Shown: positions 1-64,000 of the stretch, one piece after another
Layout: each line of letters begins with the position of its first letter
Position numbering within the stretch: the stretch's first letter is position 1
Translations under genes and position numbers: made by a program
The notes under the pieces: generated by a model
Databases searched by the model: none
Told to the model about the DNA's origin: nothing
What the model saw: only the letters and a program-made list of their open reading frames with translations
From: Cirrosporium novae-zelandiae
Taxonomy: Eukaryota
NCBI GenBank assembly: GCA_026023565.1
Contig: JAPETS010000022.1
Location: 310,001 to 374,000 of the forward strand
DNA length: 64,000 nt
Direction: 5' to 3'

Positions 1-9
1 AATTATACA

Positions 10-1599
10 TTAGCGGGGAGGATGCCAGCTCCCCTCATGCCTCCCCGGCGTAAATGGATCCAGCAACGCTGGTCTCGGTCGACCCACTTCGGTTGTCAGA
101 GCTGCTTGAGGAGGAGCCTGGCTTTCGGGATAAGGGCGTGGAAGTTGCGGTGGGCCATTGGGGGCCCCAAAAGGGGCTTGGATCGGTGGAGCCGTGGTGA
201 TCGGGGGAGGCAAAGTATATCCAGACGGAAAATCACCTGTTCGTCGTCGAACATTTCTCCCACTCTGCCGGTCCTCGGTTTGCTGCCAATGTGCATCTGG
301 CTGGGCTGAAGTTTGAGCTGGAAGTAACCTTCGTAAACGTGGAGACTGTGGTCGAGGTGGGATCGTGGGCGCTCCGGATACGCTGTAAAGTACTTGACGG
401 AAATAGTTCCTTTCCTCCCTGTAGAATTCACGTTCTTCGGTCAATTCTCGAAGCTGCTGCTCGAGTTTGGCGATCGATTGAGATGCCTCCTTTTCCTTTT
501 CCTTTCGACGCTGGCGAAACCTGGCCGAAGCTCCCGCATTCCTTCTCCGTTTTTCATCAGCAACCGAAGAAGCGGACTGGACGTCTACCGGAACCTGGAT
601 GGGACCCTGACCCGCATCCAGGGTCATCAGTTGAATACCACTTTGATTTGGGGTCCCGCTGGTGTGGCCGTACTGATTTTCAGATTGATACGGCGCTTGT
701 ACCGCCCCCGAGGAACCTGTAGAGTTGAATGTTGGTGGGAGAAATGAAGATTTATGATGGCCAGATGGCAGATTATGAGCGGTGGCGGGAGAAGTTTGAC
801 TAAGCTGGCTATATGACGAGAAAGATGTGCTGGGGCTGGCACTTTGAGAATGGGGGGCTCGTACAGGCCCCCCGCTGATTCTGCGTCCAGCGGAACCTGG
901 GTCTGAGATTGGAAATCCAAAGGAGGTTGTTGCCACCACGGTTGGAGGGGTACCGGATTGTGGGACGTCCTGATTCACCCGTGGTCCGGAAAGCACAGAG
1001 GAACCTCGATTCTGGAAACTCAAGAATGGAGATTTTTGAGCATCAATGGTTCCGGTAGGCGGATTCACCTTTGTCACACTGATTGAACGAGCTGGAGACC
1101 GTGGTGCGAGGATCCGCCGTGGTCCTTGTCCTTGCATTGGAGTGGATCCGGGGCCGTATTCCGTAGATGAAAGATATCCTATTCTTGGGGATGCGTTTGC
1201 TGATCGAGTGGTCTGAACGGCATGTTCGGGGTGATTTTGCGAATATGGAGCTGGAAATGGATGAGGTTGCGGGGAATTTAGGTGTGGTCGTGTCCGTGGA
1301 AGGGTAGAAATGCTTGGAATGGTAGGGGAAGAGGGATTCAGGATGCTGCGAACCCCCAGGGACCGTGATGGGGTATGTTCGGAGCCTCTGGCAAGGTCGC
1401 TCTCCCCCGGTCCTGGCTGCAGCCGATCACGTACAGGAGCCGTGTTTGAGATGATGGAATGTCGTGATGGCGGAAACGATTGAGGTGGGATGTTTGGCGA
1501 AAATTGAGCTGCTGAAGTAGACTCTCCCAGTTGCCTGGCTGCAGAGTTGTCATGAGGACTTCTCGACGGCGGACCTGGCGCATGGGGCCACTGCGACAT
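10..1599 (-). CDS. bZIP transcription factor (Pro/Ser-rich, C-terminal-half bZIP)
   Basis: Basic region and zipper DEKRRRNAGASARFRQRRKEKEKEASQSIAKLEQQLRELTEEREFY. First ATG (MSQWPH) is at 1599. The frame stays open to ~1686, where a pyrimidine tract plus CAG suggests a possible upstream exon. Confidence 0.9.
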   Translation of the reverse strand: MSQWPHAPGPPSRSPHDNSAARQLGESTSAAQFSPNIPPQSFPPSRHSIISNTAPVRDRLQPGPGESDLARGSEHTPSRSLGVRSILNPSSPTIPSISTLPRTRPHLNSPQPHPFPAPYSQNHPEHAVQTTRSANASPRIGYLSSTEYGPGSTPMQGQGPRRILAPRSPARSISVTKVNPPTGTIDAQKSPFLSFQNRGSSVLSGPRVNQDVPQSGTPPTVVATTSFGFPISDPGSAGRRISGGPVRAPHSQSASPSTSFSSYSQLSQTSPATAHNLPSGHHKSSFLPPTFNSTGSSGAVQAPYQSENQYGHTSGTPNQSGIQLMTLDAGQGPIQVPVDVQSASSVADEKRRRNAGASARFRQRRKEKEKEASQSIAKLEQQLRELTEEREFYREERNYFRQVLYSVSGAPTIPPRPQSPRLRRLLPAQTSAQPDAHWQQTEDRQSGRNVRRRTGDFPSGYTLPPPITTAPPIQAPFGAPNGPPQLPRPYPESQAPPQAALTTEVGRPRPALLDPFTPGRHEGSWHPPR

Positions 1600-1886
1600 G
1601 TGATCCTCGTCCTCTTCAGGATGATGTTGTGGAGGAGTACATTGACGTTTTCTTCCCCTCTCACTGCAGCTTCGGCCCTCCAAACGCTGCAGAGAGAGAG
1701 AAGAAGAAGTAGTTGAATCTAAAGAATAGCCAGCTAGACGGTCTTGGATTATTGATTGTGAATATGGACCAGGAAAAGGCGGAAAGGAGGAACGAATACT
1801 GAGGCTGGAAAGAGCCAGAGCGGCGAATAAGAGACAAATATTATAAGATGAATGAGGTCACGTTTTTATTTTTTTTTTTTTCCTTT

Positions 1887-1911
1887 GGGGGGGGGGGGGG
1901 GGGGGGGGGGG
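1887..1911. repeat. poly-G tract (25 nt) preceded by poly-T
   Basis: Directly visible. Confidence 0.95.
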
Positions 1912-3539
1912 TTTATGGGGGTGGGATGATTCGTGGATATCAGTCTACTCAGCGGCAAGTAAAGTAGTCTGTGACAAAAAATATTGGGGGGATAAGGCTT
2001 CTTCAAATTTCCTCACTGGACCCTTTCAATGGACGATCAATGGATAGCAGCAGATCCAAAGAGGATTTACGATGGGAATGCTGGATAATGACTTGTTGGG
2101 GGCGGGATCGAATAGCACGATGAGGAGCGAAGTAGCAAAAGCAATTCGGCACGGGGGGTGAATCAGTTCAGAAAAAGCACCCAAGATAAAATTTGGCAGC
2201 GGTCTTGGGGGAGGTCTTAGAGATGAGATGCAGTAAAAGTGGTATTGGGAGCAGTAGTAATATTGCGGCGGTGAAGTCCATCATCATGTCTGACGTCCGC
2301 GGGCCATACTGAGTTTTTAGCAATTTTGGCACTACTAAGGACACCAGTTGACGGACCAAAGCTCTCAGGTCAAGGTAAGCTCTGAACACCCTTGGGGGAG
2401 GGATCAGAGAGAGTAGTCGAGAGAGGGGGAGAGGGATGGAGGGGGGGGTGGGGGGGGGGTTAAGGGATATTTTTAATTAATCCTAGAAACCGGGTGTGGC
2501 CCTGCGCCCACTTCTTTCAAGCATCTCATTGTTTGTTTTTGTTTTTTTTTTATTTTGATTTCCTTGGAACATGGTTCTTTTTTATTGCTTGGTGGTCCTG
2601 GAACCTACCATTGTTCCATTGATGAATTTCCATTGAACAAAAAAAGAATGAAGCGACAATGCGGGTCATTGGGGAAGGGGGGGGGGGGAAGTACGGGAGG
2701 GGGGGGCTATGGAGGCTATCTAGACTAAATCACTTTTTTTCTATGAATGGTTTTTTAGTTGGAGAAGCGAAATGCGAAATGTACGAGTCGATTTGTAGCT
2801 TGGTAGCTTTTTTTTTTTTTTTTTTTTTTTCAAGTAGAGGGAGAGACGAGAATCAATCAATGAGCTACCAGGGCTAAGGAGCTCCTCTGCTATGGACACT
2901 GGACACACTATGGGGACGCTTGTACGCTACGTTGGCCGACGCTGGTAACTTGAACTATTCAACACTATTTCACACTATCCAGCTGGAGCCAAAGTACTGG
3001 AGCAGGGCATATTGTTTAGGGTCAACGCTCCGAGCCTTGGGAAAGTATGGGAAAGTATGGGAAAGTAAAGAAAAAGAGCCTTTTGGAACAACGCTTCTAC
3101 CCTTCTGTGTATTGTCAGTTACAGAACTTACAAGGAGGTTTGCTAATTCGCGGAACACGGATTACCTTTTGACCCCTGGCTCTCATCACTTTACGTGCAA
3201 AAGTGTTGTAATTAATTACCGGTATCTGATACAGGGTATAGTAATACACACATATGCAGTCGGAGATACACGTCTGATAATTATAATGATGATAGGATGA
3301 TATAATTATATTATATGATGGTCGATATCATTATATCATTCGTGACAGTTACAAATAAATAACCAAATCAACCAAATCAACCAAATCACCCAAATCAACT
3401 AAAAATTACCAAAATTACCACAATTACCACAATTACCTCTCTTTCCTGCACCCTCAAAACCAGCTCATGTACGTAAAAGTCAATCTACCAATCTACCAAC
3501 TTCCCACGAGGTCCGGCCTTACTGCTCTTTAGCCCTCTG

Positions 3540-3640
3540 CCCTTAAGCCCTTTGCCCTTAGTCTTTAGCCCTTAGCCCTTAGCCCTTAGCCCTTAGCCCT
3601 TAACCCTGAGCCATTAGCCCTTAACCCTTAGCCCTTACTT
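3540..3640. repeat. (CCCTTAG)n heptamer tandem repeat, degenerate
   Basis: cccttagcccttagcccttag... with variant units. Confidence 0.9.
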
Positions 3641-6600
3641 AGGTACTAGGTACTACTTGTAGGTACCATGTAATTACTTAGTAGCTGTCGGTGACTCGAC
3701 TCGACTAAACTGTTGTCGCTACTGTCGGCTCGCTAACCTTCTCCTGATTATTCTCTAAATCTCCCCCCCCTCCCCCCCCTTCTAGACCAAAACGTTAGGG
3801 CTTCCAAGGTTTAATGACAACACTTTCTTACATCACACTAATGGTCCGACGGATATACAAAACCCCGAATACAAAAAAGGCACAACTTTACAGGTCATAA
3901 GGCTCATTAAACACCATCCGAAAAGTCTCTTTTTTCTAGTCTCGCCCGCAAACGCTATCGTTAATTTTATGCTTCGGCATCTCTCGTATATGAGTGGGTC
4001 GTCATGGCTGCCATTGCTTGCTATTGCTTGCTATTACTTGCCATTATTTGCCATAGCTTGCCATTACTTGCCATTGAATTCCATTGAACCAACTCAATCC
4101 TCAGCTCCTGTCGACTGCACGGTGGACTGTGGACTGGGTGGCCCTATGTGGCCCTGTGGACTGGCTAACTGGTGTCAAGACGTTTTTTCTTCACTAAAGC
4201 ATGAGGTGCAGAGTGCGAAAGAGGGTTAACTTTGCCTTATTTTTCGCACTTAAGAGTTGACTAGTTATCCTGCTCAAGAAGAAGGGAAAAAAAACATTCA
4301 ATCATTCTCAGCCGTCCACGTTGCGAGACGAGGAGACGGATGAGACGATGAGATGCACAAGGAGGATCCCCAAAGAAATGGAGCCCCAACGTCAGAAAAA
4401 AAGGTCTGAGTTGGAAATACCGGATTTCCCAACTACCTTTCCCCATTGTGAAGCTGCAGAATTGGAAATTCCGACATTGTCAAATCAATTCCCAATCGAG
4501 CAAACAAGCAGATCGACAAGGCTGCCCAGGATGTGCTAGAATGACCCGGAAATGTCTAGGATTCTCCTTTTGTCAATATCCTGGACTCGTTGTGGGTGTG
4601 CCAGCAGTCAGGAACTGGTGGAGAAAAGTTCCCTCTTCAGGTAAAACAATCAGTAGGGCCCGGGCCCATATGTTAGCAGAGCCGTCAAGCCGTCAAGCCA
4701 TCGAAGCCACCTGACCGATCATGCAATATGTAATTATTATGATTTCCCTTGTTAAACGCTGGTGGAGTAAAACAGTGTCATGTACCCCATGTACGTACCT
4801 CCTTGTCCGTCCAGTACAGAATACTTATTTTTTTCAGACTAAAGTACCTTAGTATTCGAGACCTATGTATGATATGACGCACCCGAGGATCATTTTTCAA
4901 ATATCCTGGAACCGAGAGGTCAATCATTGGGCTATTGGACCCCAAACCCGACTTCCGTCATTTGGTCTGTTGTTTTGTTTTTTGTTTTTTTTGTTTTTGT
5001 TTTGGTTCCTCTGGGCTCCTTGGGCTCCTTTGGCTCCTTTGGCTCCTTTAGTCAACAAGACTCAAAATAACCAAAGAAGCGACTTTTCAAGCCCTTTTGT
5101 GTTAGTCCCTCGCCAAATTACCCATCGTACTACCCAGACTTGACTATCAGAAAAGAAAGAAAATTATAACCCTCCCTTTCGCACAAATGGATCTACTGCT
5201 ATGTACATACCTAAGATTAATTATTGTTATTAACCGAGGATCAAGTAAATTCCATCATATACACGACACCCAACCCCCTCCCCCCAAGAAGACGGTGATG
5301 GATGTACTTCCCTATCTATATCAACCGACGACCCCTTCCAGTAATTTCATAGACCTTTCTAGATCAGACCGATTCCCTGATATGTTCAAGTTGAACCTTC
5401 ATCGACAGTAAGTTTGGTCATATCCGGTTTCCCCGGATGTTTGCATTCTCAAAGCTGCGGTGAACCTGGGTGGAGAATCACTTTGAAGCAACAACCGCAA
5501 GAAGTCTATGTTAATTGTATCAATTGTATCAATTGTGTGTCTGTCCTATCTATTTTAATTACTTGTTGTATGCCAAAAACACAAAGATGGAGTTTTTGGA
5601 AAAAACACCAGATAACAAAAATGTATTTTTATTTGACGAAGCTTCTTTGTAAAAATAATAATAATAATTATTGCTTCTTTTTGTTCTTTTTTTCTTTTCC
5701 AAAATTCGCTAGATATTCTTTTTTTAAATACCAACAGGACTACGGGCGCAAAGGGCGGGAACATTAGTTTGAAAATGCAATGGTGGTGAACTTCTGGATT
5801 GAGCTTAGCCAAGTATATGTCATTTTTGTTAGTGAGATGTAGATAAATGACTAATTGGTCCTATGGGGTACCAAACAGACAAATGCCGAGGTAAGATGAT
5901 AAGTTTGTATGGGGAATTACTGGTCTCGGTGGATCACAATACGGTATTGAGGTATTGAGGTATTGAGGTATCGAGGTATCGAGGTATGATGCAGGCCTAG
6001 TCAAAAATCCTCTGTTCTGATGGTGGCGTATTTTGACATACGGGGAAGGGTGATAGGTGATTTCCTTGCCGTCCTGTTGGAAAACCTAGAAGGAAAACCC
6101 AGACCTGGTGGAGGAAAACTTTCAAAAAAGAATATTAGATGGAAAATAATTAAATGATGATTGAAATTGCCAGGTTACTACTACTTCACAGGAATCGGGG
6201 GTTATCTACCATATTTTCACCGCCCAAATCTCCACGAAACGCATTGAACATCAGATGAAGAATGAACTAGTTTACCAGCCTACATGAACAATAAAAAGAA
6301 TAAAAAAAACATCCGAATTTTGTTTGGGTAACAACAAAAAGCAGGACAGGTTGAGGGAAAAAAAAGTTAAATCTTCACCGAGCCGCTGCCTCCGGTTCTG
6401 AACAAGAGGTAGATCTGAGACCCATGCCTAAAATGGATTGTTACAGTATCTTCATTCTTGCTTAGCCTGATAGCTGCCCAATCTTCACCTTTAATTAGCG
6501 TCGTGACACTGCTTAATGTCCGATCAAAAAGGTTGGTGGTTGATATGTCGCTAATAGGACCTCTCTTCCCGATCCAGGTGATCTGCTTAGCATCCGGTGG

Positions 6601-7321
6601 AAAAAAAACAACCAACCAAGAGGTTGTCACATCTCAACAAGGCTTGGTCTCACCTGCATGACCCCAATTGAGTAATGGGATAATGCACAAAGGTAAAAGA
6701 TGATGGGGTGTAGGTGGAGGGGGTCCGTTGAGACGGAACTTGAAGAATTTTGAATTTTTTTTCTTTTATTTGAATTGACTGATTATGGTTACGGGAATAC
6801 TTGCCATCAAACACTTAAAGTGACCATTTGTTCAAGCACCGCCACCCCTATCAAATGGACATGGACCCACGAAAGTGGGTTTAAACCTTTCGGATGAAGT
6901 GGCGTGGGTATGCATCGTCGTGGGCATCGTCATGGTATTGCATGCATGAAAGATGGGATGGATGCGATCATGCGAAGTCGATTCCCCTCGGGCTCAGGTA
7001 TCGCTCTGGGCCGTGCTTTGGGTGGACGAGTGAACAAGGTACAAGGAACAAGGGACCAGGGATGAGGTGCAGCAAAACAGGGAACAGGGAACGTGTGGTA
7101 TACAGCTGTCTCAAATACATTAATTAAAAAAGGTGGGAAATCAAAGGAATGTCAGGATTGTTGGGAAGGAAGGAATTAGTATTTCAAAAAAAACGAAAAG
7201 GAAAAAGGATTGGGATTGGAGGGATTGGAGGGATTGAAGATCCCTTTGTGAGTTGCAGGAGGGGAGGAGGGAGGCACGGAGGATTCGTATACTGTCACAA
7301 TGACAAGACGTGCTGTGTGCC

Positions 7322-7420
7322 CTGCTATGCTTTGCTATGCCTTGCTATGCCTTGCTATGCCTTGCTATGCCTTGCTATGCCTGTTATGTCTGTTATGTCT
7401 GTTATGTCTGTTATGCCTGC
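7322..7420. repeat. compound minisatellite (GCTATGCCTT)n + (CTGTTATGT)n
   Basis: Directly visible. It explains the spurious Cys/Leu-rich ORFs in the track. Confidence 0.9.
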
Positions 7421-9039
7421 CTACGCCCTACTGTGCCTTGTGTGATCCCTGTCCCCCCCATCCCTATTATACTCTGTTATATACCCTGCTCTGTCCCTCT
7501 GAAATGCTTCAATCCGTCCTATACCCGCATCCATTATCCACTGGGCTGGGACCATGGCATCCATGTGTTGGACGTTGAAGTCTGTTGGTGTCCTGTTGAG
7601 ATTTAAAAATCCTCCGTATCCGACTGATGCAGCAGCAGCCTTGAACCGAGTCTTGTACTTCACCCATTGGCTTCCAACACTGGATCCCAGCCTCATTGTC
7701 TGCTAGTCATGTGCCATTGTTTGCATTTACTATCGGTAGGAATATGTAGCTATGAATGTATGTACTGGGCCGCAGCAATGCAAAAATGTTTCTTCCAACC
7801 TACCAAAAAACCTGGTCGGGACTTGAATGCGTATGCCCATCGAATGCCTTCGCCCTAAAGCATTGGCATACATGTACTTTTGTAGTCCAGGTTCAAAGTC
7901 CCGTTTCTGGTCCATGTACAAGAACCTGCTTCTGTCCTCGCCGACAATTGTCCACGCAACTTTCCATGCATGTCGGCCCAATTTGTTGAATTGTTTTGAT
8001 GATCCGATGGCGGTTTATATTAAATGACGATTATATCCTTTCAGATATGAATTTCTCGGGGTTATGGAGGTTATGAGTTCGCTTTTCTTAACTTTCTAGA
8101 GACTATTTAACACATTTACCACAACCAGACATGTCACCATGTGCCACCGCCTCCCCCTTGTTCCATTTCCTATCGACACCTTCCCTGCCTAGTTCAGAAT
8201 GATCACGCTGTTCACCAGCGGTTGTGGCTGAAAATCAATGAATCTGGCACATTGAATTAATCACCTTGTTCGAGGCGATGACACGCATGTGTTGGATGAT
8301 GCTTTTTTCAGCTACCGGGGGGGGGAGGGGGTAAGGGTAGGGAAGTATCAGACCGACTTTCATAGTTGTGGATGATAACCAGCAACAAAATAGGAACCCT
8401 CTGGTTCGTTAGTATAGCCGAACCGATGTGACGGCATGACAGCTTCTGGATTCAATTCCCTCCCTTCGCATCATTACCTGGTTCAGTAAGGTTCCATTCT
8501 CGTGCATAAAGTGAGTCAATCAGCTGGGAAAGGTTCAAGACTCAAATGGCCTCAGCTTTTTTTATTTTTATTTTCATTTTATTTTATTTTTCATTCAAAT
8601 TTCCCTTATCACACGTGGGTCAGGATAAGATAAATCAATTGGAAATGCTGACCAACCATGTTTACCAGAGACAATACATTCAATACACAACATGAAATGA
8701 CATGACCTGACATGACATAACATTACATTACCTCGCTTAACAAGTCATGACCAACAATTGACCATGAAACTCTTTTTTGATTCTGAGACAGGAACAAGCA
8801 GCAGAAACAAAAATGCTGTTGAGGGACTTTTTTTGGTGGGGCACAAAGCAGAACAGAAAAAAGAGAAGCAACAAAGTGATTCAAGATGACAGGAATTTTT
8901 ATTCTCCAAACAAATAAATTGGAATCCAGATTTCAGATGAGTTGAGCCGTTGGGAGCCGGGAATTGGTGTTAGTGGTAGGAGGCTAAAAGCGGAGTAAAC
9001 CCTTGATTTGGTGGTATGTTTCTCGGCTTTGGTTGGATT

Positions 9040-9156
9040 CTTTTGGCTTCTCTGGCTTCTTTGGCTTCTTTGGCTTCTCGGGCTTCTCGGGCTTCTTAGG
9101 CGGTCCATTGGGCTTCTTGGGCTTCTTGGGCTTCTTGGGCTTCTTGGGCTTCTCTG
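9040..9156. repeat. (GGCTTCTTG)n 9-bp minisatellite
   Basis: Directly visible. It explains the RSP/GLL-repeat ORFs. Confidence 0.9.
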
Positions 9157-12100
9157 GTGCAAGTCATCCCGGCGCCAAGCAATAGGTCAGCTAAGACGAC
9201 TTAAGAGACTAAGACTGTACTTCCTGTACCGGACCCTGGGCCTGATGATCCGTGTATTCCGTAGCGTACTGCGGCGACTGGCTTTTTCATACCATTGATA
9301 CCATGATACCATGAATACCACCAACATAGCTTTTCCGAGTCCCGGCGACCATATGGGTGGAAGATTGGAATATTCCTAAATCCTAATCTGCTCTAGAAAA
9401 TGGCGAACCTGACACTAACGCAGGTGCTCACTTTTAATTCTTCATTCCATTGACACGATTGACACATGCGCCCCTCTCCTGAGCACAGTGAAGCCAGAAA
9501 ACTCAACATCTATCCGAGAAGAGTCTAGTGGGACAGAAGAGACGGGTAATGGCATCAAGTACAAAACTATCATCGACGATTTGCTTTGTGGATGATGAAC
9601 GAAACATGGAAATTAATAGTTTTTGAGTTTTTTTTTTTTTGTTTTTTTACTTTTTAACTTTTACATCACCGACATGAGTACATGTATGTATCATGGGTTA
9701 GTTTTGGATGGGTTGATGGGTGGATGGGGGGATGGGGGGGATGGGTTCATGGATGGAAGGGATAGTCAGCTAACCGAAGCGTTCCTGAATCGCCATCCGC
9801 GCATCCATTCATTCCATCTTGAAACTTGAAGGAACACGAGCTTTGTGTGCCTGATCGGCTCGACCCGCACTTCCCGAACCATGAACCACCGAAGCTCCAT
9901 CACTGAACCCATGGACCAAGGACCACAGCCCAAAGGACCATGGACCATGGACCATGGATTACGAATTTCCAACTACATCACACACAGCCCACATAGCATA
10001 ACAGAGTTTGTTCTTGGACCGTTTGCCATTGATGTGCAGCATGACAAGCATCAAGGTTTAACCCTCTTGCAATACTTGAAATTCGTCAAATTTGTGAAAT
10101 TGCATTGAGGTGCTATGTTTGATATTCAGATGATAGCATAGCACAACTAACTTGATGAATAATAATCCCATTAATCCCCATCATAATTAACCTTTGCACA
10201 AAGCGAACACCCCCCCGACCCCCCACACGCACACACACACACCTCCTTAGAAAATGATTACATACCCAATTTAACCATTGATAATTCCCATCATTATAGC
10301 ACGGAAGATAATTCTTCATCCATTCGCCATAGGAAATCACTTCCACCATCTCTGGTCTTTGATCCTGGTCCTTTTTCTCTTTTCATCTGATCTCATGTCC
10401 TGGATCGGAGATTATTATGTAGGGCCAATTCCAATCTTTACTCAATCTATATGCAAATTTACGCCATGTCTTTGTCCATTTCTATTTTTATTATCCTTCA
10501 ACCCCCCCCCCGACCCCCATTGTCCTGCAATGGAAATAGAAATGGAGGAACTGGTTTCACCAAAAGACTGCAATATTTGTCATCCACTCCCCTCTCGACT
10601 CCCTTTGAACATTTAAATCTAATCTCCACCGTTTGACCTTTGGTGTTCCCATTTCCATTTCTAATCTCCATCTTTGGGCTGACATTTCCTAAAATTGCTA
10701 CAGCTCCGTTCCATCTCTGTACTTGGTTGCATAAGCCATCGTCTGATGTCAGTCGAAAATTAATTCTCCAGTCCTGTTTCGAGAAGCAGGAAATTCCACC
10801 ATGGAACGCAGTCGTTTGTGTAACCAAATCCCTGCCATGTGATTCAACGGCCTATAGCAAGTGTGTGATGTAACTTTATCTGACTACCTTATCCCTCCAC
10901 AGTCAGATGAATGATCAGCATTCATCTAATGACACGGTTGGTGTAATGGGTACGCAATTCTGACCTGATTGTCGAGGCTCAGTGGCTTTCAGTAGCCAAT
11001 AGCAGGCTTCGATATATTTGAAAGTCGGTGCATTTGTGAGCATCTAATTGAGCTGGTCTTGATCGCAATGTCCCCGGAAACGAAAGGTCTCGGCGTATTT
11101 TTTGCAGCCTGAAACGCATCAACCCCTAATGCGGGCCTCCACAGTGATGGGCAACTGATCATGCAGGAAAGCCCCAATTTGGAAGGATATATCTTCGATC
11201 CATGGCTCGTTTTGTAGCCGAAGGGGCAAACGAGGGTGCATATACCGGCTTTGGAAGGCAACAAGCGTTTAACGAGGATGAAAGAGGTATCAAAATACCC
11301 CAGAAACATCCTCAAGGAACTAGCCTAAATAGCCATCCAATATATACACCATCTCCTATGGCCTGACTTGACCCTCAATCAAGACTAAACTTGAAAACAA
11401 GTGACACCAAAATGCCGACCAATAGCTAGAATGCAATATTGGAGCAGAACCAAAAACGAGGAGCCAACGCGTGTCGCTGGCCCTCGCCAGTCTGGTGGAT
11501 TTCTATTAGTGCTCCCTTGCAATACAACGATTCGCAATATCAAAGTGCTAGATTTTAGCTACAGAATTATCCACACTGATCAGCATCTTTCTTGCAGATA
11601 ATGACGTTTGTCTCTTTCCGTGTTGGAGTTTCTTTCGAGTCTCTATCTGACCCCAGAAGCAGTGTAACGATAAAAGCAACGTATCCCTAAAAGCCATAGA
11701 ATCTGTCCTCTAAGAGCCAGGTGGCAAGTAAATCCAGGATTCCTCAACGCCAAACACGAGCAATAGAAAATAAGGCTTACGGAGTCACAATGTGATAACG
11801 TATCATGGCTTAAACGCCTGCGGCTGATAAGTAAGCCTTCTCAGCTTCCCACAACGTCACGTCTCAGCTCTTTCTCCTTCATACCTCTGGCGTGTTATCT
11901 GCCACGCCATGTGCACTTCGCTGGGGCCTCGGCATCAGACATCATTTGTTGACATTCCTCTTGCTGCCCGCAACGGATGGCGTCAGGACGGGCGGTTACG
12001 TTTGTTCGTTGTCACCGAACGGCCCCCAAAACCGCAACCAATAGAAATAAGCTTGAGCGTCTATTTTTTGTGACAACAGGCATCAGCACATCCTCCATCA

Positions 12101-12957
12101 ATGACACCTGGCTTCAGTTTCTCCACTTCGCCTCATTAACGCCACACTAGGAAGAGTGGCGAAGAAGTGATCGAGGGATCATGCTTTGGAGAACAAGACA
12201 CTGTATACAAATTCATTGGTTATGAAAGCTGAACTAATTCTGCGCTGTGTCGTTTAATCGGCATGTCTGAATAAATCTGTAGAAGGAATACGACTTCAAA
12301 TTGGTATTCAAACAAATGTAGAAGATCACGATGTAGCAGGTCACGCGTAAAAAAAGAAAGGATCAGATAACAAAATCGAGCGATTATCATGAAAAAAATT
12401 ATACGTTACATAATTGCCTAGGTACAGTACTTTCTCCACCCGATATGACAACACCAATAACCCAATCAATCTGGTAGAAAAAAAACCTCAGGTAAATTTT
12501 CATTTTCGCGATTATATGCAACACTGGAGAATATTCAGGATCCAGAATATTTTCTTTACTTTTCATCTGTTATAAAGTTGACGAGTTCAGCGGAGAAGAG
12601 AAACGGGCCGGCATTCCGGCTGCTAAGCTTCGATGATGGCGGATCTTCGGATCTTTTTATCTTTCAATCATCGTGATGTTGCCCCGCTGTCCCCCACGTT
12701 CCATGACCATTTTTGAAGATTGAAAGAAAGATATACGGTGTATAGATCTCATAGACCTCATAGACCTTTCAATTTCAATTCTATTTTGTTTTCTTTGGCT
12801 GTTGATTTAAACAATTGATCTCATTTCGAAGTCCTGCCTCTGACGAACTAAGATATAATCACATTTCAATCAAAAAGCTTTGAGAGTAACACCAGAGTGA
12901 ACCTCACACCTCACAGCATAAAGCTCTCTCTCTCTCTTCCTTTATTACATCTTCATC

Positions 12958-14320
12958 ATGACCTCCACCGAGATACAAACATGGACAGTTTCCGAAGTAG
13001 TTCTCCACATCTTACCTTCTCACTTGCTAGTAGTAGGAGAGGCAAAGCTGATCAAATCCCCTTGATAATTCTTCTAGCCCTATATCCCATTCCACGGTGC
13101 TCTGCTCGAAGCACCGATCCACGACACCGCTGGGGGTCTTAACCGCCTTCGCCTTGTTGATATAGGAACGAAACAGATTCACTTTGTGGATCTGGATAAG
13201 GGACCGGAGAGTTTGAAGAGCTTCGATACGGGGGATAGCGTTTCGTGGGTTCTTTATTCTTATCTTTGTTTGCTTTTTTTAGTGGCTTATATGTCTGGAT
13301 CTGTGTTTACGTTGCGCAATTTGACTTTCTTCTCTTTTTCTCTATCTTCTTCGTGTCTTTTTCTTTTCCACTTGTGCATTCCATGACATATAAACACCAT
13401 CCCCGTCAAGACTCTAATTCTAACAGCCAACGAATGGGCCAAACAGAACTACTGCAGATATTGACGGCGACAAGGACAACATCATCGTAGGAGCTAAATA
13501 TGGATTCGCACTCCTGGACAAGAAAACAGGAAAGTTAGAATATGTCGCCAAGCTGTGGAACGACACCGACCCCGAAGGAACAGCTGAAAAGTATTCATTC
13601 TCCTCTCCCTCCTCTCCACTTCCTCACTCACCCCCCCATAATATCCAACCCTCCACACCCTAAAAGCAAACAAAAAAACTAACTCTCCACCAACCTTCCA
13701 GAATGCGTCTCAACGACGGCGCCGTTGATACCCGCGGCCGCTACTGGGCCGGCGCAATGCTCGACCCTGAATCTGGCTACCGGCCCAACCAGCCCGTAGG
13801 GATCCTCTTCCGCCTCGACGCGGACCTAACCCTGCACCGTATGCTCACGGGCCTCACCATCCCCAACGGCATGGGCTGGAACGCCCTCGACACGACCTTC
13901 TACATAACCGACTCCCCCACACGCACAATCTGGGCCTTCGACTACCAATCCGCCCCCGGCACAATCTCCAACCGTCGTCCCTTCTTCACCCTCCCCAACA
14001 CTCCCGACTACGAAGGTGGTGTCCCGGATGGATTCGCTATGGACTCGTTGGGGTTCGTATGGTCGTGTGTTTTTGGGAAGGGGGTTGTTGTGAGGATTTC
14101 CCCGGGTGGTGGGGAGGTGGTGGCTAGGGTGAAGATTCCTACGAGGTGTGCGACTTGTCCGACGTTTGTGGGGAGGAGTCTGTTTGTTTGTAGTGCCAAG
14201 GAGGAGGAGCCGGAGAGGTTTAAGGAGGAGGTGAGTTTGAGGAACCAGGGGTGTTTGTTTCGGGTGGAGGATGTGGGAGTGGAGGGGGTGGAGCGGGGGA
14301 AGTTTCGGTTTAAGTGTTGA
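12958..14320 (+). CDS. SMP-30/gluconolactonase/LRE-family (regucalcin-like) protein, 4 exons
   Basis: Spliced reading MTSTEIQTWTVSE|PYIPFHGALLEAP...GDSVS|TTADIDG...AKYGFALLD...|MRLNDGAVDTRGRYWAGAM...IPNGMGW...PDGFAMD. First intron 12997-13077. The ND, NG and PDG metal-site motifs of the family are present. Confidence 0.92.
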
Positions 14321-14459
14321 GGGGGAGACGTTGAAGTAGTATAGGTCATAAGTACGTATATACGATCCAAAATACCTCACAAGCACGCCCACCCACCCGC
14401 TATACATTATACATCACATCAGAAAAGAGAAAAACCCAGAAACCCAAACCCAAACCGAC

Positions 14460-14568
14460 AACATTCTTACCTACCTACCTACCTACCTACCCATCTAACC
14501 AACTAAACCAAAAGGAACGTGGGATATCTATCCACTACCTACCTACCTAGTGTTAGGATCTATAACCT
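14460..14568 (-). repeat. copy A of dispersed repeat family (AGGTTATATATCCTAACACT...GATATCCCACGTCCTTTT...GGTAAGAG)
   Basis: The reverse complement aligns with 36618-36700. A further partial copy lies at ~14710-14752. Confidence 0.75.
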
Positions 14569-16714
14569 CACAAACACATCCACCCACCCACCCTCTTATA
14601 TACCATACGTTCATTATACCCTCAAAGCGCAAGATTAGAAAAGCCAAACCAATAATACCAACAAAATACTCTACCCTACCCTACCTATCACCTACCTACC
14701 TACCTACCTACCTAAACTAAACTAAAAGCTAAAAAGGAATGTGGGATATATATTATACATCATCCCAATCTCCCAACAAAGCAGAAAAGAAAAAAGACAA
14801 AAACAAAAACCCAGAAACTCCCTTAAAGACATTGAAGTGTGTAAACGTACTTACATATATACGATTCAAAACCCCTCACGAACAATACCACCCACCCACT
14901 ATGCCCTTATACCCTTATCCCAATCTCCCAATCTCCCAATCTCCCCACAAAGCAGAAAAGCAGAAAGACAGACACAAAGACCCTAACCTAATATACCTAC
15001 CTACCTACCACCACCACTATCAAAACCCAAAACCCAAAACCAAACCCAAAACCCCACGAGTGTATGTGTGTGTATTCCCTATCCCCTATCCCTCACCCAA
15101 CTAACCCCCCCCCCCTCCGGACAAAAAGGGCCATACCCATACCAAGAAATAAAGAAAACCTAAAATATTAACTTAATTCAACTTAACAAAACCCAGATTT
15201 TAACCCTTGGTCCCCTCTTTTTGGTCTCTCAGTCGAGCTATGGCTTCCCCTTTTTTTATTTTTTTTATCTTTTTTTTTCTAGACTTTGACTTTGACTTTG
15301 ACTTTGATTTTGATTTTGATTCTGGGGTTGAGGATGAGGGTGAGGATGAGGGTGAGGGATGAGGATGAGGGATGAAAATATAAATCTGGGCACAAAGTAT
15401 ATACCTGAAAGCTGGGAGGGAAATGAGAAATGAGAAATGAGATGGGGTATATATATATATATATATGTATGTATAACCTTACCTTACCTTACTCAAGAAC
15501 ACCACCTGACCTTACTCATTGGTAAATGTAAATGAAACAGAAGATATTTACTCCATTTTTTGTTCCTTGTTCCTTGTTCCTCCCTCTTCCTCTTTCCGAC
15601 TTATATAACCTCCTCCTCCGTCTATTTATCCCATCTATCTCTCCTTATCCCCCTTCCCACCTTCTTCCCTCTTTTCTTTATTCAACCCTATTACGAATCT
15701 ATTTTTAATTTATTTGATATCAAATAATAGCAACGTTTTGATTTTTTTAATTTTTTTTTTTTTTTTTTCGGTATTAGGTATTAGGTTTGAGCGTTAAGTG
15801 TGTGGAGGGGGAAAGTGGAAATAGTATTTTTTTTGTTGTGTTTTTGTTGTGTGTTGGGAGTGTGAGTGATGTGTGTGTGTGTGTGTGTGGATTTAGGGGA
15901 GTTGAGAAGAGAGTTTGAGAGAGATAGAGCTCAAGAAGAAGAGAAAAAAAAGGGGGAGGGGGGGGGGTAGTTTGGTGATATGTTAAGCCACGTACTAACT
16001 ATACCCATTATCCACATAATATTATAATATAATATGCAAATACTAGGTTTCCTCAGTTGACCCCCCCCCAGCTAACCTTTTGATAATCTAAATATGGTTC
16101 AATATGGTATTCTGGGAAGAGAGGATAGAGGAGAGGAGAGAGGAGAGAGCCAAGGGGGGAGGAGTAGGAGGAAGGGGAATTGCTTCACTGATACTGCTAA
16201 TGCTGTGTGAAAAATCGGTTGTAAGGAACTGTTTTCTCTCGAATATTAGAACATTAGGGCACAATACCTGCACCTAGTACCCACCTACTTTATTCATTAA
16301 GCTAAACATAATATCTATTTTTATTATAAAGAATAGGAGTTGCAGTTGATATTTTAAATGAGAGATCTTTCAATCAGTAAGGGGGGGCAGTAGATTAGAG
16401 TGAAATATGGGGTTGTATTTGTGTTGGTGCTGGTAAAGGGGAGGAAGAGAATTGCTTTGCTGATACTGCTGTGTGGGGGAATCGGTACTGTACAATAGCT
16501 GTGTAGAGTACCTACCTACCTGCCTACCTACCCACCCATCATCATCATTACCATTATAGAAAGAATAAAAACAAAAATACCATTAACCCTAACACCCACA
16601 AAAAAGGGTAAATGTCAATCTATCACATCATCACATCATACCGTAGCTCAACCTACCTCCTAAAGTAAAATAAAGTAAAGTAAAAACTAGTTTTTTTTTT
16701 AAATTATGATGAAG

Positions 16715-16843
16715 GAAGAAGAAGAAGAAGAAGAAGAAGAAGAAGAAGAAGAAGAAGAAGAAGAAGAAGAAGAAGAAGAAGAAGAAGAAGAAGAAGAAGA
16801 AGAAGAAGAAGAAGAAGAAGAAGAAGAAGAAGAAGAAGAAGAA
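16715..16843. repeat. (GAA)43 perfect trinucleotide repeat
   Basis: Directly counted; 129 nt uninterrupted. Confidence 0.97.
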
Positions 16844-17053
16844 ATTGTTAGGGTAATGTAGATATTTTGATAGGAGGGAAGAAGGAAAGAGAGAAAGGGG
16901 GGGGGGGGAGTAAGAGATGGAGAGTTTTGTGGGGATTGTGGGGATTTGTTTGAGGGGGATTTGTTTGAGGGGGATATGTGAGAGGAGGAGAGAGATATGA
17001 GGGAAGGTAAGTGATAAGTAGAGACAAGCGTGTTTGTTACAGCGTACCGTAGC

Positions 17054-17140
17054 CAGGTTATATATCCTAATTAACACTAAGGTTATCCCGCTCAAGTAGC
17101 AGATAGCAGATATCTCATGTTCCTTTTTGGAAGGTAAAGT
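17054..17140 (+). repeat. copy C of dispersed repeat family
   Basis: caggttatatatcctaattaacact...gatatctcatgttcctttttgg..ggtaaag aligns with 36618-36695. Confidence 0.75.
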
Positions 17141-17647
17141 ATCAAGTTCTTGTACTCTGTTAATATTAGGGATAAGTATCGGGATCAATTTTCTTTTATT
17201 TTTTCAAGGGGCCTTTGTTGTAGTTGATGGTCAGTTATCAAAAGATGGCTGGGCTACTGGATGGATAACTGGTCTTGCATGATACGATATATGGCCCATG
17301 GGGGAGTGTGGTGTAGTCAGTAAGTGTGTAACGCAATAAATCAAATAAATTTAGATAGAAAATAGGAGTCACGGGCTTTGCCGCCTATGATGTCAGGTAT
17401 TTAACAGAAACGGCTATCGGCGTTATTTATGTAATAGCACGCGCTTTTTCAGAGCTCTATTATCCACAAGTCACGTACCCGTCAACCTCGACCTTTATTC
17501 ATTCTCACAAACTTGAAATTGATCTGATTTTTGTTCAATTCAATTGGGTACGTGTTCCTTGGCATTGCATTTATTTCCAAGGGATTACTCCAACGTTATC
17601 CTTACACGCCCTTTGAGTTTATCACACCCCTCCCCTTGATCATCAAC

Positions 17648-19255
17648 ATGCCCCCAAAGGGATCTAAGCGCAAAGCTCCAGCAGAGGAAACCAATCCTTT
17701 GAATAGTCATCAGTCTCCCAAGGAGCCTAGAACACCTGAACCACAAAAATCGCCACCAATGCCTGAAACCGCAGCTTCGTCGCGCCCAAAGCGCGATGGT
17801 GGTCATATCAACTATTCGGATACCAAACGAAGAGTTTCAAAATCAGAACTTCCTGGCAAGATAATTAATACCCCTGAAGTGAATGGGACACCTGTTCGAA
17901 AGCGCGGTAGGCCTAAGAAGCAGCAAGTCGAGACCGAAGTCACCTCTACCTCACCTCAACAAAAGCGCAAGCGTGGCAGACCTTCAAAGGCAGATTCTAC
18001 TACAGGACAACCTGCCTCTAAAAAACTTGCCCTAGAGCAACCTTCCCCGGAGGTATCGAGAAGGCGCGGAAGGCCTCCTTTGAACCACGATGCTGCAGAC
18101 ACTCCCAGAAAAGCTGGAAGACCAAAGACTAACTTGGACAGCGCCAAAGGCAAGGCCCCTGCTAAGCCAGCTGCAAAGACCAGCGCTCGAAACTATAATA
18201 GAACCGCTCCAAAAGCAAGAGGCGCACCTGACCCGGATGACTCTGACATGCCAAGAGCAAGCATGGAAAACTCTCATCCTGAAAATGCCGATGATGATTT
18301 GGAGGATTACGATGGCCCTATGTATTGGCTGTTCAAATCTGAACCAGAAACACGGATGGAGGGAAATAAGGATGTGCGTTTCTCTATTAGTGATCTCGAA
18401 GCTTGCACTGAGCCAGAACCATGGGAGGGTGAGCCCCCTTTAATTTTGGAGACCTCTATTCTACAAGTATTGACAAAATATAGGTATTCGTAATCCTGTC
18501 GCGAGGAACAACATGCGCTTGATGAGAGAAGGAGAACTTGGTTTCTTTTATCATTCTAATTGCAAGGTACCGGGTATCGTTGGAACCGTGAAGATTGTCA
18601 AGGAGCACGAGCCAGATCGTAAGCCACCGCTATCAAATATTTGTTTATATTTGGCTAATGATGAACAGCAACCGCCTTTGACCCCAAATCCATATACTAT
18701 GACCCTAAATCGAACCCTTCCAAACCAAAATGGGACCAAGTACATGTCGAATTTCATTCAAAGTTTGACGAAAAGATTACTTTGACCGAGTTAAAGTCCT
18801 ACTCGCACCCCGGTGAAGCATTATCAAAATTGGAAACCTTGGTGAAAGCGCGACTAAGCGTCTCCAGGGTTAAAAAATCCGAATGGGATTTTATTATGAG
18901 TCTCGTCATGGATGATATCGAAGTAGATTCTGAAATGATTCATGACAATATTTTGCAGGTAGAAACTAGTGCCAAGGAAGCCAACGTTCAGGAAGCCAAT
19001 ATCCAGGAAGCCAATATCCAGGAAACAATCGCCGAAGAAATAGGGGTCCAAGAAACAACTACCAAAGAAACAAATACCGAAGAAAGCAATGTTCAAGAAA
19101 CAACCGCCGAAGAAACAACTGTCAAAGAGAGCAATATCCAGGAGATGAAAGCTCAGGAAACCATCGCGGAAACCCGGACCAACGACGTTGCCCCGGTCCC
19201 TATTGTTAGACGGCTTGCCCACAAAGAGGCTAGGGTGTTGATGGAATTCGCTTGA
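17648..19255 (+). CDS. AT-hook + EVE domain protein (THYN1/thymocyte nuclear protein 1-like), 3 exons
   Basis: Several AT-hooks (RKRGRPKK, KRGRPSK, RRGRPP, AGRPK). EVE motifs YWLFKSEP...WEG|IRNPVARNNMR...FFYHSNCKVPGIVG...YYDPKS...RLSVSRV. Introns at ~18429-18483 and ~18619-18668. Confidence 0.9.
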
Positions 19256-19521
19256 TAAGCCACACGCTTCTTTGGAATCTAGCTTTGGAATTGCTTAGGA
19301 AAAGGAGCTACATGGAAAATTTACAATGGAAATGGAGCTATTTTTTGGCGTTGCAGTGCAGTCAGTCATGTGATCCCGTGACAACGTGCGTCTACCCCCT
19401 GATATGCATATGCTGCAGGAAGACAGACACAAATACAAATACAAATATTCATACATTGTAGGCAGAACCGACAAATGGAAATAAAAAAACCCTAACTACT
19501 ACCACTCCTACTTTACTACCC

Positions 19522-20280
19522 TTAACTAGCCGGCCGTAAAGCATAAAACCTAACCGGATACAGCTCTCTAGGAAACCCCTTCTGAAGCTCCGTCCTAACA
19601 ATCTCAAGCCCAGCCTGTTGAAAAATAGAACGGAATTTGGAATCTGCCCTGGTGACGCTGCTATCAAGTTCATCAAATATATCTGACCCGTCGGTGTTGG
19701 TGCTCATGTTTTCTTTGACGACGATCCAGCCATCTTCTTCTTGGGATACGGCATCGCGACACCGTTTTAGGTATTGGAGTAGTTGGGAGTCGGTTAGATG
19801 GCCTAGGCACCATTGGTTCCAGATCAAATCGTAAGTTTTAATGGGTTTCCAGTCCTCAAGACCCACGACATATATATCCCCAACCTTCTCCCCCTCCCCC
19901 CCTGCTTTCCCCCACCTCCTCACCTCCCCCACAAACTTCTCCACCGGCTCCACAACATCCACCACCTCCCCAACCTCCACCAAAAACCCCTTTGTAACCC
20001 GTCCAATCCCAGCCCCGCAATCCACAACCCGCTTTAGCTTCTTTCCCTTTCCCTTTCCACCATTTGTAGCACTCGTGGAAGTGGGCCAGCGACGTAGCTT
20101 GGCAAGAAAGTTTTTGGAGCCCTGGAGATCGACGCGGGAGATGTAGGGGTAGCCGCCTAGCATTCCGGATATGTTGGGGGGGATGGAGTTCCAGTAGGTT
20201 AGGGAGGCGGTGGGGGAGATTTGGGAGTCTGGTGGTGGTAGTGGAAGGGGGGGAGGGTGGTTGGATGATGATGATGACAT
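19522..20280 (-). CDS. NTM1: alpha-N-terminal protein methyltransferase 1 (NTM1/Tae1 family)
   Basis: GMLGGY..ISRVDLQGS, DCGAGIGRVT, YDLIWNQWCLGHLTD, VKEN, DSSVTR, FPRELYPV motifs; intronless. Confidence 0.93.
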   Translation of the reverse strand: MSSSSSNHPPPLPLPPPDSQISPTASLTYWNSIPPNISGMLGGYPYISRVDLQGSKNFLAKLRRWPTSTSATNGGKGKGKKLKRVVDCGAGIGRVTKGFLVEVGEVVDVVEPVEKFVGEVRRWGKAGGEGEKVGDIYVVGLEDWKPIKTYDLIWNQWCLGHLTDSQLLQYLKRCRDAVSQEEDGWIVVKENMSTNTDGSDIFDELDSSVTRADSKFRSIFQQAGLEIVRTELQKGFPRELYPVRFYALRPAS

Positions 20281-21267
20281 TGTAAGTTAGGAGGTAGGGC
20301 GTGGTGAAGGACCGAAGTTTTTTTTTCTGTTGGGATGTTGGATATTGGATGTTGGAAGGGCTGGGTTGGTTTTTTCGAGGGCGCGCGCTTCCAGTCTAGG
20401 GATCCCTTGAAGGGGAAAATGGTTGGTCAAAGCCAAGGCTAAGATTGTTGTTGTTGAGTAAACAATGATGATGTACTTTCGAAAGTATGGGTTATTGCGT
20501 TATCGGGATTTGCATTGTATTGTAAGCATATACCCCATTTGGGGTCGCCGGGGGGGGGAGGGTTGGATGGTTGGGATGAATATGGGCATTAGTAGATCAT
20601 ATCTATATCTTGCGATAAAAAGTTGTTAATTACTAGATATGTTAATAAGCCCTAGAAAAGGTAACGTTGAAGAAAGTACCTAAATACCTAGGTAGTTAAC
20701 CTAATAGGTTGGGTAGGTTAAGGTGGGGAGGGGTTCTAGGTTCTACAGCTTATTTTTTGAGGCTAAAATCCGATGAGGAGCCGAGAGAGAATCAACCTTT
20801 CCTCCAAACAGGCAACTCTATCCTTTTTCCCACGTGGCCATGATTTTTTATCCTTTTCAAAGACCGTTTTTTATCTTTTGATAAGGAAGAACTAATGGAA
20901 AACCTCCATTACCCCTCGGTAACTTGGTTGGGGTCCCTACCGATAACGAAATAATGACGTGGGGTTGACCTTCCTGAGTGCAATCTTGAGTCTACGTAGT
21001 AGAGTTACCCAAGGGATAAACCATGCGTATCTACAAAACTACCTCCACACTTGTTCCCCCCCCCTTGGACCTGGGCATGGGAGCATGGGAGTGGATAACC
21101 AACCAACCAACCCCCCCGTGCCCTCCTCAATTGTGTAAAACCCCATCTGTGCTATGTATGCTATGCCGCAATGCAACTTATTAATAAATACCTGCCGTGT
21201 TTGTGTATCTCTGTATCTCTGTATCTCTGTATCTACCACTCTCCCCTCTCCCCCACCCACCTTACAA

Positions 21268-23087
21268 ATGTTCTACTATTTTACCCGTCGCCCCTCTTCC
21301 ATTGTTTCTACTATTTCCAAAAACTTTCCATCTTCCTCCTCCTCACGTTTCCTCATCATCCATTCAAAAAGAAGATCTTTTGCGACCAACAACATGGCCA
21401 GCAGTGACTTGGTAGTAGAGCTTACAGCTCCCAATGGGCGGAAGATTAGTTTACCTACTGGACTTTTTATTAACAATGAGTTTGTTAAGTCCAAGTCGGG
21501 GGAGAAGATTACTAGTATCAATCCGAGGTATGATATGATATTCCTACAGTGTCTGGTTTTGGGTTGAATGCTAAGGTGGTTTCTTCTTTTCGCATAGCGA
21601 TGAGAGTGAGATAGCATCCGTGTATGCAGCAAGCGAAGAAGATGTCGACATTGCTGTTAAAGCTGCACGTGCGGCTTTCAGGAACCCCTCATGGCGGGAG
21701 ATGTCACCAACTGATCGAGGGAAGCTTATGATCAAGTTGTCGGAGTTGGTTGAAGAGCACAAGGAGACTTTGGCTACCCTTGAAACATGGGATAATGGTA
21801 AATTTAGGCTGACACCCTTGAACGGCATAAATGCTAATACATACTTTCGTTGACAGGGAAACCATACTCTGTTGCTTTGAACGAGGATCTTGGTGAAGTT
21901 TCTGGCACCATTAGATATTATGGTATTTTCCCTCTCTGGTGGCTCTCCCTGAATTGTAGGTTAACCTCTTTTTAGGTGGCTATGCGGATAAAATCCATGG
22001 CCAGGTAATTGATACCGGCAGTGCCAAGTTTGCATATACCATTCGGGAACCCCTGGGAGTCTGCGGTCAGATCATCCCCTGGAATTACCCTCTTGCCATG
22101 GCTGCATGGAAGCTTGGCCCAGCGCTTGCCTGTGGAAATACTGTTGTGATGAAGCCTGCCGAGCAGACACCCATCTCTATTCTCTACTTTGCGAAACTCA
22201 TCGTCGAAGCTGGTTTTCCTCCTGGTGTTGTCAACATCGTGAATGGTTTGGGCAGAAGTTGCGGTAATGCGATTGCAGCCCACCCCGATATTGATAAAGT
22301 CGCTTTCACTGGTTCTACGATTACAGGTCGTCAAGTTATGAAGACTGCATCTGGAACTATGAAAAATATTACTCTCGAGACAGGTGGAAAGTCACCTCTC
22401 CTTGTTTTTGAGGACTGTGATCTCGATCAAGCAGCTAAATGGGCTCACGTTGGCATAATGTCTAATCAAGGTCAGATATGCACGGCCACCTCTCGAATCT
22501 TAGTACAAGAGTCAATCTACGACGCCTTTGTTGAGAAATTCAAAGAAGTAGTCAAAAACATCAGCAAAGTTGGGGATCCATTCAAAGACGACACGTTCCA
22601 GGGACCCCAAGTCACAAAGGGTCAATATGAGCGCGTTCTCTCGTACATTGAATCTGGCAAGTCAGAAGGTGCGACATTGGCCCTTGGCGGAGAGCCAGTG
22701 AAAGATGTCAATGGCAAAGGTTTCTTTGTTTCCCCTACCGTCTTTACCAATGTCACCGACAACATGAAGATCTACAAAGAAGAGATCTTCGGGCCATTTG
22801 TTGTCATTGCTTCCTTTACCACAGAAGAGGATGCGCTTAGCCGTGCCAACGATACCACTTATGGATTAGGAAGTGCCATCTTCACAAAAGATATCGAGAG
22901 GGCTCATCGCGTAGCTAAGAACATCGAGGCTGGCATGGTGTGGATTAACAGCAGCAACGACAGCGATTTCAGGGTTCCATTTGGAGGCGTCAAGCAGAGT
23001 GGAATCGGTCGGGAGTTGGGTGAGGCAGGGCTTCAGGCATATTCCAACGTGAAAGCCGTCCACGTCAATTTGGGAACGAAGCTGTGA
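21268..23087 (+). CDS. aldehyde dehydrogenase (ALDH1/2 family), 4 exons; alternative in-frame start at 21394
   Basis: PTGLFINNEF, IIPWNYP, KPAEQTP, FTGST, LETGGKSP (catalytic Glu), NQGQICTA (catalytic Cys), EEIFGP, PFGGVKQSG. Confidence 0.96.
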
Positions 23088-23427
23088 TGAATTTTGTAAA
23101 ACTAGAAAATCAAAAGGTTCGGAACAGAGAAGGTTGTTGCATGCTGAAAAGGTAAAAATTGCGACGCATCCAAGATGCAAGGATTATTTAGGGATTCAAG
23201 ACCTTTAATTAATACCTTCTGTTACCTCTATAAATTTGTTCCCAGTAGAAACGTGAAAATAGAGCTTTGCTGTGAAGGGGTGACGTACTGAAGTACCTCT
23301 ATAACACTGAGTCTTATAGCTGGGTCTTATAGGGCTGAACAATAAACCTCGGGCACTCAATAACATTTCAATCCCTTCAATTAAATTCCCACATTTCCTC
23401 CCCACCCTTCCCACCCAACCTTTAATT

Positions 23428-24386
23428 ATGGCCCCAATCCGCCGCTACCTCCGCATTTCAAAACATTCCGTCCTTGAAACCCGTATATACCTTGACAACC
23501 CCGCCGATGCCTCCTCCCGCTGGCTATTAAACCCCCGAGACCCTGTCCTCCCCCGCGTCATCCAAAGCGTTCGGCCTCTGGTGCTTTCTAAATTGCGCGA
23601 GGAGAATGAACGAGAGTGGAATAGGACAAAGGGGAAAAAGGCAAAGGCAAAGGGGGTGAAGGATGTTGTTGTTCAAGGTGAATATTTAAATAATTATTGA
23701 GGTTGCTAATGTTTCCGTATGCATCTAATAAGATACATTAAATACAATATAGCTGGCTAACTTGTTCTGTATCTTTAGACGACTTTGAGGTTTCTATTTA
23801 TCTCACCGAGGAAAGCATGCGCCATTCCGTTCTCACACGTTTCAAGACCTTTGTGTCTGACCCTCGGAAGCTAAAAAGCAATTCCAACAAACTCACCGGT
23901 GATACCGAAGCTGACCCAATCGAACTGGGCGACACTGCTGTTCCTCCCGTTGTCTTGAGAGAAGAAAGCGATGACCATAGCGATGGGAGGGTCGCGCTTG
24001 AGGATATTCCTTTCGCAGTGCAGAGTAGTTCCGAGGAGCCGGAAGAAATGTTGAATCGCAGGAAAAGAAGACGCGGTGGTGCTGGGTCCGAAAGGCCTGA
24101 GGATACTGAAGCCTCGTCCGGGGATGAAGAGGACGAGGAAGATGACATTGCGCCCGTTTTCAAGAAAGCAAAAATGACTGGGCTTGACGGCGACGAAAAG
24201 AAAAAGGGGATGAAAACGATATATGACGGCTTCGCCATTTACGGGCGCATCCTTTGCCTCGTGGTTAAACGAACAGGTGGTAGCAGGTCAATAGGCGGAC
24301 CCGGCTCCTCGCAGGGGGGAGGAAAAGCAATGATGGAAGAGTGGATCACATCTACACAGGTTAATAAAGAGATTGGTAGGGAATGA
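23428..24386 (+). CDS. conserved fungal hypothetical protein, 2 exons
   Basis: Exon 1 MAPIRRYLRISKHSVLETRIYLDNP...VVVQ, then intron ~23678-23778, then DDFEVSIYLTEESMRHSVL...YDGFAIYGRILCLVVKR...MMEEWI. Reads as a widely conserved Pezizomycotina protein; function unknown. Confidence 0.8.
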
Positions 24387-25622
24387 AGGAAAATAATATT
24401 AGGAAATTGGGTTATCCAGAGACCTGCACACTAGAATGGTAGTGATGCATATCTTAGATGGTGCCAGTTTTGCTCGGAAGTAAACCAGAACGACGGTCCT
24501 AGCTACGAAATGGAAGAGTCGCCAACTCCCCAGCGGAGAGCGATATATCTGACTTAATTGCTAGTCCACTAGCATGCATTGAAGTTGCACGAAATATTTA
24601 CATATACTGCAACTGGGTAGATGACATTGGGAGCATTTACTGTTGATGCAGTGGTTCTGGAATATTGGTAGGATGCACAGAGGGAGGACTTGAGTCATAA
24701 CTCGGGGAAATGCGGAGGTGCTGGGCTCGTTGTCTTGATACCCTTGGCTCTTTGTCGTTACGAGTTCTTGATTATATATGCTAGCTAACCTGTTCTATGA
24801 GTCAAAGAGGATGTATCGCGACCGGGGCGTGTGATATGAGAGAGTTTAGACAATGATGAGCTTCATTGTCTAAGTGGAATTTCTCATCATTTTAGGAAAT
24901 GTGGGGTCTTATAATAGGCGTGAAATGCATGTCGGTTGGACTTTTTTCCACCATCTGGCTTGTTCTGAACAATTAGCTATTGAATGCCATGGGTTGATAT
25001 AAATATCGGCTGTTTAGTGGTTCGGGTCGGAGATCGGGATTATCATAAAGCTAAAATTAATTGTTTCATTTCAGTCATTTCCTACCAATAGTCGGATGCT
25101 TCATTCCAACAACAAATCATCACCTCGGACCTTTTCTTCTACTGCAAGGGCGAGGAGATCTGTGGAGTCATGAATAAGCGGTGTTGGCATGGAAATGCCA
25201 CCTGAAGATGCTGTCGATGAAACAAAGAGAAAATGTGGCCCAAGATTAAAGGTCGTAAGAACTTGGGGTTTGGCGATCCAACATCCACGTCAACAAGCTG
25301 GACGGTGAGATATTACCCGTAATACCACCCACCATCTGTTACCTATCGCTTACTATGGGGCTCTTACTCGTCTTTCTATCTGACAAACTTGATCATCTTC
25401 TTTACTTTTATTTCTTAAATGTCAGGTTCAAACATTCACAAAGAACCACGTCTCGCTTTTGCCATTCATTCCTCGTACCGGTTGCTGGACAAGACCTTCA
25501 CTTCTAGATATTGTGAAGAGGTACTATTCTTTTGAAGTTTTGGAGTTTTGTATACAGCTGGACTGACCCAAACCTCAACTTATTTGAATCGAGTATATGC
25601 TTTATTGGGGTAATGCCACCAA

Positions 25623-27004
25623 ATGCAAGATTCCGGCTTCAAGACTACAATCCGTCATGGCCCATGCAAACGGATCCTCGCAACCCAAGGTAGCCCAGAC
25701 GGCCTTTTGATGGAGATGCCGCTATTAATATCGTCTAGACTTATGAGAATGATAAAACCCAAAGTCAACTTGAAAAAAATAACATCCCTAGCAACAATTA
25801 CGCTCCTTCCGATATCATAGTGTCCCTTCATCGACAAACTACACCTGATAGCTACTTGGACCTGCCTCTCTCTTTACAAATTCCATTAAAAAAACCAGGT
25901 GCTATCAATGGCTCAGACCCTCTTATATTTACGCACAATTCAACTTCAACTACATCAATTGTTACCGAAAACACAGTCCGTGAATCTTTTTTAAGCAGTG
26001 ATTCCACCATAGAGCTATTCAACCATACATCAGAAACCATCCCATTTGCTAAAAACTCGACCCTACAGCTAGACGAAATCGATACCGATATGTCTGAGAC
26101 ATCTTCATTACGGCATAATCCGGTTGCTGAAGCAGTTGCTGTCATGTTCTCAACCGCGAAACCTTCGGTCATTCATATTTCGAGACCTAGCGCCCCAGAG
26201 TCCCTTTCAGCTCCACACCCGGGTTTGTCTTTTCAAGAACGTACTAAACTTGAAGAGGACGACCGAAGTAGGGACCCGACCAAGAAACTGACAGCTTTAA
26301 ACGATATTGAAGATGTACCAGAGCTCCTAGAGATCACTAGTGACGAAGAAGATTCATCGCTGGAGCAAACAGAATTGAGTTTGATTTCTTCAACCTCGTG
26401 GACCAAAGATCTCGTCGTCACTGATTGTGGACGTATGATTAACGAGCCCCATGATAATCCTTTTATTTCACGCAGTAATGACAAAGAACCTCACACGGCC
26501 ATGGAATCAATTGAATCTTACCTGCTAGGCCTACAATATCCTTCCAACCCTCTAAATACTTTGACCGATCAGGACTCGAAAGAAGCACCTCTTATGCTTG
26601 CAGCGGCAGAATCGGCTGTCCGTCGGCGTCCTCATCCAAATCTACGAAAGGTACTTTCACTTCAACAGCAACAGCCACAACCACAATCATATCCACATCC
26701 ACATCCACAGCCACAAGTCTTATCACAACCCCCATTACAACACTCATCACAACTTCTATGCCAACCTCTATCACGACAATCTCAGATCACACCCCCAATC
26801 CCTCCCCGAAACCCCAACAGAGCCGAGGCTAGTCCCAAATCCAAATCCAAATCCAAAAACAAATTTAAATATAAACCTAAACCACCCAAACCACCCAAGA
26901 ACAAACCCGAACCCCACCCTCACCAACACTTTTCATCCATCCTTGGATTTTGGAAAATGAGAGAACAGGCAATCCCGTTTTCATTGTCTTGTCTTGATAA
27001 GTAG
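25623..27004 (+). CDS. hypothetical low-complexity Ser/Pro-rich protein
   Basis: 394-codon open frame. A GT at 25690 and an AG at 25819-25820 join the short ATG exon at 25623 in frame. No domain recognised; the 5' structure is uncertain. Confidence 0.5.
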
Positions 27005-28027
27005 CATGGGGATTTAGAGAAATGAGGGAAAAGGGGTTGTATGAAGGTGTCCGAATAGATGGGTATATATATGTGTATGCATAATATATGTATATATATT
27101 TCCGGGCGCGCGTGTGTGTGCACATGGGCATGCTGCGACTTGTATGACTTATCCTATATCGAGGGGATAGGGGTAGGGAGGAATTAATTGGCTTACACAC
27201 TAATGGATGCGAGCTGGTGGGTATCTATCTCTGTCCCCCTATCTACTATCCCCTTATTTACCTGTCCATCGGTCTAACACGAATGGGAGAAGATGAATAG
27301 GCATACAGCTAGCCACCTTGTTAATGTTTTATTCCGCGCTACATGGGATGGGATAGGATGAACAACAAGCGCTGCTGCTGCCATGTATATACCACATAAC
27401 ATACCAAGGCTATTGGAATAATCACCCCTCCCCTGGACTTATCTACTCACCCACTCACCCACGCATTCCAACTTCTACTTATGAAAAAGGAGAAAATAAG
27501 GAATGGGGGGAAGGAAATACCATAGAATCGATAATCGTTGTACATACAAATACACGTATACATTACAGTGCATATATGTAATTCATATACATATGGCCTT
27601 CCCAGTCTTTGTTCAGTTCTAGGTCCGTTATGTTAAGATGCATAGCTTGTAGGGTCTGTATTAATACATGTCACAGATACCAAATCACATGACACCACCT
27701 TATATCTATAGATCCTTGAGCTCGCACCTTAGACTAGACCTTAAGTCATTAATATCTATATTAGTTATACTCCTAGATCTAAGCTTTATAAGAGCCATAT
27801 CCTAGGCGTCGTAACAATGCAAGATTGAAACTTGTATTTTCTTCCTTTAAGGAGTCCCCTTTTGACTTGTGACGTGTTTCCCCGCACTTGGTCCCTTATA
27901 CTTAAAGCATAGTTCCCAACCCCATTTTCTACCAAGTATGCCTCTCTCGAGCGCATCCTCCTCAATCCCATTCTCTATGCCTCACATCTCTCTCTTAAAC
28001 CCCTTCTTTGTGGCATTACCTTGAATA

Positions 28028-28736
28028 ATGGATGACCATCAAACAAAATTATTAGAAGGCATCTCCGAGTTAGGACCTCTAGCTTAACAAAAGAAGGCCG
28101 ACTAATATGATACAGGCTTTTTAATAGCACCCAACATTCAGACCTAATCATCTATATCGGAAAGAAAGAATTGCCTGCTCATGCTTTGATCTTGGCCGCT
28201 CAAAGCGAGTTCTTCGAAAAGGCCTTGAAGCCTGGATTCAAGGAAGAAGAGACCAAGGTCTTTCGCTTTGAAACAGGAAGTGAGCATGCCTATTGGAGAG
28301 TTTTTAATTATTTATATACGGGAGACTACTCGGATGAACCATGTCAAGATCTAGAGGTTGACGGTAACCACACTTTATTCTCTGGTCATTACAGCTGAGG
28401 TTGATGATCAAAATAGATGATATCGAACTTCTCAAACACGTCCGAGTATATGAACTAGCGGACTTCTTCTTCATCGACAACCTGAAGGAACTTGTCCGCC
28501 AAAAATTCGAATCAAAGCTGCAAACCTGTTGGGTCAGCGAAACACTAGTTGATTGTATTTCGGAATTATACAGCACAACACCTTATGGGAAAGACAACGC
28601 GATAAAGCGAGTGGTATTAAGCATGGTTTACAAAAATATAAATGAGCTTTGGAGCAAACGGGCATTCAAAGACCTTGTACGAAGTAATGGCGATTTTGCT
28701 GCAGACCTTATTAATAAGGTAATAAGACTTAGATGA
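28028..28736 (+). CDS. stand-alone BTB/POZ domain protein, 3 exons
   Basis: LFNSTQHSDLIIYIG..LPAHALILAAQSEFFEKALKPGFKEEET...RVFNYLYTGDY, then HVRVYELADFFFIDNLKELV, the typical fungal BTB pattern. Confidence 0.88.
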
Positions 28737-29124
28737 ATTTTCTTTTTATGAGGTCTTATTTCTGCTCCATTGCTGGAGGAGAAGAACTCATCTGTTTGGT
28801 GGTCGTTGTTGTTGCTTACTTCCTTGCTTGCTGAGTTAGAGCTTAGCAAAAGGCCCTCTAAAATTATCTATAATTAAAGTATGACGTATCTAAACACTCA
28901 AACCCACAATCCTTTCACAATATTTTGATGCATCTATTGTGCTGTACTTTTGAAAGTATTGCAAAAACCACTTCGGGAATTGATTGGATCATATGACCTA
29001 ATTAATGAATTATTTTTCTCTCCAATCTATAATTATTTCAACAATTTATTTTACTTGAGTACTGTATATTAAGGTACGCCAAGACTCAGGCATTATCGCT
29101 TAGCGAACGCGAACGTCTTTGCCT

Positions 29125-29533
29125 GAGGGTAGTTCTCATGTTTACAGGTGCAGTTGTTTAATAAAAAAATGAAAGTGACCAGACCCAGAAAAGTGACCCT
29201 GGGGAGGCCTTCAACACCAATTTTTAATCAAATTTCGATTTGAAGGTCTCCCCAAAAGTCTAAAAAGTGAATAAAAACTAGTTGCGGATATTTGAAAACT
29301 GATTTTGTTTGAAGGCCTCCCTAGGGTCACTTTTCTGGGTCTGGTCGCTTTTGTGATTTTGTGTATGCTTCTTTATTAAATTTATCCAAAATATTCTAGT
29401 TATACTATCTAGTCTTGGCACGGCATCTTCCGAGATCCTTAACAGAAACCACACTTTCATTTTTATTTATGATTGTGTTGTAGTTAAATTCTTATATATA
29501 TCAATTACATTATTCTGTGAGGAAACTACCCTG
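29125..29533. mobile_element. putative non-autonomous fold-back/MITE-like element with nested inverted repeats
   Basis: 43-bp IR 29172-29214 / 29309-29351 (41/43 identical). Outer IRs at 29161-29176 / 29452-29470 and 29126-29138 / 29518-29532. No ORF. Confidence 0.55.
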
Positions 29534-29924
29534 ATGTAATTTTAGTGAAGGACAGTTTGTGAATCCGCCTTTTTCTGTGAATCCGCTTGCCTAGGTATGT
29601 TAAGGCACGCGCCAAACCTCAGGCACTCACATTCACTTAGCTAACGCGAACACACTGTCTTTGCCCTTTTAAAAAGGGAGAATGTTGCTTGGAACAAATA
29701 ACAAAGCAACGTTCGATTTTCTTTTGTATCTGCTACGACCACGGGAGTCATCACTTCTAAGCTATTATTATTACTGCTTGTGCCTCGTATGTATGCGAAT
29801 CGATTATTATTCTACTATTGCTTGCTTGTAGAGCTATCTTTATCACACAATTCATATTGCTTAGTATTTAAGCGCCGCCCTTATAATCTCCATAGTTTTT
29901 ACGATTTCGGCGTAATCGCTTGAC

Positions 29925-32214
29925 TCACCATTCGTCGCTGTCGTTATCATAATCCCCTTCTGTTATATCGGTATATGACCGAGATCGTAGTATTGGTGAC
30001 GTCGATGGCCGCGGGATACCCGCCTCCATAGATCGGTTAGAGATTGTTAGCGAATTCAAGTTACTCGAATTCAAGGTAATGTGTTGCGAATCGTCCACCT
30101 GCTGCCTCAACTGTTTGGTGCTTATTCTAGGGATCGTCATGAGAACCTTAAACTTTGTCCTTAGCGAGTCGTCTTTCACGATGTACTGAAGCCAGCTGAT
30201 CACGGGTTTCAAGTCTTGGGAACTCTCAGGAAGGTATTTGTCGAAACAAGAAACGCTATCTACAACGCAGTATACTGTCGCTTCGGGTGGAAACTGACCG
30301 ACGAGGCGGTGCAACGCGTTGCAGAGATCGTCTAAGTTGTGATATTCCAGGCTATTTAAGTAGGTCCTCGAATTTATGAAGTCTAGACTCAAGAGCTCTC
30401 GTTCATGCAATGCCATCAAGAGTTGCACGATTAGAGATCGGACTAGCCCATTTGGTCCATACCAGGGGTCTGTGGAGGAGGTGTGCAAGCCGCAGAAAAA
30501 GTGCGTTAAGACTTCCTCAGGCTGTAGTTTGGCCATGCTCACCACAAAATTCGCGCAAAATAGCGACATGGCGGATATGTTGCTGAGAGCAGCAGACCGA
30601 ATGTTTCCATCGACGAGAAGCAGATCAGGGTGTTCTTGTCCCATCCATATAGAGAATCGGACCTGTTGCAGGATTGACTGCGCTTGTCCTTGTGACTTGA
30701 TGTCAAACTTCCCTTTCTGGACTAAAATAGACTCAAGGTCATCATTCGGGTGCAGAAGGATAGACTCAACGCCGGGGATTTTGCTCTGAGTGAAGACAGA
30801 TTGAGCAATGATCACAAGCAATCTATCTAGGTGCACAACTGCGGTCAACGCTCGATTCGTTCCACCAGTGTGCTGGCGCTCTGCATTAAGACATTGATTC
30901 AATTGTGCAATCTCGACTTCCTTTTCTGACAAGACATCAGTATATGTATGTTGAGTTTGCGTCAGAAGTCACCTACTCTTTCGGTCTTCACACAAAAGAT
31001 ATAGCAACTCATTCCTAGCTTTTAGAATGTCATCCATAAGAGCCTGAATGTTAGCCATTTCTCTCCGCCTCCCCCTTTGTTCTCGAATGAGGTCGATGAT
31101 TTCGTCATTTTGCTTTCCTTGCATTTTTATGTCCGCCCCGATATTTTCTATATTCAAATTACCCCGTCTTAAAAAATCGTGCACTTTACCAACCTTATCT
31201 TTGATTAAAACAACATTTGTATTAGTCTCTCTTGTGTTGATCTCAGTGTTCTTCAGATCCTGACGAATAATGCGGACTTGAGTATTGGTGTCTTCGGATA
31301 AATGCCGGGTGATCAAAATCTCTTTATCACGGCACTTATCTACGGTGCGCGCGAGTTCCTCGGCGCTGTCTTTCAGTCTTTCTAACACAGTGTCTGGATT
31401 CTCAGGCTGTTGTTTGATTTTGAACCTCGGAATTAGTCGACCCCCTTTTGCCAATGTTAGATCACTTCACGACATCTCGCTAGGTTTTCCCCACTCACAT
31501 TCCAAAGACTTTTTAGTGGGTAGAGACCGTAGAAGTTCTTCAATAGCGTCCACAACGGCAAAATATAGTCTGGTGGCACATTTGCTGACTTCTGGATCCG
31601 TTTGGAAGCTCTTCCTTTTAAGTTTCGCCGCACCTAGCGTATCGCGTATACCCTTAAATGTGGTGAGGATTTTCTGTCTTTTTTCTGCCGACTTTTCCGC
31701 CATCTGTACTGTATTAGCTGAATCATCTTGTGATCGACGGTCGCTGATTAACCTTTAATGTGACAGCAATCCCTGACTTAACGACAGCTAGTCCATAGCA
31801 GTCTGGTATGAGATCAATCCATGGGTTTATGACCTCATAATTCTTTCCAATTTTCAACCACAAATTTTTGAAGATTTCTCGAGCACTATCATCTTTGTCA
31901 TGATATTTTGTCTCTGCATTACAGACTTTGTCGAACAATGCGTCCCAAGAGCAGTCTGATAGCTTGATTCCAATGTTTGACGGTATATACTCTTTCAATG
32001 CCAGTTCTAGGTTCCTGTTGTCTTATGTCAATAAGGCATAGAAATCGAAAAGAAAAATTACCCACGTGTATGGCCTTGGGTGCTCAAACTGAGCCCGCTG
32101 GTCATCGAACTGCGATGAACCTCCAAAGCCTTCGTGAACTTTGAAGGCTTCTTCACTGACAAACTTGGCTGGCATAGTGATTTGAGCATCACCTTCCGAC
32201 AGTCCCTCTCTCAT
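29925..32214 (-). CDS. NLR-like protein: helical N-terminal domain (DUF7708/Goodbye-like), coiled coil, degenerate NACHT/NPHP3-N-like STAND domain without Walker A; 5 exons
   Basis: Consecutive minus ORFs joined by short GT-AG introns. N-terminal SWDALFDKV...PWIDLIPDCYGLAVVKSGI. C-terminal FSIWM...LLLVDG..., THFFCG, LVRSLIVQLL, VYCVVDSV, FKVLMT follow the NACHT layout but have no GKS/T. Confidence 0.75.
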
Positions 32215-33013
32215 TGCTTAGAAATGAACGTACACGGAGAAAATGCCTCATAAGTTGTAAGGCGAGCAGGATCGCGGAGTGGAAAAAAGCTGCAGGCTAG
32301 ATCAAATCAAGCAAAGATTTAGCAAAATGGATATCCTAAAGTCTTTTAGACAAGCATTTGCTGATGGCCGCAGTTCGTCGGACACTTCGGCTTGCCAACC
32401 AACAACTTTATCAGCAGACATCCTGTGCGCCTACCTTGTAGTGTGAAATTCTCGCAGCCTTACTCACGAAATTTTATTATCAACGAATCCACCGCCGAGA
32501 TGCTGAAGACGGTCGTATTACGAATTTGGGGATGCCAGCCATCATTACCTTGGCATGGATCTATTGGCTGGAAATTAGTTAGGATCATGGCGGGGAAGTA
32601 CAAAAATCGAATACGGAAAAGTAGTTCATTGTCATTTGTCGACGGCGTCGAATGCCTATCTTCAGCTCTCAAGCTATTATTGTCTGCTACCCGACCACAT
32701 ATCTCCCCAAATGGGAAAATACATAATGTTGAAACGCCATTCCTATTCGCGCTGGGATCAACGTTGAGACAGACCATCTCGGCCGCCCGATCCAATATAT
32801 ATTAGCCGAGTCAGCTCTACAGTGTAAGTGGGGAGCTATTTCGTTCTCCAGCCCGTCTATCAATCCCGAAACCATTTTGTCGTTTTGTCAATATTTTCAT
32901 GCTACTCAATTGCGGTGAATAGATTTCATATTTTCAAGCAGCTATCTAACTTATTTCTCTATCTTTAACAATAACCTTTAAATATTTCATCTCGAGAATA
33001 AACTATATACATA

Positions 33014-36000
33014 ATGGAGCCAGTTGTAAGTTGAGCATTTTCATTTAGAAGCTCTAGCTGATATCAGTACCCCAGCTTGTGTCCCCTCAAATCGATGAAA
33101 CTGTTCTGTCTGATAAGCTCATGACGCTCGAGACACAAGCTGAGATAACCGACATGCCTACACCACCTGAAGAAGGAACGGCGGGGGGAGGTGATGCGTC
33201 GAATACCTACGACGATGTAGACAAGGAAAAACCAGCCTCTGCAACACCGAATGCTGGCGCTCCTCGTGGTTTAGATGAAGGAAAGGACAGTCTTGATGAA
33301 GAGCCCGCGACTGAGAGCCTAGCCGATTCTAAAAATAATCGGAAGGATTCAGAGAAAGCGGAAAGCCAGGCACCAGAAGCTGCACCTGAAATTGATTACT
33401 GGGAAGAAAGATTAAAAAACCTTCCAAAGATTCCCGCGGTCAAGGAGATGAATTTCGAGCACTTTAAGAATCGCTATGGCGAGGATGACGGCCGACATAT
33501 CATTGAAGTCCTCAAAGCCGGTCAGAACACACTCGACGAAGTTAACGAGGAACGCCTCCGACGGAAAGGAAGGGGAAAGAGAAATAGCAAGGCAAAGGGG
33601 AACATTGGGTCTAGTAGCACCTGGATTCAGCGGGTTCGTATCCAGTCGGAGCCCGTTCTTTGCTATTTTCAGAATGTGGCGAAAGTCGATGGTTGGGATA
33701 CCGAACGGCCACGGACATTCTTTAGGCCCTTCAAAGCTTTTATCCATTTTCAGCCAAAGATGAGAGACGCACTTCGAATCCTTGAAGAGAGGTGGGGTGA
33801 GGCCGAGAATCTAGATTCTTTGGGCCTGAAGGAAAAAGCAGCAGCGGCAATAGAGCAAGTGGAGAAGAGGCTGAACGACAGACGTCTTGACAACGACGAC
33901 GACGACGACGAGAGTGATGTGCAGGAGGATGATATAAGATTCAGAGGCCCTAAGATGAATAGTATCACAGCGTTGAGACACATGCGATGTTATGTTGAGT
34001 TCATCGACAACAAGATCATGCCATTGTACGATCTATTCAAGGGGACATCACAGCGGAAAATTCAATTCAGCGACCTTTGGTTGCTGTTCAGGATAGGCGA
34101 GATTGTTTACTCATCACCAGTCTCCGATTCAGCTGAGCTCCAGGCCTCGAAGCGATCATCGCATACGAGGATGAATCAAGCAGCCTGGAAATTGTACCGC
34201 ATTAGCGACACATTGATCCACGAAGACTCTCCTGACGACCTCGAAAACGATGCGAGTATTTTACTTCTTGGTGGCTACTACATTGACTATGACGGTGATT
34301 CATATGGACCAATTAAGCACGAATTTCAGATTAATTTCTTCAAAGGTGAGAAGGATATTACGTCTCTTGAGTTGTACCCTATCCGCTTCGTCAAAGAGTC
34401 TCAGCAAATCCGCGACCGTCTCAGAACCCAAGGCGGTACTTTCCAATCCTTTGTCAAAGAAAACCACCTTTACTACGAAGGATGGACAATCACCAGTAGC
34501 CCAACCGGAGAGTTGTACAAAGATCTCAATAACCCCGAGCACATTGAAAGTAATGTGATTATCGACTTCATAGAAGGATTTAAGCACAATCCTTCTTGGA
34601 GGCCCCAATTCAAGGCTCCTTTTCTTTATGATTATGAGTGGCCAGCTGGAGATGACAACTTCTCCATCAAGCATTGGTCTGACATAAAAAGAACCAAACT
34701 GTTGCGAGAGATTATAGAAAAGACACAGTGCGGCGATGGTACCAATTCTCAGCGGATAAATGAAAATACGGAGAAAGACAAGTTCATCACTGCATACAAA
34801 GCTGGCAAAGCCACTCAACTTGGCGAAAATGATCTCATTCTTCTACCACGGCGTTTGGTAGCATACGCCCTTCGCGAGAGAAAGTTCGTTATAGTGGACA
34901 TCTTGTCTCTGCGAGCTATCGTTGCCCAGTCCAAGATTTTCAAAGACCTGAAAATTAACCCCGAGCACAAGCGCATGGTGAAGTCGCTGGTGCAAGCCCA
35001 TTTTAGAAAGCGGGAGATTCAGAAGAAACAATCTATTGTTGGGTTGAACCAGGATCTTATTCGAGGAAAAGGTTCAGGCTTGTTCATTCTATTACACGGT
35101 GTCCCCGGTGTGGGCAAAACAGCCACGGCCGAGGCAGTCGCTCAAGCCAACAAGAAGCCACTTTTTAATATAACTTGTAGTGATCTTGGCTTCACTGCGA
35201 AATATGTCGAGAATTCGCTTAACGATATCTTCCGACTGGCACATCTTTGGGACTGCGTGTTACTGCTTGACGAGGCTGACATCTTTCTGTCAAGGAGGGA
35301 GACATCGGATCTGAAGCGAAACGGTTTAGTCTCAGGTATGTAGCCTTTGGCTTTGTAATGGTGCTGTTAAGAAGTCTCTCGGTGTACTTTGTTTGTTCTT
35401 TTCTTTTCTTCAAATAGCTAGAGCGACCTCTGAATCTTAACTGACTATGCCGTAGTGTTCTTACGCGTTCTTGAATATTACAGCGGGATCCTCTTTCTCA
35501 CGACGAACAGAGTTGGAACACTTGATGAAGCGTTCAAATCCCGCATGCATGTTAGCTTGTACTACGAGCCGCTGAAGAGAAATCAAACCCTGGACATCTT
35601 TAAGGTCAATATAGATAAGCTAAGAGCTATAGAAAAGGAGAAGAAAGACCAAACAAAGGACACAGACCTGAAAGAGTCAGCTCTGGAAATTAAGGAGGAG
35701 AGTATCATAAATTATGCCGCATGGTATTACGATAATATGCGCAAAACTGCACGGTGGAATGGAAGACAGATCCGTAACGCCTTCCAAGTTGCATCATCGC
35801 TAGCCTACTATAGCTTGCGGAAGAACTCGCTAGAGGACTCGGACGAGGAAGAAGCGACTCCATTAGGGCAGGTGAAGGATGGAGAAACACACGGTTCCGC
35901 GCCAATTTTGGACTGGAGACAGTTTGATGTGGTGGCAGAGGCAATCGAGCGATTTGAGATGTACCTGCAGGAGGCGACTGGCGCAACAGACTTAGACGCA

Positions 36001-36513
36001 GCTCGAGTCGGCCAGCTTCGCGCTGACAACTTTGAATACAGATCGAGCCCTCGTCGGCCTAGATATCAGCCACCCACACCTACTCAAGGAGAGTCGGCTG
36101 TAATAAAGACTAGTCAAGTTAGCACTTATCGGCGCAGTCCTGGCCGGGGTACTCCTAAGCGTCAAGGCCGTGGCCAGGGCTGGGGACAGCCGCACAGTGG
36201 CGAGCAAGCTAGGCCTTCCAATCGGGGAAGATATCCCGGCAACTCAGCTTCGAGTCGAGGAGGAAGAATGGGTCCGCTCTCAGGCCCGCAGGCACAGAGC
36301 CGATGCTATCAGCCGCCACCGGATAGCACTCCTTCCAGGCGCCCGTTGAGACCAAGAATGAGTTCCGGCCACTCGGGGTGGAGTAATGAAGACGATGTTG
36401 AGTGGGAACAATCTCATTCACGAGGAGATATGGAGGAAATGGACGAGGAGGAGAATGGTGACTATTATGCTAATGAAGAGGAGTGTGCTGATGATTATAA
36501 TGAGGATTTTTAA
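33014..36513 (+). CDS. fungal AAA+ ATPase with DUF7025-type N-terminal region, 3 exons
   Basis: Micro-exon MEPV (33014-33025), intron to 33075. FSDLWLLFRIGEIV; Walker A GVPGVGKT; Walker B VLLLDEAD; intron ~35336-35455; sensor-1 LFLTTNR; Arg finger AFKSR; lid WNGRQIRN. Confidence 0.93.
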
Positions 36514-36617
36514 TACTGAGCGCTGATAGGGATGAGTACCGCCAAAGGAACGATTGAAATAAATTTGAGGAGTTTTTATACCGAGCTGGAATAGTAGCCA
36601 TTTTGTTATGGCGCAGT

Positions 36618-36736
36618 CAGGTTATATATCCTAACACTGGATATCCGCCCAGGTAGCGGATATCCCACGTCCTTTTGGCTTAGTTAGGTAAGAGTGCTGG
36701 CTTACCTTCTAACATATTTCCTAATTTTTTCTTAGC
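36618..36736 (+). repeat. copy D (best preserved) of dispersed repeat family, with 10-bp hairpin and intron-like signals
   Basis: GGATATCCGC-CCAGGTA-GCGGATATCC (36639-36665), followed by GTAAGAG...CTAAC...poly-T TAG. Confidence 0.75.
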
Positions 36737-37739
36737 ATTTGTAGGATAGCCGCAAAAGGTTAAATAGTATCAACTACAGTGTTTGGAAGGACTAACGAAT
36801 GGAAGAAGATGGAAGGCTTAGCACCTTGCCCTCTATTTTTAAAATGCAAAAATTTTAATTGATAGATTAAAAAAAATTGCGACGTACAGTACAACAAAAA
36901 TTTTGGGGAGGGGAGGGGCCAGGGGGGGTGTTGGGTAGTAGAAAATGGATAAGTGAGTGGATAGTGAATAGTGAATGTTAATGATGGATGGTAGAGGAAT
37001 AGAAGAATAGGGAATTATAACTTAGGAGATGACAAAAGATGGCTTTAGAGGGGAAGTTCAAGGGGGGGGGGCGAGCTAATTAGGGGCTACAGTAATTAGC
37101 CCTAAAAGCCTTCAAAATAACATGAATAATTAGGAGGAGTGGGAGTGGAAGTGGTAATAGGAAGGACCACTACAACCATAATAATCAACCCAAAGCAACC
37201 CTTCCCCCCCCCTCTCTCAAACACCACAAACCGCACTTATTATTGTATCAATCAATCAATATCTAATATAAAAAAAAGAAGAAGAAAAAAAGTAATCTAT
37301 AAAAAAAGATTTGTTATAGTTTATTAGAATTCTTAGAAAAAATTTCCAAGAAATGAAATATATTATTATTATTATTATTATTATTGTTCTTTATTAATAG
37401 GAGTTTGAAGGGGGTACTACTATAAAGTTGCTGCTGCTGCTGCTGCTGGAGAGAGAAAGAGAGAGAGAGAGGGTTAGAGGTTATGAATATTGTGAATATT
37501 GGAATGGTTTGAAAATGTTTGGATATTGGATATTGGATATTGAATATCACGCCAAGCGTGCGTGCGTGCTTGCGTGGTGTAGTGCGTTACAGGGCCTACA
37601 GAGCATAAACCCATCATTAAAAATTTATAAATTGAGATTTGGGTAATTAGTATGTGAGTAAGATGATATAAATTTTTAAGATAGGTACTTGTTTTACTCG
37701 TGTAATTAAAAAAAAACCAACTCACTGCTCTTACACTCT

Positions 37740-37815
37740 CACTCTTACCCAATTAAGCTAAAAAAAAAAAAAAAAAAGGTACGTGGGATAGATATCTTAG
37801 TGTTGGGGATATATA
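37740..37815 (-). repeat. copy E of dispersed repeat family
   Basis: Reverse complement tatatatccccaacactaagatatctatcccacgtacctttt...agcttaattgggtaagagtg aligns with copy D. Confidence 0.75.
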
Positions 37816-38216
37816 AATATATAATAACATAGATAGATGCAGCGTAATATTGTATAATATAAAAAAAAAAAGAGAGATGGAGGGAATTGAGGGGTTGAGA
37901 TTGGGATGGGGTATATAAATATGTAAATCATTATGATAATAATGCTTTTGTTCCATTTCGTTTCGTTTCGTTTCGTTTCATTCCATTTCATAATTCCATC
38001 TTCTTTCTTCTTCTTTCGTCAGGAGGACGCCGACCGACGAACGACACATCTAGATTCCTCTATTAAGAACACAAGCCCCCAAATCTAAGGCGTACGAGAT
38101 CCCCCACGGTAGCTTTACTCCCCGATTCCAGTAATCAATAGAGTAGAGCCATAGCACCCTTTGCCCATCCGAAATTTCCTCGCCGTATTAACGAACAAAA
38201 CCCCCTCCCACCCCCA

Positions 38217-40323
38217 TCACCATGACGGGCTCCTCACAAGCGTGACAGAAGACCCGTTTCGATCCCTGAGGCCATAATAAGAACTAGTCGCACTAAGAGA
38301 CCCTTGAGATAAATCGTGGGAGGGTCTATATGAAGTTTGGGTTCTTTCGTGGTTTTGATAATTTGAAGCGGTGGATACGCTTTCTGGGGATTCGTTAGGC
38401 AGGCTCCTCTGTTTTTGGTGCGTCGATGCCTCTTCCGCATCGTCCTGCTGTGTGAGCGAGCGTAGGGGGATTTGGGACTCGTCCTTGTTGCACATGATCG
38501 CTAAGTTAGGGCGAAGGAGTTGCACATTTTCCTTCTCGGCTCTCTGTTTCATCTCGCTTACATAGTCTGTATCGCGTAAGATATCTGCGACGGCTAGGCC
38601 GCAGCTTAAAACGGCAATCGAGCTCGACTTCCATACCACGATGCCGGCTTTTCTTGTCTCGAGGACCGTGAGGACGAAGAATGCGGTTCCTGCCACTAGT
38701 AAAAAACATGGGAGTATGATCCATTGCCATTGAACGACGTAGAAGGCGATTATCCTGCCGGACCTGCCTGGAATCAGTGTGCTGTTGTCGGCGCCGTTCC
38801 GGATGGCGTTGCTCATGCTGACTGCAAGGGCGTGGAAGGTAGCGGTTAGATTGGAGCTTTGGTATATAGGTACAATGGAAACGGGGTAATAGTGAAAGCT
38901 TCCGTCGCTGCCTATGAAACCATTGACGTTGGAAATGAATTTTTCGTTGAATGCTAGAAGTCCTTGGAAATAGGAGCTTATGCCGTCGACGGCGGTTTGT
39001 GATATGTTGTAATTATTTCCGAGCATGAGGTCCGTTCTACTAATGGAGGAGAATGAGCCGTTGAACTCGAGGCTGGACTCATAGACTTCTAGAGATTTGT
39101 TGAATCTGAAACCGTTATCTTCGGTACTATATACAGCTTTCCATGAACCCGGTGCTCGACCGGCATTCATAACCTGTACGACCTTCTCCGAGAGTATGCT
39201 GTTCCGAACCGAAGGCTTGTATTCATTAACGCAGTAGTATAGTGCACACTCCGTCGCCTCAACCGGAAGATTTGGCCAGATAGAAGCCTCTGCAATGCTT
39301 TCTCTTATTTTTATTATAGTCATTGACCATACTAGAAGATCCATTGTCTGCAGGCTAATAGTCTCACTTGCATTTCTTGTGCCAAAGCTGGTCATATATA
39401 TGAAAGGTTTGTGATTATCAATATTGTTGATATAAAGACCATTTGGTAAGTTATATTCAGTAAGGTTTCCGGAGGGGATTTCCTCGAGATTAATGAATAT
39501 ATATTCCGGTATAGAATTATTCCCCATCTTCCTCCTAGTAAGACTTGTGGTCACGTTATTGCAAATACTACAAACAGCTAATGACCTAAATGCATCCCAT
39601 TCGCAGTTGTTAGATGGGCATCGAAAGGTTAGTTGTTGCGTCACTGAGTCGATCGGCTCAGCCAGGCCATACAGGACGGCAGATTGCATTGCAAAGTCTG
39701 AATGGGCTGATGCATAACGCCAAATACCAGGATAACGTGAATAATTATCGACGAAATATTTATTACCTTTGGAATAACGTCGAGCTTGGGCGATTCCCGT
39801 TAAATTATCGGGTTTGGAATACTCAAGTCGTGATTGGAGTTGAAGGAGCTGCTGGGCAAATGGGTCAAGACCGAGGGCCAAAATGGTAATTACAGCACCA
39901 ATCCAAGCGTATGCCCTTCACACCATCTGCATATTAGCTCATAAACATAAGAATGACTGAGCAAAAAGTGACTGACATTCCTCTGGTTCTCCACAACAGC
40001 TTCATACTTCCAAGTGGTCCTCGGCTTGAGCAATCAATGATATCCAAATCAATTAGCCGTTGTTGCCGCCGAGAAAACAGTATCCATTTCCACTGACTAA
40101 TACTTTCCACAACAGCCAGAACTAGGCAGGCTTTATAGGCTGTAGATAGCAGCGACACGATGGCGTTAAGTGTTACACCATACCAGTCAAATATGGGCCT
40201 GTTATTGAAATATTGTAGGAGGATAGCCATAGCAACTAGAGATAGGAAGCATCCAACTAAGGCAAGAGTTTCAAGGAGCCATCTATCTCCGATGGATTTT
40301 GTCTTAGGCTGAGATTGTACCAT
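38217..40323 (-). CDS. DUF3176-family membrane protein, 2 exons
   Basis: WLLETLAL...GVTLNAIVSLLS...ESISQWKW...SRGPLGS, then LGLDPFAQQLL, CPSNNCEWDAFRSLAVCSIC, ATECALYYCV, SMSNAIR, VQWQWIILP, WKSSSIA. ATG at 40323. Confidence 0.88.
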
Positions 40324-41369
40324 GTTTGAGGAATAGACAACAGACGAGGCAAATTTCAAGGTTGAAAAGACGTCGATGAGATAAGTGTTTTCTGGAAGCA
40401 CCGATTTAACTTGGTGGACATGAACGAAAGGAAGAAAGAGTAGAAAAATGTGAACAATAGACAAAAGTTTGGAGTAGAAGTTCTTTAATCATTATCTTCT
40501 CTTTGAGGGGTTCAGTTGTATGGGTTATACAGAAGACTTTGGGCATGCATAGTGTGGCTCTCGTCCAAGGCAATCTCAGAGGGTTCACAGCAGGTAACAG
40601 GCCAAGAATTCTATGTAGAAGCCCAAATTATGCATCGAATCAATTATTTCATTGAACAACCTGATAAAAAGGAAATAATAGCCGTCAAGTCCAGCCTCCT
40701 GGAGTGATATGCACTCCATGGACAACCGTCCACCAGTCTCCCTTAATATTGACCCATCAAGGATATTTTTTCCAGGACAATCTTATATTGTACGAAGGCT
40801 ACGCCACTATCGTGGTCGCTCATTGAGAAATAAGAATGTCCAGGAATGCCATACCTCGTTGAGGCAGCCATGGGTACTATTTAGTACGTAGCACAATTTC
40901 TTAACTATAAAAGCGAATAAAAGCGAATTCTACTGTATCACACGACGCAGACCAGTGTTTGACTCTTGCACTGAGAAGAAGTTGGGAGGGAGTCCTTTTC
41001 AATAAAGCTAGCTCGTGAGCGAGGGGTTGAGAGGGCCTAGATAAGCAGGTGCATATTAAAACTGTAGGAAGGATAACGAGAAAACAAGAATCTCTGTAAG
41101 AATCTCCTAGTCAAGGGTCTTACTGATTGGTGGTACTGTTGTTGATTGCTGAGCAAAGCTCAGCTGAGGGTCTCTATCTAAGGACGTGGCGCACGGGCCA
41201 TATAAGGCTAGAACCCCAGCGTTATAATCTAGTGACCGTATCACGACGTTTATATGCTTTTCTTAAAAGAATTATGTATGATTATCGTTGTAATAACATT
41301 GACGGTTAATGCAAAAAGAAAAAGAAAAAATTTCCCGCTCTAAAAAAAACAAAAAGATGAAATTCATTC

Positions 41370-41456
41370 CTCCCTGTCAGGGAATCGAACCCTGGTCTCC
41401 CGCGGCTTGTGCAAATGAATGACAAGCGGAAATCATAGCCACTAGACCAACAAGGA
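41370..41456 (-). tRNA. tRNA-Asp(GTC) with 15-nt intron
   Basis: TCCTTGT/ACAGGGA acceptor stem plus G discriminator. D-loop TAGTGG. Anticodon arm TCCGC-TTGTCA[intron 41405-41419]C-GCGGG. T-loop GTTCGATTC. Oligo-T terminator downstream. Confidence 0.95.
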
Positions 41457-42541
41457 AATTCAAATTTGTTTTTTTCTTGAAAAAAGGCGGCGGAAAATAT
41501 GTAGAAATAGATAGCAGATTAGATATAGGTATCTATAAAATATAAAAAGAGCGTGAGGTACGACCCGGTTTGAGGAGGCTATGTGTGGTGTGTTTGCGAT
41601 GTTTCTCTGTTCCCTTGGAAATTTTACGGAACATGAGAAGACGGTTTCAGTGCCCTTCCTTGAAGCTGTTGTTGTTTGTTGGTTGGTATATAATTGATGA
41701 CTTGGGTAGCTAATAATGGTAGATTATGAGAAACTATGACTATGACTTTGGCTGTTCTTGTTTATTTAAAAATTGAAAGGTCGATGTAATTATGTATACT
41801 TGGGCATTCATATATAGTAATTGTCTGGAAGGTATTTAGGGCTGAGCTGTGTATATATGTGTGTATCCGTGCATTGCCAAGTCAAGGCGGTTTATGAGGG
41901 GGGCGATCTGTCAGTAATTCTGGGGGCCTAAAATTACCTTGTCTTTGGTATTTTGAGGGGGCGTTTAATCTATATACAGTATGTCCCTGAAGAAGAATCA
42001 ATAATAGTGGATCTACTTCATACCATATCGCCACCTTTATAAATCCCCCCAGAGCCTAGGTCGATCCACACATGTTTGAACTCTCTTATCTTCTAAAGTA
42101 AACGTCCTTTAGAGAGACCTCGTAGAGGAGGTTAACCACTGCCGTCATCCTCCTTCTCTCTCCATGAGAAGAATTCGAACATCCGACTGGTCCATCTTAA
42201 ATTTCCTCTCTTTACCAGCATAACCCCTATCCATCGCTACATCTTCTTCCCCGGCAAAAGTCCCTTCCAATCCAACTTAGCTGGAGGGAAATGTCATATA
42301 TCGTCACTGAAAGTGACGATTTTCAACAATTACGTTTATCCGTTAGTCTGTATCATGGCTCTCATACTCATGTCATCGTATTAACTTTGGAAGGACCAGA
42401 AAACCACCAACGATTCCATTCGAACCACTCTTGACTATGATATAGAACTCGATCCATTCATCGGTCGTCCTTTTTTTATAAGAACGTATATTTAGTAGTT
42501 AACTCTCTAATAATATAGATAGAGTATGGCATTTTTTTAAT

Positions 42542-43058
42542 TTATTTTTTTTCTTCGGGAGGGGTGAAGTCGAAGCGGGGAAGGACCTTTCGTTCTTCAC
42601 CTAGGTAAACTATCAAAAATGAATGTCAACTTATATTTTTCGGAGAGCGAGGAAAGTAGAATGCTATTTATTCGAGAGGACCTTACCACGCTTGAATAAC
42701 AAATAGCTGGTCACAAGTACAATGGGTAATGCGACAATCAAAGCTGTCACTCTACCAGGGATATATATATTAGCTTCCAATTTTTTGGGCGCTCTCAATT
42801 GAAGGAGCTTCAAAAAACCACATGATCCATAAACTCTTAGAAAAAAGCTCCAAGTATCCTTTATCTTATATCTAAGAAAATGTGCTTGTCTTATTACCTT
42901 CTTGCGGCAGGTTTGTATTTTTCTGGCATCCGTCCATCATTTTGAGGAGGTGGGTGACGCGGAGGAGGGCGGGTTGATGACGGTGGGGGCCTTGGTTTGG
43001 GGTTGTTGTGTTTTGGAGGGGTAAATCTGGTGAGGAAAATAGGGGATACTTTGAACAT
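42542..43058 (-). CDS. small (97 aa) single-TM protein, probably mitochondrial, 3 exons
   Basis: Exons 43058-42898, 42751-42687 and 42609-42542 with GT/AG and branch sites. Spliced product MFKVSPIFLTRF...KYKPAARRVTALIVALPIVLVTSYLLFKRVYLGEERKVLPRFDFTPPEEKK*. Confidence 0.82.
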
Positions 43059-43441
43059 TGTTGATTGGGTTGATAGATATTGTGGGATTGAGAATAGACG
43101 ATGGTGGTGGTTATTGACTGAGAGAAACGATGGATGATGTGGGTTACACAAGAACTGGGGAATTGGTGGCCGGGGGCTTCGGCGTTCTCGCGGCACCTGA
43201 GCTTCTTTACTATGGTATGGTTGAAAGGACTCTTACCAGAATATTTTATTAACTAGCTAAAATACTAAAAAGCTTTGAATATTAATAGCAATTAGGGTGC
43301 ACTTCAGAATACAGCCTGTCTTATCCCGAAATTTAAATTTTATTCTATCATGGCTAACATCTATATACAAGGATTGGCGTTTTCTATCATGACATGTATG
43401 GCTAACAGTTATAACGGTAATAACGGTATTTCAATCCAACT

Positions 43442-45336
43442 TTAGTTAAGGATCTTCTTGCCAGCGGTCAAATCAACAAATGGAAGCTTTATGGAATCTT
43501 TAATGAATTCCAGTGCTTCTATCACCTTTTCATCATCATATCGTCTTCCAACTAGCTGCAATGAGATAGGGGCATCCCGGTATTTCTCAGGTTCGTCTAT
43601 GTGATGTCAGTCTGAATACTATTTGAATGTTCAAACCATGGGATGCTTACATAATTTATAGTTGAATTCGTCACTCTCGTTCATAGGCTTGTAGCCTTCT
43701 TCAACTTTGTCGATGGCTGGATCTACTTGGCTGACCGGGAATACAACAGCTGGGTAATCCAGGAGGTTCCATTGACTTGTGTAGCCCCAATACCTAGCCT
43801 GATCATGAGGGGGTGCCGCTCCAGGTCCAACTGGACAAATGATAACGTCCACCATTCCAGCGGGTTCGCCATCTAATCCTGTTTCTGAAGCTGTTTGGTT
43901 CCATACAGCGGCATACTCGGCTCTATAAGCGTCTCGTTGAATTGCCAACTTCCAGCTCCCTGGCATGGTTAGGTTTTTGCAGTTCTTGTTCTCTTTGATA
44001 ATGAAGTTTGAAAGTGGTCGCCACGGTTCTCCTGAGGCATCAATAGCCTCAGACTCTTGTTGTGCTCCATCAGGAAAGTAGAGGGCTGAGATGATATCCC
44101 ATGCCAAATCGTGTTTATAGGGCTTCCAGTCCACCACTTCTACACCAGGGACATTCTTTACCTTCTCGACAACTTCCCTGAGTGCCCTGATAATTGGAGG
44201 ATGTGGCTTAACAACACCATCATCCCAAAGTACGCCAATTTTCAGGCTCTTCTGGCCAGGAGGACCAAGGTAGCTTTCATCATCTTTCCAAGGCATGGGA
44301 AGTAATGATGGTTCGACCAACCAGGGTTTTGTCCCAAGCGCACTCCTCATAAACAGCTTAATACCTTCAAGGCTGGTGCTGAAAGGTCCAACCACCCCTA
44401 AAATAAGTTCTGCTCCAGCCATAGTTGCTATCCAGCCGTTGGTAGGTAATCTGGACGTTGATGGTCGGAATCCATACCTTACATATACTCAGTGATTAAG
44501 CAAAACCAAACTCTGAAAAACTTACACTCCGTTGTTTGCGGCTGGTCCTCTAATGCTCCCGCCAATGTCAGAACCAACTCCCATACATGAGCCCCGAAGG
44601 CCTAGCAATGCCCCTTCTCCCCCAGACGAACCACCAGAGGTCAAATTTCGATTAAATGGGTTGACAGTAACACCATAAAGATTATTGGAGGTTTCAAGAT
44701 GCATCTGGCTGCTCTTAGCCTTTATGATCAATTGGACTGGGGCCTTCAACTTACCAATGTTTGCGGCTCGGCTGTTCTCACGTAGAAGATACAGCCTGCC
44801 TTCCATAATAGCTTGAGAAGAAGAGCATCATCTTCAGCGATTTTATCCCACCAGCTACAAAACCCAGCATTCGTGCGCATCCCTTTCATGCCAAGATGCT
44901 CTTTGACGCTAATCGGTAGACCGTGCAATGGACCAATAATTCCATGGGTGACAAAGTATTCATCGAGGAATCGTGCGCGTTCAAGAGCACGTTCTGGTAA
45001 AAGTTCCGTCACACAATTGGTCTACCAAATCTTCAAGTTAGGAATCGAGGATAACTGTCAACGGTGGGGACCTACAAGCTTTGAGGCGACACCTGCTCGG
45101 CGCAGGAAAGCATTTGCAACATCTACACTTTTCAGTTTTCCAGAATGAATACGTGAGAGAAGCTCCTCAGGAAGGCTTTCGGTTATGTCGATTTCCTCTG
45201 CTGTCAAAACCTCCTTTGGGATTCCGGTCACGTTGAGAGGTAATTCAGAAGGGACATCAGGAATTGGAGGCTTGACTTGAGCAAAAGTTTCTTCACGATA
45301 TTTCTGCGCTTTCTGCGCGACTTCTTGCCAGGTCAT
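43442..45336 (-). CDS. amidase-signature family protein (acetamidase/general amidase-like), ~6 exons
   Basis: GPLHGLPISVKE (catalytic Lys), GGSSGGEGA, GSDIGGSIRGPAA (catalytic Ser), YTSQWNLLDYP, terminal PISLQLVGRRYDDEK...ILN*. Confidence 0.94.
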
Positions 45337-45503
45337 ATTTGTTTTGTTCTAATGAAGAGAGATGTTGAGGGGAAAAAGGAAAGAAAGTAGTTATTCGGAG
45401 TGGAATAGCTGGTAGCACAACTTGCAAGCGAAAGATATCTCATTGGTATTATATCATTAATCGGAAGCCCGCATGGCGGGGTTCAATTGCAGCGGTCGTT
45501 TAA

Positions 45504-45879
45504 CTTATCAATCTTGGTAGGATGTAGTGATAAGGACAAAGCAAGATAGTGGACCGGGGGAGATGGAGATGTTCAGAGAGCGAGGAATGGGGTAGGTCTA
45601 TCCGAGGAAAGGGAACAAATGCGCGCTTATCTGTTTTATACGGGAAAGGATTCCAATTGAAGAGGGTGTCATCAGGCTGAAACATTTGTATGCCTTTACA
45701 TTATCATCAACATCTAGAGTAGTATTTAAACCTTACCTGTAGATATTTGAGGGGACAAGGGAGCTTTTAAGTTAATGTGCTAAGATAATGTTGCCATCTT
45801 GATTGCACCGTGCGACAGGGATGTTTGGCTGTGCCAATTGTGCTAGCAAGGGTTGACAGAGTGGCGTTGAAATTTATCT
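45504..45879. promoter_or_regulatory. cluster of 7 HGATAR sites upstream of the amidase (candidate AreA/NIT2-type nitrogen control)
   Basis: Sites at ~45504, 45528, 45544, 45626, 45701, 45783 and 45874 on both strands. Function is inferred from known GATA-factor control of fungal amidases. Confidence 0.45.
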
Positions 45880-46058
45880 TGTTCTGGTTCTTGGGCTTTA
45901 AACGGCACATCAATCCACTATCATAGAATCAATCGAATTTTCAAATCCTACTACTTTTGAAAGTATACTTTAATTAACTACGATACGGCGTGAAGCTGTA
46001 CTTAACATACTTGACATACTTTGAAACAGAGGATAAGTGGAGGTTATCCATCTCATCT

Positions 46059-47329
46059 TTACCAAGCGGCATGTCCACCATCCATTCTCAGATCTGCGCC
46101 AGTCATGAAGCTGCTGGCATCACTTATCAAAAAGACAGCTGCTCCTCTATATTCTTGAGGACCACTTAGTCTTTGAAGCATATTTTGCTTCGGCCAGTCG
46201 ACCCTACGTTCTGGGAACCTCTGGAAGAGTTCTTCTACCATTGCCGTGACGATATAACCAGGTGAAATGGTATTCACACGAATACCATATTCTCCCCATT
46301 CTGAAGCTAGATTTCGGGATAATTGAAGGACACCGGCCTTGGAAGCGTTGTACGCGGGGCAGATCAAACCCTATGGTGAATACAAGTAAGCATCTGGGAG
46401 AACACATGGATCGGAGTGGTATGATAAAAAATGTTGATATCATATCAACATCATGGTGATTGAAGGTGGGTACAATCATGCTTGTATAAAAGATGAGAGA
46501 TGCCGATTCTTTCAAAGAAGAATTTCTTTAAGAAAATGTGCCGTGACTCAAAAAAAAGAGTGAAGGGAACATCTAGTCAACATACCCTATTCGCAATGGT
46601 TGCACTCATGCTTGCAATCATAGCAATACTCCCTCCGTTCCCAAACTTAATCATCTGTTTTGCAACAGCCTGCGCGGTCATAAACACTCCTGTGATATTG
46701 ACTTCAAACATAGTATTTGCATCCTTTGCAGTATATTCTAACGCAGGGGTTTCTTGCTGGATACCCGCGGCCGCAATAAGACCGTCTAGACGTCCATTTT
46801 CTTCTCCAATATTTTCAATAATTTTATTCAACTCGTCTACCTCCCGAACATCGATCCGACGATAATGTAATGAGGTGCCTAATTCCTCCTCGGCGCGTTT
46901 TTGAACCCGGAAAAAATCCGGAGACTGGGGTTGTTAGAATCAATATGAAGGACAAAGGGAGTTGGGGGAACTCGCAGGTTCGGGGAGTCGATCAAGAGCA
47001 TATACTGTTGCGCCGGCTTCGAGTAATGCTTCGGCACAAGTGAGACCTAACCCACGAGCTGCACCAGACACCAAGACGACCTTGTCTACCAGATTGAACT
47101 CTGGAAGGCGTTTGGTGGTGCCAAGAAATGTGGGTGCTTCTTGTTTAGTTTCAAGGTTGATGGCTTCATCTGAAGGAGACGACGGTGGTCCACGACCTTG
47201 TGAGGTGAGAGAGGCGGGGGTGCTGGCAAAGTTTCTAACAATACTAGAAGCAACAAAACTCCTTGAGGATATGGAACATGCCGCTTTGGAAATTTGGCTT
47301 TTGGATATCTGTCGGATTGCAAAACTCAT
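46059..47329 (-). CDS. short-chain dehydrogenase/reductase (D-arabinitol 2-dehydrogenase/sorbose reductase-like) with mitochondrial-type presequence, 3 exons
   Basis: VSGAARGLG, IAAAGI, IASMS, YNASK, IRVNTISPG, DGG motifs. Arg/Ser-rich N-terminus MSFAIRQISKSQISK. Confidence 0.92.
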
Positions 47330-48441
47330 TGCGAAAGTTTTCAATGTCTCAAGAGTGATACAAAAATGGCGACCGAGGGTCTACAGGAAATCCACAAGAA
47401 TTGACGGCAAAATTATACCAAAAAAAAAAGTCTAAAGGGGGTATATTGGATCTGAAAATCCTGGGTCTGAAACAAGAGTGGAGAAGTATCTTAATATAAA
47501 AGAATAAGAATAAAACAACTGCTTGTTCCGGCAAAACGAAGTGGATAAAGATCAGAGACGGGTTATATAGGCAATGAATTAATCAACGGAGGAGGTGGAA
47601 TGGGGCCACCTGATCAGAAAGAACAATTCCGCAGGTCCCTGTCATTGATCCAGCGAGTACCATAGACGATAGAGGAAATTCCGTAAAAAATTGGTACTTG
47701 AATACCAATCACTGGATGAGCATGCATCATAGATACACACACACCACAGATACAATGAATAGTACAGCTCCAGGTCAATCGCATCGCAATCGAACTAATT
47801 CCCTCATCTACCGAGCAAAATCTCGCAGCCGTTGGGTTATTCAATCGAAGAAATAAACAGCCCCAATTGGCTCAGAACAAAGATTCACGAAAGGCGGGGT
47901 GCGTGAATGTAGGTGTTGTACGTGAATGGTGGGGCCTTTTCTTTGACATCAGAGCAAGAGGAGGTACTTGCGCATGTACTCTACTGTACATAAGTACACT
48001 CCCTTCCCCCACATCCCCCATCCATAGCTTTTCGGAATTCCCAATCAAGACATCCCGTCCCCCATCCCCGTCCCGCTCACGGCACTGCTGGAAACAGGAA
48101 GACCACAATGAAAAAAAAAATATATCCGTCTTGCATGCATATACTCCATAGAAAACTATTATTTTATTCGGTTTAATCATTACCCGAATTTACGTGGGGA
48201 TGGACGAGATGAGACGGGAACGGGAATATACACTCCAAACGGGTTGTTGTTGTTGTGATCCTTAAAACGGCAAAAATTGAAGCTCGTCCCCCCACAACCC
48301 CAGTAAACAAGCCCGTGACATCATCCATCATCGAGTCCCATATCGCGCCAAATTTAAGCTTTCTCAAAAAAAACGTGGAGAAGAATCAAAATCAAAAAAC
48401 TCCTACCCCCCCCCCACAACTCCGGGCTGTATACAAAAATA

Positions 48442-49236
48442 ATGGGTTCTTCTATTTCCAAATCCACAAAATCTGCAGCTACCTCTGCAAAGGCACTGCG
48501 TCGATATCCTACACGTATTCCTCCAACAACGACAACAACAACAACATCCACATCCGCGAAACCAGCTCCAGCTCCTCCGCAACACCCAGGACCAGGACTA
48601 GGTCCAACCACAACCATCCATGCCAATTCCAAAAAACCACCGCTACATGCAAATGCAAATGCAAGTAGTAGGTTCAAAAAAGATGAAGGTACGTAAAAAG
48701 AGAGAGAGAGAGAGATAGAATCTCTCATCTCCTTACTCTTACCCATAGCCAAACTCTTCAATTAGAAAAAGGACTTAAACTAATAATAGAGCTACTGTGC
48801 TGTACTAGGAATAATCCGTGACGGGCTCGACCCAACAGCACCCGACAACAAGGACAAAGATCCCTCCTCCCTCCCCTCCTCAACATTCTCATCCCGCCTC
48901 TCAACCCTCAATCCCGTAACGCCCCCCTCTCCCTTCCCTTCCCCCCCCTCCTCCCTCTCCCCCCACAACCCCAACTCCACCCCCCCAAACCCATCCCTCC
49001 AACTCCTCAAAGCCCGCAACCACCTATCCAATCTAGCCGAAGCCGAATTCTCAAAAATAGGAAAAAAGGGAATGGATCAAGGAAGAGAGTTTTTGGATGC
49101 TGCGACTATCAGGAGGGTTTTGGAATTGTGTGAGAAGGGGGGAGAGGGGGAGGTTAAGGAGGTTGAGAGGAGGATGGGGTTGAGGGGAGGGTTTGTGGGG
49201 GAGGTTAGGGGAGGGGGAGTTTTTGGGGTTGTGTGA
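48442..49236 (+). CDS. conserved fungal hypothetical protein with C-terminal HTH-like segment, 2 exons
   Basis: MGSSISK...RRYPTR...KKDE|GIIRDGLDP...FSSRLSTL...NPSLQLLKARNHL...REFLDAATIRRVLEL...EVERRMGL...GVV*. Intron ~48689-48808. Confidence 0.75.
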
Positions 49237-49640
49237 TTTAGACACAAGGTTTGAGGGGGAAATATTTGAATGAATGGATGGATGGAAAAGTCGAATTGGT
49301 GGCCCCCCTCCCCCCGTTTTACAACTATTGGTTTACGAAGTTATATACCCACACCCATTCCCTTTGCGACAGATAAATTCTCTCAAAACTACACTCATGA
49401 ATTCTATTTCAAAACAACTCAAATAACTTCTCATTTGAATTTTTGAAAGTATTGCTCTTCATCTTGCGCATGATGTTATATATATGCACTCCATTCATTC
49501 CCATCCATAGAGCCCTTTCAGATTCCCCCCCATCTCAAGGACCCAAAACCCTTTATAATAGAAGAACCCTTTTTCTTTGATATCAATCCACTTTTTTAGT
49601 TGGCTGCTGCAGAGAGGCCTCCTCTCTCTACTCTCTATAT

Positions 49641-50703
49641 TCATCTCAACCCAGCAAGACGTCTTTCTTGAACCTCAGTCAAAGCGCGGCTTCCACTGAT
49701 GAAAGTGACGACTCCAACTCCCACCGCGACCGGCAACGTGTGGAAGAGATTCCAGCTGGTGTAATACATGAAGAAGACGCCCTCCATGGCGATAATTGAG
49801 CCGAAGAATAGTACGTGGGCTATTGGGGCGGCTTGAAGGGCTTTGGGGAGGTGGTTGATGTTGGCTCCGATGAGCAACCACTGTGGTGTGCATATCAAGA
49901 TTAGCCATGTTACTGCAGAGAGGAAGAGCATCAAACCGTACCACGCCAAACAAAACTGGGAGCGCTGCCAATACGCAAATGGTGAAGAAGATTGTTATGA
50001 TTTTCGGCGGACTCTTGGGGTCTGTGTGGAATATGTGATGAATCTCCTCCAATTTGCCATAGCGAAGTGGCTTTTCGGGTGGAACTGTCGCCACATTCGG
50101 ATCGGATATAATGCTGATATCGAAAGCCTTCTCCTTATAAGGCTTGGACGATCCAAATGAAGCTACAATAATTGAAGCTTCGAGGGGCTGAGATGATGCA
50201 CGGAATTGGGCTGGGAGATCATCTTGTGTCTATATATATGGTATATGGTGGTCAATAATGGTTGGTGTGGTGGTGCCAAGACTTGCAGGGTTCCGGCGCG
50301 TACCAATTCAACCTTGCCCTTCCCACTCTCCTTCAAACTGAACACATATGATGTTTCAAGTCCAGTTTCTGGTTCTCGAAGTGACAGAAAGGCTTGATGA
50401 GGTCGCTTCTGGCTCTTATCATCTTGGGTCGTCAAGAGAATTTTCAAGGTGTCTTTAGCTCCAAGATCAACAGACTGCGACAATGCCTTGTTGGGAGAAA
50501 GTCTGGGTGCGTTTAGTATAAAAAAGTCAAGTGCTTTGGTTGTCCTTGAAGGCCACGTACTTCTCTTTCAATCCTCCCCCAACACCGGTACCCTTTCCTT
50601 GGATTGTAAGAGTGGCATCGCTAAATCCCCATGAAGCTGCAATTGCAGTTTCGGCAAAGAAGGCGATGGCAAGCCCTCGCAGGAGATTGGAAGAAAACCG
50701 CAT
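49641..50703 (-). CDS. SWP1: oligosaccharyltransferase subunit Swp1 / ribophorin II
   Basis: Signal peptide then ASWGFSDATLTIQGKG, KRPHQAFL, RYGKLEEIHHIFHTDPKSPP, and three C-terminal TM segments ending GSRALTEVQERRLAGLR; 4 exons. Confidence 0.9.
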
Positions 50704-50903
50704 TTTTACCGTCGTGGTTGATTTGTTCTGCAATTGAAAGCTGTGAACTTGACACAACACCTATGGTTTCGTTTTCGGCCGAGTTGGAAGTACCAATTAT
50801 CCGACGGATAAGTCTTGGGCCTCGATAAGCCGGAGCAAAAGAATTTTCGGGCCGATGAAAGCGCACAGACCACCGCACAATGGCTAGCCCAAATAGTGAA
50901 TTC

Positions 50904-51003
50904 TGAGTCACGTGAAAATATTTAAGCCAATACTCTCACCAACTATATAACCTCAATCCTTCACCTCACTTCCCCATGCACGTGACTTATTCAAACACGT
51001 GAC
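50904..51003. promoter_or_regulatory. three GTCACGTG E-boxes (first overlapping TGAGTCA) in the divergent SWP1/DUF3716 promoter
   Basis: CACGTG cores at 50909, 50979 and 50996, each within GTCACGTG on one strand. Confidence 0.55.
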
Positions 51004-51548
51004 TTGACACCTCCTTTCTCATTATCCCCCATTCAAACACTATTATTTCGTTGTGCTAGACTATCTACTGCATCGAACAAGCCCTAAAGTCATATTAAAC
51101 CTAGCCTTCTCGCCGTCACTGTCGCTCTTTCGGTCAATCAGCAATCAGTGTTTCACTCGAAGGTCAGCTTCTTTTTAGGTATTTTAACCACAACCTTTAT
51201 AATCCATATTGATTCATGAATTCTTATAAACTCCTTCTTGTTTGAAAGCATCACTGACTGTGTCCTGAAGACTGTCTGCGAGCTGTTCACCTTCATCATC
51301 TCAGCACCTATCAACTTCTACTGAAGTGGCAATTGCATAGGCTATATTACTCATAACAGAGACTGCATGATCAGCTGCGTTTCTTAATCGAGAGATCAGA
51401 CAAGCAATCTTGGGTTTCCACTTGAGAGCTTGCAAAGTCTGTGTGGTTCCTAGTATATAGGTTGCACAACAAGCTGCACGTTCCCAATCGAGAAGCTCGA
51501 TAAGCAACCAACACCACCTTGACCTAAAGTTCACCTTTCAAAGTTAAA

Positions 51549-52388
51549 ATGCCACCCTACCAGCAATATACCTCCTCCCATCCTAATGCCAGCTCGCCAG
51601 TTGAAAGCCAGGCAACAGCTCAAGGCTCGCCTGGCCTTCCACGAATGAATGGCATCAGGAATGACGAGCGTCGGCATCGCCTATTTGCTATGCCTATACG
51701 AGCGGAAGAACTGGATAGTCTCCAGAATTCCGGTCCGAGCACTTCCGTTGCGTACGAATGCAGTGCATACGCTGGCCCATCAGCAGCGGCAACACTCTCT
51801 GTCCACGGCTCGACTGATCAGCATGCTTCTTTAATGGCAACACCGGCATCTGATTTCTCTCTCCCCCCTCCGCAAGCTCCGCTAAACTTCACCGAACTAT
51901 ATCAGAGTTCCTTTATGGTCAGTCTTTCGGAATCCGAGTTGGAAGAGTATTACAGAGCCTTTGGCCCACCTCCACCCTTCGAAATATTGCCTAGCCCTCC
52001 CAGCAGGGCCATGACAGCCTTGAAGGAAATGGATGTTGTTCGTCCTCTAGTTCTACGGGCTCACAGACAAACCGCTCGAGTCACGGCTCTCGGCTCTAGA
52101 CGAGGATACCATCAGGCGGAATCGGCTCTCGGACACGTGCGCGGAGAAGAAGCAAAGATGCCGTGCGAAAAGTGCCAGAAGCTGCGCGGTCCCTATGCCC
52201 AGTGCATCATTCTCCCTGGGAATGTGGGTTTTGGAGCTTGTAGCAACTGCCACCATGAGTCGCAATCTATCCATTGCACAATTCGCACTATCCCAAAACA
52301 ACGGAATTACCGCAAAAAGACTTTGGATACTAAACCGCATAGTCCAACGGGGCTGGACCCGAAGCTGGAGGAGATGGAGCTGGAATAG
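51549..52388 (+). CDS. DUF3716 (Cys-rich) domain protein
   Basis: ESALGHVRGEE...CEKCQKLRGPYAQCIILPG...GACSNCH...CT matches the DUF3716 pattern; intronless. Confidence 0.8.
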   Translation: MPPYQQYTSSHPNASSPVESQATAQGSPGLPRMNGIRNDERRHRLFAMPIRAEELDSLQNSGPSTSVAYECSAYAGPSAAATLSVHGSTDQHASLMATPASDFSLPPPQAPLNFTELYQSSFMVSLSESELEEYYRAFGPPPPFEILPSPPSRAMTALKEMDVVRPLVLRAHRQTARVTALGSRRGYHQAESALGHVRGEEAKMPCEKCQKLRGPYAQCIILPGNVGFGACSNCHHESQSIHCTIRTIPKQRNYRKKTLDTKPHSPTGLDPKLEEMELE

Positions 52389-53505
52389 AGATGGGATGCA
52401 GAGCGGGCTAATGAATTTATCACTGGCAACTTGTCTATTTGAGCATGTCCTGCCTGAATGATTCTTGGGTTCTTTATTTTCTTTTCAGGCGCTTGATGTG
52501 GTAACGGTCGGATAAGATGCTTGTTCAAGGAGCAAGTTGAGATTAGCAAAGGAAATGAAATGAAGAATTATCATGTTCAACAGCCAAACCCAATTATTTA
52601 GACTTGTAACTAGACGCGACAGAAGGAATTCGTGACGCGTCAGTAAGCAATAAGCGCGATTTGGCGATTTGGCGATTTGGCGATTCGGCTATCTCAGAAG
52701 CAATGGTGTCCACTGTCCCACCCGTTTCCCAGAGCTTTACCAACGGCTACCAAGAGTACATAAATTCAACAAGTAATGCGTTGCTTGTCATGGGCTACTC
52801 AATGTTATTCGCCTACGTCTAGCTTTGATGACCGGTGTTACCTAACCATCCCGGTTATCCACGGCACGTCACCTAAGTCTTGTTGATGTGCTTGGCCCGT
52901 TCTTGGCCCGTTCTTGGACGTTTCTTGGAGACGTCGACTTGATTGGATCCCAATGAATCGATAACAACTCTTAACATCATCAACTCCATATCTGCCGAAT
53001 TTGACTCCATAAATCCTTCTCTCGTTGTCTTGGTTGGGAATAAGCTCCTTGGCCATCAGTTGAGGGGTGGACCTGATCCTTGTCATGGTGCAACATGGTG
53101 TCTTGGATTTGATCTAATCTTCTCTTTTCTTTTCCTCTTGCTTTGAATTGTGCCTGAATTAAAGGTCAATTGACTCTGTAGTATCGTTACTATCTGATAA
53201 GACTATAGAAATTTTTTGGAGCTTGCAACAGGATCGCTTGGCTGTTTAAAAGAGTTGAAATACCGTCCAGATCCCATCCAAATCCCAGTGCTGACCATCA
53301 ATTTTCACGCATATCCTGTAGTTGTTAGAACATGCTTGCCTACATTGTGTCCTGACGGTTTTTGGGTAGCATTATCAGGTAATATTGGCCAGCGAATCAC
53401 GCATGTCATTAAAGGGCGTAGCTTACCATTGCCATCTGTTGATAGATAGACAACTACCTCTTCCTCAGCCTACCTCTCGACTGTCAATTCTCAAGCACCA
53501 TCATT

Positions 53506-55351
53506 ATGGCATTAGGACATAGGAACCCCCACGTGGGTTCTAGTCCCTCCCCAGAGGAAGACCCCGAAAAGAAAGCAGAGTATACCGCCACCGACTATCA
53601 ATTTCCCGCCGTCGAAGGGGCAGATGGAGACTTTGATGAGGTGAATCGCCTTCATAGAGGCTTGAAGGCTCGCCATGTGGCCATGATTGGTATGAATTCG
53701 CCGTTATAGATCTTGGTTGCGCATATATACTGATTTCCGAAAGCAATCGGTGGAGCAATCGGCACGGGTCTGATTATCGGAACGGGCTCGGCGCTTGCCA
53801 AGGCCGGGCCTGCTGCAATTCTGATTTCATACAGCATCGTTGGTCTACTCGTCTATGTGGTTATGTGCGCTCTGGGCGAGATGGCAGCCTGGCTTCCACT
53901 CCCTTCAGGATTTACGGGATATGCTGGTCGCTTCGTTGATCCTGCCCTTGGGTTTGCCGTGGGATATACGTAAGTTTCCAACAAGACCTTCCTTTCAATT
54001 TAATGACCAACATGTTGATTCCCTTTCCAGTTATTGGTTTAAGTATATCATCACCACCCCAAACCAGCTTACCGCAGCCGCATTGGTGATACAATACTGG
54101 GTGGACAGAGACACAGTCAATCCGGGAGTCTTTATAGCAATTTTCCTGGTCCTAATAATCCTCATCAACTACTTCGGCATCCATTTCTTCGGCGAATTCG
54201 AATTCTGGCTCTCTAGCATCAAAGTCGTAGTAATCCTCGGCATCATCATCGTCTCTCTGGTGATCGCCCTAGGCGGCGGCCCGGACCACGACCGGCGCGG
54301 CTTCCGCTATTGGAAGGATCCGGGCGCCTTCAACACGTACATCGAAGACGGCGACGCAGGTCGCTTCTACGCCTTCTGGAGCACTATGGTAACGGCGACT
54401 TTTGCCTTCCTCGGAACCGAACTCGTAGGCGTCACAGTGGGCGAAGCGCAGAACCCACGAAAAACAATCCCCAAAGCCATCAAACTCACCTTCTTCCGAA
54501 TCGTAATCTTCTACATCCTCTCGGTGCTCCTCCTCGGAATGTGCGTCCCCTACGACTCAGAAGACCTCATCTGGGCAACGGAGCAATCCAACTCCGCGGC
54601 CGCCTCCCCCTTCGTGGTCGCCATAAAACTCGCGGGAATCGACGCCCTACCCGCAATTCTAAACGCGTGCATCCTAATCTTCGTCTTCTCAGCCTCAAAC
54701 TCGGACCTCTACATCGCCAGCCGCACCATCTACGGCATCGCCCGAGAAGGCAAAGCCCCCAAAATCCTTGCCCGAACCGACTCCCGAGGCGTCCCCATCT
54801 ACGCGCTGGGCCTCTCCGCCCTGTTCGCCCTCCTGGCCTTCATGAACGTCTCGGACTCCTCGAAAAAAGTTTTCACTTACTTCGTAAACCTCGTCACCAT
54901 CTTCGGCCTCCTGACCTGGATCTCCATCCTCCTCACCCACATCTACTTCGTGCGCGCCCGCGTTGCCCAGAACATTCCCCCCACATCCCTAGCCTACCAA
55001 TCCCCCTTTGGGATCTACGGCTCCGCCATCGCCCTCGCCTTTTGCATCCTCATCGCCCTCACCAAAAACTACACCGTCTTCGTGCACGACCCGGACGATT
55101 ACGGAAACTTTGACTACAAAACTTTTATTACGGGATACTTGGGGATCCCTCTTTATTTGGGTATGATTGTGGGGTATAAGTATTGGTGCGGCACGAAGGG
55201 GTGGGCTCCGGCGGAGGCGGATCTGTTCTCGGGGAAGGCGGCGATTGATCGCGAAGAGGAAGAGTTTTTGGCTAGGGAGGCGGAGAAGAGGGCCTTGGGG
55301 GATAAGAAGGGGCATCGGTTTTATAGACGGTTTGTGGCTTGGTTGTTTTAG
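53506..55351 (+). CDS. yeast amino-acid transporter (YAT/APC) family permease, Dip5-like, 3 exons
   Basis: LHRGLKARHVAMI|AIGGAIGTGLIIG, LGEMAA, FGEFEFW, GFRYWKDPGAF, AFLGTELVGVTVGEAQNPRK, SASNSDLYIASRT. Confidence 0.95.
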
Positions 55352-56254
55352 TGGGATGGATGGGGGTGTCTACTATTTACTTGGTCAAGTTCCCTGGAAT
55401 TAATCAGAGAGAAGCAACGGGGGGATGTGGATCTCGGAAGTTTAGGTAGAAGTTTTGGTAGAAGTTTTAAAAAAAAAACCAAAAAAATCCCAATATATAT
55501 TTTCTGCTGATTTATTTATTTACTAGAGTATCTAAACAGACAGAGGTGTGAATGAAGCCTTTTTTTCTTTCTTTCTAGAAAAAAGTGGGGGGGAGAGAAA
55601 GAGAGTACTCGAGTAATAAAAACTGGAAAATATTACCCGGTTAATTATAATAACACCTCTCTTGCTTATGCAACTAACTGATATATATATATATATATAT
55701 CTCTTTGGATTAATTTTGGGGGATGGGGGGGGGAGGGGGAAAAGAGTATAACTAACTAATTAAGAATATATAGATAGACTATATGACTTGTTTTGTTTTG
55801 TTTTGTTTCTTTATCCAATTCTTGGGGTAGATTATGTATCTTATATGTTTATGTATCTTATGTTATGTTCTGCATTATCTGATCTCATCTCTCTCTCTCA
55901 TGTAGGGAGGGAGAGAGAGAGAGAATAAAAACCAAATCAATTAATCCAATCTAAATGAAATAAAAAATAAAAATAATTTTTCTAATTTATTCTTTCTTCG
56001 TTATTCTATTACAATCAATATATAGCATGCATATAGCTTATCCCTTTTGTCCTACTTCCAGTTCTAAGGTATGTAGTATGTGGAATGTGGAATGTGCAAT
56101 TTTATTTTCTGCTTCATCTCTCATATATATAGAAAAAAAGAGAGAGAGAGAGAAAGGGAGAAAAGGGAGAGAAGTAAAAGCCAATTAATCTAATAAAATA
56201 AAATGAAATAATTTTTTTTTTTTTTTTTTAATTTCTTCTTCTTCTTCTTCTTCT

Positions 56255-56375
56255 GAGATATATATCCATCCTAACACTAGAAACTAGGGCATCCCCACAC
56301 TCACGTCCCTGTTAGCTTATTCGTTAATTACCTAGTTACCTTTGTTGAGTTGTTTTCTAACATTCTTGTAATATT
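56255..56375 (+). repeat. copy F (more diverged) of dispersed repeat family
   Basis: atatatatccatcctaacactag...cacgtccctgttagctta...ttctaacatt aligns in order with copy D. Confidence 0.6.
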
Positions 56376-57658
56376 CCTCCTCCTCCTCTTTCTTTTTCCC
56401 TCCTTTTCTTTCTTCTTCTTCCCCCCAACCCAAACAATAAAATAAAATAAAATAAAACAATATGTATCTATATCTATACCTGTAGCTAAATTCTTATTCG
56501 GTAGGGGTATTCGGGGGGGAGGTATAGGAGGTATGGGAGAGATGGAGTTTGAATCTGGATGGAAATGGAAATGGAAATGGAAATGGAAATGGGAGTAGAA
56601 ATGGGGATAGGGTGGTTTGTTGGAGTTGGATTGAATTTGATTACTCGAGAGCTTTCTTACTACTTAGGTATCTAGCTATGTATTTTGGTATTTTACCCCC
56701 CCCCTCCTCCCCTTCCCCTAATATGCTCTCTCTCTCTCTCTCTCTCCCATTCGTTCTCTCGTTCTCTTATCCTCACCCAAAGCTGTTCACCCTCATCATC
56801 TCCACCCCCACCCCCCATTTCCATCCCACAACCCCCTTTATTAGACACACAAATCCCTTACTTCCTTATTTGCTCTCTTTTCCTTCTTGCCCATCGTAAA
56901 TACCTAGGTAATTAGTAAATCTCACTCCCCTCTCGACCCCAAAAAAATCCACAATCTAGGACTCAGGAACTAGAAATTAAAAAAAATAAATCATCCTCCT
57001 CTCCCCCCCGCGCTCTTTTTTTTTCCTCTTCTTCTTCTCTCGCTTGTTAGTTATTAGGGTTATAGTTTCATGATTTTATGGTTCTATACCGTACAAAATC
57101 TACCACCTCCTACTTTTTACCCCACTCCTACCTCCTAATTACGCCAATTCCAACTCCAACATCCTAAAAAAAAACCATCCAACCATCCAATCAACTCCAT
57201 CTCATCCTATCCCATCTATAGACGGTACTATACTGTACATGTACCCCCCTCGAACCGACCCAACGACCAGCTCCCCAAAGGGGAGAAGGAGGAAAGTCCA
57301 ATCTAGTCGGCTCAGTCCTATCCCTATCCCCAACACTACCCCTATATCCATATTCATATCCATATTCATATCCATCATCACAGCAGGAGCAGCAAGGAGC
57401 AAAGTCTGAAGCCTTTTCTATTCCGTTCCCGTTCCTATTTCGTGATGCCGTAATGGGGGCTTCTACGTAACAATCAGAAGATCAGAATAAGCCAGCAAGG
57501 TCCAAATAGTTTCCTTGCTACTCTGTTCCACTGGGTTTTTGGCTGCTTTGTTGGTTCGAGTCCTCCATGTCCTCCATTTTTGGAGGAAGGAGGGAGGGGG
57601 GGCTTGTTGCTTGCTTGGTATTACAATGATGATCTGTAAGTAGCATCCGTATGACAGC

Positions 57659-57712
57659 CAGTGAAAGGAACAGACCAGACCATCTATTTAGTCTGGTCTA
57701 TTCCTTTCACTG
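57659..57712. repeat. 22-bp inverted repeat, 10-nt loop
   Basis: CAGTGAAAGGAACAGACCAGAC / GTCTGGTCTATTCCTTTCACTG, one mismatch. Confidence 0.9.
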
Positions 57713-58812
57713 CAATGACGGCTTGGTCTCTCTCCACCGTAAACTTTGACGTTTAAGCTGAGAGATATTGTGGCTGACACAGACCGGAATTGCGGACTCG
57801 TTTACCACGACCCCGTAGACGTCTACCCGCCCGTCAAAGGTTCGCTGTGCGGATATGGTCCATTCCCTTCCCTGGATATGATAATATTTCTTGCATCAAG
57901 ATCCTTCCCCAGATCCATTTTTAAGGAAGAACACACGGCCCCTATAGGATTTATGACAGTGATCGTAGTGCGGAATACCAAGAGGCGCCTTTAACTATTA
58001 TTTTCCAGTCCAAATTAGAAATATTGTGCGGAAACCTACCGGCTAGCTCCTTTTAGTTTATCAGAATTTTATAGATTTTTGCAGAATCTGAAATTTGGGC
58101 TGATATTTCATCATTTTGCAGGCTCGGCTTGTCAACTCTGTTTTTATCTGGATCAAATAGTAGTCGATTCTCATGCGGAGGGGAATTCACTCCTGTATCG
58201 AGGTTCCAATCTCTGCTGGCTGATGGAACTGGGGTATTTGTAGTATCCGTGATACTGATGGACTTGACAGCTGTGGCCCCTTTATCTGTATGCCTCGAAA
58301 GGCAATAGGTAACTAAGGCAATTTAGCTTCGAAGCTATACGATGAAGTAGCTATCTCACCACTACTAACTTCCATGCTTCTGACCATCGTAGTGGTTCCC
58401 GAAGGTACTGTACCAAAGCTGGGCTATTCGAAAGTGCAGAAGACCGAGACGCCATAGTTGCAGAAGTATACCTGTTGAAGTTAAGAGTTCCGCAATGAAA
58501 GTTGAATTGGGCGCACATCTAAGAGGACTGAAAACTCCTACCAAGCTGTTGGTACAACCTTTCGAGAGAAAGTTGTCCTCGTATATCATCGTCACAATCA
58601 ACAGTGGTATATGGCTAGAAAGGATGCTTAATCTCCCCCCGTCGTGGGTACAGCGCAAGAGACAGCGATGGAGTACATGATAAAAGCTGTTGTGAACGCC
58701 TCTGAGGAACTAAATGGAAAGTGGCCGATTATTTATCTTCTAATTTAGTCTTGAACCGGTTCTATATTCTGCGAGGCGTAGGATTTGAACTTTCGTCTTC
58801 AGTGCTCACAAG

Positions 58813-61691
58813 TTAGAACCTCCTGGGCTGACGGAACAATTTCCTGCAAATCCATCCCTTGGGGATTTCCGGTAACCCGGTGACAGGTGGTGGTATATCT
58901 TCTCTGTTCCCCCCTGCTTTCCTTGACTGGTGTAACAATTTGCTGAGATTCCTGGCCGTTCTTAGGGTCGACGGGTGCTCAGGATCTAATATTTTTTTAT
59001 ATCCTTCCAAGGCTCGTTGATACATTTCTTCCGCCTTTCCTAATCTTTTTTGGCCCCAGCTGGCGTATAACCTGCCCAAATTATAGAGTGTACCTAAAGT
59101 CGATGGGTGCTCAGGACCTAATGCTTTTTTATATCCTTCTAAAGCCCGTTGATACATTTCCTCCGCCTCTTCTAATTTATTTTGATCGGCGTACAAACAA
59201 CCAAGCTTGTGGATTATATTCAAGATCCATAGGTTCTTTGGATCTAATATTTTTTTATATCCCTTTAACGCCCGTTGATACAATTTCTCTTTTTCGAATT
59301 TCATTTCATAGGAGTACAGAGTACCTAGATGATTGATTGTATGTAGAATCGATAGGTGTTCAGGACCCAATATTTTTTCATATTTTTCTAACGCCCGTTG
59401 ATATATTTTTTCTGCTAACACCGGCTTACTCTGATCATTGTAAAGAATGCCAAAACCGTTAATAGTATCTAGTATCACTTCTCTGTATTCTGGTTTCATG
59501 CCAATATCATCGGTTGTATCGGTTTTGCCATCGCTTTCGTTTAGCATGTTGGTTAGTAACCACTGTGAACAACGTTGAGCATGACCAAGAAGTCGACGCT
59601 GTAAAATCCAAAATTCTCTAGCATAGTGGGATGGTGCAGCTAGACCAAAAATAATTACTGCTAGTTGAGCTAATGCTGTTTTCTGGTTTTCGTTTTGCAT
59701 GTTTAATGCCCACTGATGAACGACTGGATGAATGGCATAACTTGTCAAACCTTCCATTTCTTCGACCATAGAATGGTTACGTAAAAGCCACATGGCTTTT
59801 ATGAACTCGATTTCATCAGTTGGAATACCTTGAAGCCATTTTGTCAAGTGAGTTTGAACCACTATATCATCTTCACACGCAACAACGAAAAGACCATCCC
59901 AAAGATCTTTATTATCAAGAAAAGTCCAAAGAAGGAGTAAATTTACCGCGGCCTCGTTTGCTGTTCAGATAGAACTATAAGAAATGGTCCATGTGGTCCA
60001 AATGTAGCCATGGCTGTAATCCCGCAGTGACGGGCCGGCGTGGTTTTAGGATACCATGGGGCCTTTCCATTGTTCTTTATAAAACCTCATGTATTTGCTA
60101 AAACTTATTGCACTTTCCTCCATATATGCAGCTGCTTGTGCAAGGGCTAACTGTAGGCCGCCAAGCAGATCCAACAGTTCTTCACTTTCTGCTAGGTCTG
60201 TAGTCAGAGGCTGTTAGCATCAAGAGGAATGCACATATTAGTTCTACAACATACGCAGTATATGGATGAAACCTTACCGATGCTTTTGTTATATCTGTTC
60301 GAAAATCTTTCGCGTGCTTGGTCTTTATTAACCTTGGTTACCTTTTTCGAATCGCCGAGTTGTTCGAGTTTGGAAAGACGGCTTATAATTAGAATTGACT
60401 CATGATCGCTCCAAGGGAAGTATTTAGAAACGTCATAAGCTTCCGGATCGACATCTTGCTGTTGATTTTCTCGGTCGACGTTATCAAAAATAAGTAGCTA
60501 TTGAACGTGGTCTGGCTGGCTCTGCCAATTCGCCACCACAATTCAATGAGTTCACTTAGTTGGTGAGAGGCTTCACAATACAATTAGTTAGAGATAACTG
60601 CATAAGATTGTAATAAAATAAATGAGACTAACATTCTTTTTCCACCAAACTATTTCTGAACGCTCCCATCTGCTTAATACCTCCTGAGACTGGATGTAGT
60701 TGCGTGTAGCTGCAGCAATTTCCTTGCGTTTTTTGGATTCTTCCAAACCAATATCTTCGAGTCCACGAGATACATTGAATCTGTAGTAATGACCATCATT
60801 ATCTAGGCGCGACTTGTCTTGGCGAAATCGTTCTGCGGTATGTTCTATGTCAGTGGCGATCGCTACAAGCGTTTCGCCAATTCGGAATACGTCATCACGA
60901 AATGGCTTTAGGGAGGGAACTCCGGTCCCAATTGAAACCAGGCATTTGATATTGCTTTCAAGTTTCTCAGGTCCCCATAGAGTTTGAGCTTGGTTCCATA
61001 CTTCCTGCACCGGATTATTGGCCCTTAGCCCACCATCGATAAATTGTTCCTGATAAGGCCCAATTGCGATGGGATCAAAGAAAGAGGATGCTGCCGATGT
61101 TGCTCTGCATGCTTCCCATATTTTTGTTGTTTCAAGAAGATCGCTACCACCACGCGGTGAGAAGTAACTAGCCAGGCACACAATTTCCTTAGTTTCCTTG
61201 CTTGCTGCGCACACAAAACTATGTTCTTGTTAGAAGGCTTGCTCCATCAATATAACAGGATCAAAAACTAACACTTTACAGGTTCCATCTGGATCCTTTA
61301 GCAGAGCATCTTCCGATAGGTTCTTTTCTCTTAATATCCCTTTGACGGCTTGTACAAGCTCCTTGGAGTGAAACCTTCCTTGAATATTACCCTTAAAAGT
61401 CATATCCGACAGCGATGTATAGGCTTTTATACATTCATCGATGTCCATCTTTAGACGACCTAACATGATTGCGATAAGTCTGTTTTTATTAGCGTATGTT
61501 GAGAATAGGCCATTCATAATAACTGACCCACCCGTACTTGTGCCCCCGATCATGTCGAAATAGTCGCAAGGTTTGGGAGGAGAGTATGAGTCAATGGTCT
61601 GCATGAGCTGCTCCAGAATCATGAGCGATGATAAGCCGCGGATTCCCCCGCCATCGAGGGCAAGAAGACGTAATTGTTTTCTAGGCATCAT
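58813..61691 (-). pseudogene. patatin-like phospholipase - NB-ARC - TPR fungal NLR, disrupted
   Basis: Patatin motifs DGGGIRG, GTSTG and DGG. NB-ARC remnants *LLIFDNVD, SILIISR, GLQLALAQAAAYM, IWTTW.IS. TPR units MYQRALEGYKKALGPEHPSTL. In-frame stops at 60498-60500, 60046-60048 and 59965-59967; probable frameshift ~60677; no Walker A. Confidence 0.88.
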
Positions 61692-62628
61692 TGGAGAGTT
61701 ACTGCTGACGTAGCTGGAATGAACACAACCAAAGGGCTATGTGATGGTGATTCGCAACAATAAGGCGTTGCGAGATAATATACAACTTATTCATAAAGGG
61801 CTCTGCGCTTGTAGACACTTGGGGTAAAACATTGACCTCAGGTTACAGAGCTAAAACCCGCAACGAAGCCGAGCTATTAATCCCTACCTACAATGCTATT
61901 TCGTAGCAACTGAAGATTTTTATTGCCTTGACTAATTTCAAAAGCTATCCTCTATGAAATCTATCATGGTAGATATCCGACAATGGTATTATACCGCAAT
62001 ACGTACTTTGACAGCCAGGATAGATAGCTCCTCGAATAAAGCTAGCCAGGGTACTTCGTGAGCACTACTGACATCATGCGTAAATGGAGATGATAGGTAG
62101 TAAATAGGAATTTGAGGGAAAGTACTTATTTAGGTGAGCAACCATTGGCTTTCTCGATAAGCACAGCAATGGCTTGATGCGAAGTTTGGTGGTGCGATTC
62201 GAGGGAATAGACCAGAATAAATAGACGGCCTACCCCCGACTACCCAAACCGGCCAGACCATGAATGCTCAAGGTCTATTTAGTCTATATAAATGCGAATT
62301 ATAGAATAGGAGGGAGATTTTTATGGTATTGAGGTTGGTGGAGGGTGCTTGAGGGCAATGAAGATATCGGAGCTTGGGGGGGTTTTAAAAGCTAAAAAGG
62401 TATAATTCCTCGGCTTCTCACCCCCAATACCCACCGGTTGTGGCCCCTAAATATCGTAATTAGTTGGTCTAATTCCAACAATTCAATTCAACTCAATTCG
62501 CTTTTAGTGTACCTGTTTATCTATCCATCTATCCATACATCTATCAATTGGATTTCTTTCTCTATATCATCAACCTTATAAACATCACTAGTATCCTCCC
62601 TCTCAATACCCAACACCCACAACCACAG

Positions 62629-63798
62629 TTATAAAACACCCCCCTCTCCGACGCCATCCCCATCACCCCAAACCTTCTCGACTAACCCCCGTCCCCCCTC
62701 ATCCCCCAAAATAGTCATAAAGTCTCTCGCCGCCAAAATAGCAGCCCGAACCCTCTCAGTCTCAATCACACTCCCACAGTCCCTCGCCGCCGCGGCCTCT
62801 TCATTCGCATCTATGATCATGTCTGCCCAGGAGAAAAGGTCGTGCATTTGTTGGGCGGCGCGACGTTGTTCGCTGTGCGAGTAGAGGGTGAGGGCGCGGT
62901 GCCAGATTTGGTTTGTAATTTTTTGGATGGAGTGAGCGAGGGGGGGTGGGGGGTTGTGGTTGTGGCTGTGAGGGTGAGTGTAAGGGGTTGGTTCTGTCTT
63001 TGTTGATTCTGATACTGATTGTGATGCTGAGGCGTTATGGGGGACGCGGGGGTATGGGGTATAGCGATGGTGGTGAAGGTGGAAGGGGCATCGTCGGATG
63101 CAGAGTGTTGAAGTTGAAGGGGAGAAAGTAGAGGAGGTTGGGCGGGTGGTGCTTTTTTTGAGGTAGGCGTGGGCGGCGTCGGTGCAGATTTTAAGGACCC
63201 GTTGGAGGAGGAGAAGTCGTGAGGTGGCGGCTATGGAGATGAAGGAGGCCGGCGTGTATGTGCTCGAGGTCTCTGAGTAGGAACAGCGGGTGCCTTGAAG
63301 CAGGTCTGGGTGGATATTTGACGTTGCCGAGGGGGAGCACGAGGTGGTGCTTGGGATGTGGATTAGTTGGTGGCTATCGACGTTGTTTGCCGGCGGTATG
63401 TTGCTGTTATTGTTGGTGGTGGAGGTGGTAGTGGTTGTAGTATTGGGTGTATTGAGTAGTGATATTTGTGGAGTTGGCGCTCTGAGAGAGGCCTGGGGTG
63501 GACATGGTGTCTGGTTGACTGGAACCGGTAAACTCATCGGTGAGATGGATGGAGAATATCGGATAAGGGAGTTATAACCTGCTGGATTACTTCTGCTAAT
63601 TTGGTTTGGTGTGCCAGAGAAGGGTGAGATGAAATGTGGAAACTGAGGTGTTGGGACGGCCGGTAGAGTATACGAAAATACAGGCCTTGGCTCCGTGGAA
63701 TAGCTCTGGGTCGTCTGATTCTGAGGTGGAGCGGATGTAGTCACCTGTGCTGAATTTGAAAACATATCTCGCCTGTTAGTACAAAGTTGCGATAACAT
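62629..63798 (-). CDS. hypothetical protein (Pro/Ser/Thr-rich N-terminus, helical C-terminus)
   Basis: 389-codon ATG-initiated ORF. The C-terminal segments LLLQRVLKICTDAAHAYL and IQKITNQIWHRA...MHDLFSWADMI look structured. No family recognised. Confidence 0.65.
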   Translation of the reverse strand: MLSQLCTNRRDMFSNSAQVTTSAPPQNQTTQSYSTEPRPVFSYTLPAVPTPQFPHFISPFSGTPNQISRSNPAGYNSLIRYSPSISPMSLPVPVNQTPCPPQASLRAPTPQISLLNTPNTTTTTTSTTNNNSNIPPANNVDSHQLIHIPSTTSCSPSATSNIHPDLLQGTRCSYSETSSTYTPASFISIAATSRLLLLQRVLKICTDAAHAYLKKSTTRPTSSTFSPSTSTLCIRRCPFHLHHHRYTPYPRVPHNASASQSVSESTKTEPTPYTHPHSHNHNPPPPLAHSIQKITNQIWHRALTLYSHSEQRRAAQQMHDLFSWADMIIDANEEAAAARDCGSVIETERVRAAILAARDFMTILGDEGGRGLVEKVWGDGDGVGEGGVL

Positions 63799-64000
63799 GA
63801 TTTCGCCAGCTTGATTAAAATCTGGTAAACATGACGGTGGGGCACCTCAAGTTATATTTTGATCAAATAAAGGCGGGTTTACTTACGTGGTATTAGAATC
63901 TTCAGGCAGGTATTGCTATCTTCTACATTCGTGGCTGAAGTCCAAGTTCAGAATCTCAGTGTAACAAATGCTCTTTCATTGTAACAGGACTAGTAGAATA

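Follow-up and report, generated by a model that had tools for sequence, protein, structure and literature searches.

Two large genes of Cirrosporium novae-zelandiae lie head to head in the stretch of DNA that was analysed (the window; 64,000 nucleotides of contig JAPETS010000022.1). One encodes a protein that resembles a fungal NOD-like receptor (NLR) with no P-loop, the other an AAA+ ATPase with its motifs in place. The question raised by this locus is whether the two genes belong together and, if so, what the ATPase does for its partner. The gene models are as follows.

Left gene (P0001), 29925-32214, minus strand: five exons, 694 amino acids, 100% identical to P0001
Left-gene exons, minus strand: 32214-32065, 32013-31753, 31703-31500, 31442-30978 and 30923-29928, plus split codons at the junctions
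Intergenic region, 32215-33013, no strand: 799 bp separating the two start codons
Right gene (P0023), 33014-36513, plus strand: three exons, 1109 amino acids, DUF7025 AAA+ ATPase, 100% identical to P0023
Right-gene exons, plus strand: 33014-33025, 33076-35334 and 35455-36510

The annotated proteins P0001 and P0023 agree with the window in every letter, and neither gene has an internal stop after intron removal, as an earlier note made from the letters alone had stated. The divergent arrangement described in that note, with starts about 800 bp apart, was also recovered: the ATG of the left gene is at 32214 (minus strand) and that of the right gene at 33014 (plus strand), with 799 bp between them. 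All of the motifs that it had quoted for the two proteins are present in stop-to-stop translations. The intergenic region is presumed to be a shared bidirectional promoter. The median gap between the paired genes in related loci is roughly 1 kb, and comparison of their intergenic regions revealed no conserved motif. Seven- and eight-mers of the GGCTGA type were enriched between the genes, but they were rejected as a promoter motif because their context resembles that of intron branch sites, without an extended consensus.

The right protein was divided into the following parts.

33382-35043, plus strand: family-specific folded N-region, residues 107-660, with DUF7025 at 34045-34392
35071-36018, plus strand: AAA+ module and lid, residues 670-945, including an intron at about 35335-35454
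35098-35121 and 35260-35280, plus strand: Walker A and Walker B, respectively
36019-36510, plus strand: disordered low-complexity tail, residues 946-1109, rich in P, R, G, S and D, with an acidic-aromatic end

Its Pfam matches were PF22942 (DUF7025; E 2e-22) in the N-region, PF00004 (E 6.5e-13) and PF23232 (E 8.2e-10), and the closest relatives carry the same three domains; AAA_5 was reached at E 0.017 only. The motifs GVPGVGKT, LLLDEAD, TTNR, AFKSR and WNGRQIRN are present and show little or no variation among 35 relatives, which bears out the complete AAA+ module claimed earlier. The residues G679, K685, T686, D736, E737, N775 and R787, which cover Walker A and B, sensor 1 and the arginine positions, do not vary among 35 sequences. 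Sequence matches in the PDB were to Rix7 (3e-14), VAT, Afg2, Msp1 and spastin, and the AAA+ model was matched to p97 D1 with a Z score of 15.3. These structure matches cover the AAA domain and not the N-region with DUF7025, for which the pLDDT was mostly 80-95. Sequence and model together thus point to a classical-clade AAA+ enzyme rather than a MoxR protein, with Walker A, Walker B (DE), a sensor-1 Asn, an arginine finger and a lid.

The mode of action is less easily deduced. The pore-loop-1 consensus of the family is GDLGFTPxxVE, and the position of F710 is hydrophobic in 35 of 35 relatives, while in 25 of them Tyr714 of the window protein is replaced by Glu or Asp. The aromatic residue usual in this loop is thus not clearly conserved, and a threading or unfolding mode is therefore not assured. 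The tail, whose composition was compared over 35 relatives, had a pLDDT of about 30.

For the left protein, the following parts were assigned from profiles and the AlphaFold2 model.

31416-32214 including introns, minus strand: helical N-domain resembling Goodbye / DUF7708 / NACHT_N domains, residues 1-215
30870-31397, minus strand: predicted antiparallel coiled-coil hairpin, residues 222-380, with helices at 222-294 and 316-380
30015-30830, minus strand: pseudo-NACHT (NPHP3_N-type) nucleotide-binding core, residues 394-665
30564-30611, minus strand: Walker A position, residues 467-482, reading DGNIRSAALSNISAMS, between strand 1 and helix 1
30240-30272, minus strand: Walker B-like strand, residues 580-590, YCVVDSVSCFD

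The C-terminal domain was modelled with a pLDDT above 94. VIA-align matched it to ORC4 (Z 11.8, rmsd 3.2, 160 residues aligned), Cdc6/Orc1 (Z 11.7), Avs3 (Z 11.5), the AAA-like domain of Sir3 (Z 10.3), CED-4 (Z 8.9) and Apaf-1 (Z 8.6), with the matches spanning about 160-190 residues. Foldseek with the whole left model gave weaker results, the best at E 2.8e-3 and all above E 1e-3. The predicted fold is that of the P-loop NTPase alpha/beta core of STAND/AAA+ type. A Pfam search of the window protein and its last exon returned no family, both falling below the NPHP3_N and NACHT thresholds, while relatives at E 1e-46 to 1e-26 match NPHP3_N above the cut-off. This family was reached by 34/57 and 16/24 relatives in two sets, with a best E of 1e-14, and the domain is accordingly assigned by sequence to the NACHT/NPHP3_N family through clear relatives. 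The STAND fold proposed in the earlier note is thus supported from both sides.

In the AlphaFold2 model, the loop replacing Walker A, from the strand at 462-467 to the helix at 480-495, comprises 12 residues and contains a helical turn. The pattern GxxxxGK[ST] was found in 0 of 165 relatives and in 0 of 49 metagenomic copies, and the loss of the P-loop is therefore family-wide and not private to this genome, as the proposal of the earlier note required. In a subset of relatives, where the loop is about three residues longer, a vestigial G-[KR]-[TI]-S occupies the site of the former Walker A. At this site 35/57 members have a basic residue, and 12/57 have Gly plus a basic residue. Some contact with phosphate or nucleotide may persist in the relatives that keep this vestige, and the domain's ancestor may not have been wholly blind to nucleotides. 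The description "catalytically dead" in the earlier note fits the window protein but may not hold for that subset. In the Walker B-like strand, D584 is kept in 54/57 members. It has no acidic residue directly after it, where the canonical motif has hhhhD followed by acidic residues; the next one lies six positions on (590) and is acidic in 51/57.

The model ends with a strand at 643-645, a short helix and a disordered tail. The protein stops about 30 residues past the last core strand and so has no repeat domain, as had been noticed before. A winged-helix/HETHS domain and sensor repeats after the core are absent from the model, and no Pfam repeat family was matched. No sensor domain is recognisable in the module.

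Helices of the N-domain were placed at residues 7-197 by the AlphaFold2 secondary structure. The nearest Atlas clusters in a feature search were Goodbye/DUF7708 (score 0.93), and two relatives are named as Goodbye-domain proteins in UniRef. Pfam DUF7708 matched 8/57 family members (best E 3.6e-6), the window protein itself giving no match. The passages of Wojciechowski et al. (PMC9815663) on these domains describe a helical core common to HeLo/MLKL bundles and Goodbye-like domains, and state that the latter have yet to be proven to cause cell death. When left-family profiles were searched against PDB sequences, they matched coiled-coil chains only, or nothing meaningful. As part of the best explanation, the left protein is deduced from sequence and model to be derived from a fungal NLR, having probably acquired a hairpin of coiled coil some 150 residues long.

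Whether the two genes belong together was addressed in a metagenome scan anchored on AAA+ genes close to the one in the window. Of 348, the best 80 were used, and these yielded 80 loci that fall into 58 clusters; linkage was counted in the 35 dereplicated clusters for which 2 kb or more of upstream sequence was present. A left-family gene was found upstream of the AAA+ gene in 34 of the 35, and every left-family match was on the opposite strand. Consecutive locus tags or accessions for both proteins were found in 21 named species from five classes. Recurrence in 34/35 independent loci and in 21 named species shows that the juxtaposition is not due to chance, one of the points on which the earlier note had made its proposal depend. 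No third conserved gene recurs in the 35 loci, the other recurrent ORF groups being antisense frames inside the AAA+ gene. A metagenome pattern scan with the left-family subset A2 matched 284 stretches, none of them encoding a relative. The two genes make up an ancient module of Pezizomycotina that is divergently transcribed and nearly obligate, and this forms part of the best explanation.

The carriers of the pair, among named matches, are filamentous ascomycetes only. This distribution would suit a housekeeping function, in which a chaperone specific to the lineage shares one promoter with its client or adaptor and the two serve hyphal cell biology (for instance membrane, organelle or septal remodelling) with no role in conflict, and the strong purifying selection on the AAA+ motifs would suit it as well. 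The size of the left family (1268 clusters at 50% identity, E up to 1e-3) speaks against such a function, as does an N-domain resembling those that elsewhere mark NLR effectors. Furthermore, A. flavus and A. oryzae are absent from both 90%-identity protein clusters although sister species are present.

Near-obligate adjacency would also be expected if the left protein were constitutively harmful and the AAA+ protein its antidote, in a linked selfish unit with no host-defence role that selection against separation keeps tight. Two apparent orphans were found, both being AAA+ genes lacking a left partner, as expected if the toxin were lost first. The first is the L057-59 cluster of the metagenome. 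The second, in A. minisclerotigenes, is deduced from accession order alone: the AAA+ accession directly precedes that of a calcium-binding protein gene which, in A. parasiticus, is located on the far side of the left gene. The asymmetry was, however, seen from the AAA+-anchored side only, and the surroundings of the pair within the window showed neither transposon nor driver features.

Trees of the left and right proteins from 12 pairs have all supported clades in common, the congruence that the first reading had put forward for examination. Both depart from the species tree in grouping Venustampulla with Arthrobotrys. Both also place Cercophora with Purpureocillium and Cladobotryum and apart from Parathielavia and Chaetomidium. 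The Sordariales hold two separate lineages of the pair. Left and right distances were correlated (Mantel r 0.735, with 0/5000 permutations as high), and the nearest neighbour was identical in the two matrices for 22/35 pairs; shared species history accounts for part of this co-divergence signal. At two loci, L002 and L075, the pair is about 89% identical in nucleotides, but the flanks are not shared. Duplication or relocation as a unit and groupings that depart from the species tree are both compatible with a toxin and its antidote, an explanation that we nevertheless regard as improbable. The same departures and the two Sordariales lineages count against a housekeeping pair.

Three close locus pairs differed by 0.1-3.4% over the gene pair, equal to or below the divergence of the flanks. 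Such low divergence is again what a housekeeping pair would show, and on balance we consider that function hardly probable. It also bears on allorecognition (heterokaryon incompatibility), the reading proposed in the earlier note, by which allelic variants of one or both genes would kill when unlike strains fuse. Two-gene loci for cell death that are related to NLRs occur in fungi, according to the accounts cited below. The three comparisons, a small sample, revealed no excess divergence over the pair and no idiomorph-like alleles, and there were no hypervariable repeats in the pair. Allorecognition is thus weakly disfavoured by these data and appears very improbable overall.

The observed domain architecture, family-wide loss of the P-loop, intact AAA+ enzyme, head-to-head linkage and co-divergence are best explained overall, we believe with moderate confidence, by a model in which a separate AAA+ ATPase governs the assembly of an NLR-derived effector. 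We infer from these data that the two proteins make physical contact, in which direction control runs and that the output is cell death. The AAA+ hexamer would be the sole NTPase of the module, acting on its cognate left protein and using ATP to control the oligomeric state of the latter. In the favoured version it would hold the left protein disassembled or reset it, as Vps4, NSF, p97 and Msp1 do with their substrates. If this control lapsed, the pseudo-nucleotide-binding domain and the coiled coil could self-associate, clustering the Goodbye-like domains, which might then act at membranes to bring about regulated cell death or defence. A complex prediction with AAA+ residues 107-660 and left residues 385-694, run without alignments, scored 0.24 against a mark of 0.34, which speaks neither for nor against binding.

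The direction of control could also be the reverse. In that case the AAA+ protein would be the sensor or switch and, once triggered, would spend ATP to load or assemble the pseudo-NLR into an active oligomer, much as MoxR AAA+ chaperones license the inactive-STAND components of bacterial ternary conflict systems. The architecture and linkage data fit this equally well and do not discriminate the direction of control. The large, moderately conserved N-region of the AAA+ protein and its variable tail could do the sensing. The solved classical-clade AAA+ enzymes, however, mostly disassemble assemblies. Bacterial precedent exists for inactive STAND modules with a separate AAA+ enzyme, as the earlier note had stated, in two surveys (PMC7159879 and PMC8195603), where the partner is a MoxR protein. 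The AAA+ enzyme of the present pair is of the classical clade rather than MoxR, and no vWA or other third component is conserved with it. Activation by the ATPase is therefore considered possible but rather unlikely, and control of the effector by disassembly or resetting is retained as the favoured reading.

The conserved linkage of the pseudo-NLR and AAA+ genes is new here. No published description of the gene pair was found in a search outside of which lay subscription journals and bioRxiv supplements, and the literature searched contained no papers on DUF7025, PF22942, PF23232 or six of the locus tags. NLR censuses that require GxxxxGK[ST], for example PMC13449251, exclude the left family by design. 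Repertoires counted with such a filter thus leave a family of more than 1000 clusters at 50% identity invisible. We tentatively suggest that these pairs are widespread, unrecognised NLR-derived immune or cell-death modules of ascomycetes, missed by Walker A-requiring censuses, in which the nucleotide switch has moved into a co-inherited AAA+ enzyme, and a eukaryotic counterpart, convergent or related, of the bacterial inactive-STAND and AAA+ systems. The near-obligate pairing with an intact AAA+ enzyme suggests that a separate ATPase could power or police oligomerisation-driven signalling. Should the module control cell death, it would represent a new logic in fungal immunity with a parallel in bacterial inactive-STAND systems, and a first function would be assigned to the DUF7025 AAA+ proteins.

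Among known systems, the closest to the left protein are the fungal NLRs that combine Goodbye and NACHT domains, which have an N-domain resembling its own in the parts of Dyrka et al. (2014, PMC4986451) and Wojciechowski et al. (2022, PMC9815663) dealing with them. The nucleotide-binding core is homologous through the NPHP3_N matches, and the layout F..W, hhhhD, HFFCG and RSLI.QL is common to both. Unlike these receptors, the left protein lacks Walker A, a winged-helix/HETHS domain and a WD40, ANK or TPR sensor, carries the coiled-coil insertion of about 150 residues, and has an AAA+ gene as its constant partner in the AAA+-anchored census.

The prokaryotic ternary conflict systems of iSTAND or iSTAND2, MoxR and vWA, as far as the sections of Kaur et al. 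(2020, PMC7159879; 2021, PMC8195603) that treat them go, likewise place an inactive STAND protein with an N-terminal signalling or effector domain beside a separate, active AAA+ enzyme. The fungal AAA+ protein differs in belonging to the classical clade, and neither vWA nor any third gene was found in the 35 loci. The fungal pair is eukaryotic, intron-containing and divergently transcribed, and the two systems are likened by architecture and not by homology. In the two-gene fungal cell-death clusters HET-S/NWD2 and gasdermin/protease, a putative executioner and its controller likewise lie side by side and are co-inherited; control in the excerpts of these reports (PMC3321046, PMC4344463, PMC8851545) lies with a complete NLR or with a protease, and the signal passes by amyloid templating or cleavage. 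In the present pair, by contrast, the NLR-like protein bears the effector domain and the controller would be an AAA+ enzyme.

Classical AAA+ disassembly enzymes act on helical or membrane substrates, as in Vps4/ESCRT-III, NSF/SNARE, Msp1/ATAD1 and p97. The AAA+ core of the right protein is of the same clade, and its presumed partner resembles theirs in having a long helical hairpin, together with an acidic-aromatic C-terminal tail. Its N-region with DUF7025 is, unlike theirs, family-specific, the pore-loop-1 aromatic is not clearly conserved, and the substrate is putative. Although the inactive AAA+-like modules of ORC subunits and Sir3 are unrelated in sequence family and biology, the resemblance being one of fold only (Z about 10-12, 8-14% identity), they too retain the fold without catalysis as a module for assembly and interaction.

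Stop-to-stop translation and the raw sequence of the window revealed two genes that diverge and carry introns. By word-index search, their exons were matched at 100% identity to two annotated proteins of Cirrosporium novae-zelandiae (class Xylobotryomycetes according to NCBI): P0001 (694 aa), the left protein, and P0023 (1109 aa), the AAA+ ATPase. The locus tags of the two adjoin (M1834_003629 and M1834_003630). The gene models below were obtained by mapping both proteins back onto the window.

The gene pair and its neighbours in the window
19522-20286, minus strand: N-terminal proline methyltransferase (PF05891, E 1e-73)
21960-23087, plus strand: aldehyde dehydrogenase (E 2e-153)
32214 down to 29928, stop codon 29925-29927, minus strand: left gene, five exons
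33014-36510, stop codon 36511-36513, plus strand: AAA+ gene, three exons
39934-40488, minus strand: DUF3176 membrane protein
43631-44488, minus strand: amidase

The start codons at 32214 and 33014 are separated by 799 bp. All motifs quoted in the earlier note for this divergent pair were found in the window, and its statement that both genes lack internal stops was confirmed by the mapping. The genes flanking the pair were ordinary, and the ORFs at 23742-24386, 25739-27004, 28368-28736, and 38217-39917 matched no Pfam family.

The left protein itself had zero Pfam matches, and its assignment was deduced from its relatives and its predicted structure. NPHP3_N scored above the curated Pfam cutoff in 34 of 57 full-length relatives (best E 1e-14) and in 16 of 24 C-domain ORFs of the family. 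According to a 2025 preprint (10.1101/2025.09.29.679196), most fungal NACHT proteins are now filed under NPHP3_N by InterProScan. In the AlphaFold2 model, built from an alignment of 57 sequences (mean pLDDT 81.9), helices make up the N-domain at residues 7-197, residues 222-294 and 316-380 pair as an antiparallel coiled-coil hairpin, and an alpha/beta domain spans about 394-665 (pLDDT >94). In an exhaustive structural comparison, residues from about 417 to 653 matched cores of the initiator-clade AAA+ and STAND types, including ORC4 (Z 11.8, rmsd 3.2, 160 residues), archaeal Cdc6/Orc1 (Z 11.7), Avs3 (Z 11.5), the catalytically inert AAA-like domain of Sir3 (Z 10.3), CED-4 (Z 8.9), and Apaf-1 (Z 8.6); Foldseek with the whole model was weaker (best E 2.8e-3). 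For the N-domain, the Atlas feature search found a resemblance (score 0.93) to clusters of the Goodbye/DUF7708/NACHT_N type, and Pfam matched DUF7708 in 8 of the 57 relatives. Neither a winged helix nor repeats followed the core in the window protein. The left protein is NLR derived, retaining an effector-type domain and the oligomerization core, with no nucleotide switch or sensor of its own. A full HMMER search of 1.84 billion representatives showed this to be a large family, with 1268 clusters at E ≤1e-3 and 628 at E ≤1e-10.

The place of Walker A is taken by a loop of 12 residues that includes a helical turn (GNIRSAALSNIS) and lies in the AlphaFold2 model between the strand 462-467 (DLLLVD) and the helix 480-495. 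The motif GxxxxGK[ST] was found in 0 of 165 fetched relatives and 0 of 49 metagenomic C-domain ORFs, so the loss of the P-loop is a family trait and not private decay of the window copy. In a subset of the family, G-[KR]-[TI]-S is retained where Lys-Ser/Thr formerly stood, in a loop about 3 residues longer than a true P-loop; several metagenomic copies, for example, read ...FGKTSPIS.... A basic residue occupied this position in 35 of 57 members, accompanied by glycine in 12 of the 57. In P0001 it corresponds to residues 476-479 (window 30573-30584, minus strand), where the window's clade reads SNIS and even this vestige has been lost. Other NACHT landmarks are strongly conserved in the family, namely, F452, W455, the strand aspartate D467, H509, G518-P519, R524, Q529, D584, and K621, and C506 is invariant. 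Canonical nucleotide binding is unlikely for this domain, and the conservation of its landmarks under these circumstances suggests a putative protein-protein interface.

The right protein is an intact AAA+ ATPase. Pfam identified DUF7025 (E 2e-22), AAA (6.5e-13), and the fungal AAA lid (8.2e-10), and the Walker A, Walker B, sensor-1, and arginine positions were invariant among 35 relatives. The closest solved relatives were Rix7 (3e-14), VAT, Afg2, Msp1, and spastin by sequence and p97, the proteasomal Rpt subunits, NVL, Pex1/6, and FtsH by structure, all of which are classical-clade enzymes. In the predicted structure, residues 1-106 are disordered, 107-660 form a folded N-region, and 670-945 form the AAA module; the tail is again disordered. 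Pore-loop-1 is unusual, with the consensus GDLGFTPxxVE, and the tyrosine of the window protein is replaced by Glu or Asp in most relatives. The tail beyond the folded part (window 36019-36510, plus strand) is of low complexity and is 100-260 residues long in 33 of the 35 relatives; across these 35, it contains about 10% each of P, R, G, S, and D and 0-12 RG/GR dipeptides. These data, together with the STAND/AAA+-type fold matches and the NPHP3_N matches of the left family, bear out the structural reading of both genes in the earlier note. Acidic-aromatic C termini were common in both partners, many relatives having D/E-rich ends that include W, Y, or F. The last residues in the window are ...DNDSDEW for the left protein (29928-29990, minus strand) and ...DDYNEDF for the AAA+ (36450-36510, plus strand). 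These ends may represent a common docking or engagement motif.

The main new result is the conserved linkage of the two genes. When metagenome DNA was scanned with the AAA+ alignment, 598 stretches matched the pattern and 348 of them proved to be relatives; the 80 best loci were retained with flanks of up to 10 kb, and HMMs for the left C-domain and N-domain were run against all their six-frame ORFs. Dereplication of the AAA+ matches of these 80 at 90% nucleotide identity gave 58 clusters. In this sample, whose anchoring AAA+ genes share 30-50% identity with that of the window, a left-family gene was present upstream in 34 of the 35 clusters having at least 2 kb of DNA before the estimated AAA+ start. 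Every left-family match was upstream of the AAA+ gene and on the opposite strand, with its N-domain nearer to it, and the arrangement is therefore always head-to-head. The median gap was roughly 1 kb; in L079 (5223-9083) and L080, two of the metagenome loci, about 3.9 kb separated the left gene from the AAA+ match, compared to about 1 kb elsewhere. The sole partnerless cluster of the 35 (L057-L059; L058:6232-8085, plus strand) had a plus-strand gene upstream instead, represented by a 617-aa ORF with apparent membrane helices and glycosyltransferase-like motifs, a putative glycosyltransferase. The other 23 clusters had <2 kb of upstream DNA, too little for a judgment, and 1 of these carried a left N-domain at the contig edge. 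No further gene family recurred around the pair in the metagenome loci. GGCTGA-type 7- and 8-mers were enriched between the two genes (33 loci plus the window), with AGGCTGA in 16 of 34 intergenic regions and 2 of 24 controls; these words were rejected as a promoter element, since in context they resemble branch sites of short 5' introns.

In named genomes, adjacency was read from the order of locus tags or accession numbers, which GenBank assigns serially to the proteins of a record, and not from DNA. On this basis, the two proteins were consecutive in 21 species. Locus tags were consecutive in Cirrosporium, two Arthrobotrys species, Venustampulla, and Purpureocillium; tags or accessions were consecutive in Parathielavia, Chaetomidium, and the Aspergillus species A. 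heteromorphus, A. japonicus, A. indologenus, A. violaceofuscus, A. uvarum, A. homomorphus, A. fijiensis, A. brunneoviolaceus, A. aculeatinus, A. aculeatus, A. sergii, A. parasiticus, A. novoparasiticus, and A. arachidicola. The link was looser in Cladobotryum (tags two apart) and also in three cases in which both proteins came from contigs of equal length, namely, Cercophora, a second strain of A. parasiticus, and one Logan contig. The pair is co-inherited near-obligately, from a common upstream region, and the linkage predicted in the earlier note proved far stronger than could be known from the window. In A. parasiticus, the order is AAA+ (RU639_006100), left gene (006101), and a 92-aa calcium-binding protein (006102). 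The AAA+ accession of A. minisclerotigenes (section Flavi) is followed directly by that of the 92-aa calcium-binding protein, so the left gene is apparently absent or unannotated in this species. Oddly, the 92-aa proteins are also listed in the left protein's cluster at 90% identity, and neither protein's cluster at this level had a member from A. flavus or A. oryzae.

The two families also diverged together. All supported clades were common to the left and right maximum-likelihood trees of 12 named pairs. Venustampulla (Leotiomycetes) grouped with Arthrobotrys (Orbiliomycetes; support 87/93 for the left protein and 99/97 for the right), and Cercophora (Sordariales) grouped with Purpureocillium and Cladobotryum (100/100 in both), apart in both trees from Parathielavia and Chaetomidium, which, like Cercophora, are Sordariales. 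Both groupings depart from the species classification, and since these departures are shared by the two trees, they indicate that the pair duplicates or moves as a unit. Across 35 pairs, pairwise distances between left C-domains correlated with those between AAA+ N-regions (Mantel r 0.735), a value reached by 0 of 5000 permutations (highest, 0.348), and the nearest neighbor was identical in both matrices for 22 of the 35; species history common to both families adds to this signal. In line with movement or duplication as a unit, the pair in L002 (6618-13174) was about 89% identical in nucleotides to that in L075, and the flanks aligned on neither side, placing the pair in different genomic contexts. 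The role in allorecognition raised in the earlier note was weakly disfavored, as divergence of the pair among three pairs of closely related loci was 0.1-3.4% and not above that of the flanks.

The AAA+ would supply an NTP-dependent step for its left partner, and control by disassembly or restraint is the favored direction. The AAA+ clade to which the window protein belongs comprises enzymes that dismantle helical and membrane assemblies, and the left partner offers an extended coiled-coil hairpin together with its acidic-aromatic C terminus; disassembly or restraint is preferred because of this clade membership and these features. The opposite direction, in which the AAA+ would act as the activator of the left protein, was considered nearly as likely. 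The output may be cell death or defense, as judged solely from the Goodbye-like domain. According to PMC9815663, this domain has a helical core in common with HeLo/MLKL bundles, its own activity being unproven.

A literature search, with subscription journals and preprint supplements outside its scope, found no description of the pair and no paper on DUF7025. In a recent census, GxxxxGK[ST] is required for a protein to count as an NLR (PMC13449251), and a census of this kind would leave out the left family. By descent, the closest relatives of the left protein are the Goodbye-NACHT fungal NLRs, from which it differs in lacking Walker A, the winged helix, and the sensor repeats, three features that define NLRs. 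The closest analogy to the pair is provided by the bacterial ternary systems of an inactive STAND with MoxR-vWA (PMC7159879 and PMC8195603), although the AAA+ of the pair is of another clade and there is no third component. In kind, the pair is comparable to NLR-related two-gene modules or to systems that combine an inactive STAND with an AAA+.
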